Of a stretch of DNA of 64,000 nt, positions 1 through 64,000 are shown piece after piece. Origin of the DNA: a virus; the UHGV virus genome UHGV-0370399; one strand, given 5' to 3'. The notes below the pieces were generated by a model. That model worked only from the letters and a program-made list of their open reading frames with translations, made no database searches and was not told the DNA's origin. Each line of letters opens with the position of its first letter. Position 1 is the stretch's first letter. The position numbers and the translations under genes were made by a program.

Positions 1-207
1 CGTAAAAAAGGCTATAAAGTTACTTCAAAGTTACGTAAAAAAGGCTATAAAGTTACTTCAAAGTTACGTAAAAAAGGCTATAAAGTTACGTAAAAAAGGC
101 TATAAAGTTACGTAAATGCTAGTCACTAAAAAGCATGTTATAGGGGCTATAAAGTTACTTCAAAGTTACGTAAAAAAGGCTATAAAGTTACGTAAATGCT
201 AGTCCCC
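1..207. repeat. Tandem direct repeats, 22-bp unit CGTAAAAAAGGCTATAAAGTTA (about 6 copies, some with an 11-bp CTTCAAAGTTA insertion); array starts at the window edge and may extend upstream
   Basis: Direct reading of bases 1-207; the unit contains the palindrome TTACGTAA at copy junctions. Confidence 0.9.
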
Positions 208-262
208 TTAACAAATTCTTAACAATCCCTTAACATCTTCTTAACAAATTCTTAACAATCCC
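205..262. repeat. CTTAACA heptamer repeats (5 copies; two copies of a 25-bp unit TTAACAAATTCTTAACAATCCC), reverse complement of the TGTTAAG iterons downstream
   Basis: Direct reading; orientation of the motif flips near 265 (CTTAACA before, TTGTTAG after). Confidence 0.8.
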
Positions 263-526
263 TACATAGTTATGCTTGTTAGCAACTTGTTAGTCCCTTG
301 TTAAATCTCTGTTAATACCATGTAAAAGCTTTGTAAGAGTCTTTGACATAGCCTTAAAAGCTCCTGTAAAGCCTTATAAATAGGTGTCTGTATAGTTGGG
401 GTGTAATTACTAGGAAGAGGTTTAAAAGAGCTTACAAGGAGCTATAGAGAGCTTTTAAAAGGGCTATTTAAAGAATCATTAAGAAAGAGAGGGAACGATA
501 AGAAAGAGATAGTGACCATGTTAATA

Positions 527-795
527 GCTTGTTAAAAAGATTAAACACTTGTTAGAAACTTGTTAATTATCTTAACAAGATAACTCTTAAAAATTAACTT
601 GTTAGCTCTTGTTAGTCATCTGTTAAGATTCTGTAAAGCCCATGTATCAACTGTTAAGAAACTGTTAAGCCCTTGTTAGTTCTGTTAAGAATCTGTTAAG
701 ACCTATGAAGAGTTGTTAAGAAGATGTGAGAGCTGTTAAGAGATTGTTAAGGATATTTTAAAATTTTGCAAAGTACTTGTAAGGGAGCTGTTAAG
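527..795. repeat. Dense iteron-like array of about 17 copies of (C/T)TGTTA(A/G) with 3-10 bp spacing; sporadic further copies at 950-1020, 1140-1165 and 1281-1295
   Basis: Direct reading; no ORF of 60 aa or more anywhere in 1-1400. Confidence 0.8.
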
Positions 796-1401
796 GGCTA
801 CCAAGCAGATATACATCTTCTACAGATATTTTTCAGTTCCTTCAAAGACCCTAAAAAATGACTTGATAGTCCTATTTTATAAAAATTTTAAGATTCTGAA
901 TAATTACCTATACAGTCTTTTAAAAATACAGGTAATAACAGGCTTATAAGATACCTTGTTAGTACCGTGTTAGACCTTGTGAGATAAGGTCTGTGAAGAT
1001 ATTCCTGTTAAGTTTGTTAAAACAGTTTATATAGAGGCTTAGTAGTACCTAGTGAACACCTATAGAGAGTGTCATAGCTTACCTAGAAATTAAGAGGTGT
1101 ATAGGAGCTTCTAAGAGGGTGTAGAGGGATGGTTAAGGTGATTGTATAGGTTGTTAAGAAGGCTTGTTAGAAGAGTGTTTAGATGGCTATTTAGAAGGGC
1201 TATACAGAGGGCTATTGAGACCACTAGATAGTTACTAAGATACTATATAGTACTATATAACTATATAGAGAGTAAGATTAAGAAGGTTGTTAAGAAGGAT
1301 AGATATTTTATTCACATATGATGGTGACCCAGAGGTTGGGACAACCGATAAAATTTTATAAAAATTAAAAAGCCCCCAATTAAGGAGGCTCTTAAGATAT
1401 T

Positions 1402-2025
1402 TTAAATCAGTGTTTCCAGAACTGTTTTCAATGATGACTTAGTTGTCTGGTAAAAATGAGTGAACCCATTATTGTTATCGAATATCTGCATCATGATATC
1501 ATCTCCCTTGATTGGGTACACTCGGATATCATAGTGAAACCCATTAAAGACAGCAGAACCATTACAGAACACACTAAAGTCAGCCACTGAGATATACTCT
1601 TCATGTCCTGTGATTTTTATACAAACACCTTTACTCGGTCTCTTAGGGTTGATATCTTCCATCACAGACATACTCTGTCCACCAAGAGATACCATAGTGA
1701 CCACTTTACGGTTCTTCTGTTTAAAGTACATCTTAACTTTCTGCAAAGTGTCTTCATAGAATGGATAAGACCTTTCTACAAAGATTCCTTCAAGTGGCTC
1801 TTTACCATTTTCAACTTCTCGGTTATGCCGTACTGCAAAGATAATTTGTTCGAACCAGTCAAGATTTTCTTCGGAGAGTGCTTCCCGAACATCCTTCCAG
1901 TCAAGTACTAAGTAGTTACCTTCAACTTCTTTTAAGTTATCTTTTTCCATATCTATCACACCATTATCGTAAAACTTGATATTCTGGTACTGCGAATTTA
2001 TTACTATTGTTCTTGATGAGGTCAT
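1402..2025 (-). CDS. hypothetical protein (true start may be an internal Met, since it overlaps the upstream gene by 62 bp)
   Basis: 207-aa ORF in a co-oriented gene array; no motif recognised. Confidence 0.5.
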   Translation of the reverse strand: MTSSRTIVINSQYQNIKFYDNGVIDMEKDNLKEVEGNYLVLDWKDVREALSEENLDWFEQIIFAVRHNREVENGKEPLEGIFVERSYPFYEDTLQKVKMYFKQKNRKVVTMVSLGGQSMSVMEDINPKRPSKGVCIKITGHEEYISVADFSVFCNGSAVFNGFHYDIRVYPIKGDDIMMQIFDNNNGFTHFYQTTKSSLKTVLETLI

Positions 2026-2428
2026 CCTCTGAAACTAAAAATGTAATACCACATAAGTGTCTGTAACGACTATCATACTCGAATATCTTAAACAGATATT
2101 TACCATCATGATAAACCTGTTGCACTTCACCTTCTGCAACAATCTCGCCTGTAATAAAATTTTTTAGTTTATACACATTACCAACTTTAGGTACTGTTTT
2201 CATCTCAGGCTCTTTTAGTGCTACACTTATTTTTGCATCACCGAGTAAATGAGAACTCTCAAAAGCTACGTGTTTCATATAAGCTTCTGAGCATTCCCAG
2301 ATAAAACAATGTACAAGAACCTTAGCAGCATGTCTTGAACAGTTTAACTTATCACAAATTTCTGTGTACATCTCATCTTTAGTCGAGTTGTCAAGCATTA
2401 CTCTTTGCACTATCTCTTTTACTTTCAT
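1964..2428 (-). CDS. hypothetical protein
   Basis: 154-aa ORF in minus-strand array. Confidence 0.5.
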   Translation of the reverse strand: MKVKEIVQRVMLDNSTKDEMYTEICDKLNCSRHAAKVLVHCFIWECSEAYMKHVAFESSHLLGDAKISVALKEPEMKTVPKVGNVYKLKNFITGEIVAEGEVQQVYHDGKYLFKIFEYDSRYRHLCGITFLVSEDDLIKNNSNKFAVPEYQVLR

Positions 2429-2846
2429 AAGCTCTCCGAATAACCCTATTAAACATCTCTAAAGTCAGCTTTCCAGATTCTAAATGTGGCATAACAAGCT
2501 TTAAAGCTTTTTCAACATCATGCACAACATCTATTATACCTTCTGCATAGGCTTCTACAAGGATATCTTTTACATTTTGTGATTTACCTTTTTGTGGTAT
2601 CACTAGACGCATATCAAACTCATTTGCTTGAGGATGGTTCTTACCACGCCAGAAACCGTCCTTATCAAAGCTTATAAAGTTATCCTCATTAAAATTAATA
2701 CCACAAACCTTAAACTTATCTAAAACTATGCAGTTGAGAGGGTAATCATCACTTGCATCATTCATTCCAAGAAACTTAACAGTAGCTATATACCTCTGTG
2801 TCTTTGAATCTACAATGTCAAGTTCTTTACCTATGTACTCTTTCAT
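2391..2846 (-). CDS. hypothetical protein
   Basis: 151-aa ORF in minus-strand array. Confidence 0.5.
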   Translation of the reverse strand: MKEYIGKELDIVDSKTQRYIATVKFLGMNDASDDYPLNCIVLDKFKVCGINFNEDNFISFDKDGFWRGKNHPQANEFDMRLVIPQKGKSQNVKDILVEAYAEGIIDVVHDVEKALKLVMPHLESGKLTLEMFNRVIRRAYESKRDSAKSNA

Positions 2847-2849
2847 CTC

Positions 2850-3122
2850 TTAAATCCTATCAATTTGAAACTCTTCAGGTAACTCAGCCACCACTTTTAA
2901 ATAGTAAGCATCAGAGATTGTATGCTTTGTCTCATAGCTACCATTCTTAATCCAGTTATAATTTTCTGGTATTCCATCATCATTACAAAAACCTGAGTAC
3001 ATAATTGCTCTGTGGATTATATTTTTATTAGAGTATGCAACATCTACAATATAGTATGTTTTTTCTTTCCAACCACCTTCAGGTTTACAAATACCTGAGA
3101 TACCCTCTAATTCTGGTGTCAT
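2850..3122 (-). CDS. hypothetical protein
   Basis: 90-aa ORF tightly packed with neighbours. Confidence 0.5.
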   Translation of the reverse strand: MTPELEGISGICKPEGGWKEKTYYIVDVAYSNKNIIHRAIMYSGFCNDDGIPENYNWIKNGSYETKHTISDAYYLKVVAELPEEFQIDRI

Positions 3123-3175
3123 TTCGCTACCTTCTAAGTTTCTACAAAGGGGCTATCAAGTAACCCCTCAAGTTA

Positions 3176-3400
3176 CTACTCAGACTTTTCAGTCTTCTTA
3201 TCGGATTTCTTACTAGTCTTCTTCTCAGCTTTCTGTTCAGGCTCCTTCTCAGAAGTTGCCTTAATAACCATATCAAGAAGCTCTGATAAGTCACTCTTCA
3301 GCAAAGTAACAGGCTGCTCGTTGTAGAAGTTTTTGTCAAGATAAACTTTGAACTCTTCTATAGAAGGAAATCCAAAAATTGGTACAGGTGTCTTAATCAT
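3176..3400 (-). CDS. hypothetical protein with Lys/Glu-rich C-terminus
   Basis: 74-aa ORF; C-terminal KKTSKKSDKKTEKSE tail. Confidence 0.45.
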   Translation of the reverse strand: MIKTPVPIFGFPSIEEFKVYLDKNFYNEQPVTLLKSDLSELLDMVIKATSEKEPEQKAEKKTSKKSDKKTEKSE

Positions 3401-3476
3401 TACTTAGTCTCTCCATAGGCATCTTTTAAGATTGCCTTGTTAATCATTTCAGCGATTGCAAAACGAACACATACAG

Positions 3477-4010
3477 CTATAATTGTAGGTTGCATTCTTT
3501 ACTTACCTCTTCAAGTTTAACTTCAGAGTCCTTAAGTCGTTTCTTATGAACTCTGAACCTCATTAGTGAGATGATGATACCAGCTAAAGGAACAACATAC
3601 AAGTACCAGACATCATGCAACTTTGCAGTAATCTGTGTAATGGTCAAGTCTTGAGCTATGTAGCTGATTGCTGATACAGCTAGTAATGTTGCTAAGAAGA
3701 ACACTAGTATCATAACAATATTTAGACAACCTCTGGCATGATATTCATGCTTAATGCACTTATTCTTCTCTTCAACAACCCTGTTGTAGTCATTTGTAAA
3801 GTCTCTGTAGAAAGCTTTCAAGTATTCTTGAGTGTAGCCTTCAAAGCAACCTGTACCGTACCAATAGTCACCACCAAAGTGTGCTATGATACCGGTATCC
3901 CCATTTGGTTTGGTTACTCTAAGAGAAGTATGATGACCAGTCTTCTGGTAATCTATTTTGTATCTTTCTTCGTAAATCATTTCCCAAACCCTCTCAATCG
4001 TTTGTTCCAC
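3477..4010 (-). CDS. membrane protein (soluble N-terminal domain, two C-terminal hydrophobic helices)
   Basis: 177-aa ORF; hydrophobic stretches LNIVMILVFFLATLLAVSAISYI and YLYVVPLAGIIISL. Confidence 0.5.
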   Translation of the reverse strand: MEQTIERVWEMIYEERYKIDYQKTGHHTSLRVTKPNGDTGIIAHFGGDYWYGTGCFEGYTQEYLKAFYRDFTNDYNRVVEEKNKCIKHEYHARGCLNIVMILVFFLATLLAVSAISYIAQDLTITQITAKLHDVWYLYVVPLAGIIISLMRFRVHKKRLKDSEVKLEEVSKECNLQL

Positions 4011-4195
4011 TCAAGGTCAACAAGCCTTTGCAGGACTTTCCCTCTAGGTGTTACACCTTTTAAATCTGCATCGTAGCAACGGTAAAAGTCACCTTCAGCG
4101 TGTTTACCATAGCATTTTCTGATATTCTGGCTCCTACGATACTGCTCTAACAGGGACAGTTTGTAGTAGTCTTCAACTGTAGTTAGTTTTTTCAT
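3977..4195 (-). CDS. hypothetical protein
   Basis: 72-aa ORF in array. Confidence 0.4.
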   Translation of the reverse strand: MKKLTTVEDYYKLSLLEQYRRSQNIRKCYGKHAEGDFYRCYDADLKGVTPRGKVLQRLVDLEWNKRLRGFGK

Positions 4196-4278
4196 TCTTT
4201 TACCATGTCTCTTATCTAGAAACTAAAAAGGGAACTACCTCTCGATAGCTCCCATCATAATCAGTGTTGTATACTCGG

Positions 4279-4860
4279 TCAAGAGTATTTTTTAGGCAGC
4301 AATGCACTGCGCTTGTTACTCTCTTCACTCAATAGTGCAATGAAATCATCACTTTTACCTTTCCACGGGCTGAATGAAGGGATATGTTCGCGGATAGCCT
4401 CAATCACTGTTTTAAGTGCTGTGTTCTTCATCCACCAATCAGAATCTGCTGATGCTACCACGTAGTATCCACCGTCATCAGTTAAAATTGGCTCTGAAAT
4501 ACATGGTGAAATCAAAGTGGTGATGATTGAACCGTTGTTCATGTAGTATGTGCGCTTCATAACCTTTTCAAGAAGCTTGTGAAGGTCACCAAACAGTGTT
4601 ACAAGTTCTTTGTGGTCGATGTCTTTTTCGAGGCTTGCTCGATACTTCAATAGTGCAGCATCAACCTCTCTGTCATTGAATTTGAAGTACTGGACTTCAT
4701 CAACAAGGCAAACACTGATATTGTTCACATTCATAGTCAACTTACAAACTTTTGCAGGAGAGTTGATGCTTGGTTGAAAAAGTGCAATACACCCTTCAAT
4801 ATTTCCAAAATGTTGTACCAGTGTTACTTGTGGAGTAATATTCTGTTGCTCTTCGGACAT
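4279..4860 (-). CDS. hypothetical protein
   Basis: 193-aa ORF; stop/start coupled with next gene. Confidence 0.5.
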   Translation of the reverse strand: MSEEQQNITPQVTLVQHFGNIEGCIALFQPSINSPAKVCKLTMNVNNISVCLVDEVQYFKFNDREVDAALLKYRASLEKDIDHKELVTLFGDLHKLLEKVMKRTYYMNNGSIITTLISPCISEPILTDDGGYYVVASADSDWWMKNTALKTVIEAIREHIPSFSPWKGKSDDFIALLSEESNKRSALLPKKYS

Positions 4861-5204
4861 TACAGTTTCCTCATTAAATACTTTTTAAGTTGTGTGTTAG
4901 GTTTCTCAAAAACTTCTATAGAAGATATCTTGACATATTCACCACGCATACCTGTATGTTTGAATATATAGTACTCTAACATCCCTATGTACTTTGCTGG
5001 TAAGTCATGCTTGACATATACCGTCACAGAATCTTCAAACTCAACAACCTTTGTACCATCTTTGTAGTTAAACTCTTTAGGATGGTTGTAGTTGTCTATA
5101 TCGTACATTAAGAAGAGTCTTTTACGTTGTAAGTCAAGCTTATTTGTTAAAGACTCTTTGATATCTAAGAAGTTTTTGTACACTGTGACATGGAGCTTAC
5201 TCAT
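4860..5204 (-). CDS. hypothetical protein
   Basis: 114-aa ORF. Confidence 0.5.
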   Translation of the reverse strand: MSKLHVTVYKNFLDIKESLTNKLDLQRKRLFLMYDIDNYNHPKEFNYKDGTKVVEFEDSVTVYVKHDLPAKYIGMLEYYIFKHTGMRGEYVKISSIEVFEKPNTQLKKYLMRKL

Positions 5205-5490
5205 CGTTAAACTCTCTGACGAAGAAATAGTTGACTTTGTTATTACCTACCATAAGGTCAAAGCAGGTATTCTCAAAAGGTTTGTTGTAGGCATCATATG
5301 AAGTGTACGTATCAGCTACTTGCTTAGTAGTGAGCTTTTTACTTGATGGATTTAAGAGGCCACCATACAGTTTCTTGATAGCCTCTTCTACAACAGACCA
5401 GATAATTTCGTCAGTAATTTCTTCGTACAGGTCAAGTTCACGCTCTAGTGAGAAGTCACAAATAGGGAAAACAACCTGTACTTTACTCAT
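5197..5490 (-). CDS. hypothetical protein
   Basis: 97-aa ORF. Confidence 0.5.
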   Translation of the reverse strand: MSKVQVVFPICDFSLERELDLYEEITDEIIWSVVEEAIKKLYGGLLNPSSKKLTTKQVADTYTSYDAYNKPFENTCFDLMVGNNKVNYFFVREFNDE

Positions 5491-5879
5491 TAACGAATCA
5501 CCTGTGAGACTTGAATTGCTTCAGTTACTGACAAGTCACCTACTTTCTCTTCTTTGATAAAAGTGAAGGTGAGTTCAACAGGCTCTTGCTCTTCTTGCTC
5601 AACTGGAATGCCATTAAGCTCATCGCGGATTGATTGAGTTGTCCAGTCTTCTCCACCATCTGGATAATGGATGGCGTAACGAGGAAACTCCATATCATAC
5701 CAGCCAAATACAGGACAACCATCTTCATCATCTCGCATTCTGCGAAGGGTGCTACCTGAGCCTGTAAAGCGAAGACTAATATTCCCATTACACTCAAAAA
5801 TCACTGCGTCGGCAAGTCCAGCATCTTCTCGACCATCATGTCCAAAAGTGTCAACTTTTACTTGAATCTCTTTATTCAT
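5490..5879 (-). CDS. hypothetical protein
   Basis: 129-aa ORF. Confidence 0.5.
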   Translation of the reverse strand: MNKEIQVKVDTFGHDGREDAGLADAVIFECNGNISLRFTGSGSTLRRMRDDEDGCPVFGWYDMEFPRYAIHYPDGGEDWTTQSIRDELNGIPVEQEEQEPVELTFTFIKEEKVGDLSVTEAIQVSQVIR

Positions 5880-6270
5880 AAAAACCTCTCTCTGCTTGTT
5901 CGATTTTTGCTCTTAAAACTTCACAACGTTCTATGTGATATCTGGCCTCATGCTCATGTGTTGCCAAAGTCCTTTCAAGAACTGTTTTATAGTAACTCGC
6001 AAGCTGCTCTCTTGTCAAGGGGTGTTCTGAAATAATATCAAGGCCACTTTCCCCTAGAGTATTAAACTGCCCGTGTTCATTTACATGGTAAGTCTCAAAC
6101 TTGAACAGGCCGTTGTTAGCAGATTCAATAGGTGAGAGTTCAGCCAACTCAACAGTGAACATTGTGTGTACCCTATCACCAATTGTAACAATGTTACTCC
6201 CAATGATTCTCACCATTGAGCCATTGCGAGTGTACTTAAAAGTCCCAACATCATCAGCCCAAAGTTTCAT
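5872..6270 (-). CDS. hypothetical protein
   Basis: 132-aa ORF. Confidence 0.5.
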   Translation of the reverse strand: MKLWADDVGTFKYTRNGSMVRIIGSNIVTIGDRVHTMFTVELAELSPIESANNGLFKFETYHVNEHGQFNTLGESGLDIISEHPLTREQLASYYKTVLERTLATHEHEARYHIERCEVLRAKIEQAERGFYE

Positions 6271-6283
6271 AGTTTTCTCCTTA

Positions 6284-6311
6284 GAAAATAAAAAAGGCTC
6301 CCGAAGGAGCC
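6284..6311 (-). terminator. Rho-independent terminator (GGCTCC-CGAA-GGAGCC hairpin followed by a U-run on the minus strand)
   Basis: Hairpin plus A-run on plus strand (AAAATAAAAAAGGCTCCCGAAGGAGCC) immediately downstream of the minus-strand endolysin gene. Confidence 0.65.
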
Positions 6312-6321
6312 TATGAAGATA

Positions 6322-6786
6322 TTACTTTGGATATACACTGTCAAGATAAATGTCAGCTTCCATTCTACGTCTGTTTTTCAGGCCGTTTGAGGTGACCTTC
6401 TTGCCTTTGACTGTAACCTTGTTCCACCATTGCATAGCTTCTGCACAACCGACCTTATTACCATCGTTGTGGCGCTTGATAAATGTAGAGTCCTGCATAG
6501 CTGTGATGCCAATGTTGTATGTTTCACTTACAAGTGCATCAAACTCGTTCTGAGAAGTTGGAACCTTGATGGCTTTGTTCACTGCTGCAACGAATTTTTC
6601 AACATCTGCAAGAAGATACTGTTCAGCTTGTTCAGCGGTAATCTTCATACCCATCTTAACAGGCTTCCCACCAATACGGATTGTCCCATACCCAATTGTG
6701 GGGATTCCAGCAGAATCTTCGTAAGCCTCCAGCTTAAGACCTTCAAAGAACTTAATAGCTTCTAAACCTTTCTGTGAGAGTTGCAT
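6322..6786 (-). CDS. endolysin, phage lysozyme (glycoside hydrolase family 24, lambda R / T4 e type)
   Basis: N-terminal motif GLKLEAYEDSAGIPTIGYGT typical of GH24 muramidases; 154 aa. Confidence 0.85.
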   Translation of the reverse strand: MQLSQKGLEAIKFFEGLKLEAYEDSAGIPTIGYGTIRIGGKPVKMGMKITAEQAEQYLLADVEKFVAAVNKAIKVPTSQNEFDALVSETYNIGITAMQDSTFIKRHNDGNKVGCAEAMQWWNKVTVKGKKVTSNGLKNRRRMEADIYLDSVYPK

Positions 6787-7919
6787 TATGCCCCTCCTAC
6801 TGGGTTAACTGTAACTGTTGCTGCATTAGACGTTACAGAGCCACCTGCACCAGTAACTACACAGGTGTAGCTTCCTGCATCAGCAGCGGTTGCACCTTCT
6901 TTGGTGTAAGTTGCACCAGTTGCATCGAGGATGTCTTCCTCACCTTTCTTCCACTGGTAACCTGTTGCACCTGTTGCCACAACATTCAGCGTTAAGGTCT
7001 CACCTTCAGTGATTTCTTGATTGGTTGGCTGTTGAGTGATTACCGGAAGTGCATTCACAGTTACTACAGCAGCATTAGATTCCACTGCACCACCTGCACC
7101 TGTTACAACGCAAGTGTATGAACCAGCATCTGCTGGCAGCGCACCGGACTTGCTATAGGTAGCATCTGTAGCTGAAGTGATGTCAGAGCCATCTTTCTTC
7201 CACTGATAACCTGTTGCACCTGTTGCAGCCACTACCAAGTTGATGTCTCCACCCTCATTGATAGTCTGACCAGAAGGTTGCTGTGTAATCACAGGCAGTG
7301 CGTTGACAGTAACTGTTGCCGCATCTGAGGTAACACTTGTCCCAGCCTCTCCAGACACAACACAAGTATAGGAACCAGCATCAGAAGGTACTACAGACTG
7401 TTTTGTGTAGGTTGCAGATGTGGCACTAGTGATATCCTCACCACCCTTTTTCCATTGATATCCAGTGGCATTAGTTGCAATAACACTTAGGGTAAGTGTG
7501 CCACCTTCATTTACTGTTTGGTTGGTTGGTTGCTGAGTGATTGATGGTGGCTTGATAGCATCCTTCAGCTTAGCATTCAGCATTGAGAATGGTTTAACTC
7601 TTGCCAGCCATTCACAATAAACTGTATCAACGTCTTTACCATTGATAATTGCATATTGTAAGTCCATGAAGAAGTCAGAAGTTCTCATTTGAGCACCAAC
7701 GCTGTAAAGCAACTCATCACTAAATGGGACTTTGTAGTCTGGTTTGTAGTCAAACTTCTCAACTTCTGCAATATCAGCTTCAGGCCAATATGAACTATAA
7801 GTAAGTGGTAAAATAGCCTCTTGATATGTTCTAAAATCATATCTCTTACCAGCCTTTACATTTGCAACGAAGCCCTTCACAAACTCTTTGAAGTCTGGGT
7901 AAGTCTTTGCTTTAATCAT
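6786..7919 (-). CDS. Ig-like domain protein: N-terminal about 120-aa domain plus three tandem Ig-like repeats of about 85 aa
   Basis: Three repeats each carrying QQP(T/S)xQT(V/I)NEGG...ATGYQWKK...DAGSYTCVV(S/T)G...VTVN (I-set-like G-x-Y-x-C signature); N-domain is paralogous to the adjacent 123-aa protein. Confidence 0.7.
   Translation of the reverse strand: MIKAKTYPDFKEFVKGFVANVKAGKRYDFRTYQEAILPLTYSSYWPEADIAEVEKFDYKPDYKVPFSDELLYSVGAQMRTSDFFMDLQYAIINGKDVDTVYCEWLARVKPFSMLNAKLKDAIKPPSITQQPTNQTVNEGGTLTLSVIATNATGYQWKKGGEDITSATSATYTKQSVVPSDAGSYTCVVSGEAGTSVTSDAATVTVNALPVITQQPSGQTINEGGDINLVVAATGATGYQWKKDGSDITSATDATYSKSGALPADAGSYTCVVTGAGGAVESNAAVVTVNALPVITQQPTNQEITEGETLTLNVVATGATGYQWKKGEEDILDATGATYTKEGATAADAGSYTCVVTGAGGSVTSNAATVTVNPVGGA
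6789..7541 (-). repeat. Three tandem about 255-bp coding repeats (Ig-like domains) inside the 6786-7919 gene
   Basis: Repeated DNA blocks around 6930-7060, 7190-7320 and 7441-7550 read directly. Confidence 0.75.
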
Positions 7920-8287
7920 TTCTTTTTAGCCTCTAAATGTGCGTTTAGTCTAAAATAACCTTTGTGATGCGGAGATACATCACCAACAACAATACCTTTA
8001 GCCTTATAACCTTTACCAATTACATACTGGATATCCATAAGGAATCTTCCAAGTCCAACGATATGGAACATTGGATATAATAGATTCTCAGAGTCTGGAA
8101 TATTGATTTCAGGTTTGTAGGTGCGTTGTTCGCTTGTTGGTGTAATATCTTCTTCAGGCCATTTACTGAGTCTCCATGTCAAAGGTGTTGGGATAACATC
8201 ATTAAGGTTGTACCTTTCACCATTTTGCACGGAATTGATATAGGATTGTAGGAAGCAATAAAAGTCTTTTGCACTCTTAGCTTTCAT
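7916..8287 (-). CDS. hypothetical protein, paralog of the N-terminal domain of the Ig-like protein
   Basis: Shared pattern M-x-KAK...DF...G-x-RY...WPE-DI...YKP...LLY...F-MD-QY-I..G between the two proteins. Confidence 0.55.
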   Translation of the reverse strand: MKAKSAKDFYCFLQSYINSVQNGERYNLNDVIPTPLTWRLSKWPEEDITPTSEQRTYKPEINIPDSENLLYPMFHIVGLGRFLMDIQYVIGKGYKAKGIVVGDVSPHHKGYFRLNAHLEAKKK

Positions 8288-8310
8288 TAAATATCCTTAT
8301 AAATAGTTAA

Positions 8311-8326
8311 AGGGGCATCAGCCCCT
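8311..8326 (-). terminator. Possible hairpin terminator (AGGGGC-ATCA-GCCCCT) between minus-strand genes
   Basis: Perfect 6-bp stem; weak U-run, so low confidence. Confidence 0.3.
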
Positions 8327-8334
8327 ATTCACAC

Positions 8335-8925
8335 TTAAGCTTTGGTCTTAAGTAGGTTCTTAAGTTTTTTAAGATTCATACTCTCATCAAACTTAAAACC
8401 AAATCCATTGACATAATCAATGAACTCGGATTTCTTACTGAGTGACAATGCGTAACTCATATCAAAGTTCTTACTTGTTTCTGCGTCTGGACTAGAGTTC
8501 ACATCAAATGAAATTTCTGTAGGCTCTTGCTTACTTTTTCTCATATTATCAACCAACAAACATGTATAGTTTGCTGGATAGAAGTTTACACTACCATCAA
8601 CGTAGCTGTACTTATTATTATGGATAAGGTTTGAAAATACCTTAAGGAATGTTTCTGAGTCGTGGCAAACAAGTTTGAATTGGCTGCTCTCTCCAAGCGC
8701 AACTAATGAGTACGGACTTTCACTATCAAAGTCATAATTTGGATTCGATGCCGTTACTGTTACACGCATCAAGTTATTAGCAATAGTCTTCTGTTTAAAA
8801 GAATTTTGAACATAGTGAAGACCTCTATCACACTGATTGACTAGCTCTTTAAGTAGGTCATTTGCATATGGCGAATTAATTGATACAGAGCCATCACTAT
8901 TGTAATTAAAACTTACTGTTAACAT
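8335..8925 (-). CDS. hypothetical protein
   Basis: 196-aa ORF. Confidence 0.5.
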   Translation of the reverse strand: MLTVSFNYNSDGSVSINSPYANDLLKELVNQCDRGLHYVQNSFKQKTIANNLMRVTVTASNPNYDFDSESPYSLVALGESSQFKLVCHDSETFLKVFSNLIHNNKYSYVDGSVNFYPANYTCLLVDNMRKSKQEPTEISFDVNSSPDAETSKNFDMSYALSLSKKSEFIDYVNGFGFKFDESMNLKKLKNLLKTKA

Positions 8926-9152
8926 TTTTCAGTTCTCCTGCGATTTATAATTTTGCTGCAATAGAGAAACGAAGTAAACTCACTGGAAGAAACCACTAAG
9001 TGTTGTTCACTAGATTGAGCCATTGCCCTGAAATACATTCCAGTCAAAGCATCATAGTGACTATTCTTTCCAATTGAGGTTATATAGCCATGACTCTTTG
9101 CAGTTTGATATAAATCTATAATATCTGCGATTTCTAATTGGGAACTACACAT
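8919..9152 (-). CDS. hypothetical protein
   Basis: 77-aa ORF. Confidence 0.35.
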   Translation of the reverse strand: MCSSQLEIADIIDLYQTAKSHGYITSIGKNSHYDALTGMYFRAMAQSSEQHLVVSSSEFTSFLYCSKIINRRRTEKC

Positions 9153-9316
9153 AGATAATCCTCTTGTCTTCTGTAATTTTGAAAGAACAGGTACAGACCA
9201 ATTTCAGAGGATGAATAGTAGATTAATTCTACCCTTTTTGATTCCTTACAGTGATTGGTATTCTTACCTTTCTTCGGTTTATTTGATTTTCTCATTAAGT
9301 CTCCTTTGTAGAACAA
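9134..9316 (-). CDS. hypothetical small basic protein
   Basis: 60-aa ORF, first gene of the minus-strand block. Confidence 0.3.
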   Translation of the reverse strand: MFYKGDLMRKSNKPKKGKNTNHCKESKRVELIYYSSSEIGLYLFFQNYRRQEDYLCVVPN

Positions 9317-9340
9317 GGCAGACCTACAGCTTTAAGTAAG

Positions 9341-9369
9341 ATGGTACAGTAATCCATACAACAAGTCAA
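9341..9369 (-). promoter_or_regulatory. Candidate sigma70-like promoter for the minus-strand block (-35 TTGACT, 17-bp spacer, -10 TACCAT on minus strand)
   Basis: Plus-strand AGTCAA at 9364-9369 and ATGGTA at 9341-9346 with 17-bp spacing. Confidence 0.35.
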
Positions 9370-9394
9370 GAACTATTGCAAGTTAAAAAAGTTG

Positions 9395-15075: not shown

Positions 15076-16677
15076 ATGGACTTAAATGCTGTTAAGCAGA
15101 AGCGAGTGGAAGATGTTAGGAAAGTCCTAGCTGGAGAGTTGGGGCTTTCTGATGAAGTAAAAGAAATTATTAAATCATTCGGTAAAGACCCCTCTAAATT
15201 CCTTCCAACTCAAATTCTGACTTTATTAAGATACACACCAGACCAAGTTCGCCTTATCTTTAAATTGATGACTGATAAGAACTATGTAGCCCCTCAGCCG
15301 GGTTCTCAAGAGGTCTTTTTAAATACTAATGCTGACTTGGTTCTCTATGGTGGTGCTGCTGGTGCTGGTAAGACTGCCGCATTGTTAATGGACTCTTTAA
15401 GATTTATTGAAGACCCTAACTATAATGCTGTATATTTCCGTCGAAATACAACACAGTTACAAGGTGGTTTATGGCCTGCTGCAAAGAAACTATTTGGTAA
15501 GTTTGGTGGGATTCCTCACGAGCAGAAAATGACTATCACATTCCCTTCTGGGGCAACTATCAAGTTTACCTACCTAGAACTTGAAAAGCACGCTGAAGGT
15601 CATCAGGGTATTGAATACTCAGCTATTTACTTTGACGAAGGTACACACTTCTCTGCTTCACAGATTTCATACCTACAAACCCGTCTACGTTCTGGTGCTG
15701 AAGGCGATTCATACATGAAGATTTCCATGAACCCAGACAGAGACCACTTTATTTACGATTGGGTAGAGCCATTCTTAGATGAAGAAGGCTACCCAGACCC
15801 TGAAAAATGTGGTCGTATTCGTTGGTATGTAATGAACGATGGCGTGATGGTTTCTGATTGGGAGAGAGACAAGATTCTTGAAATGTTCCCCCTTGAGATT
15901 CCTCAAACATACACCTTTATTTCTGGTACGATTGATGATAACCCAATCCTTGACTTCTTAGAGCCTAAGTACCGTGGTAAGCTGGAAAACAACACTCCTT
16001 TAAACGTTGCAAGACTTCGTTTCGGTAACTGGAAGGCTCGTGCAGAAGGTTCAAACTATTGGCAAAGACAATGGTGTGAAATTGTTGATTCACTCCCAGA
16101 AGATGTATTTGATGTTAGAGCATGGGACTTAGCAGCAACTTTACCATCTGAGATTAACCCTAATCCAGACTGGACAGCAGGTGTTAAGATGGGTAAATCT
16201 AAAAAAGACGGTTGCTATTATATCATTGATGTAGTAAGATTTAGAGATAGACCCTCTGGAGTCGAAACACAAATTAATTTGACTGCTGAAAGTGACGGTA
16301 AGCGAACTGGTATTTTTATCCCTCAAGACCCAGGCGCTGCTGGTAAATCCTACGCAACATCCCTCATCAGGAAACTTGCCGAGAAAGGTTATCGAGCAAG
16401 AGCCAAACCAACAAATAAAGATAAAGTTACCCGCTTTGCGGGATTTTCTGCTGCTTCTGAAGCTGGACTTGTAAAAGTCTTGAGAGGTAGTTGGAATGAA
16501 GCTTACTTTCAAGAGCTTGAAGGCTTTTGTGGTGATGGCAAAACTAAAGATGACCAAGTGGATGCTACCAGTGATGCTTTCAACAGTCTTAACGAAGTTA
16601 AATTATTCAAGCCACCATCAATGGGCGCTCACACAGACTTAGTGAGGGGAAACCCATATGAGGGGCTTAGACGTTGA
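15076..16677 (+). CDS. terminase large subunit (ATPase plus nuclease)
   Basis: Walker A LVLYGGAAGAGKT, Walker B-like IYFDEGTHF, C-terminal acidic nuclease-type residues; ATG at 15076 preceded by GGAGG (ORF track used an upstream TTG at 15061). Confidence 0.85.
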   Translation: MDLNAVKQKRVEDVRKVLAGELGLSDEVKEIIKSFGKDPSKFLPTQILTLLRYTPDQVRLIFKLMTDKNYVAPQPGSQEVFLNTNADLVLYGGAAGAGKTAALLMDSLRFIEDPNYNAVYFRRNTTQLQGGLWPAAKKLFGKFGGIPHEQKMTITFPSGATIKFTYLELEKHAEGHQGIEYSAIYFDEGTHFSASQISYLQTRLRSGAEGDSYMKISMNPDRDHFIYDWVEPFLDEEGYPDPEKCGRIRWYVMNDGVMVSDWERDKILEMFPLEIPQTYTFISGTIDDNPILDFLEPKYRGKLENNTPLNVARLRFGNWKARAEGSNYWQRQWCEIVDSLPEDVFDVRAWDLAATLPSEINPNPDWTAGVKMGKSKKDGCYYIIDVVRFRDRPSGVETQINLTAESDGKRTGIFIPQDPGAAGKSYATSLIRKLAEKGYRARAKPTNKDKVTRFAGFSAASEAGLVKVLRGSWNEAYFQELEGFCGDGKTKDDQVDATSDAFNSLNEVKLFKPPSMGAHTDLVRGNPYEGLRR

Positions 16678-16693
16678 TAGCTAGGTGAGAAGA

Positions 16694-18160
16694 ATGGCAG
16701 ATATTACAGAAACACAAGAAAGCTTACCACCATTTAGGATGGGTGAAGTAGGTTCTTTGGGTCTGAAGGTTAAGAATGGAAGAATCTATGAAGAACCTCG
16801 TCAGGCACTAAGGTTCCCTGAAAGTATTAAAACTTTCCAATTAATGATGCGTGACCCCGCTGTAGCAGCATCTGTAAATATTATTAAGATGTTTGTCAGA
16901 AAAGTCAACTGGAGATTCGTACCTCCAAAGGGAAAAGAGCAAGACCCTAAAATGCTTGAAAGAGCAGACTTCTTTAATTCTTTAATGGATGACATGGAGC
17001 ATGATTGGGCAGATTTTATTAACTCTGTAATGTCATTCTGCACTTATGGGTTCTGTGTTAATGAAAAGGTTTATAAGAAGCGTCAGGGTAAGAAAGGAAA
17101 GTACCAGTCTAAATTTGATGATGGTCTAATTGGATGGGCTAAATTACCAATCAGAAACCAATCAACACTTGATAAGTGGTATTTTGACGAAGACTTTAGA
17201 AAAGTTACTGGTGTTAGACAGAATCTGAGAAATGTTTCACATATTGCTGGAGCAATTAATCTTGGAGAAAGACCACTAACAAGAAAACTCCCACGAGCTA
17301 AATTCATGCTGTTTAAGTATGACGATGAATATGGAAACCCAGAAGGTCGTTCACCATTACTTAATGCCTATGTGCCGTGGAAGTATAAAGTTCAGATTGA
17401 AGAGTACGAAGCAGTCGGTGTTTCAAGAGACTTGGTAGGTATGCCAAAAATTGGTTTACCACCAGATTATCTGGATGAAAATGCAGAACCTGAAAAGAAA
17501 GCTTTCGTACAATACTGCAAAACTGTTGTTAACGATATGATTGCTAATGATAGAGCAGGTTTAATCTGGCCTAGATATATCGACCCAGATACTAAAGAGG
17601 ATATTTTTGAGTTCTCATTAGTTTCTAGACAGGGTGCTAAAGCATACGATACAGGTTCTATTATTGACAGATATTCCAAGCAGATTATGATGGCATTTAT
17701 GTCAGATGTTCTTGCTATGGGTCAGTCAAAATATGGTTCATTCTCTCTTGCAGATTCTAAGACAAGCTTACTAGCAATGTCAGTAGATATTCTGCTGAAG
17801 CAAATTAAGAACGTAATTAACCGTGATTTAGTTGCACAGACTTATGCTCTTAATATGTGGGACGATGAAGAACATGTGCAAATCACATATGATGATATCG
17901 AAACCCCAGACCTTGAAGTAATTGGTTCTTATATCCAGAAGACTGTTGCAGTAGGTGCTTTGGAAGTTGACAAAGAGCTATCTAACAAGCTTAGAGAGCA
18001 TATTGGTCTTCCTCCTGCTGATGAGTCTCAGCCAGTATCTGAAAAGCTTTCTCCAAATAGCCAAAGCCGTTCAGGAGATGGTTATAAGACCGCTGGAGAA
18101 GGTACTGCAAAGACACCTTCAGCGAAAGACCCAAGCACAGCAAATAAGGCAAATAAATAA
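16694..18160 (+). CDS. portal protein
   Basis: About 490-aa protein immediately after large terminase; start taken as ATG 16694 after AGGTGAG (ORF track began at GTG 16685). Confidence 0.7.
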   Translation: MADITETQESLPPFRMGEVGSLGLKVKNGRIYEEPRQALRFPESIKTFQLMMRDPAVAASVNIIKMFVRKVNWRFVPPKGKEQDPKMLERADFFNSLMDDMEHDWADFINSVMSFCTYGFCVNEKVYKKRQGKKGKYQSKFDDGLIGWAKLPIRNQSTLDKWYFDEDFRKVTGVRQNLRNVSHIAGAINLGERPLTRKLPRAKFMLFKYDDEYGNPEGRSPLLNAYVPWKYKVQIEEYEAVGVSRDLVGMPKIGLPPDYLDENAEPEKKAFVQYCKTVVNDMIANDRAGLIWPRYIDPDTKEDIFEFSLVSRQGAKAYDTGSIIDRYSKQIMMAFMSDVLAMGQSKYGSFSLADSKTSLLAMSVDILLKQIKNVINRDLVAQTYALNMWDDEEHVQITYDDIETPDLEVIGSYIQKTVAVGALEVDKELSNKLREHIGLPPADESQPVSEKLSPNSQSRSGDGYKTAGEGTAKTPSAKDPSTANKANK

Positions 18161-18660
18161 TGGCTGAAGTTATCTCTATTTCAAATGCTACACGAGTGCA
18201 TTCGTATAGAGGTGTTCTTATTATCACTGACAAATTATCTGTAGAGGCTGGCTCAAGGGTCAGCCTTTCAGGTTATGTAAGTGATGGTGGAACCTCTGAC
18301 GTTTTCACTATTTGCAGGTTACTTGATGCACCAATGAGTGGAAAACCGTTTATTTTAGGAAATTGTAGTGAAATTGTTAAAATTCCATTTGACAGTTCAT
18401 GCCTTTTGGGTGTAAAGTTATATAACTGCGAGAATAAACGTATCAATGTTAATAGCATTGAAGCCGCTTTCATTACCCTCGACACTGCATTTCAATCTCC
18501 AATGACAGTTAATAAAGAAACAAACAGACTTGAATACATTTTTTCACAAAATGATTACAAAGTACTTGTCAAAGGCAAAGTATATGATATGATTGTAAAT
18601 GTGGTAGATGAATCTGGTAACCATTCAACAGTCCTTAAACAAAAAGTAAGGTTTAATTAA
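18160..18660 (+). CDS. hypothetical protein (head module)
   Basis: 166-aa ORF, start overlaps portal stop (TAATG). Confidence 0.5.
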   Translation: MAEVISISNATRVHSYRGVLIITDKLSVEAGSRVSLSGYVSDGGTSDVFTICRLLDAPMSGKPFILGNCSEIVKIPFDSSCLLGVKLYNCENKRINVNSIEAAFITLDTAFQSPMTVNKETNRLEYIFSQNDYKVLVKGKVYDMIVNVVDESGNHSTVLKQKVRFN

Positions 18661-18992
18661 TGGGAACATTAACTATTGATGGTAAGAATAAAATCCTCGC
18701 CACGCTAACCCCAACGACTATTATTTTACACAATGTAGACCCAACGGCAGACCCTACAGCAAATAAGGTTACTCAGCCAGTGGCTATTTATTTTTCTGAA
18801 CCGGATAATGGCTTAATTGCCTCAGAAGATACAGTTAATATTACTGTTCCAGCTTCTGCAACGGTCTCACACTATAGCTTGTGGGATGCTAACGATAAAT
18901 GCGTGGCAACTGGTGCTCTTAGCAAACCTCAATTCTTCGCTGAAGAAGGTATCTATGTTATCTCTTCAGTCTCTGTAGATTTAAACAAATAG
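18660..18992 (+). CDS. hypothetical protein (head module)
   Basis: 110-aa ORF, overlapping stop/start. Confidence 0.5.
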   Translation: MGTLTIDGKNKILATLTPTTIILHNVDPTADPTANKVTQPVAIYFSEPDNGLIASEDTVNITVPASATVSHYSLWDANDKCVATGALSKPQFFAEEGIYVISSVSVDLNK

Positions 18993-19003
18993 GGTGAGTA
19001 AAA

Positions 19004-20350
19004 ATGAGTTCGAATATCTTCAGACTTGCTGATAGATTATTCAACCAACCTTTACTAGCCACTGAATCATTAGCTCACTCAGCAGCAACTTATGTGAATA
19101 ACAGATTGCTGGGTGATGTCCAAGCAGCAGTAAACTTTGATAAACCCAAAGGTGAAGCAAGAAGTCTTTTAAAAGTGAAAGATGACATTGCTATTATCCC
19201 TATTATGGGTGGTTTAACCCATCGTATGACATTCATTGATGCAATGTGTACAGGTGGATTAAGCTCTTATGAAGGTTTGCGTAGAGGCTTTGACGAAGCT
19301 TTAGCAGATGAGTCAATCAAGACTATTGTTCTGCACATCGATTCTGGTGGTGGTGAAGCTTCAGGTTGCTTTGAATTAGCACGTCACATTATGGCTTCAA
19401 GAGGCCAAAAGAAAATTATTGCTTATGTAGATGAGTTCGCTTGTTCCGCTGCATACGCTCTTGCATCTTCTGCTGAAGAAATTATTGCATCACCAGATGC
19501 AGATGTTGGTTCTATCGGTGTAATCATGGTTCATCAGGAATTAACTAAGGCATTTGAAAAGAATGGCGTAACAATTAACGTCATCAAAGCTGGTGAGTTT
19601 AAAGGTATGGGTTCACCATTCCAAGCACTCTCAGAAGAAAGCAAAGAAAGACTTCAAAAGAGAATTAATGATACCTACGCAACCTTTACAGGTTTTGTAG
19701 CTGAATCTCGTAATCTCTCTGAAGAAGCTGTAAAGAATACTGAGGCGAATGTTTATTCTGCTCAGGAAGCTCTTGAACTTGGTTTAATTAACTCAATCAT
19801 GTCTCAAGATGATTTCTTAAATTACTTACAAGGTTCTGAAGAGGCTCCTGTAAGTTTAAACGTTAACAATTCAGGTGAAGAAATGACTGAACAAGAAAAG
19901 CAAGAACTAGAAGCTTTGCGTCTTCAGGTTGCTCAAATGAAAGCTAAAGAACAGGAAGCTGCTTTGTCAGATTTGACTAATAAGATTTCTGCTTCTGCTG
20001 AAGCTTTTGGATTTGATGCAAAAGAAGCTGCAACGACTATTTTAGGTGCTGGTCTTGATAACCCTCTGAGTGTTCTGTTTATGAATGCTATGGAAGGTGC
20101 TAACCAGAAACTTAATGAAACTATCGCGTCCCATGCTTCTGCAATGGAAGAAAAAGAATCAGAAATTACCAAGCTGAAAGAAACTGCTGGTGCTGTTCTT
20201 GAACATTCTAATGCTATGGAAGAAATGGGTAATGACGGCGAAGCTGATTTGGTTGAAGAAGAAAAAGAACCAGCTAAGAATGCTTCCGAAGACACCGCTG
20301 AACAACGCAAACTGGCTCTCCAGAATGCTCTAAAATCTCTTATCAAATAA
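19004..20350 (+). CDS. prohead protease (S49/ClpP-like serine peptidase) with C-terminal coiled-coil scaffold-like region
   Basis: N-terminal region resembles SppA/ClpP fold (IPIMGGL...IVLHIDSGGGEASG...YVDEFACSAAY); C-terminal 150 aa acidic and Ala/Glu-rich. Confidence 0.7.
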   Translation: MSSNIFRLADRLFNQPLLATESLAHSAATYVNNRLLGDVQAAVNFDKPKGEARSLLKVKDDIAIIPIMGGLTHRMTFIDAMCTGGLSSYEGLRRGFDEALADESIKTIVLHIDSGGGEASGCFELARHIMASRGQKKIIAYVDEFACSAAYALASSAEEIIASPDADVGSIGVIMVHQELTKAFEKNGVTINVIKAGEFKGMGSPFQALSEESKERLQKRINDTYATFTGFVAESRNLSEEAVKNTEANVYSAQEALELGLINSIMSQDDFLNYLQGSEEAPVSLNVNNSGEEMTEQEKQELEALRLQVAQMKAKEQEAALSDLTNKISASAEAFGFDAKEAATTILGAGLDNPLSVLFMNAMEGANQKLNETIASHASAMEEKESEITKLKETAGAVLEHSNAMEEMGNDGEADLVEEEKEPAKNASEDTAEQRKLALQNALKSLIK

Positions 20351-20361
20351 GGAACACAATA

Positions 20362-20739
20362 ATGGCATATCAAGGTTTTACTAAGTTAGGTAACAGAGAA
20401 CCTCTGAATGATATCATTCTTTGGGAACAGATTACCCCAACAGGCCACTCTCGTAAAGAGTACACTCCACAGGCATCTACAGAGTATCGTGTAGGTGAAG
20501 TTCTGAAAGCAGATGGTACTAAGGTACAAGCTGGAGAAGAAGCCCAAGCAGACTCTGTATGTATCGTTAATTTCTACGCAGACCTGCAACTGTCTTATCA
20601 TGGTCAGTTGAAAGTAGTAGGTATCCACCGTGATGCAGAACTGAAAGACCTGCTAACTCTTGAATCAAGAGTTGATGCTACTAAAGTCAAGAAAGCTCTG
20701 GCTGCTAAAGGTATTGATTTCGTACCAACTGGCCTGTAA
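20362..20739 (+). CDS. hypothetical protein between protease and capsid gene (possible decoration or scaffold protein)
   Basis: 125-aa ORF; position only. Confidence 0.5.
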   Translation: MAYQGFTKLGNREPLNDIILWEQITPTGHSRKEYTPQASTEYRVGEVLKADGTKVQAGEEAQADSVCIVNFYADLQLSYHGQLKVVGIHRDAELKDLLTLESRVDATKVKKALAAKGIDFVPTGL

Positions 20740-20772
20740 TAACAATAATAAGACATTCTGGAGAATTTTACA

Positions 20773-21879
20773 ATGTTGACTAATTCTGAAAAAAGCAGAT
20801 TTTTCCTTGCTGACCTGACTGGTGAAGTCCAGTCTATCCCAAATACTTATGGGTATATTTCCAACTTAGGTCTGTTCCGTTCAGCACCAATCACCCAAAC
20901 TACTTTCCTTATGGACTTGACTGATTGGGATGTTAGCTTGCTTGATGCGGTAGACCGTGATAGCCGTAAAGCAGAGACTAGCGCACCTGAGCGTGTTCGT
21001 CAAATCAGCTTCCCAATGATGTACTTCAAAGAAGTTGAAAGCATCACTCCTGATGAAATTCAGGGTGTACGTCAGCCAGGCACTGCAAACGAACTGACTA
21101 CTGAAGCTGTAGTACGTGCTAAGAAGCTGATGAAGATTCGTACCAAGTTCGATATTACTCGTGAGTTCCTGTTTATGCAAGCTCTGAAGGGTAAAGTTGT
21201 TGATGCTCGTGGTACTCTGTACGCTGACCTGTACAAGCAGTTCGACGTTGAGAAGAAGACTATTTACTTCGACCTTGACAATCCTAATGCTGATATCGAC
21301 GCTTCTATTGAAGAACTGCGTATGCACATGGAAGATGAAGCTAAGACTGGCACTGTAATCAACGGTGAAGAGATTCACGTAGTTGTTGACCGTGTATTCT
21401 TCAGCAAACTGGTTAAGCATCCTAAGATTCGTGACGCTTATCTTGCACAGCAGACTCCACTGGCTTGGCAACAGATTACTGGTTCTCTGAGAACTGGTGG
21501 TGCTGACGGCGTTCAGGCTCATATGAATACTTTCTACTACGGTGGTGTTAAGTTTGTCCAGTACAACGGTAAGTTCAAAGACAAGCGTGGTAAGGTTCAC
21601 ACTCTGGTTAGCATTGACAGCGTAGCAGACACTGTTGGTGTTGGTCATGCTTTCCCTAACGTAGCTATGCTGGGTGAAGCTAACAACATCTTCGAAGTTG
21701 CATATGGTCCATGTCCTAAGATGGGTTACGCAAATACACTTGGTCAGGAACTGTACGTATTCGAATACGAAAAAGACCGTGACGAAGGTATTGACTTCGA
21801 AGCTCACTCTTACATGCTGCCATACTGTACTCGTCCTCAGTTGCTGGTAGATGTTCGCGCTGACGCTAAAGGCGAATGA
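20773..21879 (+). CDS. major capsid protein (by position and size)
   Basis: 368-aa ORF following protease/scaffold; strong RBS; no motif checkable by eye. Confidence 0.6.
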   Translation: MLTNSEKSRFFLADLTGEVQSIPNTYGYISNLGLFRSAPITQTTFLMDLTDWDVSLLDAVDRDSRKAETSAPERVRQISFPMMYFKEVESITPDEIQGVRQPGTANELTTEAVVRAKKLMKIRTKFDITREFLFMQALKGKVVDARGTLYADLYKQFDVEKKTIYFDLDNPNADIDASIEELRMHMEDEAKTGTVINGEEIHVVVDRVFFSKLVKHPKIRDAYLAQQTPLAWQQITGSLRTGGADGVQAHMNTFYYGGVKFVQYNGKFKDKRGKVHTLVSIDSVADTVGVGHAFPNVAMLGEANNIFEVAYGPCPKMGYANTLGQELYVFEYEKDRDEGIDFEAHSYMLPYCTRPQLLVDVRADAKGE

Positions 21880-21900
21880 TATTCTTAAGGAGGGTTATGA

Positions 21901-22350
21901 ATGTGTTATACAGGCGACCCAGCCAATAACCCTCTTGATAGAGTAAGAATCCTCTGCACAGACACCAATAATGATGAAATTCTTATTGAACAGTCTGTGC
22001 TAGAGTGGTTCTATCTAGAATCTGGAAAGGATGAAAAGAAAGCAGCCATCAAAGCTCTTAAATATTTACTCTTTCAAGTAGCCAAGATGGGAGATGAGAA
22101 GGTTGGTGGTGTTTATTTACGTAATTCTTCCAGATTCAAATCTCTGAAAGCTGTTTATGACGACCTTGTTAAAAGCTCTGTTTCAGGACTACCCTATGCA
22201 GGTGGTATTAATCAGTGTGATATTGACATGCGTCGTCAGAATCCTTGCTCTGTCAAGAAATACACAGAATATGGTGATGCTGCCAGATACGAAGGCAGAG
22301 ATTACTGCAACCGTGTTAATGGCGTATTTATTATCGAGCGAGATGAATAA
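21901..22350 (+). CDS. hypothetical protein (head-tail joining region)
   Basis: 149-aa ORF. Confidence 0.5.
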   Translation: MCYTGDPANNPLDRVRILCTDTNNDEILIEQSVLEWFYLESGKDEKKAAIKALKYLLFQVAKMGDEKVGGVYLRNSSRFKSLKAVYDDLVKSSVSGLPYAGGINQCDIDMRRQNPCSVKKYTEYGDAARYEGRDYCNRVNGVFIIERDE

Positions 22351-22832
22351 TGGTTAAAAGGGTTATTCACCCCGCGAGAGCAAAATTAGTCGGGGCTATG
22401 AAGAACTTGCAAACGGCTAATGCTCAAGTTGGGTATTTTCAAGAACAAGGTCAACATAGCTCTGGTTTTTCTTATCCTGCTTTAATGTATTTACAAGAAG
22501 TTATTGGGGTTCCTTCAGCTTCTGGTAAAGTATATCGTAGGTTGTTTGAAATCACTATGATGCTAAACAAACAGACCTTGTTAGAGCAGACTAAGAAGAA
22601 TCTATATAAGCAACTTAGCAGTCTCAACACAGACCCTTCAAATACCTTAGAAGCATTTGCAAAGAATGCTCAAAAGGCAATTAAAAGAGGTTTTGGTAAT
22701 TCTGCTATCCTCCCTCCTAACGCACCTTCCACAGTCAAGAAAAAAGGCTTTAACGCACCTCTTGTTGAGACAGGTGACTTAAGAGATAACCTTGCTTATA
22801 AAATTTCTACTAAGAAGGGTATTAAAAAATGA
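22350..22832 (+). CDS. hypothetical protein (head-tail joining region)
   Basis: 160-aa ORF. Confidence 0.5.
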   Translation: MVKRVIHPARAKLVGAMKNLQTANAQVGYFQEQGQHSSGFSYPALMYLQEVIGVPSASGKVYRRLFEITMMLNKQTLLEQTKKNLYKQLSSLNTDPSNTLEAFAKNAQKAIKRGFGNSAILPPNAPSTVKKKGFNAPLVETGDLRDNLAYKISTKKGIKK

Positions 22833-23230
22833 GACTCTTAAACAGACACAGCTTTGTAGTAAAGCGTAAAGTCTCTGAAGATGGTTATTATAATGCTGAT
22901 GGTGATTGGGTAGCTTCACAAGATATTGTAGAGGTTAACTGTAAAGGTAATATTCAGCCATATATCAAAGGTTCTGTAAAGAATGGTACACAGATTGCTT
23001 TACCGGAAGGTATTAGGCTTACCGATACAAGAATCCTGTATACCACATATAAACTTAGAACTTCAGATGATGTAGAGTGGAATGAGTCTGATATTGTTAT
23101 GATTGATGGTCATGAGTATGAAGTATTTATGACTATGGATTGGTCACAGCAATTAGCCCATACGTCCCATTATGAATATATCATTATTAGAAGGGATAAA
23201 ATGAATGCAGTTAGAAACAGCAGAACTTGA
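22829..23230 (+). CDS. hypothetical protein (head-tail joining region)
   Basis: 133-aa ORF. Confidence 0.5.
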   Translation: MRLLNRHSFVVKRKVSEDGYYNADGDWVASQDIVEVNCKGNIQPYIKGSVKNGTQIALPEGIRLTDTRILYTTYKLRTSDDVEWNESDIVMIDGHEYEVFMTMDWSQQLAHTSHYEYIIIRRDKMNAVRNSRT

Positions 23231-23804
23231 AAAAGGTCTAGTTAGAACCTTAGTGGATGTTATTGGTCACAGACTAGCTCGTGATAAAAATAATAGACCA
23301 AATGTAATTAGAGCTTACCCTTCTGATAACTCAAATGACAAAGGTTTAAAACCTGACCAGCCATTTATTACCGTATATTGTCAAGATGCTGCAACACCTT
23401 ATGGTTGGGTTCTTGATAAGTTTGTTGAGGATGATGTAGTTTGCTACAGAATTGCTTTTCAGATTCCAGTATTAATTACGGTGAATGGTAAAGGTGCTCA
23501 CAGTATTATGCTTGAGCTTAAACAACGATTAGAGATGAGTTCAGTCAGGGATTTAATTCTTGAAGAGACAGGAGCTACAGTACTAGACACTGGAGCCATC
23601 CCAAATGACTACACTTATCTCAATACAGATTTCGAAAATTCTGCGCCTCTTGTTGTAACTCTTGTAAAAAATTCAGTCCTGAAAGATGAACGTGGAAGTA
23701 TTATTGAGCGTGTCATTGTTGATGGTGAGTTGGTTTATGAAGAAGGACAAGAGCCACCAGAATATACTATCCATCTAGATGTAGACTCCAAAGGGGTAAA
23801 ATAA
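23205..23804 (+). CDS. hypothetical protein (tail completion region)
   Basis: 199-aa ORF. Confidence 0.5.
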   Translation: MQLETAELEKGLVRTLVDVIGHRLARDKNNRPNVIRAYPSDNSNDKGLKPDQPFITVYCQDAATPYGWVLDKFVEDDVVCYRIAFQIPVLITVNGKGAHSIMLELKQRLEMSSVRDLILEETGATVLDTGAIPNDYTYLNTDFENSAPLVVTLVKNSVLKDERGSIIERVIVDGELVYEEGQEPPEYTIHLDVDSKGVK

Positions 23805-25157
23805 ATGTGGAATCCAATTGTTAATGTAGATATTACATTGAACACCGCAGGAACTACAAGAGAAGGTTTTGGTTTGCCACTATTCTTAGCTTCAACAGAT
23901 AACTTTGAAGAAAGAGTCCGTGGTTACACTTCCTTAACTGAAGTTGCTGAAGATTTCGATGAAAACTCTGCTGCATATAAGGCTGCTAAACAACTTTGGA
24001 GTCAGACTCCTAAAGTAACTCAGCTTTATATTGGTAGACGTGCTATGCAGTACACTGTATCAATTCCTAATGCCGTTGCTGAAAGTACAGACTACTCAAT
24101 TACTGTAGCTGCTGGCGGTGGAATTTCTCAACCATATCAGTATACAGCGCAAGCTGAAGACACTGCTGAAAACGTGTTGCAACAGTTTAAAACACAGATT
24201 GAAGCTGACCCAACAATCAAAGATAAGGTTTCTGTGAACGTAACTGGTAGCAATGGCTCTGCCACAATGATTATTACCAAAGCTGGTGATAATGACTTTG
24301 TGAAAGTAACAACTACAGCACAGACTGTGTATATTGCAAGTACAACTGCCGATACAGCATCAACTGCTCTGGCAGCTATCGAAGCTTACTCTACTGACTG
24401 GTATTTCATTGCAGCAGAAGACAGAACTCAACAGTTTGTCTTAGCAATGGCTTCTGAGATTCAGGCTCGCAAGAAAATCTTCTTTACAGCTAACTCCGAT
24501 GTAACAGCCCTGCAAGGTACAGAATTAGCCAGTGCAAATGATGTTCCAGCACAGCTTGCTAAGAGTATGTACACTCGTACAGTTTGCTTGTGGCATCACG
24601 CAGCAGCAGAAGACTACCCAGAGATGGCATACATTGCTTATGGTGCTCCATATGATGCAGGTTCAATTGCTTGGGGTAATGCTCAGCTAACTGGTGTAGC
24701 AGCTTCTCTACAACCATCTAATCAGAGACCTCTGACAAGTATTCAGAAGTCTGCTTTAGATGTACGTCACTGTAACTTTATTGACCTTGATGGTGGTGTT
24801 CCAGTGGTTCGTAGAGGGATTACTTCTGGTGGGGAATGGATTGATATCGTCCGTGGCGTTGACTGGTTAGAATCAGACCTGAAAACTTCTCTGAGAGACT
24901 TGCTAATTAACCAGAAGGGTGGTAAGATTACTTATGATGATACTGGTATTACCCGTATTCGTCAAGTCATTGAAACCTCTCTACAAAGAGCAGTCAACAG
25001 AAACTTCCTGTCATCTTACACAGTTAATGTTCCTAAAGCCTCTCAAGTTGCTTTGGCAGACAAGAAAGCTCGTATCCTGAAAGATGTTACCTTCGCAGGT
25101 ATCTTAGCAGGGGCTATCTTGGATGTTGACTTGAAAGGTACAGTGGCTTACGAATAA
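23805..25157 (+). CDS. putative tail sheath protein
   Basis: 450-aa ORF immediately upstream of a 148-aa tube-sized gene, chaperone pair and tape measure; assignment by gene order only. Confidence 0.5.
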   Translation: MWNPIVNVDITLNTAGTTREGFGLPLFLASTDNFEERVRGYTSLTEVAEDFDENSAAYKAAKQLWSQTPKVTQLYIGRRAMQYTVSIPNAVAESTDYSITVAAGGGISQPYQYTAQAEDTAENVLQQFKTQIEADPTIKDKVSVNVTGSNGSATMIITKAGDNDFVKVTTTAQTVYIASTTADTASTALAAIEAYSTDWYFIAAEDRTQQFVLAMASEIQARKKIFFTANSDVTALQGTELASANDVPAQLAKSMYTRTVCLWHHAAAEDYPEMAYIAYGAPYDAGSIAWGNAQLTGVAASLQPSNQRPLTSIQKSALDVRHCNFIDLDGGVPVVRRGITSGGEWIDIVRGVDWLESDLKTSLRDLLINQKGGKITYDDTGITRIRQVIETSLQRAVNRNFLSSYTVNVPKASQVALADKKARILKDVTFAGILAGAILDVDLKGTVAYE

Positions 25158-25172
25158 TAGAGGTAAATTGGA

Positions 25173-25619
25173 ATGGCTATGTATCAGCAATATTCCCCTA
25201 AAGACGTTGTATGTAGCTGGAATGGTATTGCCATTGAAGGCTTTGCCCCAGATTCATTCTTGCGTCTACAGAGAACATCACCGCTTGTGACACCAGTTGT
25301 TGGTGCAGGTGGTCAAGTTGCTCTGACAAGAAATGCAGACAAGACAGGTACTATTGAGATTGAGTTAATGCAGACTTCTCTCTCTAACCAGATGCTTTCT
25401 GCAATTCAAGCTAAACAAGACAATATGGAACTTGAAGAAGATATCTCTTCTAACTTCGTAATCTACGACCCATCAGGCTCTGTTCTGGCAACTGGTATTA
25501 ATGCTTGGTTGCAGGAATTACCACAGATTGAACTTGGTCGTGACCAGAACTCTAAAACTTGGATTTTTGGTTGTGAGAAGCTAGACTACACTTCTACAAT
25601 TCCAGCGTCAAGTGTTTAA
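25173..25619 (+). CDS. putative tail tube protein
   Basis: 148-aa ORF between sheath-sized gene and chaperones; followed by a strong terminator. Confidence 0.5.
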   Translation: MAMYQQYSPKDVVCSWNGIAIEGFAPDSFLRLQRTSPLVTPVVGAGGQVALTRNADKTGTIEIELMQTSLSNQMLSAIQAKQDNMELEEDISSNFVIYDPSGSVLATGINAWLQELPQIELGRDQNSKTWIFGCEKLDYTSTIPASSV

Positions 25620-25632
25620 TAAATCCTATAAG

Positions 25633-25663
25633 GGGGAGACTTTAAAAGGTCTTCCCCTTTTTT
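25633..25663 (+). terminator. Rho-independent terminator (GGGGAGAC-TTTAAAAG-GTCTTCCCC then TTTTTT)
   Basis: Hairpin and T-run read directly after the tube gene. Confidence 0.7.
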
Positions 25664-25692
25664 GTTTCTTTTAAAAGTATTAAGGAATCACA

Positions 25693-26091
25693 ATGAAAAC
25701 AGAATCTAGAGTAATTAATGGTAAGAAAGTAAATATCGTTCTGCTTGGGGCAAGAGATGGTATTAAGATGTCTATGAAGTTGGGTAAAATTGTTGTTCCA
25801 ACTTTTGCACAGATGCTGTCAAGTCTGACTGACAAGGGTAAGAAAGAAGCTCCAATGGTTCCATTTAAAGAACTTGTTGAAGCTTGTTTTGACAGAATTG
25901 AAGAAATTAACCTTGAAGAAATGGCTACCCTGTTATTTCAAGGAGCAACTGTTGATGACTTCCCACTTAATATTGATACATACTTCCAAGCAAACTATGG
26001 TGAATTTATTGATTACTTAGCATTTGCGCTGGAGGCAAACTTCGGAAGTTTTTTCGAAGCAAGCATTTTCAAAAGCCTAACTTCTCAGTAA
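25693..26091 (+). CDS. tail assembly chaperone (upstream frame)
   Basis: 132-aa ORF directly upstream of tape measure; contains slippery heptamer T_TTT_TTC at 26049-26055. Confidence 0.5.
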   Translation: MKTESRVINGKKVNIVLLGARDGIKMSMKLGKIVVPTFAQMLSSLTDKGKKEAPMVPFKELVEACFDRIEEINLEEMATLLFQGATVDDFPLNIDTYFQANYGEFIDYLAFALEANFGSFFEASIFKSLTSQ

Positions 26092-26093
26092 AC

Positions 26094-26332
26094 ATGGGTA
26101 ACACTCTACAGACACCACTGACTGATGCTGCTGTAGAGGCAACCTATGAAGAAGCAGACGAGATGAAATTTGTGCTTGCTATTTATGGTATGGAAGGGTG
26201 TAAAGAAACACTTGACCAACTCTTTGCTATGACATTCTCTGATTTATTATCATTGAGACAATTTCTTGAAATTCAGAGGTCGTATAAAGAGGAAATTGCT
26301 TACAACGAACTTAGAAGAGCAGGAAAAATGTA

Positions 26333-26333
<1 letters not shown>
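26094..26333 (+). CDS. tail assembly chaperone -1 frame extension (likely expressed as a frameshift fusion)
   Basis: 79-aa ORF in the -1 frame relative to the upstream gene; the -1 frame is open from the slippery site onward. Confidence 0.45.
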
Positions 26334-34349
<8,016 letters not shown>

Positions 34350-34351
34350 TA

Positions 34352-35539
34352 ATGGCGGTAGGTGAAATTCAAATTAGTGCCTTGCCTCAAGCAGCCTTAC
34401 CAATTGACCTTAGTGATATCTTCCATCTTAAGCAGGGTATTGAGGATAAGAGATGTACTCTTGAGCAATTACTTGCTCCACACTCAAGCCTAAGAAATAA
34501 CCCTCATGGTGTTACTAAAACACAAATTGGTTTAGATAACGTTATCAATGCTCTTCAGTTAGTTGCTGCAAATAACTTATCAGACGTTACTAATGTAGCT
34601 CAGGCAAGAGCAAATCTACAGATTATGTCTTCAGAAGAGGTTAATAATCTTGTTCAACAGCATATTCAGGACAAGAGCAACCCACATAATACAACTAAGG
34701 TACAGGTAGGATTGAGTAATGTTCAGAACTGGACAACATCTAACCTTTATAACGAAGATGCAGATAAGTATGCTACAGCAAGAGCAGTAAATAACTTGTA
34801 CAAGGCTGTTCAGGCTTCCTATCCAGTAGGTACTATCCATCTTTCCATGAACTCTGCAAACCCTTCTACATATTTAATTTGTGGAGGAACTTGGGAGTTA
34901 GTTTCAAAAGGTAGAGCATTGGTTGGTTATGACTCTGATACAAGACCAACAGGCTCTGTATTTGGTGCTTCAACTGTCACTTTGTCAGTTAATAACATGC
35001 CACAACACTCACACTCTGTGTCTCTTAGTGGTGGTGGTCACACCCATAATGCAACGGTGTCAATTTCAGCTTTTGATTATGGAACTAAGACTACCAACTC
35101 TTTTGACTATGGAACAAAGACCACTAACACGACTGGTAACCACAACCATGTGGGCAGTGGGTCAACAAATGCGGCTGGTGCTCACAACCATAGATTGACC
35201 TATGAAGCAGGTGGTGGTTTATCGGAAAGACCTGCAATGGTTTGGTCTACAAGGAATGACCAATCATGGTACTCAGCAGATGCTGTCTGTGAAGTCGCTG
35301 GTTCACACACTCACTCTTTCAGTGTTACCACTAACACGACTGGTAACCACAGCCACACGGTTGGTATTGGTGCTCACAGCCACACGGTTGGTATTGGTTC
35401 ACATACACACAATGGTACTGTAACAGTTTCTTCTTCTGAGCATACGCATAGCGGGAACACTAACAGTATTGGTGGTGGACAAGCTTTTAACATTGAGCAG
35501 CCATCCTTCGTACTGTATGTATGGCAGAGAACAGCTTAA
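34352..35539 (+). CDS. tail fiber protein with His-x-His repeat C-terminal domain
   Basis: C-terminal half rich in HxH motifs (HSHSVSLSGGGHTHNATVS, GNHNHVG, AHNHRL, SHTHSFS, GNHSHTVGIGAHSHTVGIGSHTHNG, EHTHSG); C-terminus ...FVLYVWQRTA shared with the next gene. Confidence 0.7.
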   Translation: MAVGEIQISALPQAALPIDLSDIFHLKQGIEDKRCTLEQLLAPHSSLRNNPHGVTKTQIGLDNVINALQLVAANNLSDVTNVAQARANLQIMSSEEVNNLVQQHIQDKSNPHNTTKVQVGLSNVQNWTTSNLYNEDADKYATARAVNNLYKAVQASYPVGTIHLSMNSANPSTYLICGGTWELVSKGRALVGYDSDTRPTGSVFGASTVTLSVNNMPQHSHSVSLSGGGHTHNATVSISAFDYGTKTTNSFDYGTKTTNTTGNHNHVGSGSTNAAGAHNHRLTYEAGGGLSERPAMVWSTRNDQSWYSADAVCEVAGSHTHSFSVTTNTTGNHSHTVGIGAHSHTVGIGSHTHNGTVTVSSSEHTHSGNTNSIGGGQAFNIEQPSFVLYVWQRTA

Positions 35540-35585
35540 TTTCTTTACAGGGGCTTGATAGCCCCTTTTAAGAGGAAAATTTATA

Positions 35586-37973
35586 ATGGCAGATTACAAG
35601 TTGAGTGAATTAAACTCAATCAATACAATCCGTTCAGATGACCTTCTTCATGTCAGAGTTAAAAAGAGACCTGAAATGCTGGGTGATGAAGACCGTCGAA
35701 TGACCTATCAAGACTTCTTAGCATCTTTTAAACTTGAAAGGTTTGTTCAGATTGCTGGTAGCACTATGACGGGTGACTTAGGAATTGTTAAGTTACTTTA
35801 TGGTGGTAAGGTAGTATTTAACCCAACAGGCTCTTCTGAGATTACTATTGGGGATGTTTTAAAGACTTTTAAAATCAACGCAAACGGCCTTAGATTAACT
35901 ATTGCAGATGCTTCAAGGTCGGCAACTGTTTATCATACTCTGAATAAGCCAAGCCCTAATGAGCTTGGGATGAGAACTAATGAAGAGAATGATGCAAGAT
36001 ATGCAAGGTTGGCTGTAAATAACACCTTTAGAGGCACTCAAGCTATTCTCTCTGACAATGAAGCTCTTATTGCTAAGAATATTACACAAGGGATGCCACT
36101 CTATATTCGTGGTCAAGATGCAGATGGTACTAACAGGTGGTATCTAGGTAATGATAACAAGGGTACAGACAATCTTGTTTTAAAAAACGTTAAATCTGGT
36201 GCATATGTAGCTATTTTAGCTAACCTAATCTCCGTGAACAAATCAATCCAAATCACTGGGCAAGTTCAACCTTCTGATTGGACTAACTTAGATGCTAGGT
36301 ATTTTACTCAGACAGCAGCTAATCAGAGGTTTGCACAGTTAGCTGGTAATAATACCTTTAGAGGCGTGAATACATTTAATCAAATCCTATCAATTAAGAC
36401 GAATAGTGCAGCCTTAAGGTTAAAAAACACTGTAGCTAATGGTGCACTGTACATTAAAGCCGAAGCTAATGATGGCTCTGGTAAGTGGTATGTAGGTAAT
36501 GGTGATAATACACCTGCTGTATTAATCCACAACTATACGTATGGTTCTAATCTTAGACTCGACAATGGTTATGTTGAGGTTAATAAGCAACTTAAAGTCG
36601 TTGGTCAAGTTCAACCTTCTGATTGGACTAACATTGACTCTAGATATATTCCGGCAGGAACTTTGAGTAATCTTGCCAAGCTGAGTGATGCAAACACTTT
36701 CAGGTCTACACAGGTTATCAATCTGAATGGCTCATTGTTACAGCTAAAGAACACTACACAAGACAGAGAGCTTTACTTTGCTGGCCATAATGCTGATGGT
36801 GTTAGAAGGTGGTACATCGGTAATGGGGAACCATCCAACCCAACAAGATTTACTATCCGCAACGACAGAACTGCAACTACGCTTTATATGCAAGACGATT
36901 TCTTGTTGGATAAAACTGTCAGAATTACTGGTCAAGTTCAACCTTCAGATTTCTCTAACTTAGATGCTAGATATTTCTTAAAAACAAAACTGTTAAACCA
37001 ATCTTTAATGACAAGGACAGCTAATAGACTGGATGACCCATCATCATTCAACAAAGATTGTTCAGGGTTTGTAAGAAACAACGCTATTGAGCAGGGTCTG
37101 AAAGATTTAGCCATCCATGTAGCACATTCTGCTGGTATTGCTCATGCCAGAGGTATTGCTTTTACATATGGGTCTAAAGGTCTTGATGTCTTCACATACG
37201 CTTATGGGTCAGATGGAGCATATGTTGGAGAGGCACAGTTGTATTCAACGGCATTTAAACCAACCCCTTCAGGTATTGGTGCATATACTAAAGCTGAAAC
37301 TGACCAGAAGATTGCACAGGCAGTAAGTGACTCTACAGACCTTAATAAAATCTATCCAGTAGGTATTGTGACATGGTTTAACAGCAATGTTGACCCTAAT
37401 ACAGCACTTCCTGGTCTAACTTGGACGTACCTGAACAATGGTGTTGGTAGAACTATCAGAATTGCAGCAGCAAACGGTTCAGATGTTGCTACAACTGGTG
37501 GTTCAGATTCTGTAACGTTATCTGTTGGCAACTTACCATCACACACCCATAGTTTCTCTGCTACCACTTCATCTTTTGATTATGGTACGAAGAACACTAA
37601 TAGCACTGGTGGTCATACTCACTCTGTAAGTGGCACAACAAGTGCTGCTGGTAAACACGCTCACCACTTAGGTCTGCTATTGGTTAATGGTGGTGATGCT
37701 CAGTACGGTTATACAACTGTTAGCAATAACAAGACGAGAACTCTTGACTGGCTTGACAGAACTGATAACAAGTTCCCTAACACTAACACAACTGGTAACC
37801 ATACACACACATGGTCTGGTACTACAAGTAACACTGGTGCTCACACCCACTCTGTAGGTATTGGTGCTCACACCCATACAGTTAGGGGTAACACTGGTGG
37901 TACAGGTTCTGGTTCAGCATTTAGTGTCACTAACCAGTTCTACAAGTTGATGGCTTGGGTGAGAACTGCTTAA
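35586..37973 (+). CDS. long tail fiber protein with internal tandem repeats and His-x-His C-terminal domain
   Basis: 795 aa; motif GQVQPSD(W/F)(T/S)N(L/I)D(A/S)RY(F/I) x3 plus NTFRG x3; C-terminal HxH repeats; ends ...[10 protein letters not shown]. Confidence 0.75.
35990..36980 (+). repeat. Three tandem about 330-bp coding repeats within the long tail fiber gene
   Basis: Near-identical DNA segments GG(G/T)CAAGTTCAACCTTC(T/A)GAT at about 36258, 36603 and 36929. Confidence 0.7.
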
Positions 37974-37980
37974 TTCCTTG

Positions 37981-38009
37981 TTGACTGATTGTTAAGATGG
38001 TGTTAATAT
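37981..38009 (+). promoter_or_regulatory. Candidate sigma70-like promoter (TTGACT, 17 bp, TAATAT) overlapping an inverted repeat
   Basis: TTGACTGATTGTTAAGATGGTGTTAATAT; inverted repeat AAGATGGTG (37991-37999) / CACCATCTT (38027-38035). Confidence 0.5.
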
Positions 38010-38052
38010 TCTTTATGGGTATTCTCACCATCTTGGCTGATGAGGTGATTAA

Positions 38053-38250
38053 ATGCCTACAATCCTAGCAATTCTTCTAAAAAATCTAGGTAGCTTCTTC
38101 TGGAAACTCATTTTATCCCTTCTAAGTGAATACATGATTGAGAAAGTGTTCTTTAGGCTTGCAAGATACCTTGCGAGTAAAACAGACACACCTATTGATG
38201 ATGAGTTCGTAGATAACTTAGAAAAAGCTTTTAAGGGGGAGAATAAATGA
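38053..38250 (+). CDS. small hydrophobic protein, holin candidate
   Basis: 65 aa with hydrophobic N-terminal segment and charged C-terminus. Confidence 0.4.
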   Translation: MPTILAILLKNLGSFFWKLILSLLSEYMIEKVFFRLARYLASKTDTPIDDEFVDNLEKAFKGENK

Positions 38251-38618
38251 AGTGGCTAGAGGAAGCTTTTAAAAATAATATTGGTGCAATTGTAGTTGGT
38301 ATTTTTAGTGTTATTGGGATGTTTACCACGATGCAAGTTTCAAGTGGTAAACAAGAAGTGTCTGTCACAACAAAGTTACAGCAGCTAGATAATTATTCCA
38401 AAAGTAACTATTCAGCTATTCGTGATTTACAGTCTGACATGAGACTGATTCAGCTAGGGATGGAGAACCAGAAAGTTCAGTTAGAGAATGTTAAGGGTGA
38501 AAACGCAAAACTTACCAAAACTCTTGATAAATTCTCTGACAGTGTGAATAATCTGGCTCAATCAGTATCAGCCCTCCAAGCTATTACTGAAAAGAACACA
38601 AAGAATACTGAAAAATAA
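38247..38618 (+). CDS. N-terminal transmembrane plus coiled-coil protein, i-spanin (Rz-like) candidate
   Basis: 123 aa; N-terminal TM (IGAIVVGIFSVIGMFTT) then heptad-rich region. Confidence 0.4.
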   Translation: MKWLEEAFKNNIGAIVVGIFSVIGMFTTMQVSSGKQEVSVTTKLQQLDNYSKSNYSAIRDLQSDMRLIQLGMENQKVQLENVKGENAKLTKTLDKFSDSVNNLAQSVSALQAITEKNTKNTEK

Positions 38619-38625
38619 AGTTTAA

Positions 38626-38651
38626 GGCTCCTTTTTACGGGAGCCTTTTTT
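38626..38651. terminator. Bidirectional rho-independent terminator between convergent gene blocks
   Basis: GGCTCC-TTTTTAC-GGGAGCC hairpin flanked by an A-run upstream and a T-run downstream. Confidence 0.7.
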
Positions 38652-38655
38652 GTTT

Positions 38656-39555
38656 TTACTTGCCTACTGACAGAGGTGCTTCAATCTTTCCTGCATGTTG
38701 GTAGTTGTTAATGCCACCAATAAAATCACTTGCAGTAAGATGTTTCAGGTCACTTAAAGTATTAAGTGGTAGACCAATCTCAAAAGTTGGTGCATGGAAC
38801 TCTTCATTGTTCAGTAGTTCATAAACCTGTTTCATGTGGTTCTGATAAATCTGAGTATCTCCAAAGACACCTATCAAGTACCGTGGAGTGTATCCAGTCA
38901 TCTTACAAAGAACTTCCAGAATAAAACCATAAGATGCAATATTAAACGGGAGTCCTAAAAAGGTGTCTACTGAACGCTGATACCATTGTAAGTCAACTTC
39001 ACCCTCGTTAGTGATATAAATCTGAAACAGAACATGACAAGGTGCTAAAGCCATTGAGTTTGCTGCAATATCTGCTGCATTCCAAGCATTAACAAGCATG
39101 TAACGGTCTGTGATATCACCCTTCATCTTCGTTACTAAGGTCTCTAGTTGGTCTACAACACAGCCATTATGACCTTCAAAGTTTCTCCACTGAACCCCAT
39201 AGATTCTTCCACCTGCATCCTCTAACCAATCTTGTTCAGAAGAATAATTAGAGCTTAACCAGCGTTTAAAATCATCTGACCAGATAGTCCAGCGTTCTCC
39301 GTCATTTTCACCCCAAGTACGGTAACGAAGTTCACCAAGCTTATTCTCGCCATTCAGGAACCATAAAGCTTCCCCAATAACTTGCCGTGTAAACACCTGT
39401 TTAGATGTTAAGAGCGGGAAACCAGTTCGCATATCAAAACGAAACTGAGGTGGAGCAAATGCAGATATAACATCTCCAGTTCGTGTAGTACGCAGTTCAC
39501 CAACGGATAAAACATGGTTCAGGATATTTTTGTAACTTGTATCTGCTTGTGACAT
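38656..39555 (-). CDS. thyA: thymidylate synthase
   Basis: Conserved ThyA motifs LAPCHVLFQ (catalytic Cys) and DTFLGLPFNIASY; 299 aa. Confidence 0.9.
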   Translation of the reverse strand: MSQADTSYKNILNHVLSVGELRTTRTGDVISAFAPPQFRFDMRTGFPLLTSKQVFTRQVIGEALWFLNGENKLGELRYRTWGENDGERWTIWSDDFKRWLSSNYSSEQDWLEDAGGRIYGVQWRNFEGHNGCVVDQLETLVTKMKGDITDRYMLVNAWNAADIAANSMALAPCHVLFQIYITNEGEVDLQWYQRSVDTFLGLPFNIASYGFILEVLCKMTGYTPRYLIGVFGDTQIYQNHMKQVYELLNNEEFHAPTFEIGLPLNTLSDLKHLTASDFIGGINNYQHAGKIEAPLSVGK

Positions 39556-39556
39556 A

Positions 39557-40102
39557 TCAAAAGTGTCCTTTCACTTGTGGAACATAAATTTCAAAAGTTG
39601 CTTTACCATCCTCTGATGGTTTTGACTGTACCTTTGTAAATACACGGTTATCATACAGCTTCTCAAAGAAGTTTTCAAAAGGTAAATGCACAGTGGCCTC
39701 TTCAGTAACTTTATGGAAAACTGTATGGAAAACTACACCAGCATACGGTAAAGCATTGACAAGGACACCTGCACCACCAATTACAAAGACATCTTCATCA
39801 ATAGAGCTATCAAGATAGTTCAAAAATGCTCCAAATGACTCTTTACTGGCTTTAGCATACATTACATCATCTTTGCCAAAGTCTATACCTAAGTATGGTA
39901 CAGAATTTGTTAAGATGAGGTTTGCACGTTCTGGTAGAGGTTTACTACCCAGAGTCTTAAAAGTCTCATTACCCATGACTACTAAGTTATTTTTAGTGAG
40001 TCTCTTAAACTCTTGCATGTCCTGTTTATGTCGAGGCCACGGCATACCAGTTGGAGTACCAAACTCCCCATTTTCACCACTTGCAAAGATTAATTTAATC
40101 AT
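39557..40102 (-). CDS. folA: dihydrofolate reductase
   Basis: DHFR signature (MPWPRHKQDMQEFKRLT...VVMGNETFKTLG); 181 aa; adjacent to thyA. Confidence 0.85.
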   Translation of the reverse strand: MIKLIFASGENGEFGTPTGMPWPRHKQDMQEFKRLTKNNLVVMGNETFKTLGSKPLPERANLILTNSVPYLGIDFGKDDVMYAKASKESFGAFLNYLDSSIDEDVFVIGGAGVLVNALPYAGVVFHTVFHKVTEEATVHLPFENFFEKLYDNRVFTKVQSKPSEDGKATFEIYVPQVKGHF

Positions 40103-40359
40103 TTTGTAAATCCTTTCTTAATGAACCAGTTGATAACATTCTTCACAGCTTTATTGCTATGGTAGATTAAGTGTGGTGTAGGTTGGTATGAACCATAAGC
40201 CCAGAAAGCAATGATTTCATTACATCCTGTACACCTTGTACTCTCTTCAGCAATATGACCGTTGACTATTTCACTTACCTCGCCTTGTAAGTCTGTACAC
40301 CCACAATGTGGACATCGGATAGGTGTTCCATCAGACTCATAGCAGTGTTCAATTTTCAT
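40099..40359 (-). CDS. zinc-ribbon protein
   Basis: 86 aa with CPHCGC and CTGC cysteine pairs. Confidence 0.5.
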   Translation of the reverse strand: MKIEHCYESDGTPIRCPHCGCTDLQGEVSEIVNGHIAEESTRCTGCNEIIAFWAYGSYQPTPHLIYHSNKAVKNVINWFIKKGFTK

Positions 40360-40875
40360 CTATTTAACCTCAAAAACTGGCTCAAGAACCAATATAAAGT
40401 CTACACAGTCATCTTCTTCATCCAGAATACCATCAAAGTTCTTAGGAACGAAGTCGAAGAGGCTCATCACAAAGCAGTCAGAAGTGACCTTGATAGTTCC
40501 TCCCATGTTCTCTACAGTTAACACTGTACGACTTTCTTTTACCTCCCTCAGAAGATTACCCACAAAGTCATCTAAGAAGTACTTCATCAGTGACTTAAAA
40601 CCTTTAGGATAATCTGTACCAGAGTATGTTTCAATCTGAGGCACAAGCTTAACATTTATACTAGTCTTTGTTAAGAACGTGTTAGAGAACATACTATCAG
40701 GTAACTTACAAACACTCTTTCCAGTACCTTCATGTTCAATCTCAACAAAACCAGCTTCGTCGCCACATGTAACTATTTTAAAAGATGCTTCATTCTCATA
40801 CTGTGAAGCCATAAACTTTTTAAGCATCTCTTTAAGGAAATCTGCATGAGCATCTTGTAAGTAGATATCAATCAT
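40360..40875 (-). CDS. hypothetical protein
   Basis: 171-aa ORF. Confidence 0.5.
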   Translation of the reverse strand: MIDIYLQDAHADFLKEMLKKFMASQYENEASFKIVTCGDEAGFVEIEHEGTGKSVCKLPDSMFSNTFLTKTSINVKLVPQIETYSGTDYPKGFKSLMKYFLDDFVGNLLREVKESRTVLTVENMGGTIKVTSDCFVMSLFDFVPKNFDGILDEEDDCVDFILVLEPVFEVK

Positions 40876-40888
40876 AGTTAATCACCTA

Positions 40889-41248
40889 TTATGGGAACAA
40901 ACACTTAATGTCATCGTTTTTGAAAACGAAACTTGTGTAGTTATGACCATCAACATCCAACCAAACAGCCTGAACATCTACACCATCAAGATTCTGGTAA
41001 AGCTCTTTGATGAAGTGGTCTTTCACAATCTGGCTACTAGTGGTTTCCAGCTTGATGTTTGAGATTGCTGAACCTACAGCCATATAGCCCATGACACGTT
41101 TCTTCTCAGTATGCTTAATCTTACCATCTTTGTAAGCCATAATGAGATTGGAAAGAATCTTTACACCATAATACTTTTCAAGGTGAGTAGGTACACCATA
41201 AAAGCCTAATGCGAAGTTTTCAGAGTGGATAATGTTTTCACGTTTCAT
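40889..41248 (-). CDS. hypothetical protein
   Basis: 119-aa ORF. Confidence 0.5.
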   Translation of the reverse strand: MKRENIIHSENFALGFYGVPTHLEKYYGVKILSNLIMAYKDGKIKHTEKKRVMGYMAVGSAISNIKLETTSSQIVKDHFIKELYQNLDGVDVQAVWLDVDGHNYTSFVFKNDDIKCLFP

Positions 41249-41249
41249 A

Positions 41250-41579
41250 TTAGTCTGCCAACCTTAAATTGAAATTAACACCAAATTTTTCACATACTTC
41301 CAACATATACTCAAGGGAAACATTACCAGTGAGGTGGATTATGTTGGATACACGAGCCTGAGAGATACCACAAATTTTAGCAACTTGCTCTTGAGAAAGA
41401 CCTCTGGATTTAATCTCTCTCTTAAAACGATGTGCAACGAAGTCTCTCATTTCGTCTACATCCATTGGACAAATATAACTCTCCATTTCAGCCTCTCTAT
41501 CAGCCTCCCAATCATCTTGTGGGGCATAAGGGTCAAAAACCTCATTCATCTTTCTTCTTCCGTTTGCGTGAAGTGTCAA
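41250..41579 (-). CDS. helix-turn-helix DNA-binding protein (possible transcription regulator)
   Basis: C-terminal HTH-like segment LSQEQVAKICGISQARVSNI; acidic N-terminus. Confidence 0.5.
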   Translation of the reverse strand: MTLHANGRRKMNEVFDPYAPQDDWEADREAEMESYICPMDVDEMRDFVAHRFKREIKSRGLSQEQVAKICGISQARVSNIIHLTGNVSLEYMLEVCEKFGVNFNLRLAD

Positions 41580-41754
41580 TCAATGAATCTATGTTTGTAG
41601 CCCTAACCTTTTCACGTTCATCATTAAGATAATCATCAAGAGCCTTTTCAATCTGTGAATCATCTTGACAGATAACTGTAAAGACTGTAAATCCGTCTGT
41701 ATCGTCAATTATCTTACCATAACCGCTTCTGGGATGTAACTTTTTAAGAGCCAT
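41542..41754 (-). CDS. hypothetical protein
   Basis: 70-aa ORF. Confidence 0.4.
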   Translation of the reverse strand: MALKKLHPRSGYGKIIDDTDGFTVFTVICQDDSQIEKALDDYLNDEREKVRATNIDSLIDTSRKRKKKDE

Positions 41755-41755
41755 A

Positions 41756-42139
41756 TCAAATACCTGTGCAGCTTCTGTTTTCTAAGAAATACTCCACACC
41801 ATACATAGCTTTTTGCATCAAATCTTCTTTAAACTGGATACGGTGGTTGAGCATCGCCTGTACATCAATATCGTCATGGTGTTTCTCTTTAATGTTTGCA
41901 GATTGCAGGAAATACTCTGCAAGAACACGATACTGGTAGTCAGTCACCTTATCAGTCATCTCTGTCAAAGACTCTTCAGAGATGGGTTTCAGTAGCTCAC
42001 CATTAGCTAGAGCAACACCTTTTACAATCTGGCAAGTATCTTCTGGAACACCTGACAAGTCCACATTTGGGAGTTCTGTTGCATTGACTGGTAAATTCAT
42101 TGCCATAACCATTGCAGCAGCTAATAAAATCTTTTTCAT
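41756..42139 (-). CDS. secreted or periplasmic protein (signal peptide)
   Basis: N-terminal MKKILLAAAMVMAMNLPVNA signal-peptide-like sequence. Confidence 0.5.
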   Translation of the reverse strand: MKKILLAAAMVMAMNLPVNATELPNVDLSGVPEDTCQIVKGVALANGELLKPISEESLTEMTDKVTDYQYRVLAEYFLQSANIKEKHHDDIDVQAMLNHRIQFKEDLMQKAMYGVEYFLENRSCTGI

Positions 42140-42185
42140 AATGACCTCAAAGTTATATTAAATTTTGTATTACATTGAGTATAAA

Positions 42186-42214
42186 AATAAGCTATAACAC
42201 CTGACTTGTCAACA
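42186..42214 (-). promoter_or_regulatory. Candidate minus-strand sigma70-like promoter inside an 11-bp perfect inverted repeat (AATAAGCTATA / TATAGCTTATT)
   Basis: Minus-strand TTGACA (plus 42209-42214), 17-bp spacer, TATTTT; inverted repeat arms at 42187-42197 and 42220-42230. Confidence 0.4.
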
Positions 42215-42239
42215 GATTTTATAGCTTATTTGGCAGATT

Positions 42240-42475
42240 TTTTATAAGGCTACTGCCATCCTTCCATACCAAACCTCACCTGACCTCGCCTAACCCTACC
42301 TTACCCCACCATACAGCACCTTATTAAAACACCCTGTTTAAAGACCTTTTAAAAAGGTAAGTCTCATTTTAATGTAGCTGAGACTAACTACCCATACCGA
42401 ACCTCACCGCACCATACTACACCTGACACCACCTTACACCACCGCACCATACCTGACCGAGCTACACATCACTTA
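42240..42475. repeat. A/C-rich low-complexity segment with two related copies (CATACC(A/G)AACCTCACC...); G/T-rich on the minus strand
   Basis: Direct reading; no ORF; copies near 42255-42320 and 42395-42470. Confidence 0.6.
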
Positions 42476-42559
42476 AAAACCCTTTTCAAAGACTCTTAAG
42501 TGATGCTGGTGAGTACCCGTTGGTTTATGCTGCTCAGCATACTCACCAAATTTTCTATG

Positions 42560-42748
42560 TCAACAACTTTCTAATAAAGTTTTATGAAGATTTTGCTTAA
42601 CAACCCGCCTCACATGCCTGTGCTCTTTCTTAATAAAGAGTGACCTCTTCTTGATAGAGCGCCTATTCTTGTAAGTATTACTAGGATACTTATCATGAAC
42701 CGGACAACAGCTACCCGGATTGGTAAACTTGATAATCTCTCTTTTCAC
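42560..42748 (-). CDS. hypothetical small basic protein
   Basis: 62-aa ORF. Confidence 0.35.
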   Translation of the reverse strand: MKREIIKFTNPGSCCPVHDKYPSNTYKNRRSIKKRSLFIKKEHRHVRRVVKQNLHKTLLESC

Positions 42749-43848
42749 TATTCATAATCCCTAATAACTAACCCGACAGGGAACTGTAAAGAACCCTTAC
42801 GAGTCATCTTCTGAAACTGAACCGTTAAAGGCTTCCCGATAAACTCTTCAGGATGTTCAGCAAGATACTGTTTCTTCTCGTGTGTAGTCTTCCATGAGAC
42901 ATCTACAAAGACGTTAGGAAGCGTCTCTACAACGAACTTACCATGACCACGTTTATCGGTCTTGACACCAGTAACTTTAAACTCTTCAGTGTGCATCTTC
43001 TTGTGCTTAATCAAGAAGTATGAACGGTGACTACACTCGTAGAAAGATTCTTCAGAGATTGAACGGTACATTGCACCTTCAAACTTAGCTTCAACCCACT
43101 TATCATGGGCTTCATCAAACTCTTCCCAAGAATTTACACGGATAGTCTGTACAGGAACAACTCTACAGGTATCCCCAAGCTCAACAATTGGTGAATTATC
43201 AATAACTTCACGACGCTCAGGCCAAGTTTTTGAATTGTCGCAGATATCATACCAGTAGAATTTAAGAAGGTGACGGTCTGGATTGTCAGCATTCTTAATC
43301 ATAGATACAATATCTTCTAAGTCCCAACCATGAGCATAAATCTCTCCATCAAAGTCTTCCACTTGCGGATGTAATTTAAGCAACAAAAGCAAATCTGGGA
43401 TTAGTTCTGTTGGAACGTTGTAAACAGTATTCTCACGAGAATAGGCTGTGAAACTAACTGAATCAGCATCTCTTGAAATCCTACAACGTACACCATCAAG
43501 TTTTGGTTGAGCATCAGCAGGGAACTTCAGATACTTTGCATGGCTAACCTTTGCAGCATCATGAGCAAGCTGTACACCTACCTTCTCAGTATTCTGTGCA
43601 GATTCTTTTGTATAAGCATAACCTTTACGGTCAACTTGCTTTTTATACTTAGCAGCAACTTCAAAGAGAGCTTGCTGTTCAGCGTTACGCTCATTCTTTT
43701 TACCGATGTTCTTAGGCTCTGCTGTATACTCTTCAAACATCATCTTGCCATTCTCTTTACCGTAGGTTGTAATAACTTTGTCACCTACAGCAACACATGA
43801 CCAGACGTTAAAAGAGCCGTCTTTATTTTGTTTGTACAGAATTGTCAT
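42748..43848 (-). CDS. ATP-dependent DNA ligase
   Basis: Adenylation motif I PKLDGVRC (KxDGxR); size (366 aa) like T7-type ligases. Confidence 0.8.
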   Translation of the reverse strand: MTILYKQNKDGSFNVWSCVAVGDKVITTYGKENGKMMFEEYTAEPKNIGKKNERNAEQQALFEVAAKYKKQVDRKGYAYTKESAQNTEKVGVQLAHDAAKVSHAKYLKFPADAQPKLDGVRCRISRDADSVSFTAYSRENTVYNVPTELIPDLLLLLKLHPQVEDFDGEIYAHGWDLEDIVSMIKNADNPDRHLLKFYWYDICDNSKTWPERREVIDNSPIVELGDTCRVVPVQTIRVNSWEEFDEAHDKWVEAKFEGAMYRSISEESFYECSHRSYFLIKHKKMHTEEFKVTGVKTDKRGHGKFVVETLPNVFVDVSWKTTHEKKQYLAEHPEEFIGKPLTVQFQKMTRKGSLQFPVGLVIRDYE

Positions 43849-44051
43849 TTTCTCTTACCACCAATCTCTACGTCGATAACTTGAACATCGCCAGCAACAT
43901 CAAACTTATGTATGATGCTTTCCACAGTATAAGTCCAACCATCAATGCGAACCATCTCACCTTCTCGTGGAACTATTGGATTACGTTGAGCTACAGTTGT
44001 AGTGGAGTGAACAACATCATAACGATAGATATAGTTTACTAGGACTTCCAT
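43845..44051 (-). CDS. hypothetical protein (start trimmed to internal Met with RBS to resolve overlap with the upstream gene)
   Basis: ORF track gives 43845-44150; Met at 44051 has a GAGG RBS and avoids an 89-bp overlap. Confidence 0.4.
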   Translation of the reverse strand: MEVLVNYIYRYDVVHSTTTVAQRNPIVPREGEMVRIDGWTYTVESIIHKFDVAGDVQVIDVEIGGKRK

Positions 44052-44061
44052 CGTGAAAACC

Positions 44062-44322
44062 TCACTCAATAACCGTAGTATGTGATTGTCCATTTTTGCC
44101 ATAGCTGTAAGATGTTGTTGTTTGAGAGTTTGGACATCTGACAACAACAATATCTCTGCTTATAGCATCACCATGTAACTTGTATACTCTGCAATCTTGC
44201 ATCTCTGGTGGGAGGCTATAAGAAGCATTTTTATCTTCATAAGAAGGGTTGCAGCCAGATAGAAAAATAACACCAAGCGCAATTACCACTTTCCACATAA
44301 CACTACTCCTATTACTGTTCAC
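44062..44322 (-). CDS. lipoprotein (signal peptide with lipobox LSGC)
   Basis: N-terminus MWKVVIALGVIFLSGC. Confidence 0.5.
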   Translation of the reverse strand: MNSNRSSVMWKVVIALGVIFLSGCNPSYEDKNASYSLPPEMQDCRVYKLHGDAISRDIVVVRCPNSQTTTSYSYGKNGQSHTTVIE

Positions 44323-44554
44323 GATGTTCTACTTCTCTGTACGTTCGTCGATAGTATATAATAAGCTGTGCTAACTCGTTGCTTTTAACATCTGAACGTA
44401 GCAGTTGCCAATCAAAACCTTTACCGACTCTTCCATATAAACTAAACAGTTTTACTTTGCGTTTCATTTTGGTATACCAATACTCAGAAGTCAATATTAA
44501 TACGTTCGCCCTTAAGGACTCCAGTACGGTCTCTTGCAATCTTGCCGTCAACAA
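44312..44554 (-). CDS. hypothetical protein
   Basis: 80-aa ORF. Confidence 0.4.
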   Translation of the reverse strand: MLTARLQETVLESLRANVLILTSEYWYTKMKRKVKLFSLYGRVGKGFDWQLLRSDVKSNELAQLIIYYRRTYREVEHREQ

Positions 44555-44711
44555 TAAGGATATGTGCAGCCCTTAAAGAGTCACTATTAAAAGCTTTTAC
44601 GAACTTACTAGGCATCACTACAATGGGCATCTCCTGAATCAACTCTGGAGTATAGCAATTGTCGTGAAGTTGCTGAATAACGTCTGCAAGTGTCATTTTT
44701 GATGTCTCCAA
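44484..44711 (-). CDS. hypothetical protein
   Basis: 75-aa ORF. Confidence 0.4.
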   Translation of the reverse strand: METSKMTLADVIQQLHDNCYTPELIQEMPIVVMPSKFVKAFNSDSLRAAHILIVDGKIARDRTGVLKGERINIDF

Positions 44712-44902
44712 TACTCAATGTCAATAAGTTCTTGTGCAATGCTTTTAAGGTTACCTTTCAAGAAAACCTTCTCAGAACCTGAAAGAGATGAATTGTCAAT
44801 TAACCTGTTCATTCTCTCAAACAACTTCTGCTTACGATTTTTGATAGTCTCCTTTGAAGCACCTTTCATCATTGCTGCATGGGTTCTTCCACGATGGCTC
44901 AT
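44693..44902 (-). CDS. hypothetical protein
   Basis: 69-aa ORF. Confidence 0.4.
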   Translation of the reverse strand: MSHRGRTHAAMMKGASKETIKNRKQKLFERMNRLIDNSSLSGSEKVFLKGNLKSIAQELIDIEYWRHQK

Positions 44903-44953
44903 AATCCCTCCTATACAAGATGTAGTATAAGGTACTCTTCCCTGAGCACCTTG

Positions 44954-45478
44954 TCAACTTAGTTTTGCAAACTCTCCGTGGAGTTTAATAGCAGCTTCAC
45001 AGTAAGCTTTATGGGCTTCTTCTGGTGTGTCAAACATACCAAGATGATAGTTTTTACCTTGTAAACGTATCATTGCTCGAAACCTTTTACTTATCTTCTG
45101 TACACCTTTTGGCAACCCAGATGGGGACTTTCTTGACCGATTGCAAGAGTTTTGTGAAGCTGTACAAACCCTTAAATTCAAGTACCTATTGTCCCAACCG
45201 TCCCCATTCTTATGGTCAACCTGTAAGTTTTTATCAGGCAGGTATCCATCCACATATAGTATTGCTAGACGGTTAGCTTGGTAGCCTTTACCATCAAGCA
45301 ATAACTGAACAGACTTGTGACCATCTGTGTTTATCCTATAATTTCCTGCCTTTTTACCTCCAAAACGAGAGTTGAAGTTCTTATTGCCTCGTGATACCGG
45401 CTCTCTAAACTTCCAAGTAAAGACCCCTGTTTCGGGGTCGTAGTCCAATAGCTCCTTAAGACGAATTTCTGTAATCAT
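44954..45478 (-). CDS. HNH homing endonuclease with AP2-like DNA-binding domain
   Basis: Motifs LLDYDPETGVFTW, RLAILYVDGYLP, VDHKNGDGWDNRYLNLRVC, and AP2-like GKNYHLGMFDTPEEAHKAY; paralog of the 55081-55581 gene; start taken at internal Met 45478. Confidence 0.7.
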   Translation of the reverse strand: MITEIRLKELLDYDPETGVFTWKFREPVSRGNKNFNSRFGGKKAGNYRINTDGHKSVQLLLDGKGYQANRLAILYVDGYLPDKNLQVDHKNGDGWDNRYLNLRVCTASQNSCNRSRKSPSGLPKGVQKISKRFRAMIRLQGKNYHLGMFDTPEEAHKAYCEAAIKLHGEFAKLS

Positions 45479-45488
45479 TTCAACACCA

Positions 45489-48188
45489 TCAATGTACTTC
45501 CAACCAGCTCTTACCAACCTTACCTGTGCCAGTTACAAGCGTCTCACTCTTCAAACCTAAATTCTTAGATGCCTGACCATACATCCAGTCAGTTATGGCT
45601 TTCACTTCTTGAGTCATACTTTCTGGACATTCCCAACTGTTTTCATCGTGGTATGCCAGCAAAAGCCTAGCACCAATTGCTGGTTTTCGTCCATTTAATT
45701 TTGTCAACCCTTCTTCACATGCTCTTCTACAAGCAAGGTTAATTGCCTCATTTTGAATCTGAGCCTCCGAACCCATGAGCAAATAATTCAATAACTTATG
45801 TGGAGATTTACACCACAACCAAGCTCCAGCAACCTTTACAAAACCCCCTTTAGAGATTGCAGCAGTCTTACCAAACACCTCTTCAAGTGCCTTTTTAGTT
45901 GCTTTGTAGTCAGCTTCCAAGTCATCTAACAGCTTCTTAATTTTAGGCAAACGGATAAAGTAAGTCTGTTTAGTCAGCGCACCTTCCTGAGTAGTTGCAG
46001 CCTTAATCGTCTTAGCAAACTTCTCATCACCTGCACCGAACAGCAGTGCATAGATACCATTCTTAGCTTTCTTACGGCCTTTGCTAATCTCATGAAGAAG
46101 ATTCTCATCCTGAGTAGCTCGACAAGTCAAGATATCCTGCTCATCATTCAAGCTAAAGTAAATACTGTTCAATGTATGTGCATCAGTCCCTGAATAGACA
46201 ACGTACAGGTCATTCTCAGAGTCATAGCGAAGGTACTTATCAATCTCTGGGTTGAGGTACTCATCAAAATGTTTGCAGTAATAGCGTCCATCTTCTTGAC
46301 GAATGAACTCAATTTCTTCTTTACCTTGCGTTACCGCTTTGGTGAAGTCTTTATCACCCATAAAGTTACAAAGAAGAACTAGCTGGGCTGAGTTCATATC
46401 TACAGAGACAACGTTAGTACCTTCCTCACAAATCCATACTGCCCTCATTGGTTCTCCATAGACAGCAGCACCAGACGGTACGTTTACAATACCATACTGT
46501 GTCATACGTCCAGTTGAAGTACCAAACACCATTGCACCAGCACTAAGGCGACCATCAGGACGAATCTGGTTAAGCCAACCTTTTTCATCATCCTTTGAGT
46601 TCTCAATAGTTCTGCGTCGGTGCATCAAAGTATAGTACTTAGCAATCTTCTGTCCAAGCTCACCTTCAATCGTATCATAAGATGATTCAGTAAGTTTTGG
46701 TGAAGTACGGATTAAGCAAGGTTCAAGCAAATCTGTGTATTTCTTCACAGACCAGTTATGCTCGATGTACTGTACACCTTCATGTTCAACATAACTCAAA
46801 CCACACCGCTCAACCATTTCCTGCCACTTAGGATGCTTTGTAATCATCTTTTTATTGTCTTTGAAACGACAAACTTTGACAGGGCGACCATCTGAGTCTT
46901 TCTTGTAATTCCAGTCATCTGGAACCCAACCAACTGATTTCAAGTAGTCTTTAACAACTGCTACCTGAGTCATACGAGAAACTTCAAACTCAATTGGTGT
47001 ATATGGCGCATCAATCAAACCTGTGTAGCGACTTGACTCAAGTTCAAAGTGGTTAACAACGTGGCTGTTATAGTACTTCACAGTTTTGACTGTTTTTACT
47101 GGTTTCCAGTCTTTGCATTTCTTACCAATCTTTGCGTTCAACTCATTGCAAATTGCACGAGCATCCTTCATTGCTACAAAACCCTCCTTGTACTCTTCAC
47201 CAGTTACAGAGTTGGTTGGTGTATAGCAATTTCTCTTTTCAATGTTAAAAATCTTTGTAGTTGGCTTACCAAATGGTTTGATTTCATAAGTCTGCATCTC
47301 ACCATTACGCACCTGCTGACGATACTTCGTCTTAGGGTACTTGGTAATTCTTTTCAGTCCATCTGCATGACCAAATGCTTCAACATACTCATTCCAAGCT
47401 TTTGCAAACTCTTCTCCAGTGACTTTACCTTTGGTCTTAATAGTTGGAGGTAGATGCGGTTCAACTTCTGAAGCAAGCTCATTAGTCAACTTGTCAAGTT
47501 CCTTTACATGGAACTCCATAAGCTCTTTATCAGCTTTCCAGCCATTGATAGCTTGTTGACTCATCCAGAAAGATGTTTCTTTAGCTCGCATGTAGGTTTC
47601 ATAAGTGTCTATGCCACACTTCTTAAGCTTGAGATATTCATTATCAAGTGCCCGTTTAGTTTTGGCGTTAATACGGATATCTTCTACAACACGAGTGAAG
47701 ATTTCTGCATTCCACACACCCCAATGTTCAATCTCTGGTTTACGAACACCAACACGAGCACCCCATGCAGCCAAACCATGAGCACCTTTATAGCCCTTTG
47801 GAGTTGGTCTATCCATCCACTGAACACGAGACTGGATAAGAGAATCCTGAAAGAAATTACTCCACGGTTTACACTTTGGATTATCAAAGTTCCATAAATC
47901 AGGTGCAATGTGATTGAAAACCCACCAGTCATAACCGAGACCATTATGGATGCAAAGACGTTTTGCCTTTAACGCAAACTCAATGCCTTCACGTAAGCCA
48001 CCCTTAATGTACTTGGTATACTTGTGACCGAGGATAGGCTCATCTGTAAAGACCCATACAGGCGGCTCTTCATCGTCAGATTTATAGTCTGCGAAAGCCA
48101 TTACGTGCACTTTAGTGAACTCAAGGAGTAAACCATCAGTTTCTGTATCACCAACTAAATGTAAGTTTTTAAAATCTACGTTTTCCAT
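45489..48188 (-). CDS. DNA polymerase, family A, with 3'-5' exonuclease domain
   Basis: Exo motif LVGDTETDGL near N-terminus; about 900 aa; start taken at ATG 48188 after GAGGGAG RBS (ORF track began at 48218). Confidence 0.9.
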   Translation of the reverse strand: MENVDFKNLHLVGDTETDGLLLEFTKVHVMAFADYKSDDEEPPVWVFTDEPILGHKYTKYIKGGLREGIEFALKAKRLCIHNGLGYDWWVFNHIAPDLWNFDNPKCKPWSNFFQDSLIQSRVQWMDRPTPKGYKGAHGLAAWGARVGVRKPEIEHWGVWNAEIFTRVVEDIRINAKTKRALDNEYLKLKKCGIDTYETYMRAKETSFWMSQQAINGWKADKELMEFHVKELDKLTNELASEVEPHLPPTIKTKGKVTGEEFAKAWNEYVEAFGHADGLKRITKYPKTKYRQQVRNGEMQTYEIKPFGKPTTKIFNIEKRNCYTPTNSVTGEEYKEGFVAMKDARAICNELNAKIGKKCKDWKPVKTVKTVKYYNSHVVNHFELESSRYTGLIDAPYTPIEFEVSRMTQVAVVKDYLKSVGWVPDDWNYKKDSDGRPVKVCRFKDNKKMITKHPKWQEMVERCGLSYVEHEGVQYIEHNWSVKKYTDLLEPCLIRTSPKLTESSYDTIEGELGQKIAKYYTLMHRRRTIENSKDDEKGWLNQIRPDGRLSAGAMVFGTSTGRMTQYGIVNVPSGAAVYGEPMRAVWICEEGTNVVSVDMNSAQLVLLCNFMGDKDFTKAVTQGKEEIEFIRQEDGRYYCKHFDEYLNPEIDKYLRYDSENDLYVVYSGTDAHTLNSIYFSLNDEQDILTCRATQDENLLHEISKGRKKAKNGIYALLFGAGDEKFAKTIKAATTQEGALTKQTYFIRLPKIKKLLDDLEADYKATKKALEEVFGKTAAISKGGFVKVAGAWLWCKSPHKLLNYLLMGSEAQIQNEAINLACRRACEEGLTKLNGRKPAIGARLLLAYHDENSWECPESMTQEVKAITDWMYGQASKNLGLKSETLVTGTGKVGKSWLEVH

Positions 48189-48248
48189 TTTTACTCCCTC
48201 TAAAATCATTAACCTCATACATTACTGCAAAAAATTATAAAAAGCAAG

Positions 48249-48278
48249 TTGACAATGCACTTGACAAGGTGTTAATCT
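48249..48278 (+). promoter_or_regulatory. Candidate sigma70-like promoter; tandem TTGACA module nearly identical to the one at 9388-9420
   Basis: AGTTGACAATGCACTTGACAAGGTGT matches AGTTGACAAAGTACTTGACAAGGTGT at 24 of 26 positions. Confidence 0.4.
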
Positions 48279-48445
48279 TTGCGAAGTGGGTTTTTACTTA
48301 AAAGGTTACTTAACAGTTTAACTATACAGATACTTTAAAACTCTTAAAAGATTATTTAATAGCTTTTAAAAAGCTTTAAAGTATAACGTATAGAATACGT
48401 TAAGATAAAAGATTAAAACTTAATAGTTACTTAAAAGAGGCTTAC

Positions 48446-48868
48446 ATGCAGAAAATGTTTGTTCACCCAGACATAGCTGACTTTGTTAGAGCTTTGCAGA
48501 AGTTGGAAGAACTTGACATTGCTGCTCAACGGGAATATGCTCACCATCACAGGAGAATGGTTGATATACAACATGAAATAGAGTTGTCTGAAAACTATGA
48601 AGATGACTTAAAATGCTCTGTATTTGAGCATATGAAAGATGTTGCTACAGCTAGACGTAAAGCTAAAGACACAGTTGCTTTACTAGATTCTCTTAAAAAG
48701 AGGTTGCAAAGTGGTACAGACTTGTGTAATCTAGCGTCACTGATTAACGATGTTGAAACTTCTTGGGATAGGCACTATTATCCACGTTCTGAAAAGACAC
48801 TTGACTTTTCTTCATCAGAAAACTTAAAATGTTCTAGAAAGAAACTTAACCAACTGAGAGAGAAATAA
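48446..48868 (+). CDS. hypothetical protein
   Basis: 140-aa ORF, first gene of plus-strand block. Confidence 0.5.
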   Translation: MQKMFVHPDIADFVRALQKLEELDIAAQREYAHHHRRMVDIQHEIELSENYEDDLKCSVFEHMKDVATARRKAKDTVALLDSLKKRLQSGTDLCNLASLINDVETSWDRHYYPRSEKTLDFSSSENLKCSRKKLNQLREK

Positions 48869-48869
48869 T

Positions 48870-49670
48870 ATGAATATCAATGTAGAAAAGATGCTTGAAG
48901 AAAAAGGTATTAACGAAGCATTTTTAATCAATGCCGTAGAAAGCATGGCTATGATTCTTCGTGGGAACAACTACACAGAACAGTTTATGCCTGCAAGCTA
49001 CAACTTGCCTGAAGACAAGTCTGATAACGGTGCTTTTGCAGAACAGGTCAACATGATGCTTTGTGACAAAAAACTTGCTTTAGCATCTATTGTTGTAGGT
49101 GTCGATGCTCTTGCAGAGTTCATTTTTTATGAGATGCAGAAAAATGACTATATTGCCATGACCTCTGAAGAAAAAGACTCACTACTGCTCTTAGATAATA
49201 ATGAGCTAATTGACCTGTTAATTTCGTCAACGAGTGCTGTTATGGCTGCGCTTGAGAAGCGCATGGAAGAGAAACTTTCACGATATGAAAAACTTGATTG
49301 GGGCGTAGAAGAATTAAACCCACGAATCAAAGAGATTATACAGCAAACTAAAGAGTCTTTGGAAGAAGCTGTTGAAAATGACTCTGTAGCTGATATAGAA
49401 CCACTTCAGGTGAAAGTTACACTGATGATTCCAGCTATCTCCACGATGATGAAAATCGTTGCACTAATCCAACTTTCACAGATGATGGGTGTGAGTATTG
49501 AGTTAATTGAGGAGATGACTGGTGGCGTTAGTATGCAAGCAATCAATGATGTTTTGGTGAACATTGGTGCTTCAATCATTGAAGAGAAACTACGCATTAA
49601 CTTCGGTGATGATTTTGTGAAGCAAATCTCAGCTATGGCTGAAAAAGAGTCTGCTGAGCAACTGCACTAA
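48870..49670 (+). CDS. hypothetical acidic protein
   Basis: 266-aa ORF. Confidence 0.5.
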   Translation: MNINVEKMLEEKGINEAFLINAVESMAMILRGNNYTEQFMPASYNLPEDKSDNGAFAEQVNMMLCDKKLALASIVVGVDALAEFIFYEMQKNDYIAMTSEEKDSLLLLDNNELIDLLISSTSAVMAALEKRMEEKLSRYEKLDWGVEELNPRIKEIIQQTKESLEEAVENDSVADIEPLQVKVTLMIPAISTMMKIVALIQLSQMMGVSIELIEEMTGGVSMQAINDVLVNIGASIIEEKLRINFGDDFVKQISAMAEKESAEQLH

Positions 49671-49687
49671 GTCTTTATAAATCTTAC

Positions 49688-49712
49688 AAGCCTCCTTAGT
49701 TGGGGGCTTTTT
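49688..49712 (+). terminator. Possible rho-independent terminator (GCCTCC...GGGGGC then TTTTT)
   Basis: Imperfect hairpin plus T-run. Confidence 0.45.
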
Positions 49713-49731
49713 AGTAATTAAGGGAGATAAA

Positions 49732-50475
49732 ATGAGTAATATTATCGCATTTACTGGAAAGGCACGTTCTGGAAAAGACACCTCATGTTCTATTGTGAAG
49801 AACATCTTAGAGGATGAGTATGGCTACAATGTTGCTGTAATGGCCTTTGCAGACAACCTTAAACTATCTGCATCAAAGATATTTGACTTGACTTGGAATG
49901 ACCTGTACGGTGAAACTAAAGAGACTCCACAGGTTTTTGACTTATCATACTCTGAACTGATGTTTAAAGTTACGGAAGCTATGGAGTTCACCTTCAGAGA
50001 TGAACGTTACCATATGGACTTCAAGCTTATGTCAGAGTTAACCGGACGATTAATCATGGAGCTTAAGAAGGTTGCTAAACCGACTCTATTGACACGTCTG
50101 GGGTTTAGTAAAAAGTATAAATTCTCATCAAGACAAATTCAACAGATTTGGGGTACTGAAGTTGTCCGTAAAGTAATGGGCGACAAGTTCTGGTCTAAAG
50201 ACCTTGAAAAAAGAATGGTTAGATTCCATGAAATGTGCTCACTTAGAAATCAATATGGTTTTGTCTTAATCAGTGATTTAAGATTTGACTCTGAAGCTGA
50301 ATGGCTGAGTAGATTTGCACACCAAACTATTGAAGTAAAAAGAGACAATGTGGACAAAGTTTCATCACATGTTTCAGAAAATGGGATTTCTACAAAATAT
50401 GAGCGTGACATTATTCATAATAATGGTACTCTTGCAGACCTTGAGAACAAGCTAAGAGCCATCATTAAAGTTTAA
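49732..50475 (+). CDS. deoxynucleoside monophosphate kinase-like P-loop kinase
   Basis: N-terminal P-loop IIAFTGKARSGKDT, similar in pattern to T4 gp1-type dNMP kinases. Confidence 0.5.
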   Translation: MSNIIAFTGKARSGKDTSCSIVKNILEDEYGYNVAVMAFADNLKLSASKIFDLTWNDLYGETKETPQVFDLSYSELMFKVTEAMEFTFRDERYHMDFKLMSELTGRLIMELKKVAKPTLLTRLGFSKKYKFSSRQIQQIWGTEVVRKVMGDKFWSKDLEKRMVRFHEMCSLRNQYGFVLISDLRFDSEAEWLSRFAHQTIEVKRDNVDKVSSHVSENGISTKYERDIIHNNGTLADLENKLRAIIKV

Positions 50476-50483
50476 AAGAGAGA

Positions 50484-50684
50484 ATGAAGATGAGAGTAAA
50501 AGACAATTTTAAAGTTATTGACCACCGTTTAGTGGAACTCTCATCTCTTTCCAATGAGGTAATGATTGAACGTCTTAAGAGAGTTGAATCACGAAGGAAA
50601 GAGATTGCAGATGAAATTCATGAACTGGACAAGATTGAAAATGGATTGAAGGCAGAACTACAACGAAGAGGTGCTAATGTCTAA
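50484..50684 (+). CDS. hypothetical coiled-coil protein
   Basis: 66-aa ORF. Confidence 0.45.
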   Translation: MKMRVKDNFKVIDHRLVELSSLSNEVMIERLKRVESRRKEIADEIHELDKIENGLKAELQRRGANV

Positions 50685-52662
50685 AGGTCGTAAATTGAAA
50701 GAGGCTGGTCAGTTTGTTGGTCATTGCGCATGTCCACGTTGTGGTTCATCAGATGCTGGTTCAATCTATCATCATGACGATGATTCTTATTCAATGACTT
50801 GCTTTAGTTGTAACAAAGGTTTCCCAGAGTGGGATTTTGATAAAGGACAAATCGTGAGCACTTATTCTACTGGTTCAGACAATAAAAACCGTACTTTCCG
50901 TGGAATGGATTTAGACGATGTGAAAGAAAACCTTGAAGCAATGGACTTAAAGGATAGGAAGATTCCTGCAAAAGTCCTTGAACGCTTAGGTATCAAGGTT
51001 GACATTGACAGTGACGGTGAAATTGATGCGCACTTCTATCCAACTTACAAACGTAATGAAGATGGTAAGCTAGAACATGTTGGCTACCGTGTTCGTCACC
51101 GTTACCCAGAAGACCATCCAAAAGAGCACCTACGTGGTAAGTTAAAAGACTTTTCTGGTGGTGTTGGAGACATTAAAGGTGAACTAGCAATGTTCGGTTC
51201 ATGGATTGCTCCAGAAGGTGGTAACCGTCTATTCATCTGGGAAGGTGAGATGGAATGTGCGACAGCAATCTATATGACTTCTCTTGCGATTAAGGACAAG
51301 TCTCGTCGTAAGAATTACTGTCACGTATCTGTTCCATCAGGTGCAAACATTAAGTCTATCAAAGACAACTATCAGTACATCACATCATTTGATGAGATTT
51401 ACTTGTGCTTTGATAACGATGAAGCAGGTGCTAAAGCTACCAAAGAGGCTGCTGGTATCCTACCTATTGAGAAGGTTCGCTTATTCCAGTATCCAGAAGG
51501 TGTAAAAGACCTTAACGAGTGGTGGACAAAGTTCTATAAAGAGAAAGATACAGTTCTGGAAGGATTTAAGCAGCGTATCTACAATGCACCTCGTTACTGT
51601 CCTGCTGGTATCAAGAACTTTGCAGACGGTTTTGAGGCAATGAAGAATCGTGGTCAGATTCCATTGATTCCTTTCCCAGAATCTTTCGGGGATTTGAACA
51701 GGCTGACTTATGGTGGTTACGGTTTAGGTGAGATTACAACTCTGGCAGCACCATCTTCAGTGGGTAAATCTGCATACACTCGTGAAATGATTTATACTGC
51801 TTGGAAGGAAACCGATTACAATATTGGTGTAATTCCAGTTGAAGATACCTATGAAGAGTTGATGGAGATGCTCTGTGCAATTCACCTGAGCAAGCAGATT
51901 TCTGAGATTCCTTATGACGAACGTGATTGGGATGAATTGAAGGAAGCACACGCAGAACTATCTAAAGGTCGTCGTATCCACATCGTAGACCATCAAGGGG
52001 CAATTGACCAAGATAACTTGCTGGAGTTTGTTGACTATCTTGTTAATAGTTTAGACTGTAAGATTATTATTCTTGACCCTATTACATTGGCCCTGTCACG
52101 TTCAGATACGGATGAAGAGGAAGTTTTATCTGAGCTATTGCGTCGTTGCAAACGCTACCAGTACGCACAGGTGAACGTCTGTCACGTTCGTAAGAGTGCA
52201 GGTGGTCAGAAGGCTAACTCCGAAGGTGGAGATATCTCTGAAGAGGATATTAAAGGTTCTGGTGCGTATTTCCAGATTTCTATGAACAACATTCTGTTAA
52301 TGCGTAACAAGGTTGACCCAGACCCTGTTAAGAAAAACTTGACAAAAATCAAGTTAACTAAGTGTCGTCGTCATGGTAAGTCAACAGGTATTGCTGGTCA
52401 TACTTGGTACAATCCAGATACAGGACGTCTTATCAAAGCTTCTGGATGTGGTGTTGATATTGATGGTGCAGCAGAAAATATTCGCCAGCAGTTTGGTATT
52501 GGTGAAGCTGAAGACCATTACGATGACTCTTTGCCACATTATGAGGACGAAGTGTTTGACCGTGAGACTGGTGAAGTCTATACTGAAGAGCAGCGTCAAA
52601 GCTCAACGATTCCACCTGTATTAAGTGAGGATGCAGATGACTGCCCGTTCGAAACTGAGTGA
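50677..52662 (+). CDS. DNA primase-helicase (T7 gp4-like fusion: zinc finger, TOPRIM primase, DnaB-family helicase)
   Basis: Zinc ribbon CPRCGSSDAG...CFSCNKG, TOPRIM acidic motif CFDNDEAG, Walker A LAAPSSVGKSAYT, Walker B IIILDP. Confidence 0.85.
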   Translation: MSKGRKLKEAGQFVGHCACPRCGSSDAGSIYHHDDDSYSMTCFSCNKGFPEWDFDKGQIVSTYSTGSDNKNRTFRGMDLDDVKENLEAMDLKDRKIPAKVLERLGIKVDIDSDGEIDAHFYPTYKRNEDGKLEHVGYRVRHRYPEDHPKEHLRGKLKDFSGGVGDIKGELAMFGSWIAPEGGNRLFIWEGEMECATAIYMTSLAIKDKSRRKNYCHVSVPSGANIKSIKDNYQYITSFDEIYLCFDNDEAGAKATKEAAGILPIEKVRLFQYPEGVKDLNEWWTKFYKEKDTVLEGFKQRIYNAPRYCPAGIKNFADGFEAMKNRGQIPLIPFPESFGDLNRLTYGGYGLGEITTLAAPSSVGKSAYTREMIYTAWKETDYNIGVIPVEDTYEELMEMLCAIHLSKQISEIPYDERDWDELKEAHAELSKGRRIHIVDHQGAIDQDNLLEFVDYLVNSLDCKIIILDPITLALSRSDTDEEEVLSELLRRCKRYQYAQVNVCHVRKSAGGQKANSEGGDISEEDIKGSGAYFQISMNNILLMRNKVDPDPVKKNLTKIKLTKCRRHGKSTGIAGHTWYNPDTGRLIKASGCGVDIDGAAENIRQQFGIGEAEDHYDDSLPHYEDEVFDRETGEVYTEEQRQSSTIPPVLSEDADDCPFETE

Positions 52663-52918
52663 TAGCTATAAAAGAGAGGGGTTCACACCCTTCTTTGAAG
52701 AAAAAAGTTTAAATAAATTTCATGAAGAGTGTTTGACAAAGATTGATAGGTTCTATAGAATGCTCCACATGAAATGCGATGGAGAAGTTGAAATAGAACA
52801 ACAGTTCCATCAAAGTATGATTACAGTCATCATTACACTGCCTCAGCATAATATTGGTTGGCTGTTTATAATGAAAGAAAATGTGTTTGAATATCAAGTA
52901 TATCGGAGAATATCATGA
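52625..52918 (+). CDS. hypothetical protein
   Basis: 97-aa ORF overlapping the helicase 3' end. Confidence 0.35.
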   Translation: MRMQMTARSKLSDSYKREGFTPFFEEKSLNKFHEECLTKIDRFYRMLHMKCDGEVEIEQQFHQSMITVIITLPQHNIGWLFIMKENVFEYQVYRRIS

Positions 52919-53071
52919 AACACTCTAAAGCATTTGAAAAAGTTTTTGGGGATTCCTTAAAAGCCACTGCTGGAAAACCAGCAAAATACTATGAAGAAAA
53001 ACGTGTAAGAACTGGAAAAACTGCACGTAAAGCAGCTTCTAAAGATAAGCACAACTTCCAGTAATTAGTAT

Positions 53072-53100
53072 TTGACAATAGAGTATCAACAAATTAGAAT
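53072..53100 (+). promoter_or_regulatory. Candidate sigma70-like promoter (TTGACA, 17 bp, TAGAAT) upstream of the SSB-like gene
   Basis: TTTGACAATAGAGTATCAACAAATTAGAAT read directly. Confidence 0.5.
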
Positions 53101-53136
53101 TGGTACTCTTCATAAATTGAGATAGAGGTTTAAATA

Positions 53137-53994
53137 ATGTCTAAAGTTGTTAAAATGAAAGCTCCGGTAGAGAAGTACAACGGTACTGAACGTCAAACTC
53201 TGCGTTACCTGCTGAAAGATGTCTGGTTTTATTACCTGAACACTTCACCACGTCCGGGTAAAGGTAAATCTATTGACAAGAAATTCCCAGGAAAAGATTG
53301 TAACTACAGCGTATCAATTCTGGCAGAAGACGGTAACAAACTCTTTAAAGAGTTTACTAAGTCTAAGAAGAACCCAGAAGGTTGGGATAAAGTTACTACT
53401 GAAGCAGTTGATGCAGATGACTTCGAAGAGAAGTTTGGTTGCAAACCACCTTTTGAAGCAGACACTTACTACATCTTGAAAGTAAGTCGTGCAGCAGCTT
53501 ATAAAGATGGTGCTGTATGGACAGCTAAACAGTCATTCCCTGTTATGCTTATTGAAGAAGTAAATGGTAAGCGTGTAGCTGTTAAACAGCCGATGAAGAA
53601 AATTAAAGCTCAAGCATCTGATAAACACGAAGATGACAAGAACTATGATGTAATTCATCCAGATATTGCAGTTGGTAACGGTTCTTTTGGTAGTGTGATT
53701 CTTTCTACTCACTTCTACACTTTTGAGAACAATGTTCTGACAAAACCTATTCAGGAACAGTTTATCATTGATACTCTTGTACCTTACACTGGTGGTAACG
53801 GTGCTAATGGTGAACCTGAACTGGATGAAGATGAACTGGCTATGCTTGGTCTTGATGGTGTTGAAGATAACGGTGAAATCACTGAAGAAGACGCAACAGA
53901 CCATAAATCTTCGAATGATTCTGATGATGGTGATGATGAAGACTTGCCAGACCCAGATGACGAAGAAGATGAAGACTTCGATACAGAAGACTAA
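53137..53994 (+). CDS. putative single-stranded DNA-binding protein (acidic C-terminal tail)
   Basis: 285 aa; C-terminal 50 aa very acidic ending ...EDEDFDTED, like T7 gp2.5/T4 gp32-type SSB tails. Confidence 0.45.
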   Translation: MSKVVKMKAPVEKYNGTERQTLRYLLKDVWFYYLNTSPRPGKGKSIDKKFPGKDCNYSVSILAEDGNKLFKEFTKSKKNPEGWDKVTTEAVDADDFEEKFGCKPPFEADTYYILKVSRAAAYKDGAVWTAKQSFPVMLIEEVNGKRVAVKQPMKKIKAQASDKHEDDKNYDVIHPDIAVGNGSFGSVILSTHFYTFENNVLTKPIQEQFIIDTLVPYTGGNGANGEPELDEDELAMLGLDGVEDNGEITEEDATDHKSSNDSDDGDDEDLPDPDDEEDEDFDTED

Positions 53995-54012
53995 TCTCTA
54001 AAAGTTACTTTA

Positions 54013-54040
54013 AAGCCCTGTACTTAGTATGGGGCTTTTT
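54013..54040 (+). terminator. Rho-independent terminator (AGCCC...GGGGCT then TTTTT)
   Basis: Hairpin plus T-run after the SSB-like gene. Confidence 0.5.
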
Positions 54041-54056
54041 CATATGGAGAGCCATA

Positions 54057-55103
54057 ATGGAGAAGTACACATTAACAAAACTTCCCGATTCAGTTACACA
54101 TGTTTTTATTGACTCTGACAGTATTGCCTATAAAGGCGCTTGTGTAGTTGAGAAAGCAAAATATAAATATGTCAATAAACTCACAGCAGAAGAATCTGAA
54201 TCATTTGATAATGCAAAAGATGCTGCAAGATGGTTAGCAGACCAGAGAATCCTTGTGGAAGAGCTTGGCCTGACATTTGATGAAGATGAATGGGAAAGAC
54301 AGACTTGGAAAGAAGCTAAGAGTGAAAAAGAAGCTATCATGGCTACTCAACAGGTGCTTCAGGAATGGCTTAAGATTGTTGGTAAAGAGAGAACTTGGGT
54401 AGGTTATTTAACAGAGAAAGGTGTGCATAAACATAAAGACATTAAAGGTCTTGAGCACCAATATCAAGGTAACCGCAAAGATGCTGTCACACCAACACAC
54501 TTAGTTGCTTGTCGTGAGTATCTTCTGTCAAGACCAGAGTTTAAATTGATTCTTGATGGATTTGAAGCTGACTCTATCGTTATCGCTAAAGCTGAAAAGA
54601 TGGGAAAAAAGGCTGCCTTAATGAGTATTGATAAAGACCTTCGCCAAGCTGAAGGTACTTACTGCATTGATATGACCTATGAAAAATCACCTTTAATTTT
54701 CATTGCTGATAACAACGTTGGTGAAATTTGGGATTGTCCAATAAAATCGACACCAAAAGCTAAGAAGACAGTTGGTGTAGGTTTTAAATTTCTTTGTTAT
54801 CAAGCTGTGGCTGGTGATAATGCGGATAATTACTTTGGTTTAAAGGGTGTTGGCAAAGCTGCTGTGATGAAGGCTCTTGAAGGGAAAACAACTTACAAAG
54901 AGTGTCTTGATGCAATTTACGAGCTATATGCTAAGAAAGACTCCTACACTTATGTATCATGGGATGGTCAAACAATTACCAGAACACCTTTAGAATTAAT
55001 GCAGCAACACTTTTTCTTAGCTTATCAGGAAAGAAATAAAAAAGACGATTTTACTTTTGATAAGTATGGGTGGACACCAAATGTTAACTCAACAAACTCT
55101 TAA
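54057..55103 (+). CDS. 5'-3' exonuclease / flap endonuclease (FEN / RNase H-like)
   Basis: Helix-3-turn-helix motif FGLKGVGKAAVMKAL and acidic clusters (FIDSDS, SIDKD); 348 aa. Confidence 0.6.
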   Translation: MEKYTLTKLPDSVTHVFIDSDSIAYKGACVVEKAKYKYVNKLTAEESESFDNAKDAARWLADQRILVEELGLTFDEDEWERQTWKEAKSEKEAIMATQQVLQEWLKIVGKERTWVGYLTEKGVHKHKDIKGLEHQYQGNRKDAVTPTHLVACREYLLSRPEFKLILDGFEADSIVIAKAEKMGKKAALMSIDKDLRQAEGTYCIDMTYEKSPLIFIADNNVGEIWDCPIKSTPKAKKTVGVGFKFLCYQAVAGDNADNYFGLKGVGKAAVMKALEGKTTYKECLDAIYELYAKKDSYTYVSWDGQTITRTPLELMQQHFFLAYQERNKKDDFTFDKYGWTPNVNSTNS

Positions 55104-55581
55104 AGAATACCTGCACTATGACCCCGAAACAGGGGTCTTTACTTGGTTAGTTGGTAGAAGAGGTAAGGCCAAAGCTGGCTCAGTAGCAGGTCTTAAACAC
55201 CATAGTGGTTATATCTATATAAAACTCTTCGGAAAAAGATATGCAGCACACAGACTGGCAGTCTTGTATATGAAAGGCTACCTCCCAAAATTTGTTGACC
55301 ACAAGAATGGTATCAGGCACGACAACTGGTTCGACAATTTGAGAGAGTGTAGCAGGTCAGACAACAACTGCAATGCAGTCAAAAGAAAAGATAATAAGTC
55401 TGGTGTGAAGGGTGTATATTACCACAAGCAAAGAGGTAGATGGGCTGCACAAGTCAAGCATAATAAAGTATGCTACCATCTAGGTTTATTTGACTCTATC
55501 ACTGAGGCTGAATCAGTTGTCAAAAAGAAAAGAGAAGAACTACATAAAGAGTTTTCAAATCACGGAGAAGCTTATGAATGA
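55081..55581 (+). CDS. HNH homing endonuclease with AP2-like domain
   Basis: Motifs LHYDPETGVFTW, RLAVLYMKGYLP, VDHKNGIRHDNWFDNLREC, GVYYHKQRGRWAAQV; start taken at Met 55081. Confidence 0.7.
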   Translation: MLTQQTLKEYLHYDPETGVFTWLVGRRGKAKAGSVAGLKHHSGYIYIKLFGKRYAAHRLAVLYMKGYLPKFVDHKNGIRHDNWFDNLRECSRSDNNCNAVKRKDNKSGVKGVYYHKQRGRWAAQVKHNKVCYHLGLFDSITEAESVVKKKREELHKEFSNHGEAYE

Positions 55582-56075
55582 AGATTAAAGGATTTGGCAA
55601 TTGCCCTACCTATGGTCATTGGGTGTCTTTATGTGGGGAAGTTGACCCCACTAAACATTTTGGCTTTGTCTATTTAGTGCACTGTAAGAAGACTGGACAA
55701 TATTATATCGGAAAGAAACAGCTTAACAGTGTGACCAAAAGAAAAGTTGCTGGGAAGACTCGGAAGAAGGTAGTCACTAAGGAAAGTGATTGGATGACTT
55801 ACGAAACCTCTTCTGAGTATATTAAAAAAGATATTGAGAGCTTTGGAAAAGAATTTTTTGACTTTTACATTATCCAAACCTACTACACAAAAGGTGGCCT
55901 AGTCTATGGTGAAGCAAACCTTCAACATAAATTCGATGTAATGACAAAAAGGATTGACTCTAAGCTCAGACTCTTCTACAATGCCAATATTGCAGCAATT
56001 AAGTTTATTACTAAAGAAACTTATGAAGATGCTGAAAAAAGAATCCATAAGGTAATGAAAGCAAATTGTGCTTGA
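55578..56075 (+). CDS. GIY-YIG-like nuclease (possible second homing endonuclease)
   Basis: N-terminal FGFVYLVHCKKTGQYYIGKK fits the GIY-(10-11)-YIG spacing pattern. Confidence 0.4.
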   Translation: MKIKGFGNCPTYGHWVSLCGEVDPTKHFGFVYLVHCKKTGQYYIGKKQLNSVTKRKVAGKTRKKVVTKESDWMTYETSSEYIKKDIESFGKEFFDFYIIQTYYTKGGLVYGEANLQHKFDVMTKRIDSKLRLFYNANIAAIKFITKETYEDAEKRIHKVMKANCA

Positions 56076-56081
56076 TAACTA

Positions 56082-56327
56082 TTGAGAGAGAATAAAATGT
56101 TTAACAAAAGCAAAGCTGTGAGTCATGTAGCAAAAGTTGACAGTAAGATTGAAGAACTTGAGCGCATTCTTGCAAATGCTAGAGAGTCAATAATTAAAGA
56201 AGTTGAAGCTGTTGAATCACAAATGCAGCATCTAATACTTAAACGCCAAGAGCTACGTGAGCATCTGGAATATATTGAAACACGAGAGCTAAAGGTTAAC
56301 AGATTTTTAAGGAGTCCAAATGTTTAA
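56082..56327 (+). CDS. hypothetical coiled-coil protein
   Basis: 81-aa ORF. Confidence 0.45.
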   Translation: MRENKMFNKSKAVSHVAKVDSKIEELERILANARESIIKEVEAVESQMQHLILKRQELREHLEYIETRELKVNRFLRSPNV

Positions 56328-57075
56328 CTCAAGAGAAGCAGTAAAAAACTGGAATCTTCGTTGTGGAAACACTCAAAAGCAACCTTACAGTGATGAGTAT
56401 TGGGAATCTTTAAAATCCCAGTCTCTGTGTATGCTGGAAGAAGCAAAAGAGCTTGTAAAAGCAATTGAAGAGAAAGACCCCATTGAGACACTGGATGCTC
56501 AGGCAGATTTGCAATATGTTCTTGACGGTTTGATTTACCTGTCACAACATGACCATAACGGTGCTATGAAAGCTGTTTGCCGTAATAATGACCTGAAGTA
56601 CACAGATGACTATGAAGAAGCTTTAAAACGTCTTGCAGATATTGAGAAGCGTACTGGTCAAGAGTGTATTATCAGAATGTCAGTAGTTGATGGTAAAGAG
56701 TGGTATGCCATTGTTCGTGCAGCAGATGGGAAGATTATGAAGCAATCGAATCTCCCTAAAGTACAGCTTGGTGAATACATTGTAGAACTTGAAAGCCAAG
56801 AACTTTTTGTGGTAGTATCTGAGACATGCGTTATCTGCAAAGGTATTGTAGATAGTTTAAAGGATTTAGGTGTAGATGGTTTTGTAGAAGTTAATCCAAT
56901 TACCTCTAAAGCAGATAAAGACTTCTGTAAAGAGAATGGACTATGGATTGCAGACATTATCTACTATGATGGTGAGCAGTTCCATGTAACCTCATACCCG
57001 AAACTGAATTATGATGCTAATAACCTGAAGTGCTGGTTAAAAGGGGTTGGTTATAATGGATTCACAGAACATTAA
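56320..57075 (+). CDS. hypothetical protein with MazG-like nucleotide pyrophosphohydrolase N-terminal region
   Basis: Pattern EEAKELVKAIEEKDPIETLDAQADLQYVLDGL resembles all-alpha NTP pyrophosphatase (MazG/HisE) helices. Confidence 0.35.
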   Translation: MFNSREAVKNWNLRCGNTQKQPYSDEYWESLKSQSLCMLEEAKELVKAIEEKDPIETLDAQADLQYVLDGLIYLSQHDHNGAMKAVCRNNDLKYTDDYEEALKRLADIEKRTGQECIIRMSVVDGKEWYAIVRAADGKIMKQSNLPKVQLGEYIVELESQELFVVVSETCVICKGIVDSLKDLGVDGFVEVNPITSKADKDFCKENGLWIADIIYYDGEQFHVTSYPKLNYDANNLKCWLKGVGYNGFTEH

Positions 57076-57379
57076 TAAAGAGGGTGTGGCTCAGAAGAGC
57101 CACTTCTCAAACTACAATATTTCTATGACGGTGTTTATGAATGACCCGTTACTAGAAAAATATGGTGAGACTCCAGATACACTTCTGGACAATGAACAAG
57201 TTTTAAAAGCAGTCCTGTACAAATACGGGATTGATATTGAGAAAGAATATTCCTTTGAAATCTGCCAACACAGGAATACTTTCGGTAAAGTTGTGATGGC
57301 TCCACTCTTTATGGGTGTAGAAAGGACTGACTATGGTTGGTTGTATCTAAAAAGAAACTTGGAGAAATACCGTGTCTAA
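57047..57379 (+). CDS. hypothetical protein
   Basis: 110-aa ORF. Confidence 0.4.
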   Translation: MVIMDSQNINKEGVAQKSHFSNYNISMTVFMNDPLLEKYGETPDTLLDNEQVLKAVLYKYGIDIEKEYSFEICQHRNTFGKVVMAPLFMGVERTDYGWLYLKRNLEKYRV

Positions 57380-57710
57380 AGCAAAAAAGCTATCTTATGA
57401 TGATATTGTCTCAGGTGCTAAGTTAGGCGTTGACAGCCTCGGACAAGATGTTAAGCACGGGGACACAGTTATGTACTGTGATGACCGAAGAGGTAGAAGT
57501 GCAATCTTGTTTGGAAGAATTGTTTGCAAGATGCGAGGCAATTACGTTGTTGCAGACATGGATGTGAACGTTACACAAAAACTTGAAACACTTATGGATG
57601 ATAATACATCATCATGGTTCTCCCTGAATTGTATGCACACTTCTTCAGTCACAAAAGTAAGTGATAAGTTTTACGATATGTGGCAGAATGAGCAAATTTT
57701 CAAGATTTAA
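57372..57710 (+). CDS. hypothetical protein
   Basis: 112-aa ORF followed by terminator. Confidence 0.45.
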   Translation: MSKAKKLSYDDIVSGAKLGVDSLGQDVKHGDTVMYCDDRRGRSAILFGRIVCKMRGNYVVADMDVNVTQKLETLMDDNTSSWFSLNCMHTSSVTKVSDKFYDMWQNEQIFKI

Positions 57711-57714
57711 ACTA

Positions 57715-57738
57715 GGGAGCCTCTTCGGAGGCTCTTTT
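57715..57738 (+). terminator. Rho-independent terminator (GGGAGCCTC-TTCG-GAGGCTC then TTTT)
   Basis: Perfect hairpin with TTCG tetraloop and T-run. Confidence 0.75.
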
Positions 57739-57756
57739 CATCTGTAGGATTCAAAA

Positions 57757-59991
57757 ATGATTAAGACAATTAAAAAATCAAACGGTACAGTAGTAAGCTT
57801 TGACCCAGAAAGACTGAATAAGTGGGCATCATGGGCAGATAAACGTGGAATTATCTGGTCAGAAGTCACTATGGAAGCTATGAAACGTGTCTATGAGGGT
57901 TGCACTACAAAAGAGATGCACCAAGCCATGATTGATGTTTGTGTTGATAAACAAACTCAAGAGTACTCAGATATGGCTGGACGGCTACTTCTAGGAATTA
58001 TCTACAAAGAAGCCTTTGGAGGCTTTACTAAGGTTCCTACGCTGGTTACCTTCGTTAAAAATATGGAGAGAGCAGGACTTTGGGAGAAGATGGACTATTC
58101 CCAGGAAGAGCTTGAATACCTGCAAGGGTACATTGTGCACTCAAAAGATATCTCTTATGGTTATGCAGTCCTGAAACAGTTCAGAGACAAGTATGGTATC
58201 CGTGATATTAAAACGGGAAGACTTTTTGAGTCACCACAGTTTATGTTTATGGGTATGGCTATGAAAGCCTTTGAGAAGCAACCAAAGCACCGTAGACTGC
58301 AAGATGTTATCAAGCTGTACACTTACCTATCTGACCTGAAGATTAACGCTCCTACGCCTTATTTAAACGGTTTGAGGGCAACTAAATCAGGTTATGCGTC
58401 ATGCTGCTTGATTAAGGCAAACGATACTGCTGAATCACTTGGTATTGCTGCAAAGGTTGCTTATGATATGACTACAAAGCAAGCTGGTATCGGTATGCTG
58501 ATGGAGACTCGCACTATTGGTGATGGTATCCGTCAAAACACTATCGAACACATGGGTAAACTGCCTTATTACAAGCTTGTACGTTCATCTGTAGAGGCAA
58601 ACAAACAGAAGAGTCGTGGTGGTTCAGCTAATAACTTCTACACTGCTCTAGACCCGCAGATTGAAGATTTACTGCGTTTGAAGCACCCTACAACGGTTCC
58701 TTCTAAACGTATTAATGAGATGGACTACTCATTCGGCACAAACGATTATTTCTGGCAGTGTGTTCAGTATGATACAGATTGGTTGCTATTCTCTTACAAA
58801 GATGCACCAAAACTCTATGACATGTTCTACACAGCATCTGCTGATGAGTTTGCTATGGCAGTTGGTCACGCAGTACATTCAGGAGTTAAGCACAGACGAG
58901 TCAAGGCTCGTGAAATTGCTAAGCTGTTTATTCAACAGCGTTATGCTACAGGTCGTGTGTATCCATTCTTCACTAACAACGCAAACACACATACACCATT
59001 TAAAGAACCATTGAAGATGTCAAATCTTTGTATGGAAATTGTATTGCCAGTGTATGGTTTTGAGAAAGAGACAGACCTTTACAGAGACGATGCTGTGAAA
59101 GAGGATGGTGAGGTGGCTCTTTGCTTCCTAGCTAGTTTGGTTGCAGGGAGAATTTCAGAAGATGAATACGCTGACGTTGCTTATTATGCTCTTGCAATGG
59201 TTGACTCCGTTATTGACCTTATGGATTATCCGTATCCGTCGATGCGTAACCATGTTCAGAAGCGTCGTTCTGTTGGGATTGGCCTTACAAATGTGGCTCA
59301 TTACCTTGCGAAGAACTACGTGAACTACTCTTCACGAGCAGGTAAAACGAAACTCCATGAACTGGCAGAGATGCACTCTTACTACTTACACGAAGCTTCT
59401 TTAAGACTTGCTAAAGAACGTGGTGTACCTGAGTATATGCAGTTCACTAAGTACCCTGAAGGTTGGGTTCCTCCAAAGACAGCCAACAAGAAGATTGATG
59501 AGAAGCATGATGCAAAACTAAGATATGATTGGGATGACTTAGCACAACGTATCAAAGAAAATGGTGGAATCCGAAACTCTGTATTAGAAGCTTACATGCC
59601 TAATGAGAGTTCTTCACTAGCAACTAATACGACAAACGGCTTGTACCCAATTCGTGACTTTATTTTAACTAAAAAGTCTGCAACTGGTAACGTGCTGTTT
59701 ATTGTTCCAGATTATGAAGAGTTGAAGTATGTATATGAAATTGCTTGGGGTATTGACACCTTTGACCTGATTGATTGTTATGCAATTGTTCAAAAGTTCA
59801 CTGGTCAAGCTATCTCTTCAGATTTCTATGTTGACTACGCAAAAGCTAAGAAGGTATCATTGGCTCAAGCTTTGAAGTACATGATTTATGCCAACTCGGT
59901 AGGTATGAAAACCATGTACTACCTTAACAGTCGCATTGGTGTAGGTAAATCTGCACTGCAAGATGCTTATTGCGAGGGTTGTGGTGTTTAG
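57757..59991 (+). CDS. nrdA: ribonucleoside-diphosphate reductase alpha subunit (class I)
   Basis: N-terminal ATP-cone, active-site region SNLCMEI, C-terminal Cys pair (CEGCG); 744 aa. Confidence 0.9.
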   Translation: MIKTIKKSNGTVVSFDPERLNKWASWADKRGIIWSEVTMEAMKRVYEGCTTKEMHQAMIDVCVDKQTQEYSDMAGRLLLGIIYKEAFGGFTKVPTLVTFVKNMERAGLWEKMDYSQEELEYLQGYIVHSKDISYGYAVLKQFRDKYGIRDIKTGRLFESPQFMFMGMAMKAFEKQPKHRRLQDVIKLYTYLSDLKINAPTPYLNGLRATKSGYASCCLIKANDTAESLGIAAKVAYDMTTKQAGIGMLMETRTIGDGIRQNTIEHMGKLPYYKLVRSSVEANKQKSRGGSANNFYTALDPQIEDLLRLKHPTTVPSKRINEMDYSFGTNDYFWQCVQYDTDWLLFSYKDAPKLYDMFYTASADEFAMAVGHAVHSGVKHRRVKAREIAKLFIQQRYATGRVYPFFTNNANTHTPFKEPLKMSNLCMEIVLPVYGFEKETDLYRDDAVKEDGEVALCFLASLVAGRISEDEYADVAYYALAMVDSVIDLMDYPYPSMRNHVQKRRSVGIGLTNVAHYLAKNYVNYSSRAGKTKLHELAEMHSYYLHEASLRLAKERGVPEYMQFTKYPEGWVPPKTANKKIDEKHDAKLRYDWDDLAQRIKENGGIRNSVLEAYMPNESSSLATNTTNGLYPIRDFILTKKSATGNVLFIVPDYEELKYVYEIAWGIDTFDLIDCYAIVQKFTGQAISSDFYVDYAKAKKVSLAQALKYMIYANSVGMKTMYYLNSRIGVGKSALQDAYCEGCGV

Positions 59992-60004
59992 TTTTAACAA
60001 TTAT

Positions 60005-60024
60005 GAGGGTCGTAAAAGACCCTC
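60005..60024 (+). other. Stable hairpin (GAGGGTC-GTAAAA-GACCCTC) between nrdA and the next gene, followed by an A-run rather than a U-run
   Basis: Perfect 7-bp stem read directly. Confidence 0.5.
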
Positions 60025-60046
60025 TAAAAATAACTTTGGAGAGACC

Positions 60047-60304
60047 ATGAAAGATTTAATAGAAAAACATGAGCGACCTATATACTTGCTCCACAAGCCT
60101 CGGAAAACGATGTACTATGTGAGTAGCACAGACATGATGATAAAACAAAATGATGACTCATGGGTTGCTGGTATCTCTTACATCTCTACAGCAGATGGTA
60201 AAATCTACGCAAGACCTTATGAGATGTTTAACAAAGAAAATTGGGAAGTTTTAGACAGAAAACAAGCCTTAGAAATGATAAAGAAAGGAGAAATCACGCT
60301 ATGA
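60047..60304 (+). CDS. hypothetical protein between nrdA and nrdB
   Basis: ORF track gives 59963-60304; ATG 60047 has a GGAGAG RBS and lies after the hairpin. Confidence 0.4.
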   Translation: MKDLIEKHERPIYLLHKPRKTMYYVSSTDMMIKQNDDSWVAGISYISTADGKIYARPYEMFNKENWEVLDRKQALEMIKKGEITL

Positions 60305-61374
60305 TTAACCAGCACCCAATCTTTTTAGGTGGTGAGAGAAAAACTTTTGACTCACTTAATAAACACTACCCAAAAATCTTTGAACTTTATAAACAACAAA
60401 AAGCACAAGACTGGTCAGAAGATGAGTTTCCTTTTGAACAATCACGTCTTGATTTTGAGAGTGTTCCAGCATCAATGTCAGGTGTAATGCTTGAGATTCT
60501 TAAGTGGCAATGGGAAGCAGACACTCAAGTTGCTAAGAGCTTGGCATTTGCCTTTGCACCTTTTATCTCTGATGACATTTATGCAACTGCAATTATGAAG
60601 CAGTCTGAGATTGAAAACCTACATGCTCTTACTTACTCAGAGATTGTAAGACAATGTATTAAAAACCCTGAAACAATCTTAGATGAGATTAACCAGAATG
60701 TTGCTGTGCAAGACCGATTAAAAACTGTGAATCGTGTTCTTGAAGAATTACTGGATGAAGGGATAAACTACCGACTGAGTTATGTCCGTGATTCACTTCT
60801 GGACAAAGACCCTTTACACTTCCATAAAGTGATTTTAAAAGGTCTATTTGCAGTGACTGCACTTGAAGGTATATCTTTTATGGCATCCTTTGCATGTACT
60901 TTTGCACTTGATGCTCAAGATAAATTTCAGGGTATTGCTCAAGCTGTCCAGAAAATTATGCTTGACGAAATCCTTCACACTAAAATTGATATTGAAGTTT
61001 TAAAAGAAACTTTAAGAGATGATGAGTGGCAGAAAGCTTTTCAACAAATTCTTCCAGAGATTAAAGTAATCTTAGATGAAGTAGTTGAAAGTGAAGAGAA
61101 ATGGTCGTATTATATCTTCTCCGAAGGACGTGCTGTAGTTGGCTTAAATACAAAGCTTCTCCATGAGTGGGTTTACTATAATGCTGCCCCACTGTATGAC
61201 ATGTTTGGCATTCCCAGAGATTTTGTAGCTCCTAAAGAACCACCTTTGAAGTACATGATTAAGAAGATGGAAATTGATAAAGAGCAGAATGCTAATCAGG
61301 AGCAACAGAACGGTGCGTACCTGTTGAATACTGTTGTAGATGATTTGAATAGTGGATTTTTAGAGGTTCCTTAA
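60301..61374 (+). CDS. nrdB: ribonucleoside-diphosphate reductase beta subunit (class I)
   Basis: Ferritin-like R2 pattern (e.g. VTALEGISFMASFACTF); ATG 60301 preceded by AGGAG; follows nrdA. Confidence 0.85.
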   Translation: MINQHPIFLGGERKTFDSLNKHYPKIFELYKQQKAQDWSEDEFPFEQSRLDFESVPASMSGVMLEILKWQWEADTQVAKSLAFAFAPFISDDIYATAIMKQSEIENLHALTYSEIVRQCIKNPETILDEINQNVAVQDRLKTVNRVLEELLDEGINYRLSYVRDSLLDKDPLHFHKVILKGLFAVTALEGISFMASFACTFALDAQDKFQGIAQAVQKIMLDEILHTKIDIEVLKETLRDDEWQKAFQQILPEIKVILDEVVESEEKWSYYIFSEGRAVVGLNTKLLHEWVYYNAAPLYDMFGIPRDFVAPKEPPLKYMIKKMEIDKEQNANQEQQNGAYLLNTVVDDLNSGFLEVP

Positions 61375-61616
61375 TGACTTATGTAATTTACTCCAAAACT
61401 GGATGCCCTCAGTGTGAGACTGCAAAGAATTTTGCAAAAGCTCGTGGTATTGACCATGTTGTGAGAATGTTAGGGCAGGACTATGAACTATCAGACCTGA
61501 TGGATATTGCACAGATGCCAGTTCGTCAGATGCCGTTCATCATGAAAACTGATGGACAAAACCTAAAACCTGTTGGGACGCTACAGAATTTTATGGCAGA
61601 GGTGAATAATGCTTAA
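61374..61616 (+). CDS. nrdH: glutaredoxin-like protein (NrdH-type redoxin)
   Basis: CxxC active site (KTGCPQCETAK) in an 80-aa thioredoxin-fold-sized protein between nrdB and nrdD. Confidence 0.7.
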   Translation: MTYVIYSKTGCPQCETAKNFAKARGIDHVVRMLGQDYELSDLMDIAQMPVRQMPFIMKTDGQNLKPVGTLQNFMAEVNNA

Positions 61617-61815
61617 ACGCATTTGGGAAGGTTTGGTTGTCGATGCACCAGCTATTGTGATTGGTATGCTGATTGTTAACCTATTTACTGATTTTGAACA
61701 AGGTTCATTGTTTGGGGCCATGTTACTATGGGTTATCTTTGAAATATTAGAGATACAGCTAGGCATCACTGAAAAACTGAGAAAACTCGTTTCTAAGTTT
61801 TCTAAAAAGATTTAA
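61609..61815 (+). CDS. small membrane protein
   Basis: 68 aa with two hydrophobic segments. Confidence 0.4.
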   Translation: MLKRIWEGLVVDAPAIVIGMLIVNLFTDFEQGSLFGAMLLWVIFEILEIQLGITEKLRKLVSKFSKKI

Positions 61816-61822
61816 AATGAAA

Positions 61823-61846
61823 GGGTCTCTTCGGAGACCTTTTTAG
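61823..61846 (+). terminator. Rho-independent terminator (GGGTCTC-TTCG-GAGACC then TTTTT)
   Basis: Perfect hairpin plus T-run. Confidence 0.75.
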
Positions 61847-61863
61847 CATGTAAAGGGGCAATA

Positions 61864-64000
61864 ATGAACAAAGTACAGATTATTAAAAAGAATGGCTCAC
61901 TTGAAGAACCTAATATCAAAAAAGTTTTAGCAGCAGTCACAAAGTCAGCTAACAGAGTTGGTTATAAAGAGCTTCCACCAGATGTTACTCAAGCTCTTGA
62001 GTCAGCATTTATGAGGATTCTGGTAAAGTCCACTAAGCAGAATAATTTGCTAATTTCGGTAAATGATATTCACAGTATTGTTGAGGGTGCTTTGGCAGAA
62101 GTCAATCACGAGATTTATGAGTCTTACTCAACATATAGAAATTACCGTAAAGAGGTTGCTCAAAATTGGGATGAGCTTTACAAAAAGACTAGAGACACGC
62201 TCTTCTTAGGTGACCGTGAAAACGCTAACTTTGACAGCAGTTTAATTTCTACAAAAGGTTCAATTATTCGTGGTTACCTGACTAAAGAAATCTTTAAGCA
62301 GTACCATTTAACACCAGAGGAACTTGAAGCCATTGAAAAAGGGTTTATCTATATCCACGATTTAAGAGACCTGATTTTTGGCGGCATTAACTGTTGCTTG
62401 TTTGACATTGGTAAAGTACTGAAAGGTGGCTTTGAGATGTCTGGCATCGAATACTGTGAACCGAAGTCTGTGCTGTCAGCCTTACAGGTTATTGGTGATG
62501 TAGTTCTTTCAGCAACTGCACAGCAATTTGGTGGATTTACTTTAGCAGAGATTGATAAGGTGCTTGTACCGTATGCTAAAAAGTCTCTACGCTACCATGC
62601 TGAGAAAGCAGCATCTTACGGTATTCCTAAAGAACATTACCACAATTATGTCATGGAGCAGCTACAGCTTGAATTAACTCAGGGTTTCCAGTCACTCGAA
62701 ATGAAACTGAACACTGTACCTTGTAGCCGTGGTGATTTTGCATTTACAACTTTGACATTTGGATTACTTGACTCAGATATGTCTAATGAAGACAACCGAC
62801 TGCAATACATGATTGCAAACACCATTCTTGATGTTCGCATGAATGGACAAGGTAAGAGTAAGAAGCCTGTTGTATTCCCTAAACTGGTTTATATTCATGA
62901 CCAGAAGAGACACGATGAGAATATCTGTCAAGGCCAACTGTACAGCAAAGCTATTGAGTGTTGCTCTAAAGCGATGTATCCAGATTTCTTAAGTGTATCT
63001 GGTCATGGTGCTGTAGCAGAAGCTTTTGAGCGTTCTGGCAAGGTAATTTCACCGATGGGTTGCAGAGCTTTCTTATCCCCATATCTTAACGAGAATGGAG
63101 AAGAGTTCTACGTTGGTCGTGCTAATATTGGTGCTGTATCTTTGAACTTACCAATGATTTACCAGTATTCTAAAGAGAATGGTTTAGATTTCTGGAAAGA
63201 GCTTGATAAGTACCTAGAAATGATTCGCAGCTTCCATAAGAAACGTTACGAAATGATTGCCAATATGCCAGCAAGTTCTAACCCTCTTGCATTCACACAA
63301 GGTGGTCTGTATAAAGGGACTAAGAAGCCTACTGACAAGGTTGGTTGGGATATTGTGAAGTCCTTCACAGCTTCTTTTGGGGTTACTGCTCTTGATGAGT
63401 TATCTGTTCTTGCTGAAGGTAAACGACTTCATGAAGTTGGAAGTTCCAGTTTTGCATACGATGTTCTGGCATACATTAACATGAAAACTGAAGAGTTTAA
63501 GAATGAAGATGGCTTCCTGTATGCAGTATATGGCACTCCAGCAGAGTCATTGTGTGGAACTCAGCTAAAACAGTTCAGAGATATGTTTGGTGTTATTAAA
63601 GGCGTTTCTGACAAGGAATACTTTACAAACAGTTTCCATATGAATGTTGCAGCAAACATCTCACCATTTGAGAAGCAGGACTTAGAAGAGCCATTCTTCC
63701 ATATCTGTAGAGGTGGCAGAATCCAGTATGTAAGGGTAGCTAACCCAGAAAACTTACCAGCACTTAAAAGTTGTATTACCAGAGGGATGTTGAAGGGTTT
63801 TTATCAGGGGCTTAACTTTGACTTAGCAATCTGTGAACATTGTGGTAACAGACCAAAGGCTGATGTTGAAGAATGTGAGGTTTGTCATTCACATGATATC
63901 TCTGTGATTAACAGGGTGTGCGGATATCTGGGATGGACTAAGATTAAAGGTGAATCCCGAATGAACGATGCAAAAATCGCTGAGATTCGTGATAGAATAT
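61864..64000 (+). CDS. nrdD: anaerobic ribonucleoside-triphosphate reductase (class III), 3' end truncated by the window edge
   Basis: N-terminal ATP-cone (VQIIKKNGSLEEPNIKKV), C-terminal zinc ribbon (CEHCGN...CEVCHSH) and glycyl-radical motif RVCGYLG; ORF open to the window end. Confidence 0.85.
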   Translation, partial: MNKVQIIKKNGSLEEPNIKKVLAAVTKSANRVGYKELPPDVTQALESAFMRILVKSTKQNNLLISVNDIHSIVEGALAEVNHEIYESYSTYRNYRKEVAQNWDELYKKTRDTLFLGDRENANFDSSLISTKGSIIRGYLTKEIFKQYHLTPEELEAIEKGFIYIHDLRDLIFGGINCCLFDIGKVLKGGFEMSGIEYCEPKSVLSALQVIGDVVLSATAQQFGGFTLAEIDKVLVPYAKKSLRYHAEKAASYGIPKEHYHNYVMEQLQLELTQGFQSLEMKLNTVPCSRGDFAFTTLTFGLLDSDMSNEDNRLQYMIANTILDVRMNGQGKSKKPVVFPKLVYIHDQKRHDENICQGQLYSKAIECCSKAMYPDFLSVSGHGAVAEAFERSGKVISPMGCRAFLSPYLNENGEEFYVGRANIGAVSLNLPMIYQYSKENGLDFWKELDKYLEMIRSFHKKRYEMIANMPASSNPLAFTQGGLYKGTKKPTDKVGWDIVKSFTASFGVTALDELSVLAEGKRLHEVGSSSFAYDVLAYINMKTEEFKNEDGFLYAVYGTPAESLCGTQLKQFRDMFGVIKGVSDKEYFTNSFHMNVAANISPFEKQDLEEPFFHICRGGRIQYVRVANPENLPALKSCITRGMLKGFYQGLNFDLAICEHCGNRPKADVEECEVCHSHDISVINRVCGYLGWTKIKGESRMNDAKIAEIRDRI

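Follow-up and report, generated by a model that had tools for sequence, protein, structure and literature searches.

An HNH-AP2 homing endonuclease gene at the junction of conserved exonuclease and GIY-YIG nuclease genes in a Felix O1-like phage

Genes and features of the junction

The window analyzed here is a 64,000-nucleotide stretch of the virus genome UHGV-0370399. It derives from a Felixounavirus (Felix O1-like phage), with 96-97% identity over 5 kb to Felix O1 and its relatives. Two small nuclease genes follow a gene for a 5'-3' exonuclease (Table 1). The gene order is primase/helicase, hypothetical, exonuclease, GIY-YIG nuclease, hypothetical, MazG, and NrdA, with the HNH-AP2 gene placed between exonuclease and GIY-YIG nuclease in the window. 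Besides its PHROG assignment, the exonuclease has weak matches to the 5_3_exonuc Pfam and PolI NCBIfam models. A sequence-only reading had described an HNH-AP2 gene and then a GIY-YIG-like gene after a FEN-like gene, an overlap of about 23 bp with the FEN-like 3' end, the standing of this HNH-AP2 gene as the second paralog, and a GIY-YIG-like motif in the 165-aa protein. These descriptions are borne out by Pfam matches (HNH_3 and AP2 in the first protein, PF19835 in the second), by a 23-nt overlap of the exonuclease stop with the HNH-AP2 open reading frame, by the other HNH-AP2 copy on the opposite strand, and by predicted fold matches that include I-TevI. Both nuclease genes already carry HNH or GIY-YIG annotation in public records; the locus is an ordinary one, and the finding was largely already known.

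Table 1. Features at and around the exonuclease/GIY-YIG junction in the window
Feature	Position	Strand	Basis
5'-3' exonuclease gene, FEN / T7-T3 gp6-like, core, 348 aa	54057..55103	+	phrog_107 'exonuclease', 8e-66
Tract of raised silent divergence, 3' two-thirds of the exonuclease gene	54400..55072	+	identity falls and dS rises toward the site
HNH cassette, 491 bp	55073..55563	+	delimited against empty-site genomes
HNH_3 + AP2 homing endonuclease gene, free-standing; lineage A; 166 aa counted from ATG	55081..55581	+	Pfam, PHROG
SegE-type GIY-YIG nuclease gene, core, catalytic domain only, 165 aa	55578..56075	+	PF19835, fold
Divergent 5' tract of the GIY-YIG gene, first ~120 bp	55578..55700	+	two deep haplotypes among relatives
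Other HNH-AP2 paralog in the window	44966..45478	-	41% amino acid identity; tblastn 2e-28

The HNH catalytic motif of the frame at 55081 matches PF13392 (HNH_3) at 4.4e-12, and residues D73-H74, N82, N86, and N95 are kept in each of the three HNH lineages (A, B, and C) found at this site. The AP2 DNA-binding domain covers approximately residues 107-143 (PF00847, 4.9e-8; score 33.6 bits, cut-off 33.3). A scan for promoters and terminators showed no HNH-specific promoter and did not exceed the number of sites in shuffled sequence. RNA folding near the start of the HNH gene likewise does not surpass that of shuffles (z = -1.1). An exact 18-nt hairpin is common to the HNH-AP2 genes at 55081 and 44966. 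A perfect hairpin at the HNH 5' end as a general trait of the DPETGVFTW motif is ruled out by about 85 codings of the motif in IMG/VR, where hairpin coding is confined to low-GC, probably Felix-like contigs.

The ends of the cassette are defined by alignment with the empty-site genomes tootiki (MN850647), ph2-2, BPS17W1 (MG646669), phiSUSP1, and Sf17 (MF327004). The phage momo likewise lacks the HNH gene. All three lineages share these boundaries, which also coincide between Felixounavirus and Mooglevirus. The final codons of the exonuclease come from the cassette, so that the protein ends in ...KYGW-TPNVNSTNS* in the window and in ...KYNW-EPCMNED* at empty sites. At its other end, the cassette stops just short of the GGAG ribosome-binding site of the GIY-YIG gene. 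The HNH-AP2 and GIY-YIG genes are translationally coupled in the window through an ATGA overlap. The GIY-YIG gene is coupled to whichever gene lies upstream, which in empty genomes is the exonuclease gene, with equal coupling.

The 165-aa protein has a single Pfam match, to the SegE-type GIY-YIG family PF19835 (E 9.4e-28). Its AF2 model (pLDDT 94) has the catalytic domain of I-TevI as the top PDB fold match. Across 72 homologues, Y32, Y43, G45, K47, E112, and N135 do not vary, and the catalytic Tyr/Tyr/Glu/Asn set (Y32, Y43, E112, N135) is intact. The protein also bears an N-terminal extension and a basic beta-hairpin. The PF19835 domain stops at residue 138 of 165, and the remaining 27 residues are modeled as a single helix (150-163); a C-terminal NUMOD or helix-turn-helix DNA-binding module is absent, with no second domain match and only this helix in the tail. 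A sequence search against PDB chains gave nothing meaningful (best E about 1). An hhalign comparison of the family profile with a single I-TevI sequence gave a weak alignment (probability 3%), in which GIY and YIG were aligned and a counterpart of the I-TevI arginine R27 was not placed with confidence. The name 'NAD synthetase', which RefSeq and phrog_447 attach to the protein, is unsupported: the sole Pfam match is to PF19835, NCBIfam gives no match, and the fold is that of GIY-YIG enzymes. Our literature searches turned up no functional study of the protein.

A sporadic HNH gene beside a fixed GIY-YIG gene

The HNH cassette is polymorphic among relatives. Of 54 junctions sampled evenly from the ~286 records that hold the exonuclease/GIY-YIG junction, 33 lack an insert, and the other 21 contain one of 483-493 bp. 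Across the roughly 286 relatives, the HNH gene is missing from ~60-70% and carried by about one third: full-length HNH genes occur in 92 records (43 of lineage A, 28 of lineage B, and 21 of lineage C), and the empty junction is intact in the remaining genomes. The three lineages have only 55-59% protein identity to one another, compared with 86-100% identity of the flanking genes, and these lineages hold the identical site across two genera. Within lineages B and C, HNH dN/dS is 0.04-0.06 (dN/dS and dS were computed with our own Nei-Gojobori script). In lineage A, the window and Felix O1 give a dN/dS of 0.32, a relaxed constraint calculated from few substitutions. Between Felixounavirus and Mooglevirus, lineages B and C differ by a dS of 1.2-1.5, approximately as much as the genomes. 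Thus, the polymorphism is old, and differential loss contributes some share of it. Lineage B alleles at least 99% identical occur in 12 records, in otherwise different genomes.

The GIY-YIG gene has a different distribution. It occupies one place per record in 298 records, and the exonuclease-GIY-YIG junction is contiguous in 258 of 286. The gene order given above, apart from the HNH gene, recurs in at least four named genera (Felixounavirus, Mooglevirus, Suspvirus, and Kolesnikvirus, the last represented by Erwinia phage phiEa21-4) and in the unclassified Hafnia phage Zyzzx; phiEa21-4 and Zyzzx have the GIY-YIG gene and lack the HNH insert. Its dN/dS is 0.03-0.07, and its divergence is in step with that of its neighbors. 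Compared with its counterparts in the Erwinia and Hafnia phages, the GIY-YIG protein retains 61-62% amino acid identity, more than the exonuclease (55-59%) or MazG (40-43%). The GIY-YIG gene is therefore not mobile; it is a vertically inherited core gene of the phage subfamily under strong purifying selection. Since the HNH gene is sporadic and the GIY-YIG gene fixed, the site is a hotspot for one nuclease family and not for two. The proposal that a mobile-endonuclease hotspot lies here holds for HNH-AP2 (21 of 54 junctions, three lineages at one site) and fails for GIY-YIG, and with it falls the idea of two stacked mobile families. The synteny comparison with related phages that had been suggested found a locus that varies in the presence of the HNH gene.

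Sequence divergence rises steeply toward the site. The identity of the exonuclease gene to those of tootiki, heid, and ULIM8 declines in steps from 97% to 89%, 80%, and 76% on approaching it, compared with 95-100% elsewhere. Between the window and tootiki, exonuclease dS is 0.06 over codons 1-115 and 1.25 over codons 116-340 (dN/dS 0.056). On the other side, the GIY-YIG genes of the window and FelixO1 are 79% identical over their opening ~120 bp and 95% over the remainder, and those of Sf16 and Sf17 are 80% and 98% identical (dS 1.69 and 0.087). Overall, identity near the site is 76-81% as against 95-100% a few hundred base pairs away, and dS is ~20-fold higher in the 0.7 kb of exonuclease sequence next to the site and in the ~120 bp with which the GIY-YIG gene begins. 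This is the pattern expected of intronless homing. Of the two deep haplotypes of the GIY-YIG 5' tract, the window has the common one, which is found in empty-site genomes too. Empty-site genomes also occur with both haplotypes of the exonuclease 3' region, and flank haplotype and HNH state do not correspond one-to-one. For lineage A, an immunity that arises through flank substitution is therefore no more than a possibility.

Origin of the arrangement

The history that we favor, with a probability of about 0.8, is that an HNH homing cassette invaded an ancestral junction, and that the GIY-YIG gene is a vertically inherited core gene outside the mobile element. In the ancestral state, the exonuclease and GIY-YIG core genes would have overlapped by 8-11 nt, an arrangement kept in the outgroup genera and most relatives. 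In this genome, the 491-bp free-standing cassette lies exactly at their junction, where it supplies a substitute C-terminus and stop for the exonuclease and leaves the GIY-YIG gene its ribosome-binding site and its start-stop overlap. Neither host gene is thus damaged. The HNH-AP2 gene is selfish and typical of homing-endonuclease genes; cleavage and homing themselves we infer. In a mixed infection, its enzyme would cut or nick the empty allele near the junction, and repair from the HNH-bearing genome would copy the cassette plus adjacent flank. Such co-copying would have left the deep, mostly synonymous divergence in the exonuclease 3' and GIY-YIG 5' regions.

Three other readings bear on the pair. 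The sequence-only reading took both genes to be mobile and to have landed independently at one hotspot. Both families are best known as homing endonucleases, the GenBank label of the second gene is 'GIY-YIG homing endonuclease', and sequence and fold group its product with SegE and I-TevI. However, the gene is present once per genome and at the same position in all ~290 relatives, including HNH-less outgroup genera. Its divergence tracks that of its neighbors at the low dN/dS given above, and its product has no DNA-binding domain, which leaves independent insertion very improbable. The adjacency could instead be functional, with the GIY-YIG protein a partner to HNH-AP2 or other homing endonucleases that nicks the second strand or assists homing in trans. 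Nickases are numerous among phage HNH homing enzymes. Trans-homing has a precedent in T4 mobE, which promotes that of a defunct endonuclease (PMC2790892). In addition, the two genes are coupled by ATGA, and a domain-only nuclease needs targeting. Yet in two thirds of relatives, and throughout whole genera, no HNH gene adjoins the GIY-YIG gene, empty genomes couple it equally to the exonuclease gene, and the cyanophage homologues stand alone. A partnership is accordingly unlikely.

A similarly small chance attaches to a history in which the HNH gene became fixed long ago, ceased to home, and has since been lost many times, with no ongoing invasion. The divergence of lineages B and C between genera, which is like that of the genomes, fits such a history, as does the dN/dS of 0.32 between the window and Felix O1 in lineage A. 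Against it, the outgroups Kolesnikvirus, Hafnia phage, and Suspvirus have an intact exonuclease/GIY-YIG overlap and no trace of the cassette, and the same exact overlap at empty sites of Felixounavirus and Mooglevirus would need many perfectly precise deletions. Strong purifying selection in lineages B and C and the near-identical lineage B alleles in otherwise different genomes likewise count against repeated loss.

The GIY-YIG gene most likely encodes a domesticated housekeeping endonuclease, a function that we infer. Our best guess at its origin, a tentative one, is a homing-endonuclease catalytic domain that has become a low-specificity DNA endonuclease. Together with the adjacent exonuclease, it might serve replication or recombination, or degrade host DNA so that nucleotides can be salvaged, much as T4 EndoII does, or T7 gp3 with gp6. 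Among 2266 representative clusters, relatives that consist of the domain only (130-180 aa) are frequent, and more than 200 cyanomyovirus records have a single copy each. One metagenomic phage lineage has the GIY-YIG gene behind a Cas4-like exonuclease gene in a module with primase-helicase, DNA polymerase A, ThyX, and RNR. In marine contigs, a 347-aa protein with no PHROG match and no similarity to the Felix exonuclease is encoded upstream, and in cyanophages and Roseobacter phage CRP-7 no exonuclease gene adjoins the GIY-YIG gene. An 'exonuclease + GIY-YIG' pairing is thus not general outside Ounavirinae and is given little weight here. It is possible, though doubtful, that the domain-only SegE-type proteins (phrog_447) are a widespread branch of homing-endonuclease catalytic domains that phages domesticated as an essential housekeeping endonuclease, and that the gene also became a landing pad for HNH-AP2 lineages. 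The enzyme might initiate degradation of the host chromosome, or process intermediates of replication or recombination with the neighboring exonuclease. If so, the gene would be indispensable and conserved, and therefore its 5' end and junction would form a long-lived landing pad on which HNH-AP2 lineages would have cycled since before the genus split.

The finding is mainly a correction: the two nuclease genes do not represent two insertions of mobile elements, and the 165-aa protein is best annotated neither as 'homing endonuclease' nor as 'NAD synthetase'. For intronless homing, the locus is a clean natural case that lends itself to testing in coliphages and Salmonella phages, which are easily crossed; it combines empty sites with three allelic lineages of the HNH gene and steep gradients of flank divergence. 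Phylogenies of Felix O1-like therapeutic phages should omit the HNH gene and ~0.8 kb around it. The domain-only GIY-YIG nuclease is a conserved, uncharacterized core gene in a phage group that serves in Salmonella typing and biocontrol.

Comparison with known systems

HNH-AP2 proteins are a recognized class of phage homing endonucleases, with members in RB49, JSE, RB43, and Felix 01 (PMC5318435, PMC2993671). The Felix 01 members were noted in 2004 (Magnani et al., 2004, as cited in PMC5318435), and the class also appears in Petrov et al., 2010 (PMC2993671). In phages, homing endonuclease genes act as markers of recombination boundaries (PMC10055350), and gene conversion tied to homing endonucleases has been reported in the larger phage genomes in general (bioRxiv 10.1101/2021.03.08.434280). 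The gene at 55081 resembles other free-standing phage HNH-AP2 genes in combining an HNH_3 motif with AP2, in being wedged between conserved replication and nucleotide-metabolism genes, in its sporadic presence among close relatives, and in divergent flanks consistent with co-conversion. Nothing essential differs from the known genes of the class. The peculiarities of this locus are the replaced last codons of the upstream gene, the conserved cassette ends, the three 55-59% identical lineages at one site, and a polymorphism as old as the genus split. Mechanistically, T4 mobE and other genes of intronless homing are nearest.

The GIY-YIG protein compares differently. The T4 Seg proteins are roughly 200-225 aa long. 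Unlike T4 SegA-G (SegE being PF19835) and I-TevI, the 165-aa protein has no C-terminal DNA-binding domain, and unlike the Seg genes or a homing gene, its gene is fixed and vertically conserved, not sporadic. T4 endonuclease II (DenA), a tetramer, is a stand-alone GIY-YIG enzyme that initiates host-DNA breakdown. Although the GIY-YIG protein is no closer in homology to EndoII than to other GIY-YIG enzymes, both are small, lack a separate DNA-binding domain, and are encoded by conserved housekeeping phage genes. The locus likewise recalls the T7 gp3/gp6 pair, with the GIY-YIG gene adjoining a T7 gp6-like exonuclease gene and MazG and Nrd genes lying downstream.

Gene content and existing annotation

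Three overlapping open reading frames on the same strand make up the locus (54057-56075), and their coordinates are listed below together with those of neighbouring features. The HNH-AP2 gene had been read from sequence as overlapping the exonuclease gene by about 23 bp and as directly preceding a gene with a GIY-YIG-like motif; the overlap measures 23 nt, and the motif is present as FVY-x10-YIG. The HNH-AP2 stop and the GIY-YIG start share an ATGA overlap. An in-frame TTG at 55057 offers the HNH-AP2 gene an alternative start, giving 174 aa.

Features of the locus and related elements in the window
Feature	Coordinates	Strand	Matches and remarks
Sigma-70-like site 1	52733-52761	+	11/12 consensus match (TTGACA, 17 nt, TAGAAT)
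Sigma-70-like site 2	53072-53100	+	11/12 consensus match (TTGACA, 17 nt, TAGAAT)
phrog_3877 protein, 285 aa	53137-53994	+	function not assigned
5'-3' exonuclease, 348 aa	54057-55103	+	phrog_107 8e-66; weak 5_3_exonuc and PolI 5'-nuclease matches
HNH cassette, 491 bp	55073-55563		delimited against genomes lacking it
HNH-AP2 protein, 166 aa from ATG at 55081	55081-55581	+	Pfam HNH_3 4.4e-12, AP2 4.9e-8; phrog_99 'HNH endonuclease' 9e-75
18-nt inverted repeat, copy 1	55120-55137	+	GACCCCGAAACAGGGGTC
GIY-YIG protein, 165 aa	55578-56075	+	PF19835 SegE_GIY-YIG 9.4e-28, residues 21-138
Second HNH-AP2 gene	44966-45478	-	41% identical; sole other HNH-AP2 copy in the window
18-nt inverted repeat, copy 2	45422-45439	-	exact match to copy 1

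The conserved phrog_3877 protein, encoded just 5' of the exonuclease gene, has a strongly acidic C-terminal tail (...DDGDDEDLPDPDDEEDEDFDTED) that recalls T7 gp2.5-type single-stranded-DNA-binding proteins, a likeness with no domain match behind it. Both sigma-70-like sites lie upstream of the operon holding the exonuclease, HNH and GIY genes. A promoter scan found none specific to the HNH gene, and the total of promoter-like sites did not exceed that of shuffled sequence.

The locus marks no departure from known biology, and both nuclease genes are already annotated publicly. Across the surrounding 5 kb, identity to Felix O1 and to many Felixounavirus genomes is 96-97%, and the pair is labelled 'HNH (homing) endonuclease' and 'GIY-YIG homing endonuclease' in several public records. 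Published lists of phage homing endonuclease genes include HNH-AP2 as a class (PMC2993671), and citations of the Felix 01 HNH-AP2 proteins go back to 2004 (PMC5318435). Over the 5-kb region, records named 'Campylobacter phage A132/A126' (MG065664, MG065668) share about 95% identity with Felixounavirus. A 'Methanobrevibacter gottschalkii' partial protein (P0007), encoded on a contig of 88 kb, matches the GIY protein at 92% identity across about half its length. These entries appear to be Felix O1-like sequences, either mislabelled or present as contaminants.

One insertion site, three HNH lineages

In genomes with an empty site, such as tootiki and Sf17, the exonuclease gene ends in ...AAATATAATTGGGAGCC(G/T)TGTATGAATGAAGATTAA and shares 11 nt with the start of the GIY gene. 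In the window, the cassette lies between ...TATGGGTG and GGAGAAGCTTATGAATG; it supplies the last exonuclease codons and stop (TPNVNSTNS* replaces EPCMNED*) and preserves the GGAG and ATG context of the GIY gene. The identical site is used by three diverged HNH lineages: A (the window, LF82P5, Felix O1), B (heid, ULIM8, Moogle; 28 records) and C (EC6, NBEco004, Sf16; 21 records). The HNH proteins are 55-59% identical between lineages, against 86-100% for the flanking genes. Felixounavirus and Mooglevirus each harbour both B and C. Cassettes A and B have nearly identical ends (about 70 nt 5', 60 nt 3') and middles that are roughly 50-60% identical.

Close to their N-termini, both HNH-AP2 paralogs have DPETGV encoded by the 18-nt repeat, which other Ounavirinae carry unchanged in lineages A, B and C, despite saturated silent sites between lineages. 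About 85 different 27-mers encode DPETGVFTW in IMG/VR, and the perfect hairpin is confined to low-GC, probably Felix-like contigs. The repeat could have arisen by gene conversion between the 5' ends of the paralogs, or it could be an element with a lineage-specific role in regulation or recombination.

The sequence-only reading took two nuclease families stacked at one site to suggest a hotspot for mobile endonuclease insertion. Its observation is confirmed, and its interpretation is half right. A 601-bp query across the empty tootiki junction found matches in 286 records, of which 258 aligned in one place at coverage of at least 80%; among 54 junctions from an evenly spaced sample of these matches, 33 were uninterrupted and the other 21 held an insert of 483-493 bp. 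The window HNH gene was found at full length in 43 records only, whereas the GIY gene occurs once per genome in 298 phage records, including Mooglevirus, Suspvirus, Erwinia phages (Kolesnikvirus) and Hafnia phages. Among annotated loci, gene order is constant in every genus examined (primase/helicase, hypothetical, exonuclease, [HNH], GIY, hypothetical, MazG, ..., NrdA), with HNH present or absent; the phiEa21-4 and Hafnia phage Zyzzx loci lack it. The hotspot claim holds for HNH-AP2, which is typical of free-standing homing endonuclease genes and occupies a landing site in long use, but not for the GIY-YIG gene, a resident core gene forming one wall of that site.

Flank divergence and selection

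Felixounavirus genomes are 95-100% identical away from the insertion site, yet haplotypes are only 76-81% identical within about 700 bp upstream and 120 bp downstream, as unlike as separate genera. The changes are mostly silent. Between the window and tootiki, exonuclease dS is 0.06 over codons 1-115 versus 1.25 over codons 116-340, where dN/dS is 0.056. In the GIY gene, dS between Sf16 (lineage C) and Sf17 (empty) is 1.69 over codons 1-41 versus 0.087 in the rest; between the window and Felix O1, silent sites are saturated in the first 41 codons, and dS is 0.19 elsewhere. This pattern would be expected of a homing endonuclease gene that repeatedly imports foreign flanks, or that selects target-site variants, and it agrees with published accounts of recombination boundaries that coincide with homing endonuclease genes (PMC10055350; bioRxiv 10.1101/2021.03.08.434280). 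The fit is imperfect: each exonuclease 3' haplotype is seen both with and without HNH, and the window pairs a lineage A HNH with the GIY 5' haplotype typical of empty genomes. Between genera, lineages B and C show dS of 1.2-1.5, close to the divergence of the genomes themselves; the HNH polymorphism is therefore old, and losses as well as gains must have played a part.

Inside lineages B and C, HNH dN/dS is 0.04-0.06, so these genes are functional; for lineage A it is 0.32 (two genes compared, few substitutions). The GIY gene (0.03-0.07) is constrained as tightly as, or more tightly than, the exonuclease (0.03-0.09; 0.14 to Zyzzx) and MazG (0.06-0.16). Compared with its counterparts in Erwinia and Hafnia phages, the GIY protein has 61-62% amino-acid identity, against 55-59% for the exonuclease and 40-43% for MazG.

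The GIY-YIG protein and its possible role

The predicted GIY-YIG fold of the 165-aa protein is real. Beyond its Pfam match, the AlphaFold2 model (72 homologues) has a mean pLDDT of 94.2 and pTM of 0.88, and I-TevI is the sole credible Foldseek match in the PDB (probability 0.96). The nearest viral models are 'SegE-like GIY-YIG domain' proteins, some domain-only and some longer Seg-like enzymes. Y32, Y43, G45, K47, E112 and N135 are invariant in the 72-sequence alignment; we take these to include counterparts of the GIY Tyr, YIG Tyr, catalytic Glu and metal-binding Asn of I-TevI, a correspondence that leans on background knowledge of I-TevI and a weak hhalign result. The protein lacks a DNA-binding module, since only 27 residues, forming one helix, follow the Pfam domain.

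RefSeq names the gene product 'NAD synthetase', taken from phrog_447, and the name has spread over RefSeq (NC_005282, NC_041923, NC_011811, others) and cyanophage homologues. That identity is unsupported: the sole domain match is SegE_GIY-YIG and the fold is GIY-YIG. In Escherichia phage EC6 (JX560968; L004 2783-3284), the annotation gives the gene as a pair of overlapping ORFs (2783-3046 and 3009-3284), and tblastn likewise splits it into two frames; this sole disrupted copy among the loci examined reflects either a frameshift or a sequencing error.

What retains interest is an uncharacterised, widely conserved, domain-only GIY-YIG nuclease. Its family (2266 representative clusters at E <= 1e-3) mixes domain-only proteins (130-180 aa) with longer ones (200-390 aa) large enough to include a DNA-binding module, two of them with a NUMOD3 match. 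More than 200 cyanomyovirus records carry a single copy of a domain-only member, there named 'T4-like GC 213'. In one metagenomic phage lineage (RUSA22 contigs, L020-L023, 3637-5480), a gp2.5-like SSB and a Cas4-like exonuclease directly precede a domain-only SegE-type GIY gene, inside a module that also holds primase-helicase, DNA polymerase A, ThyX and RNR genes. The parts are not homologous to those of Felix O1, but their order mirrors it. In marine TARA contigs (L016-L019, 3900-5414), the GIY gene closes a ThyX-RNR operon and is preceded by a gene for a 347-aa protein with neither similarity to the Felix exonuclease nor a PHROG match. These distant, domain-only genes sit at the ends of replication and nucleotide-metabolism modules of unrelated uncultured phages.

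By analogy, the protein might tentatively be viewed as a domesticated catalytic domain now serving replication, recombination or nucleotide salvage. The case is weak because homing endonuclease genes also favour such neighbourhoods, and because cyanophage homologues lack the exonuclease neighbour and similarity to T4 EndoII is only distant. EndoII and the T7 gp3/gp6 pair are the analogues invoked for this role.
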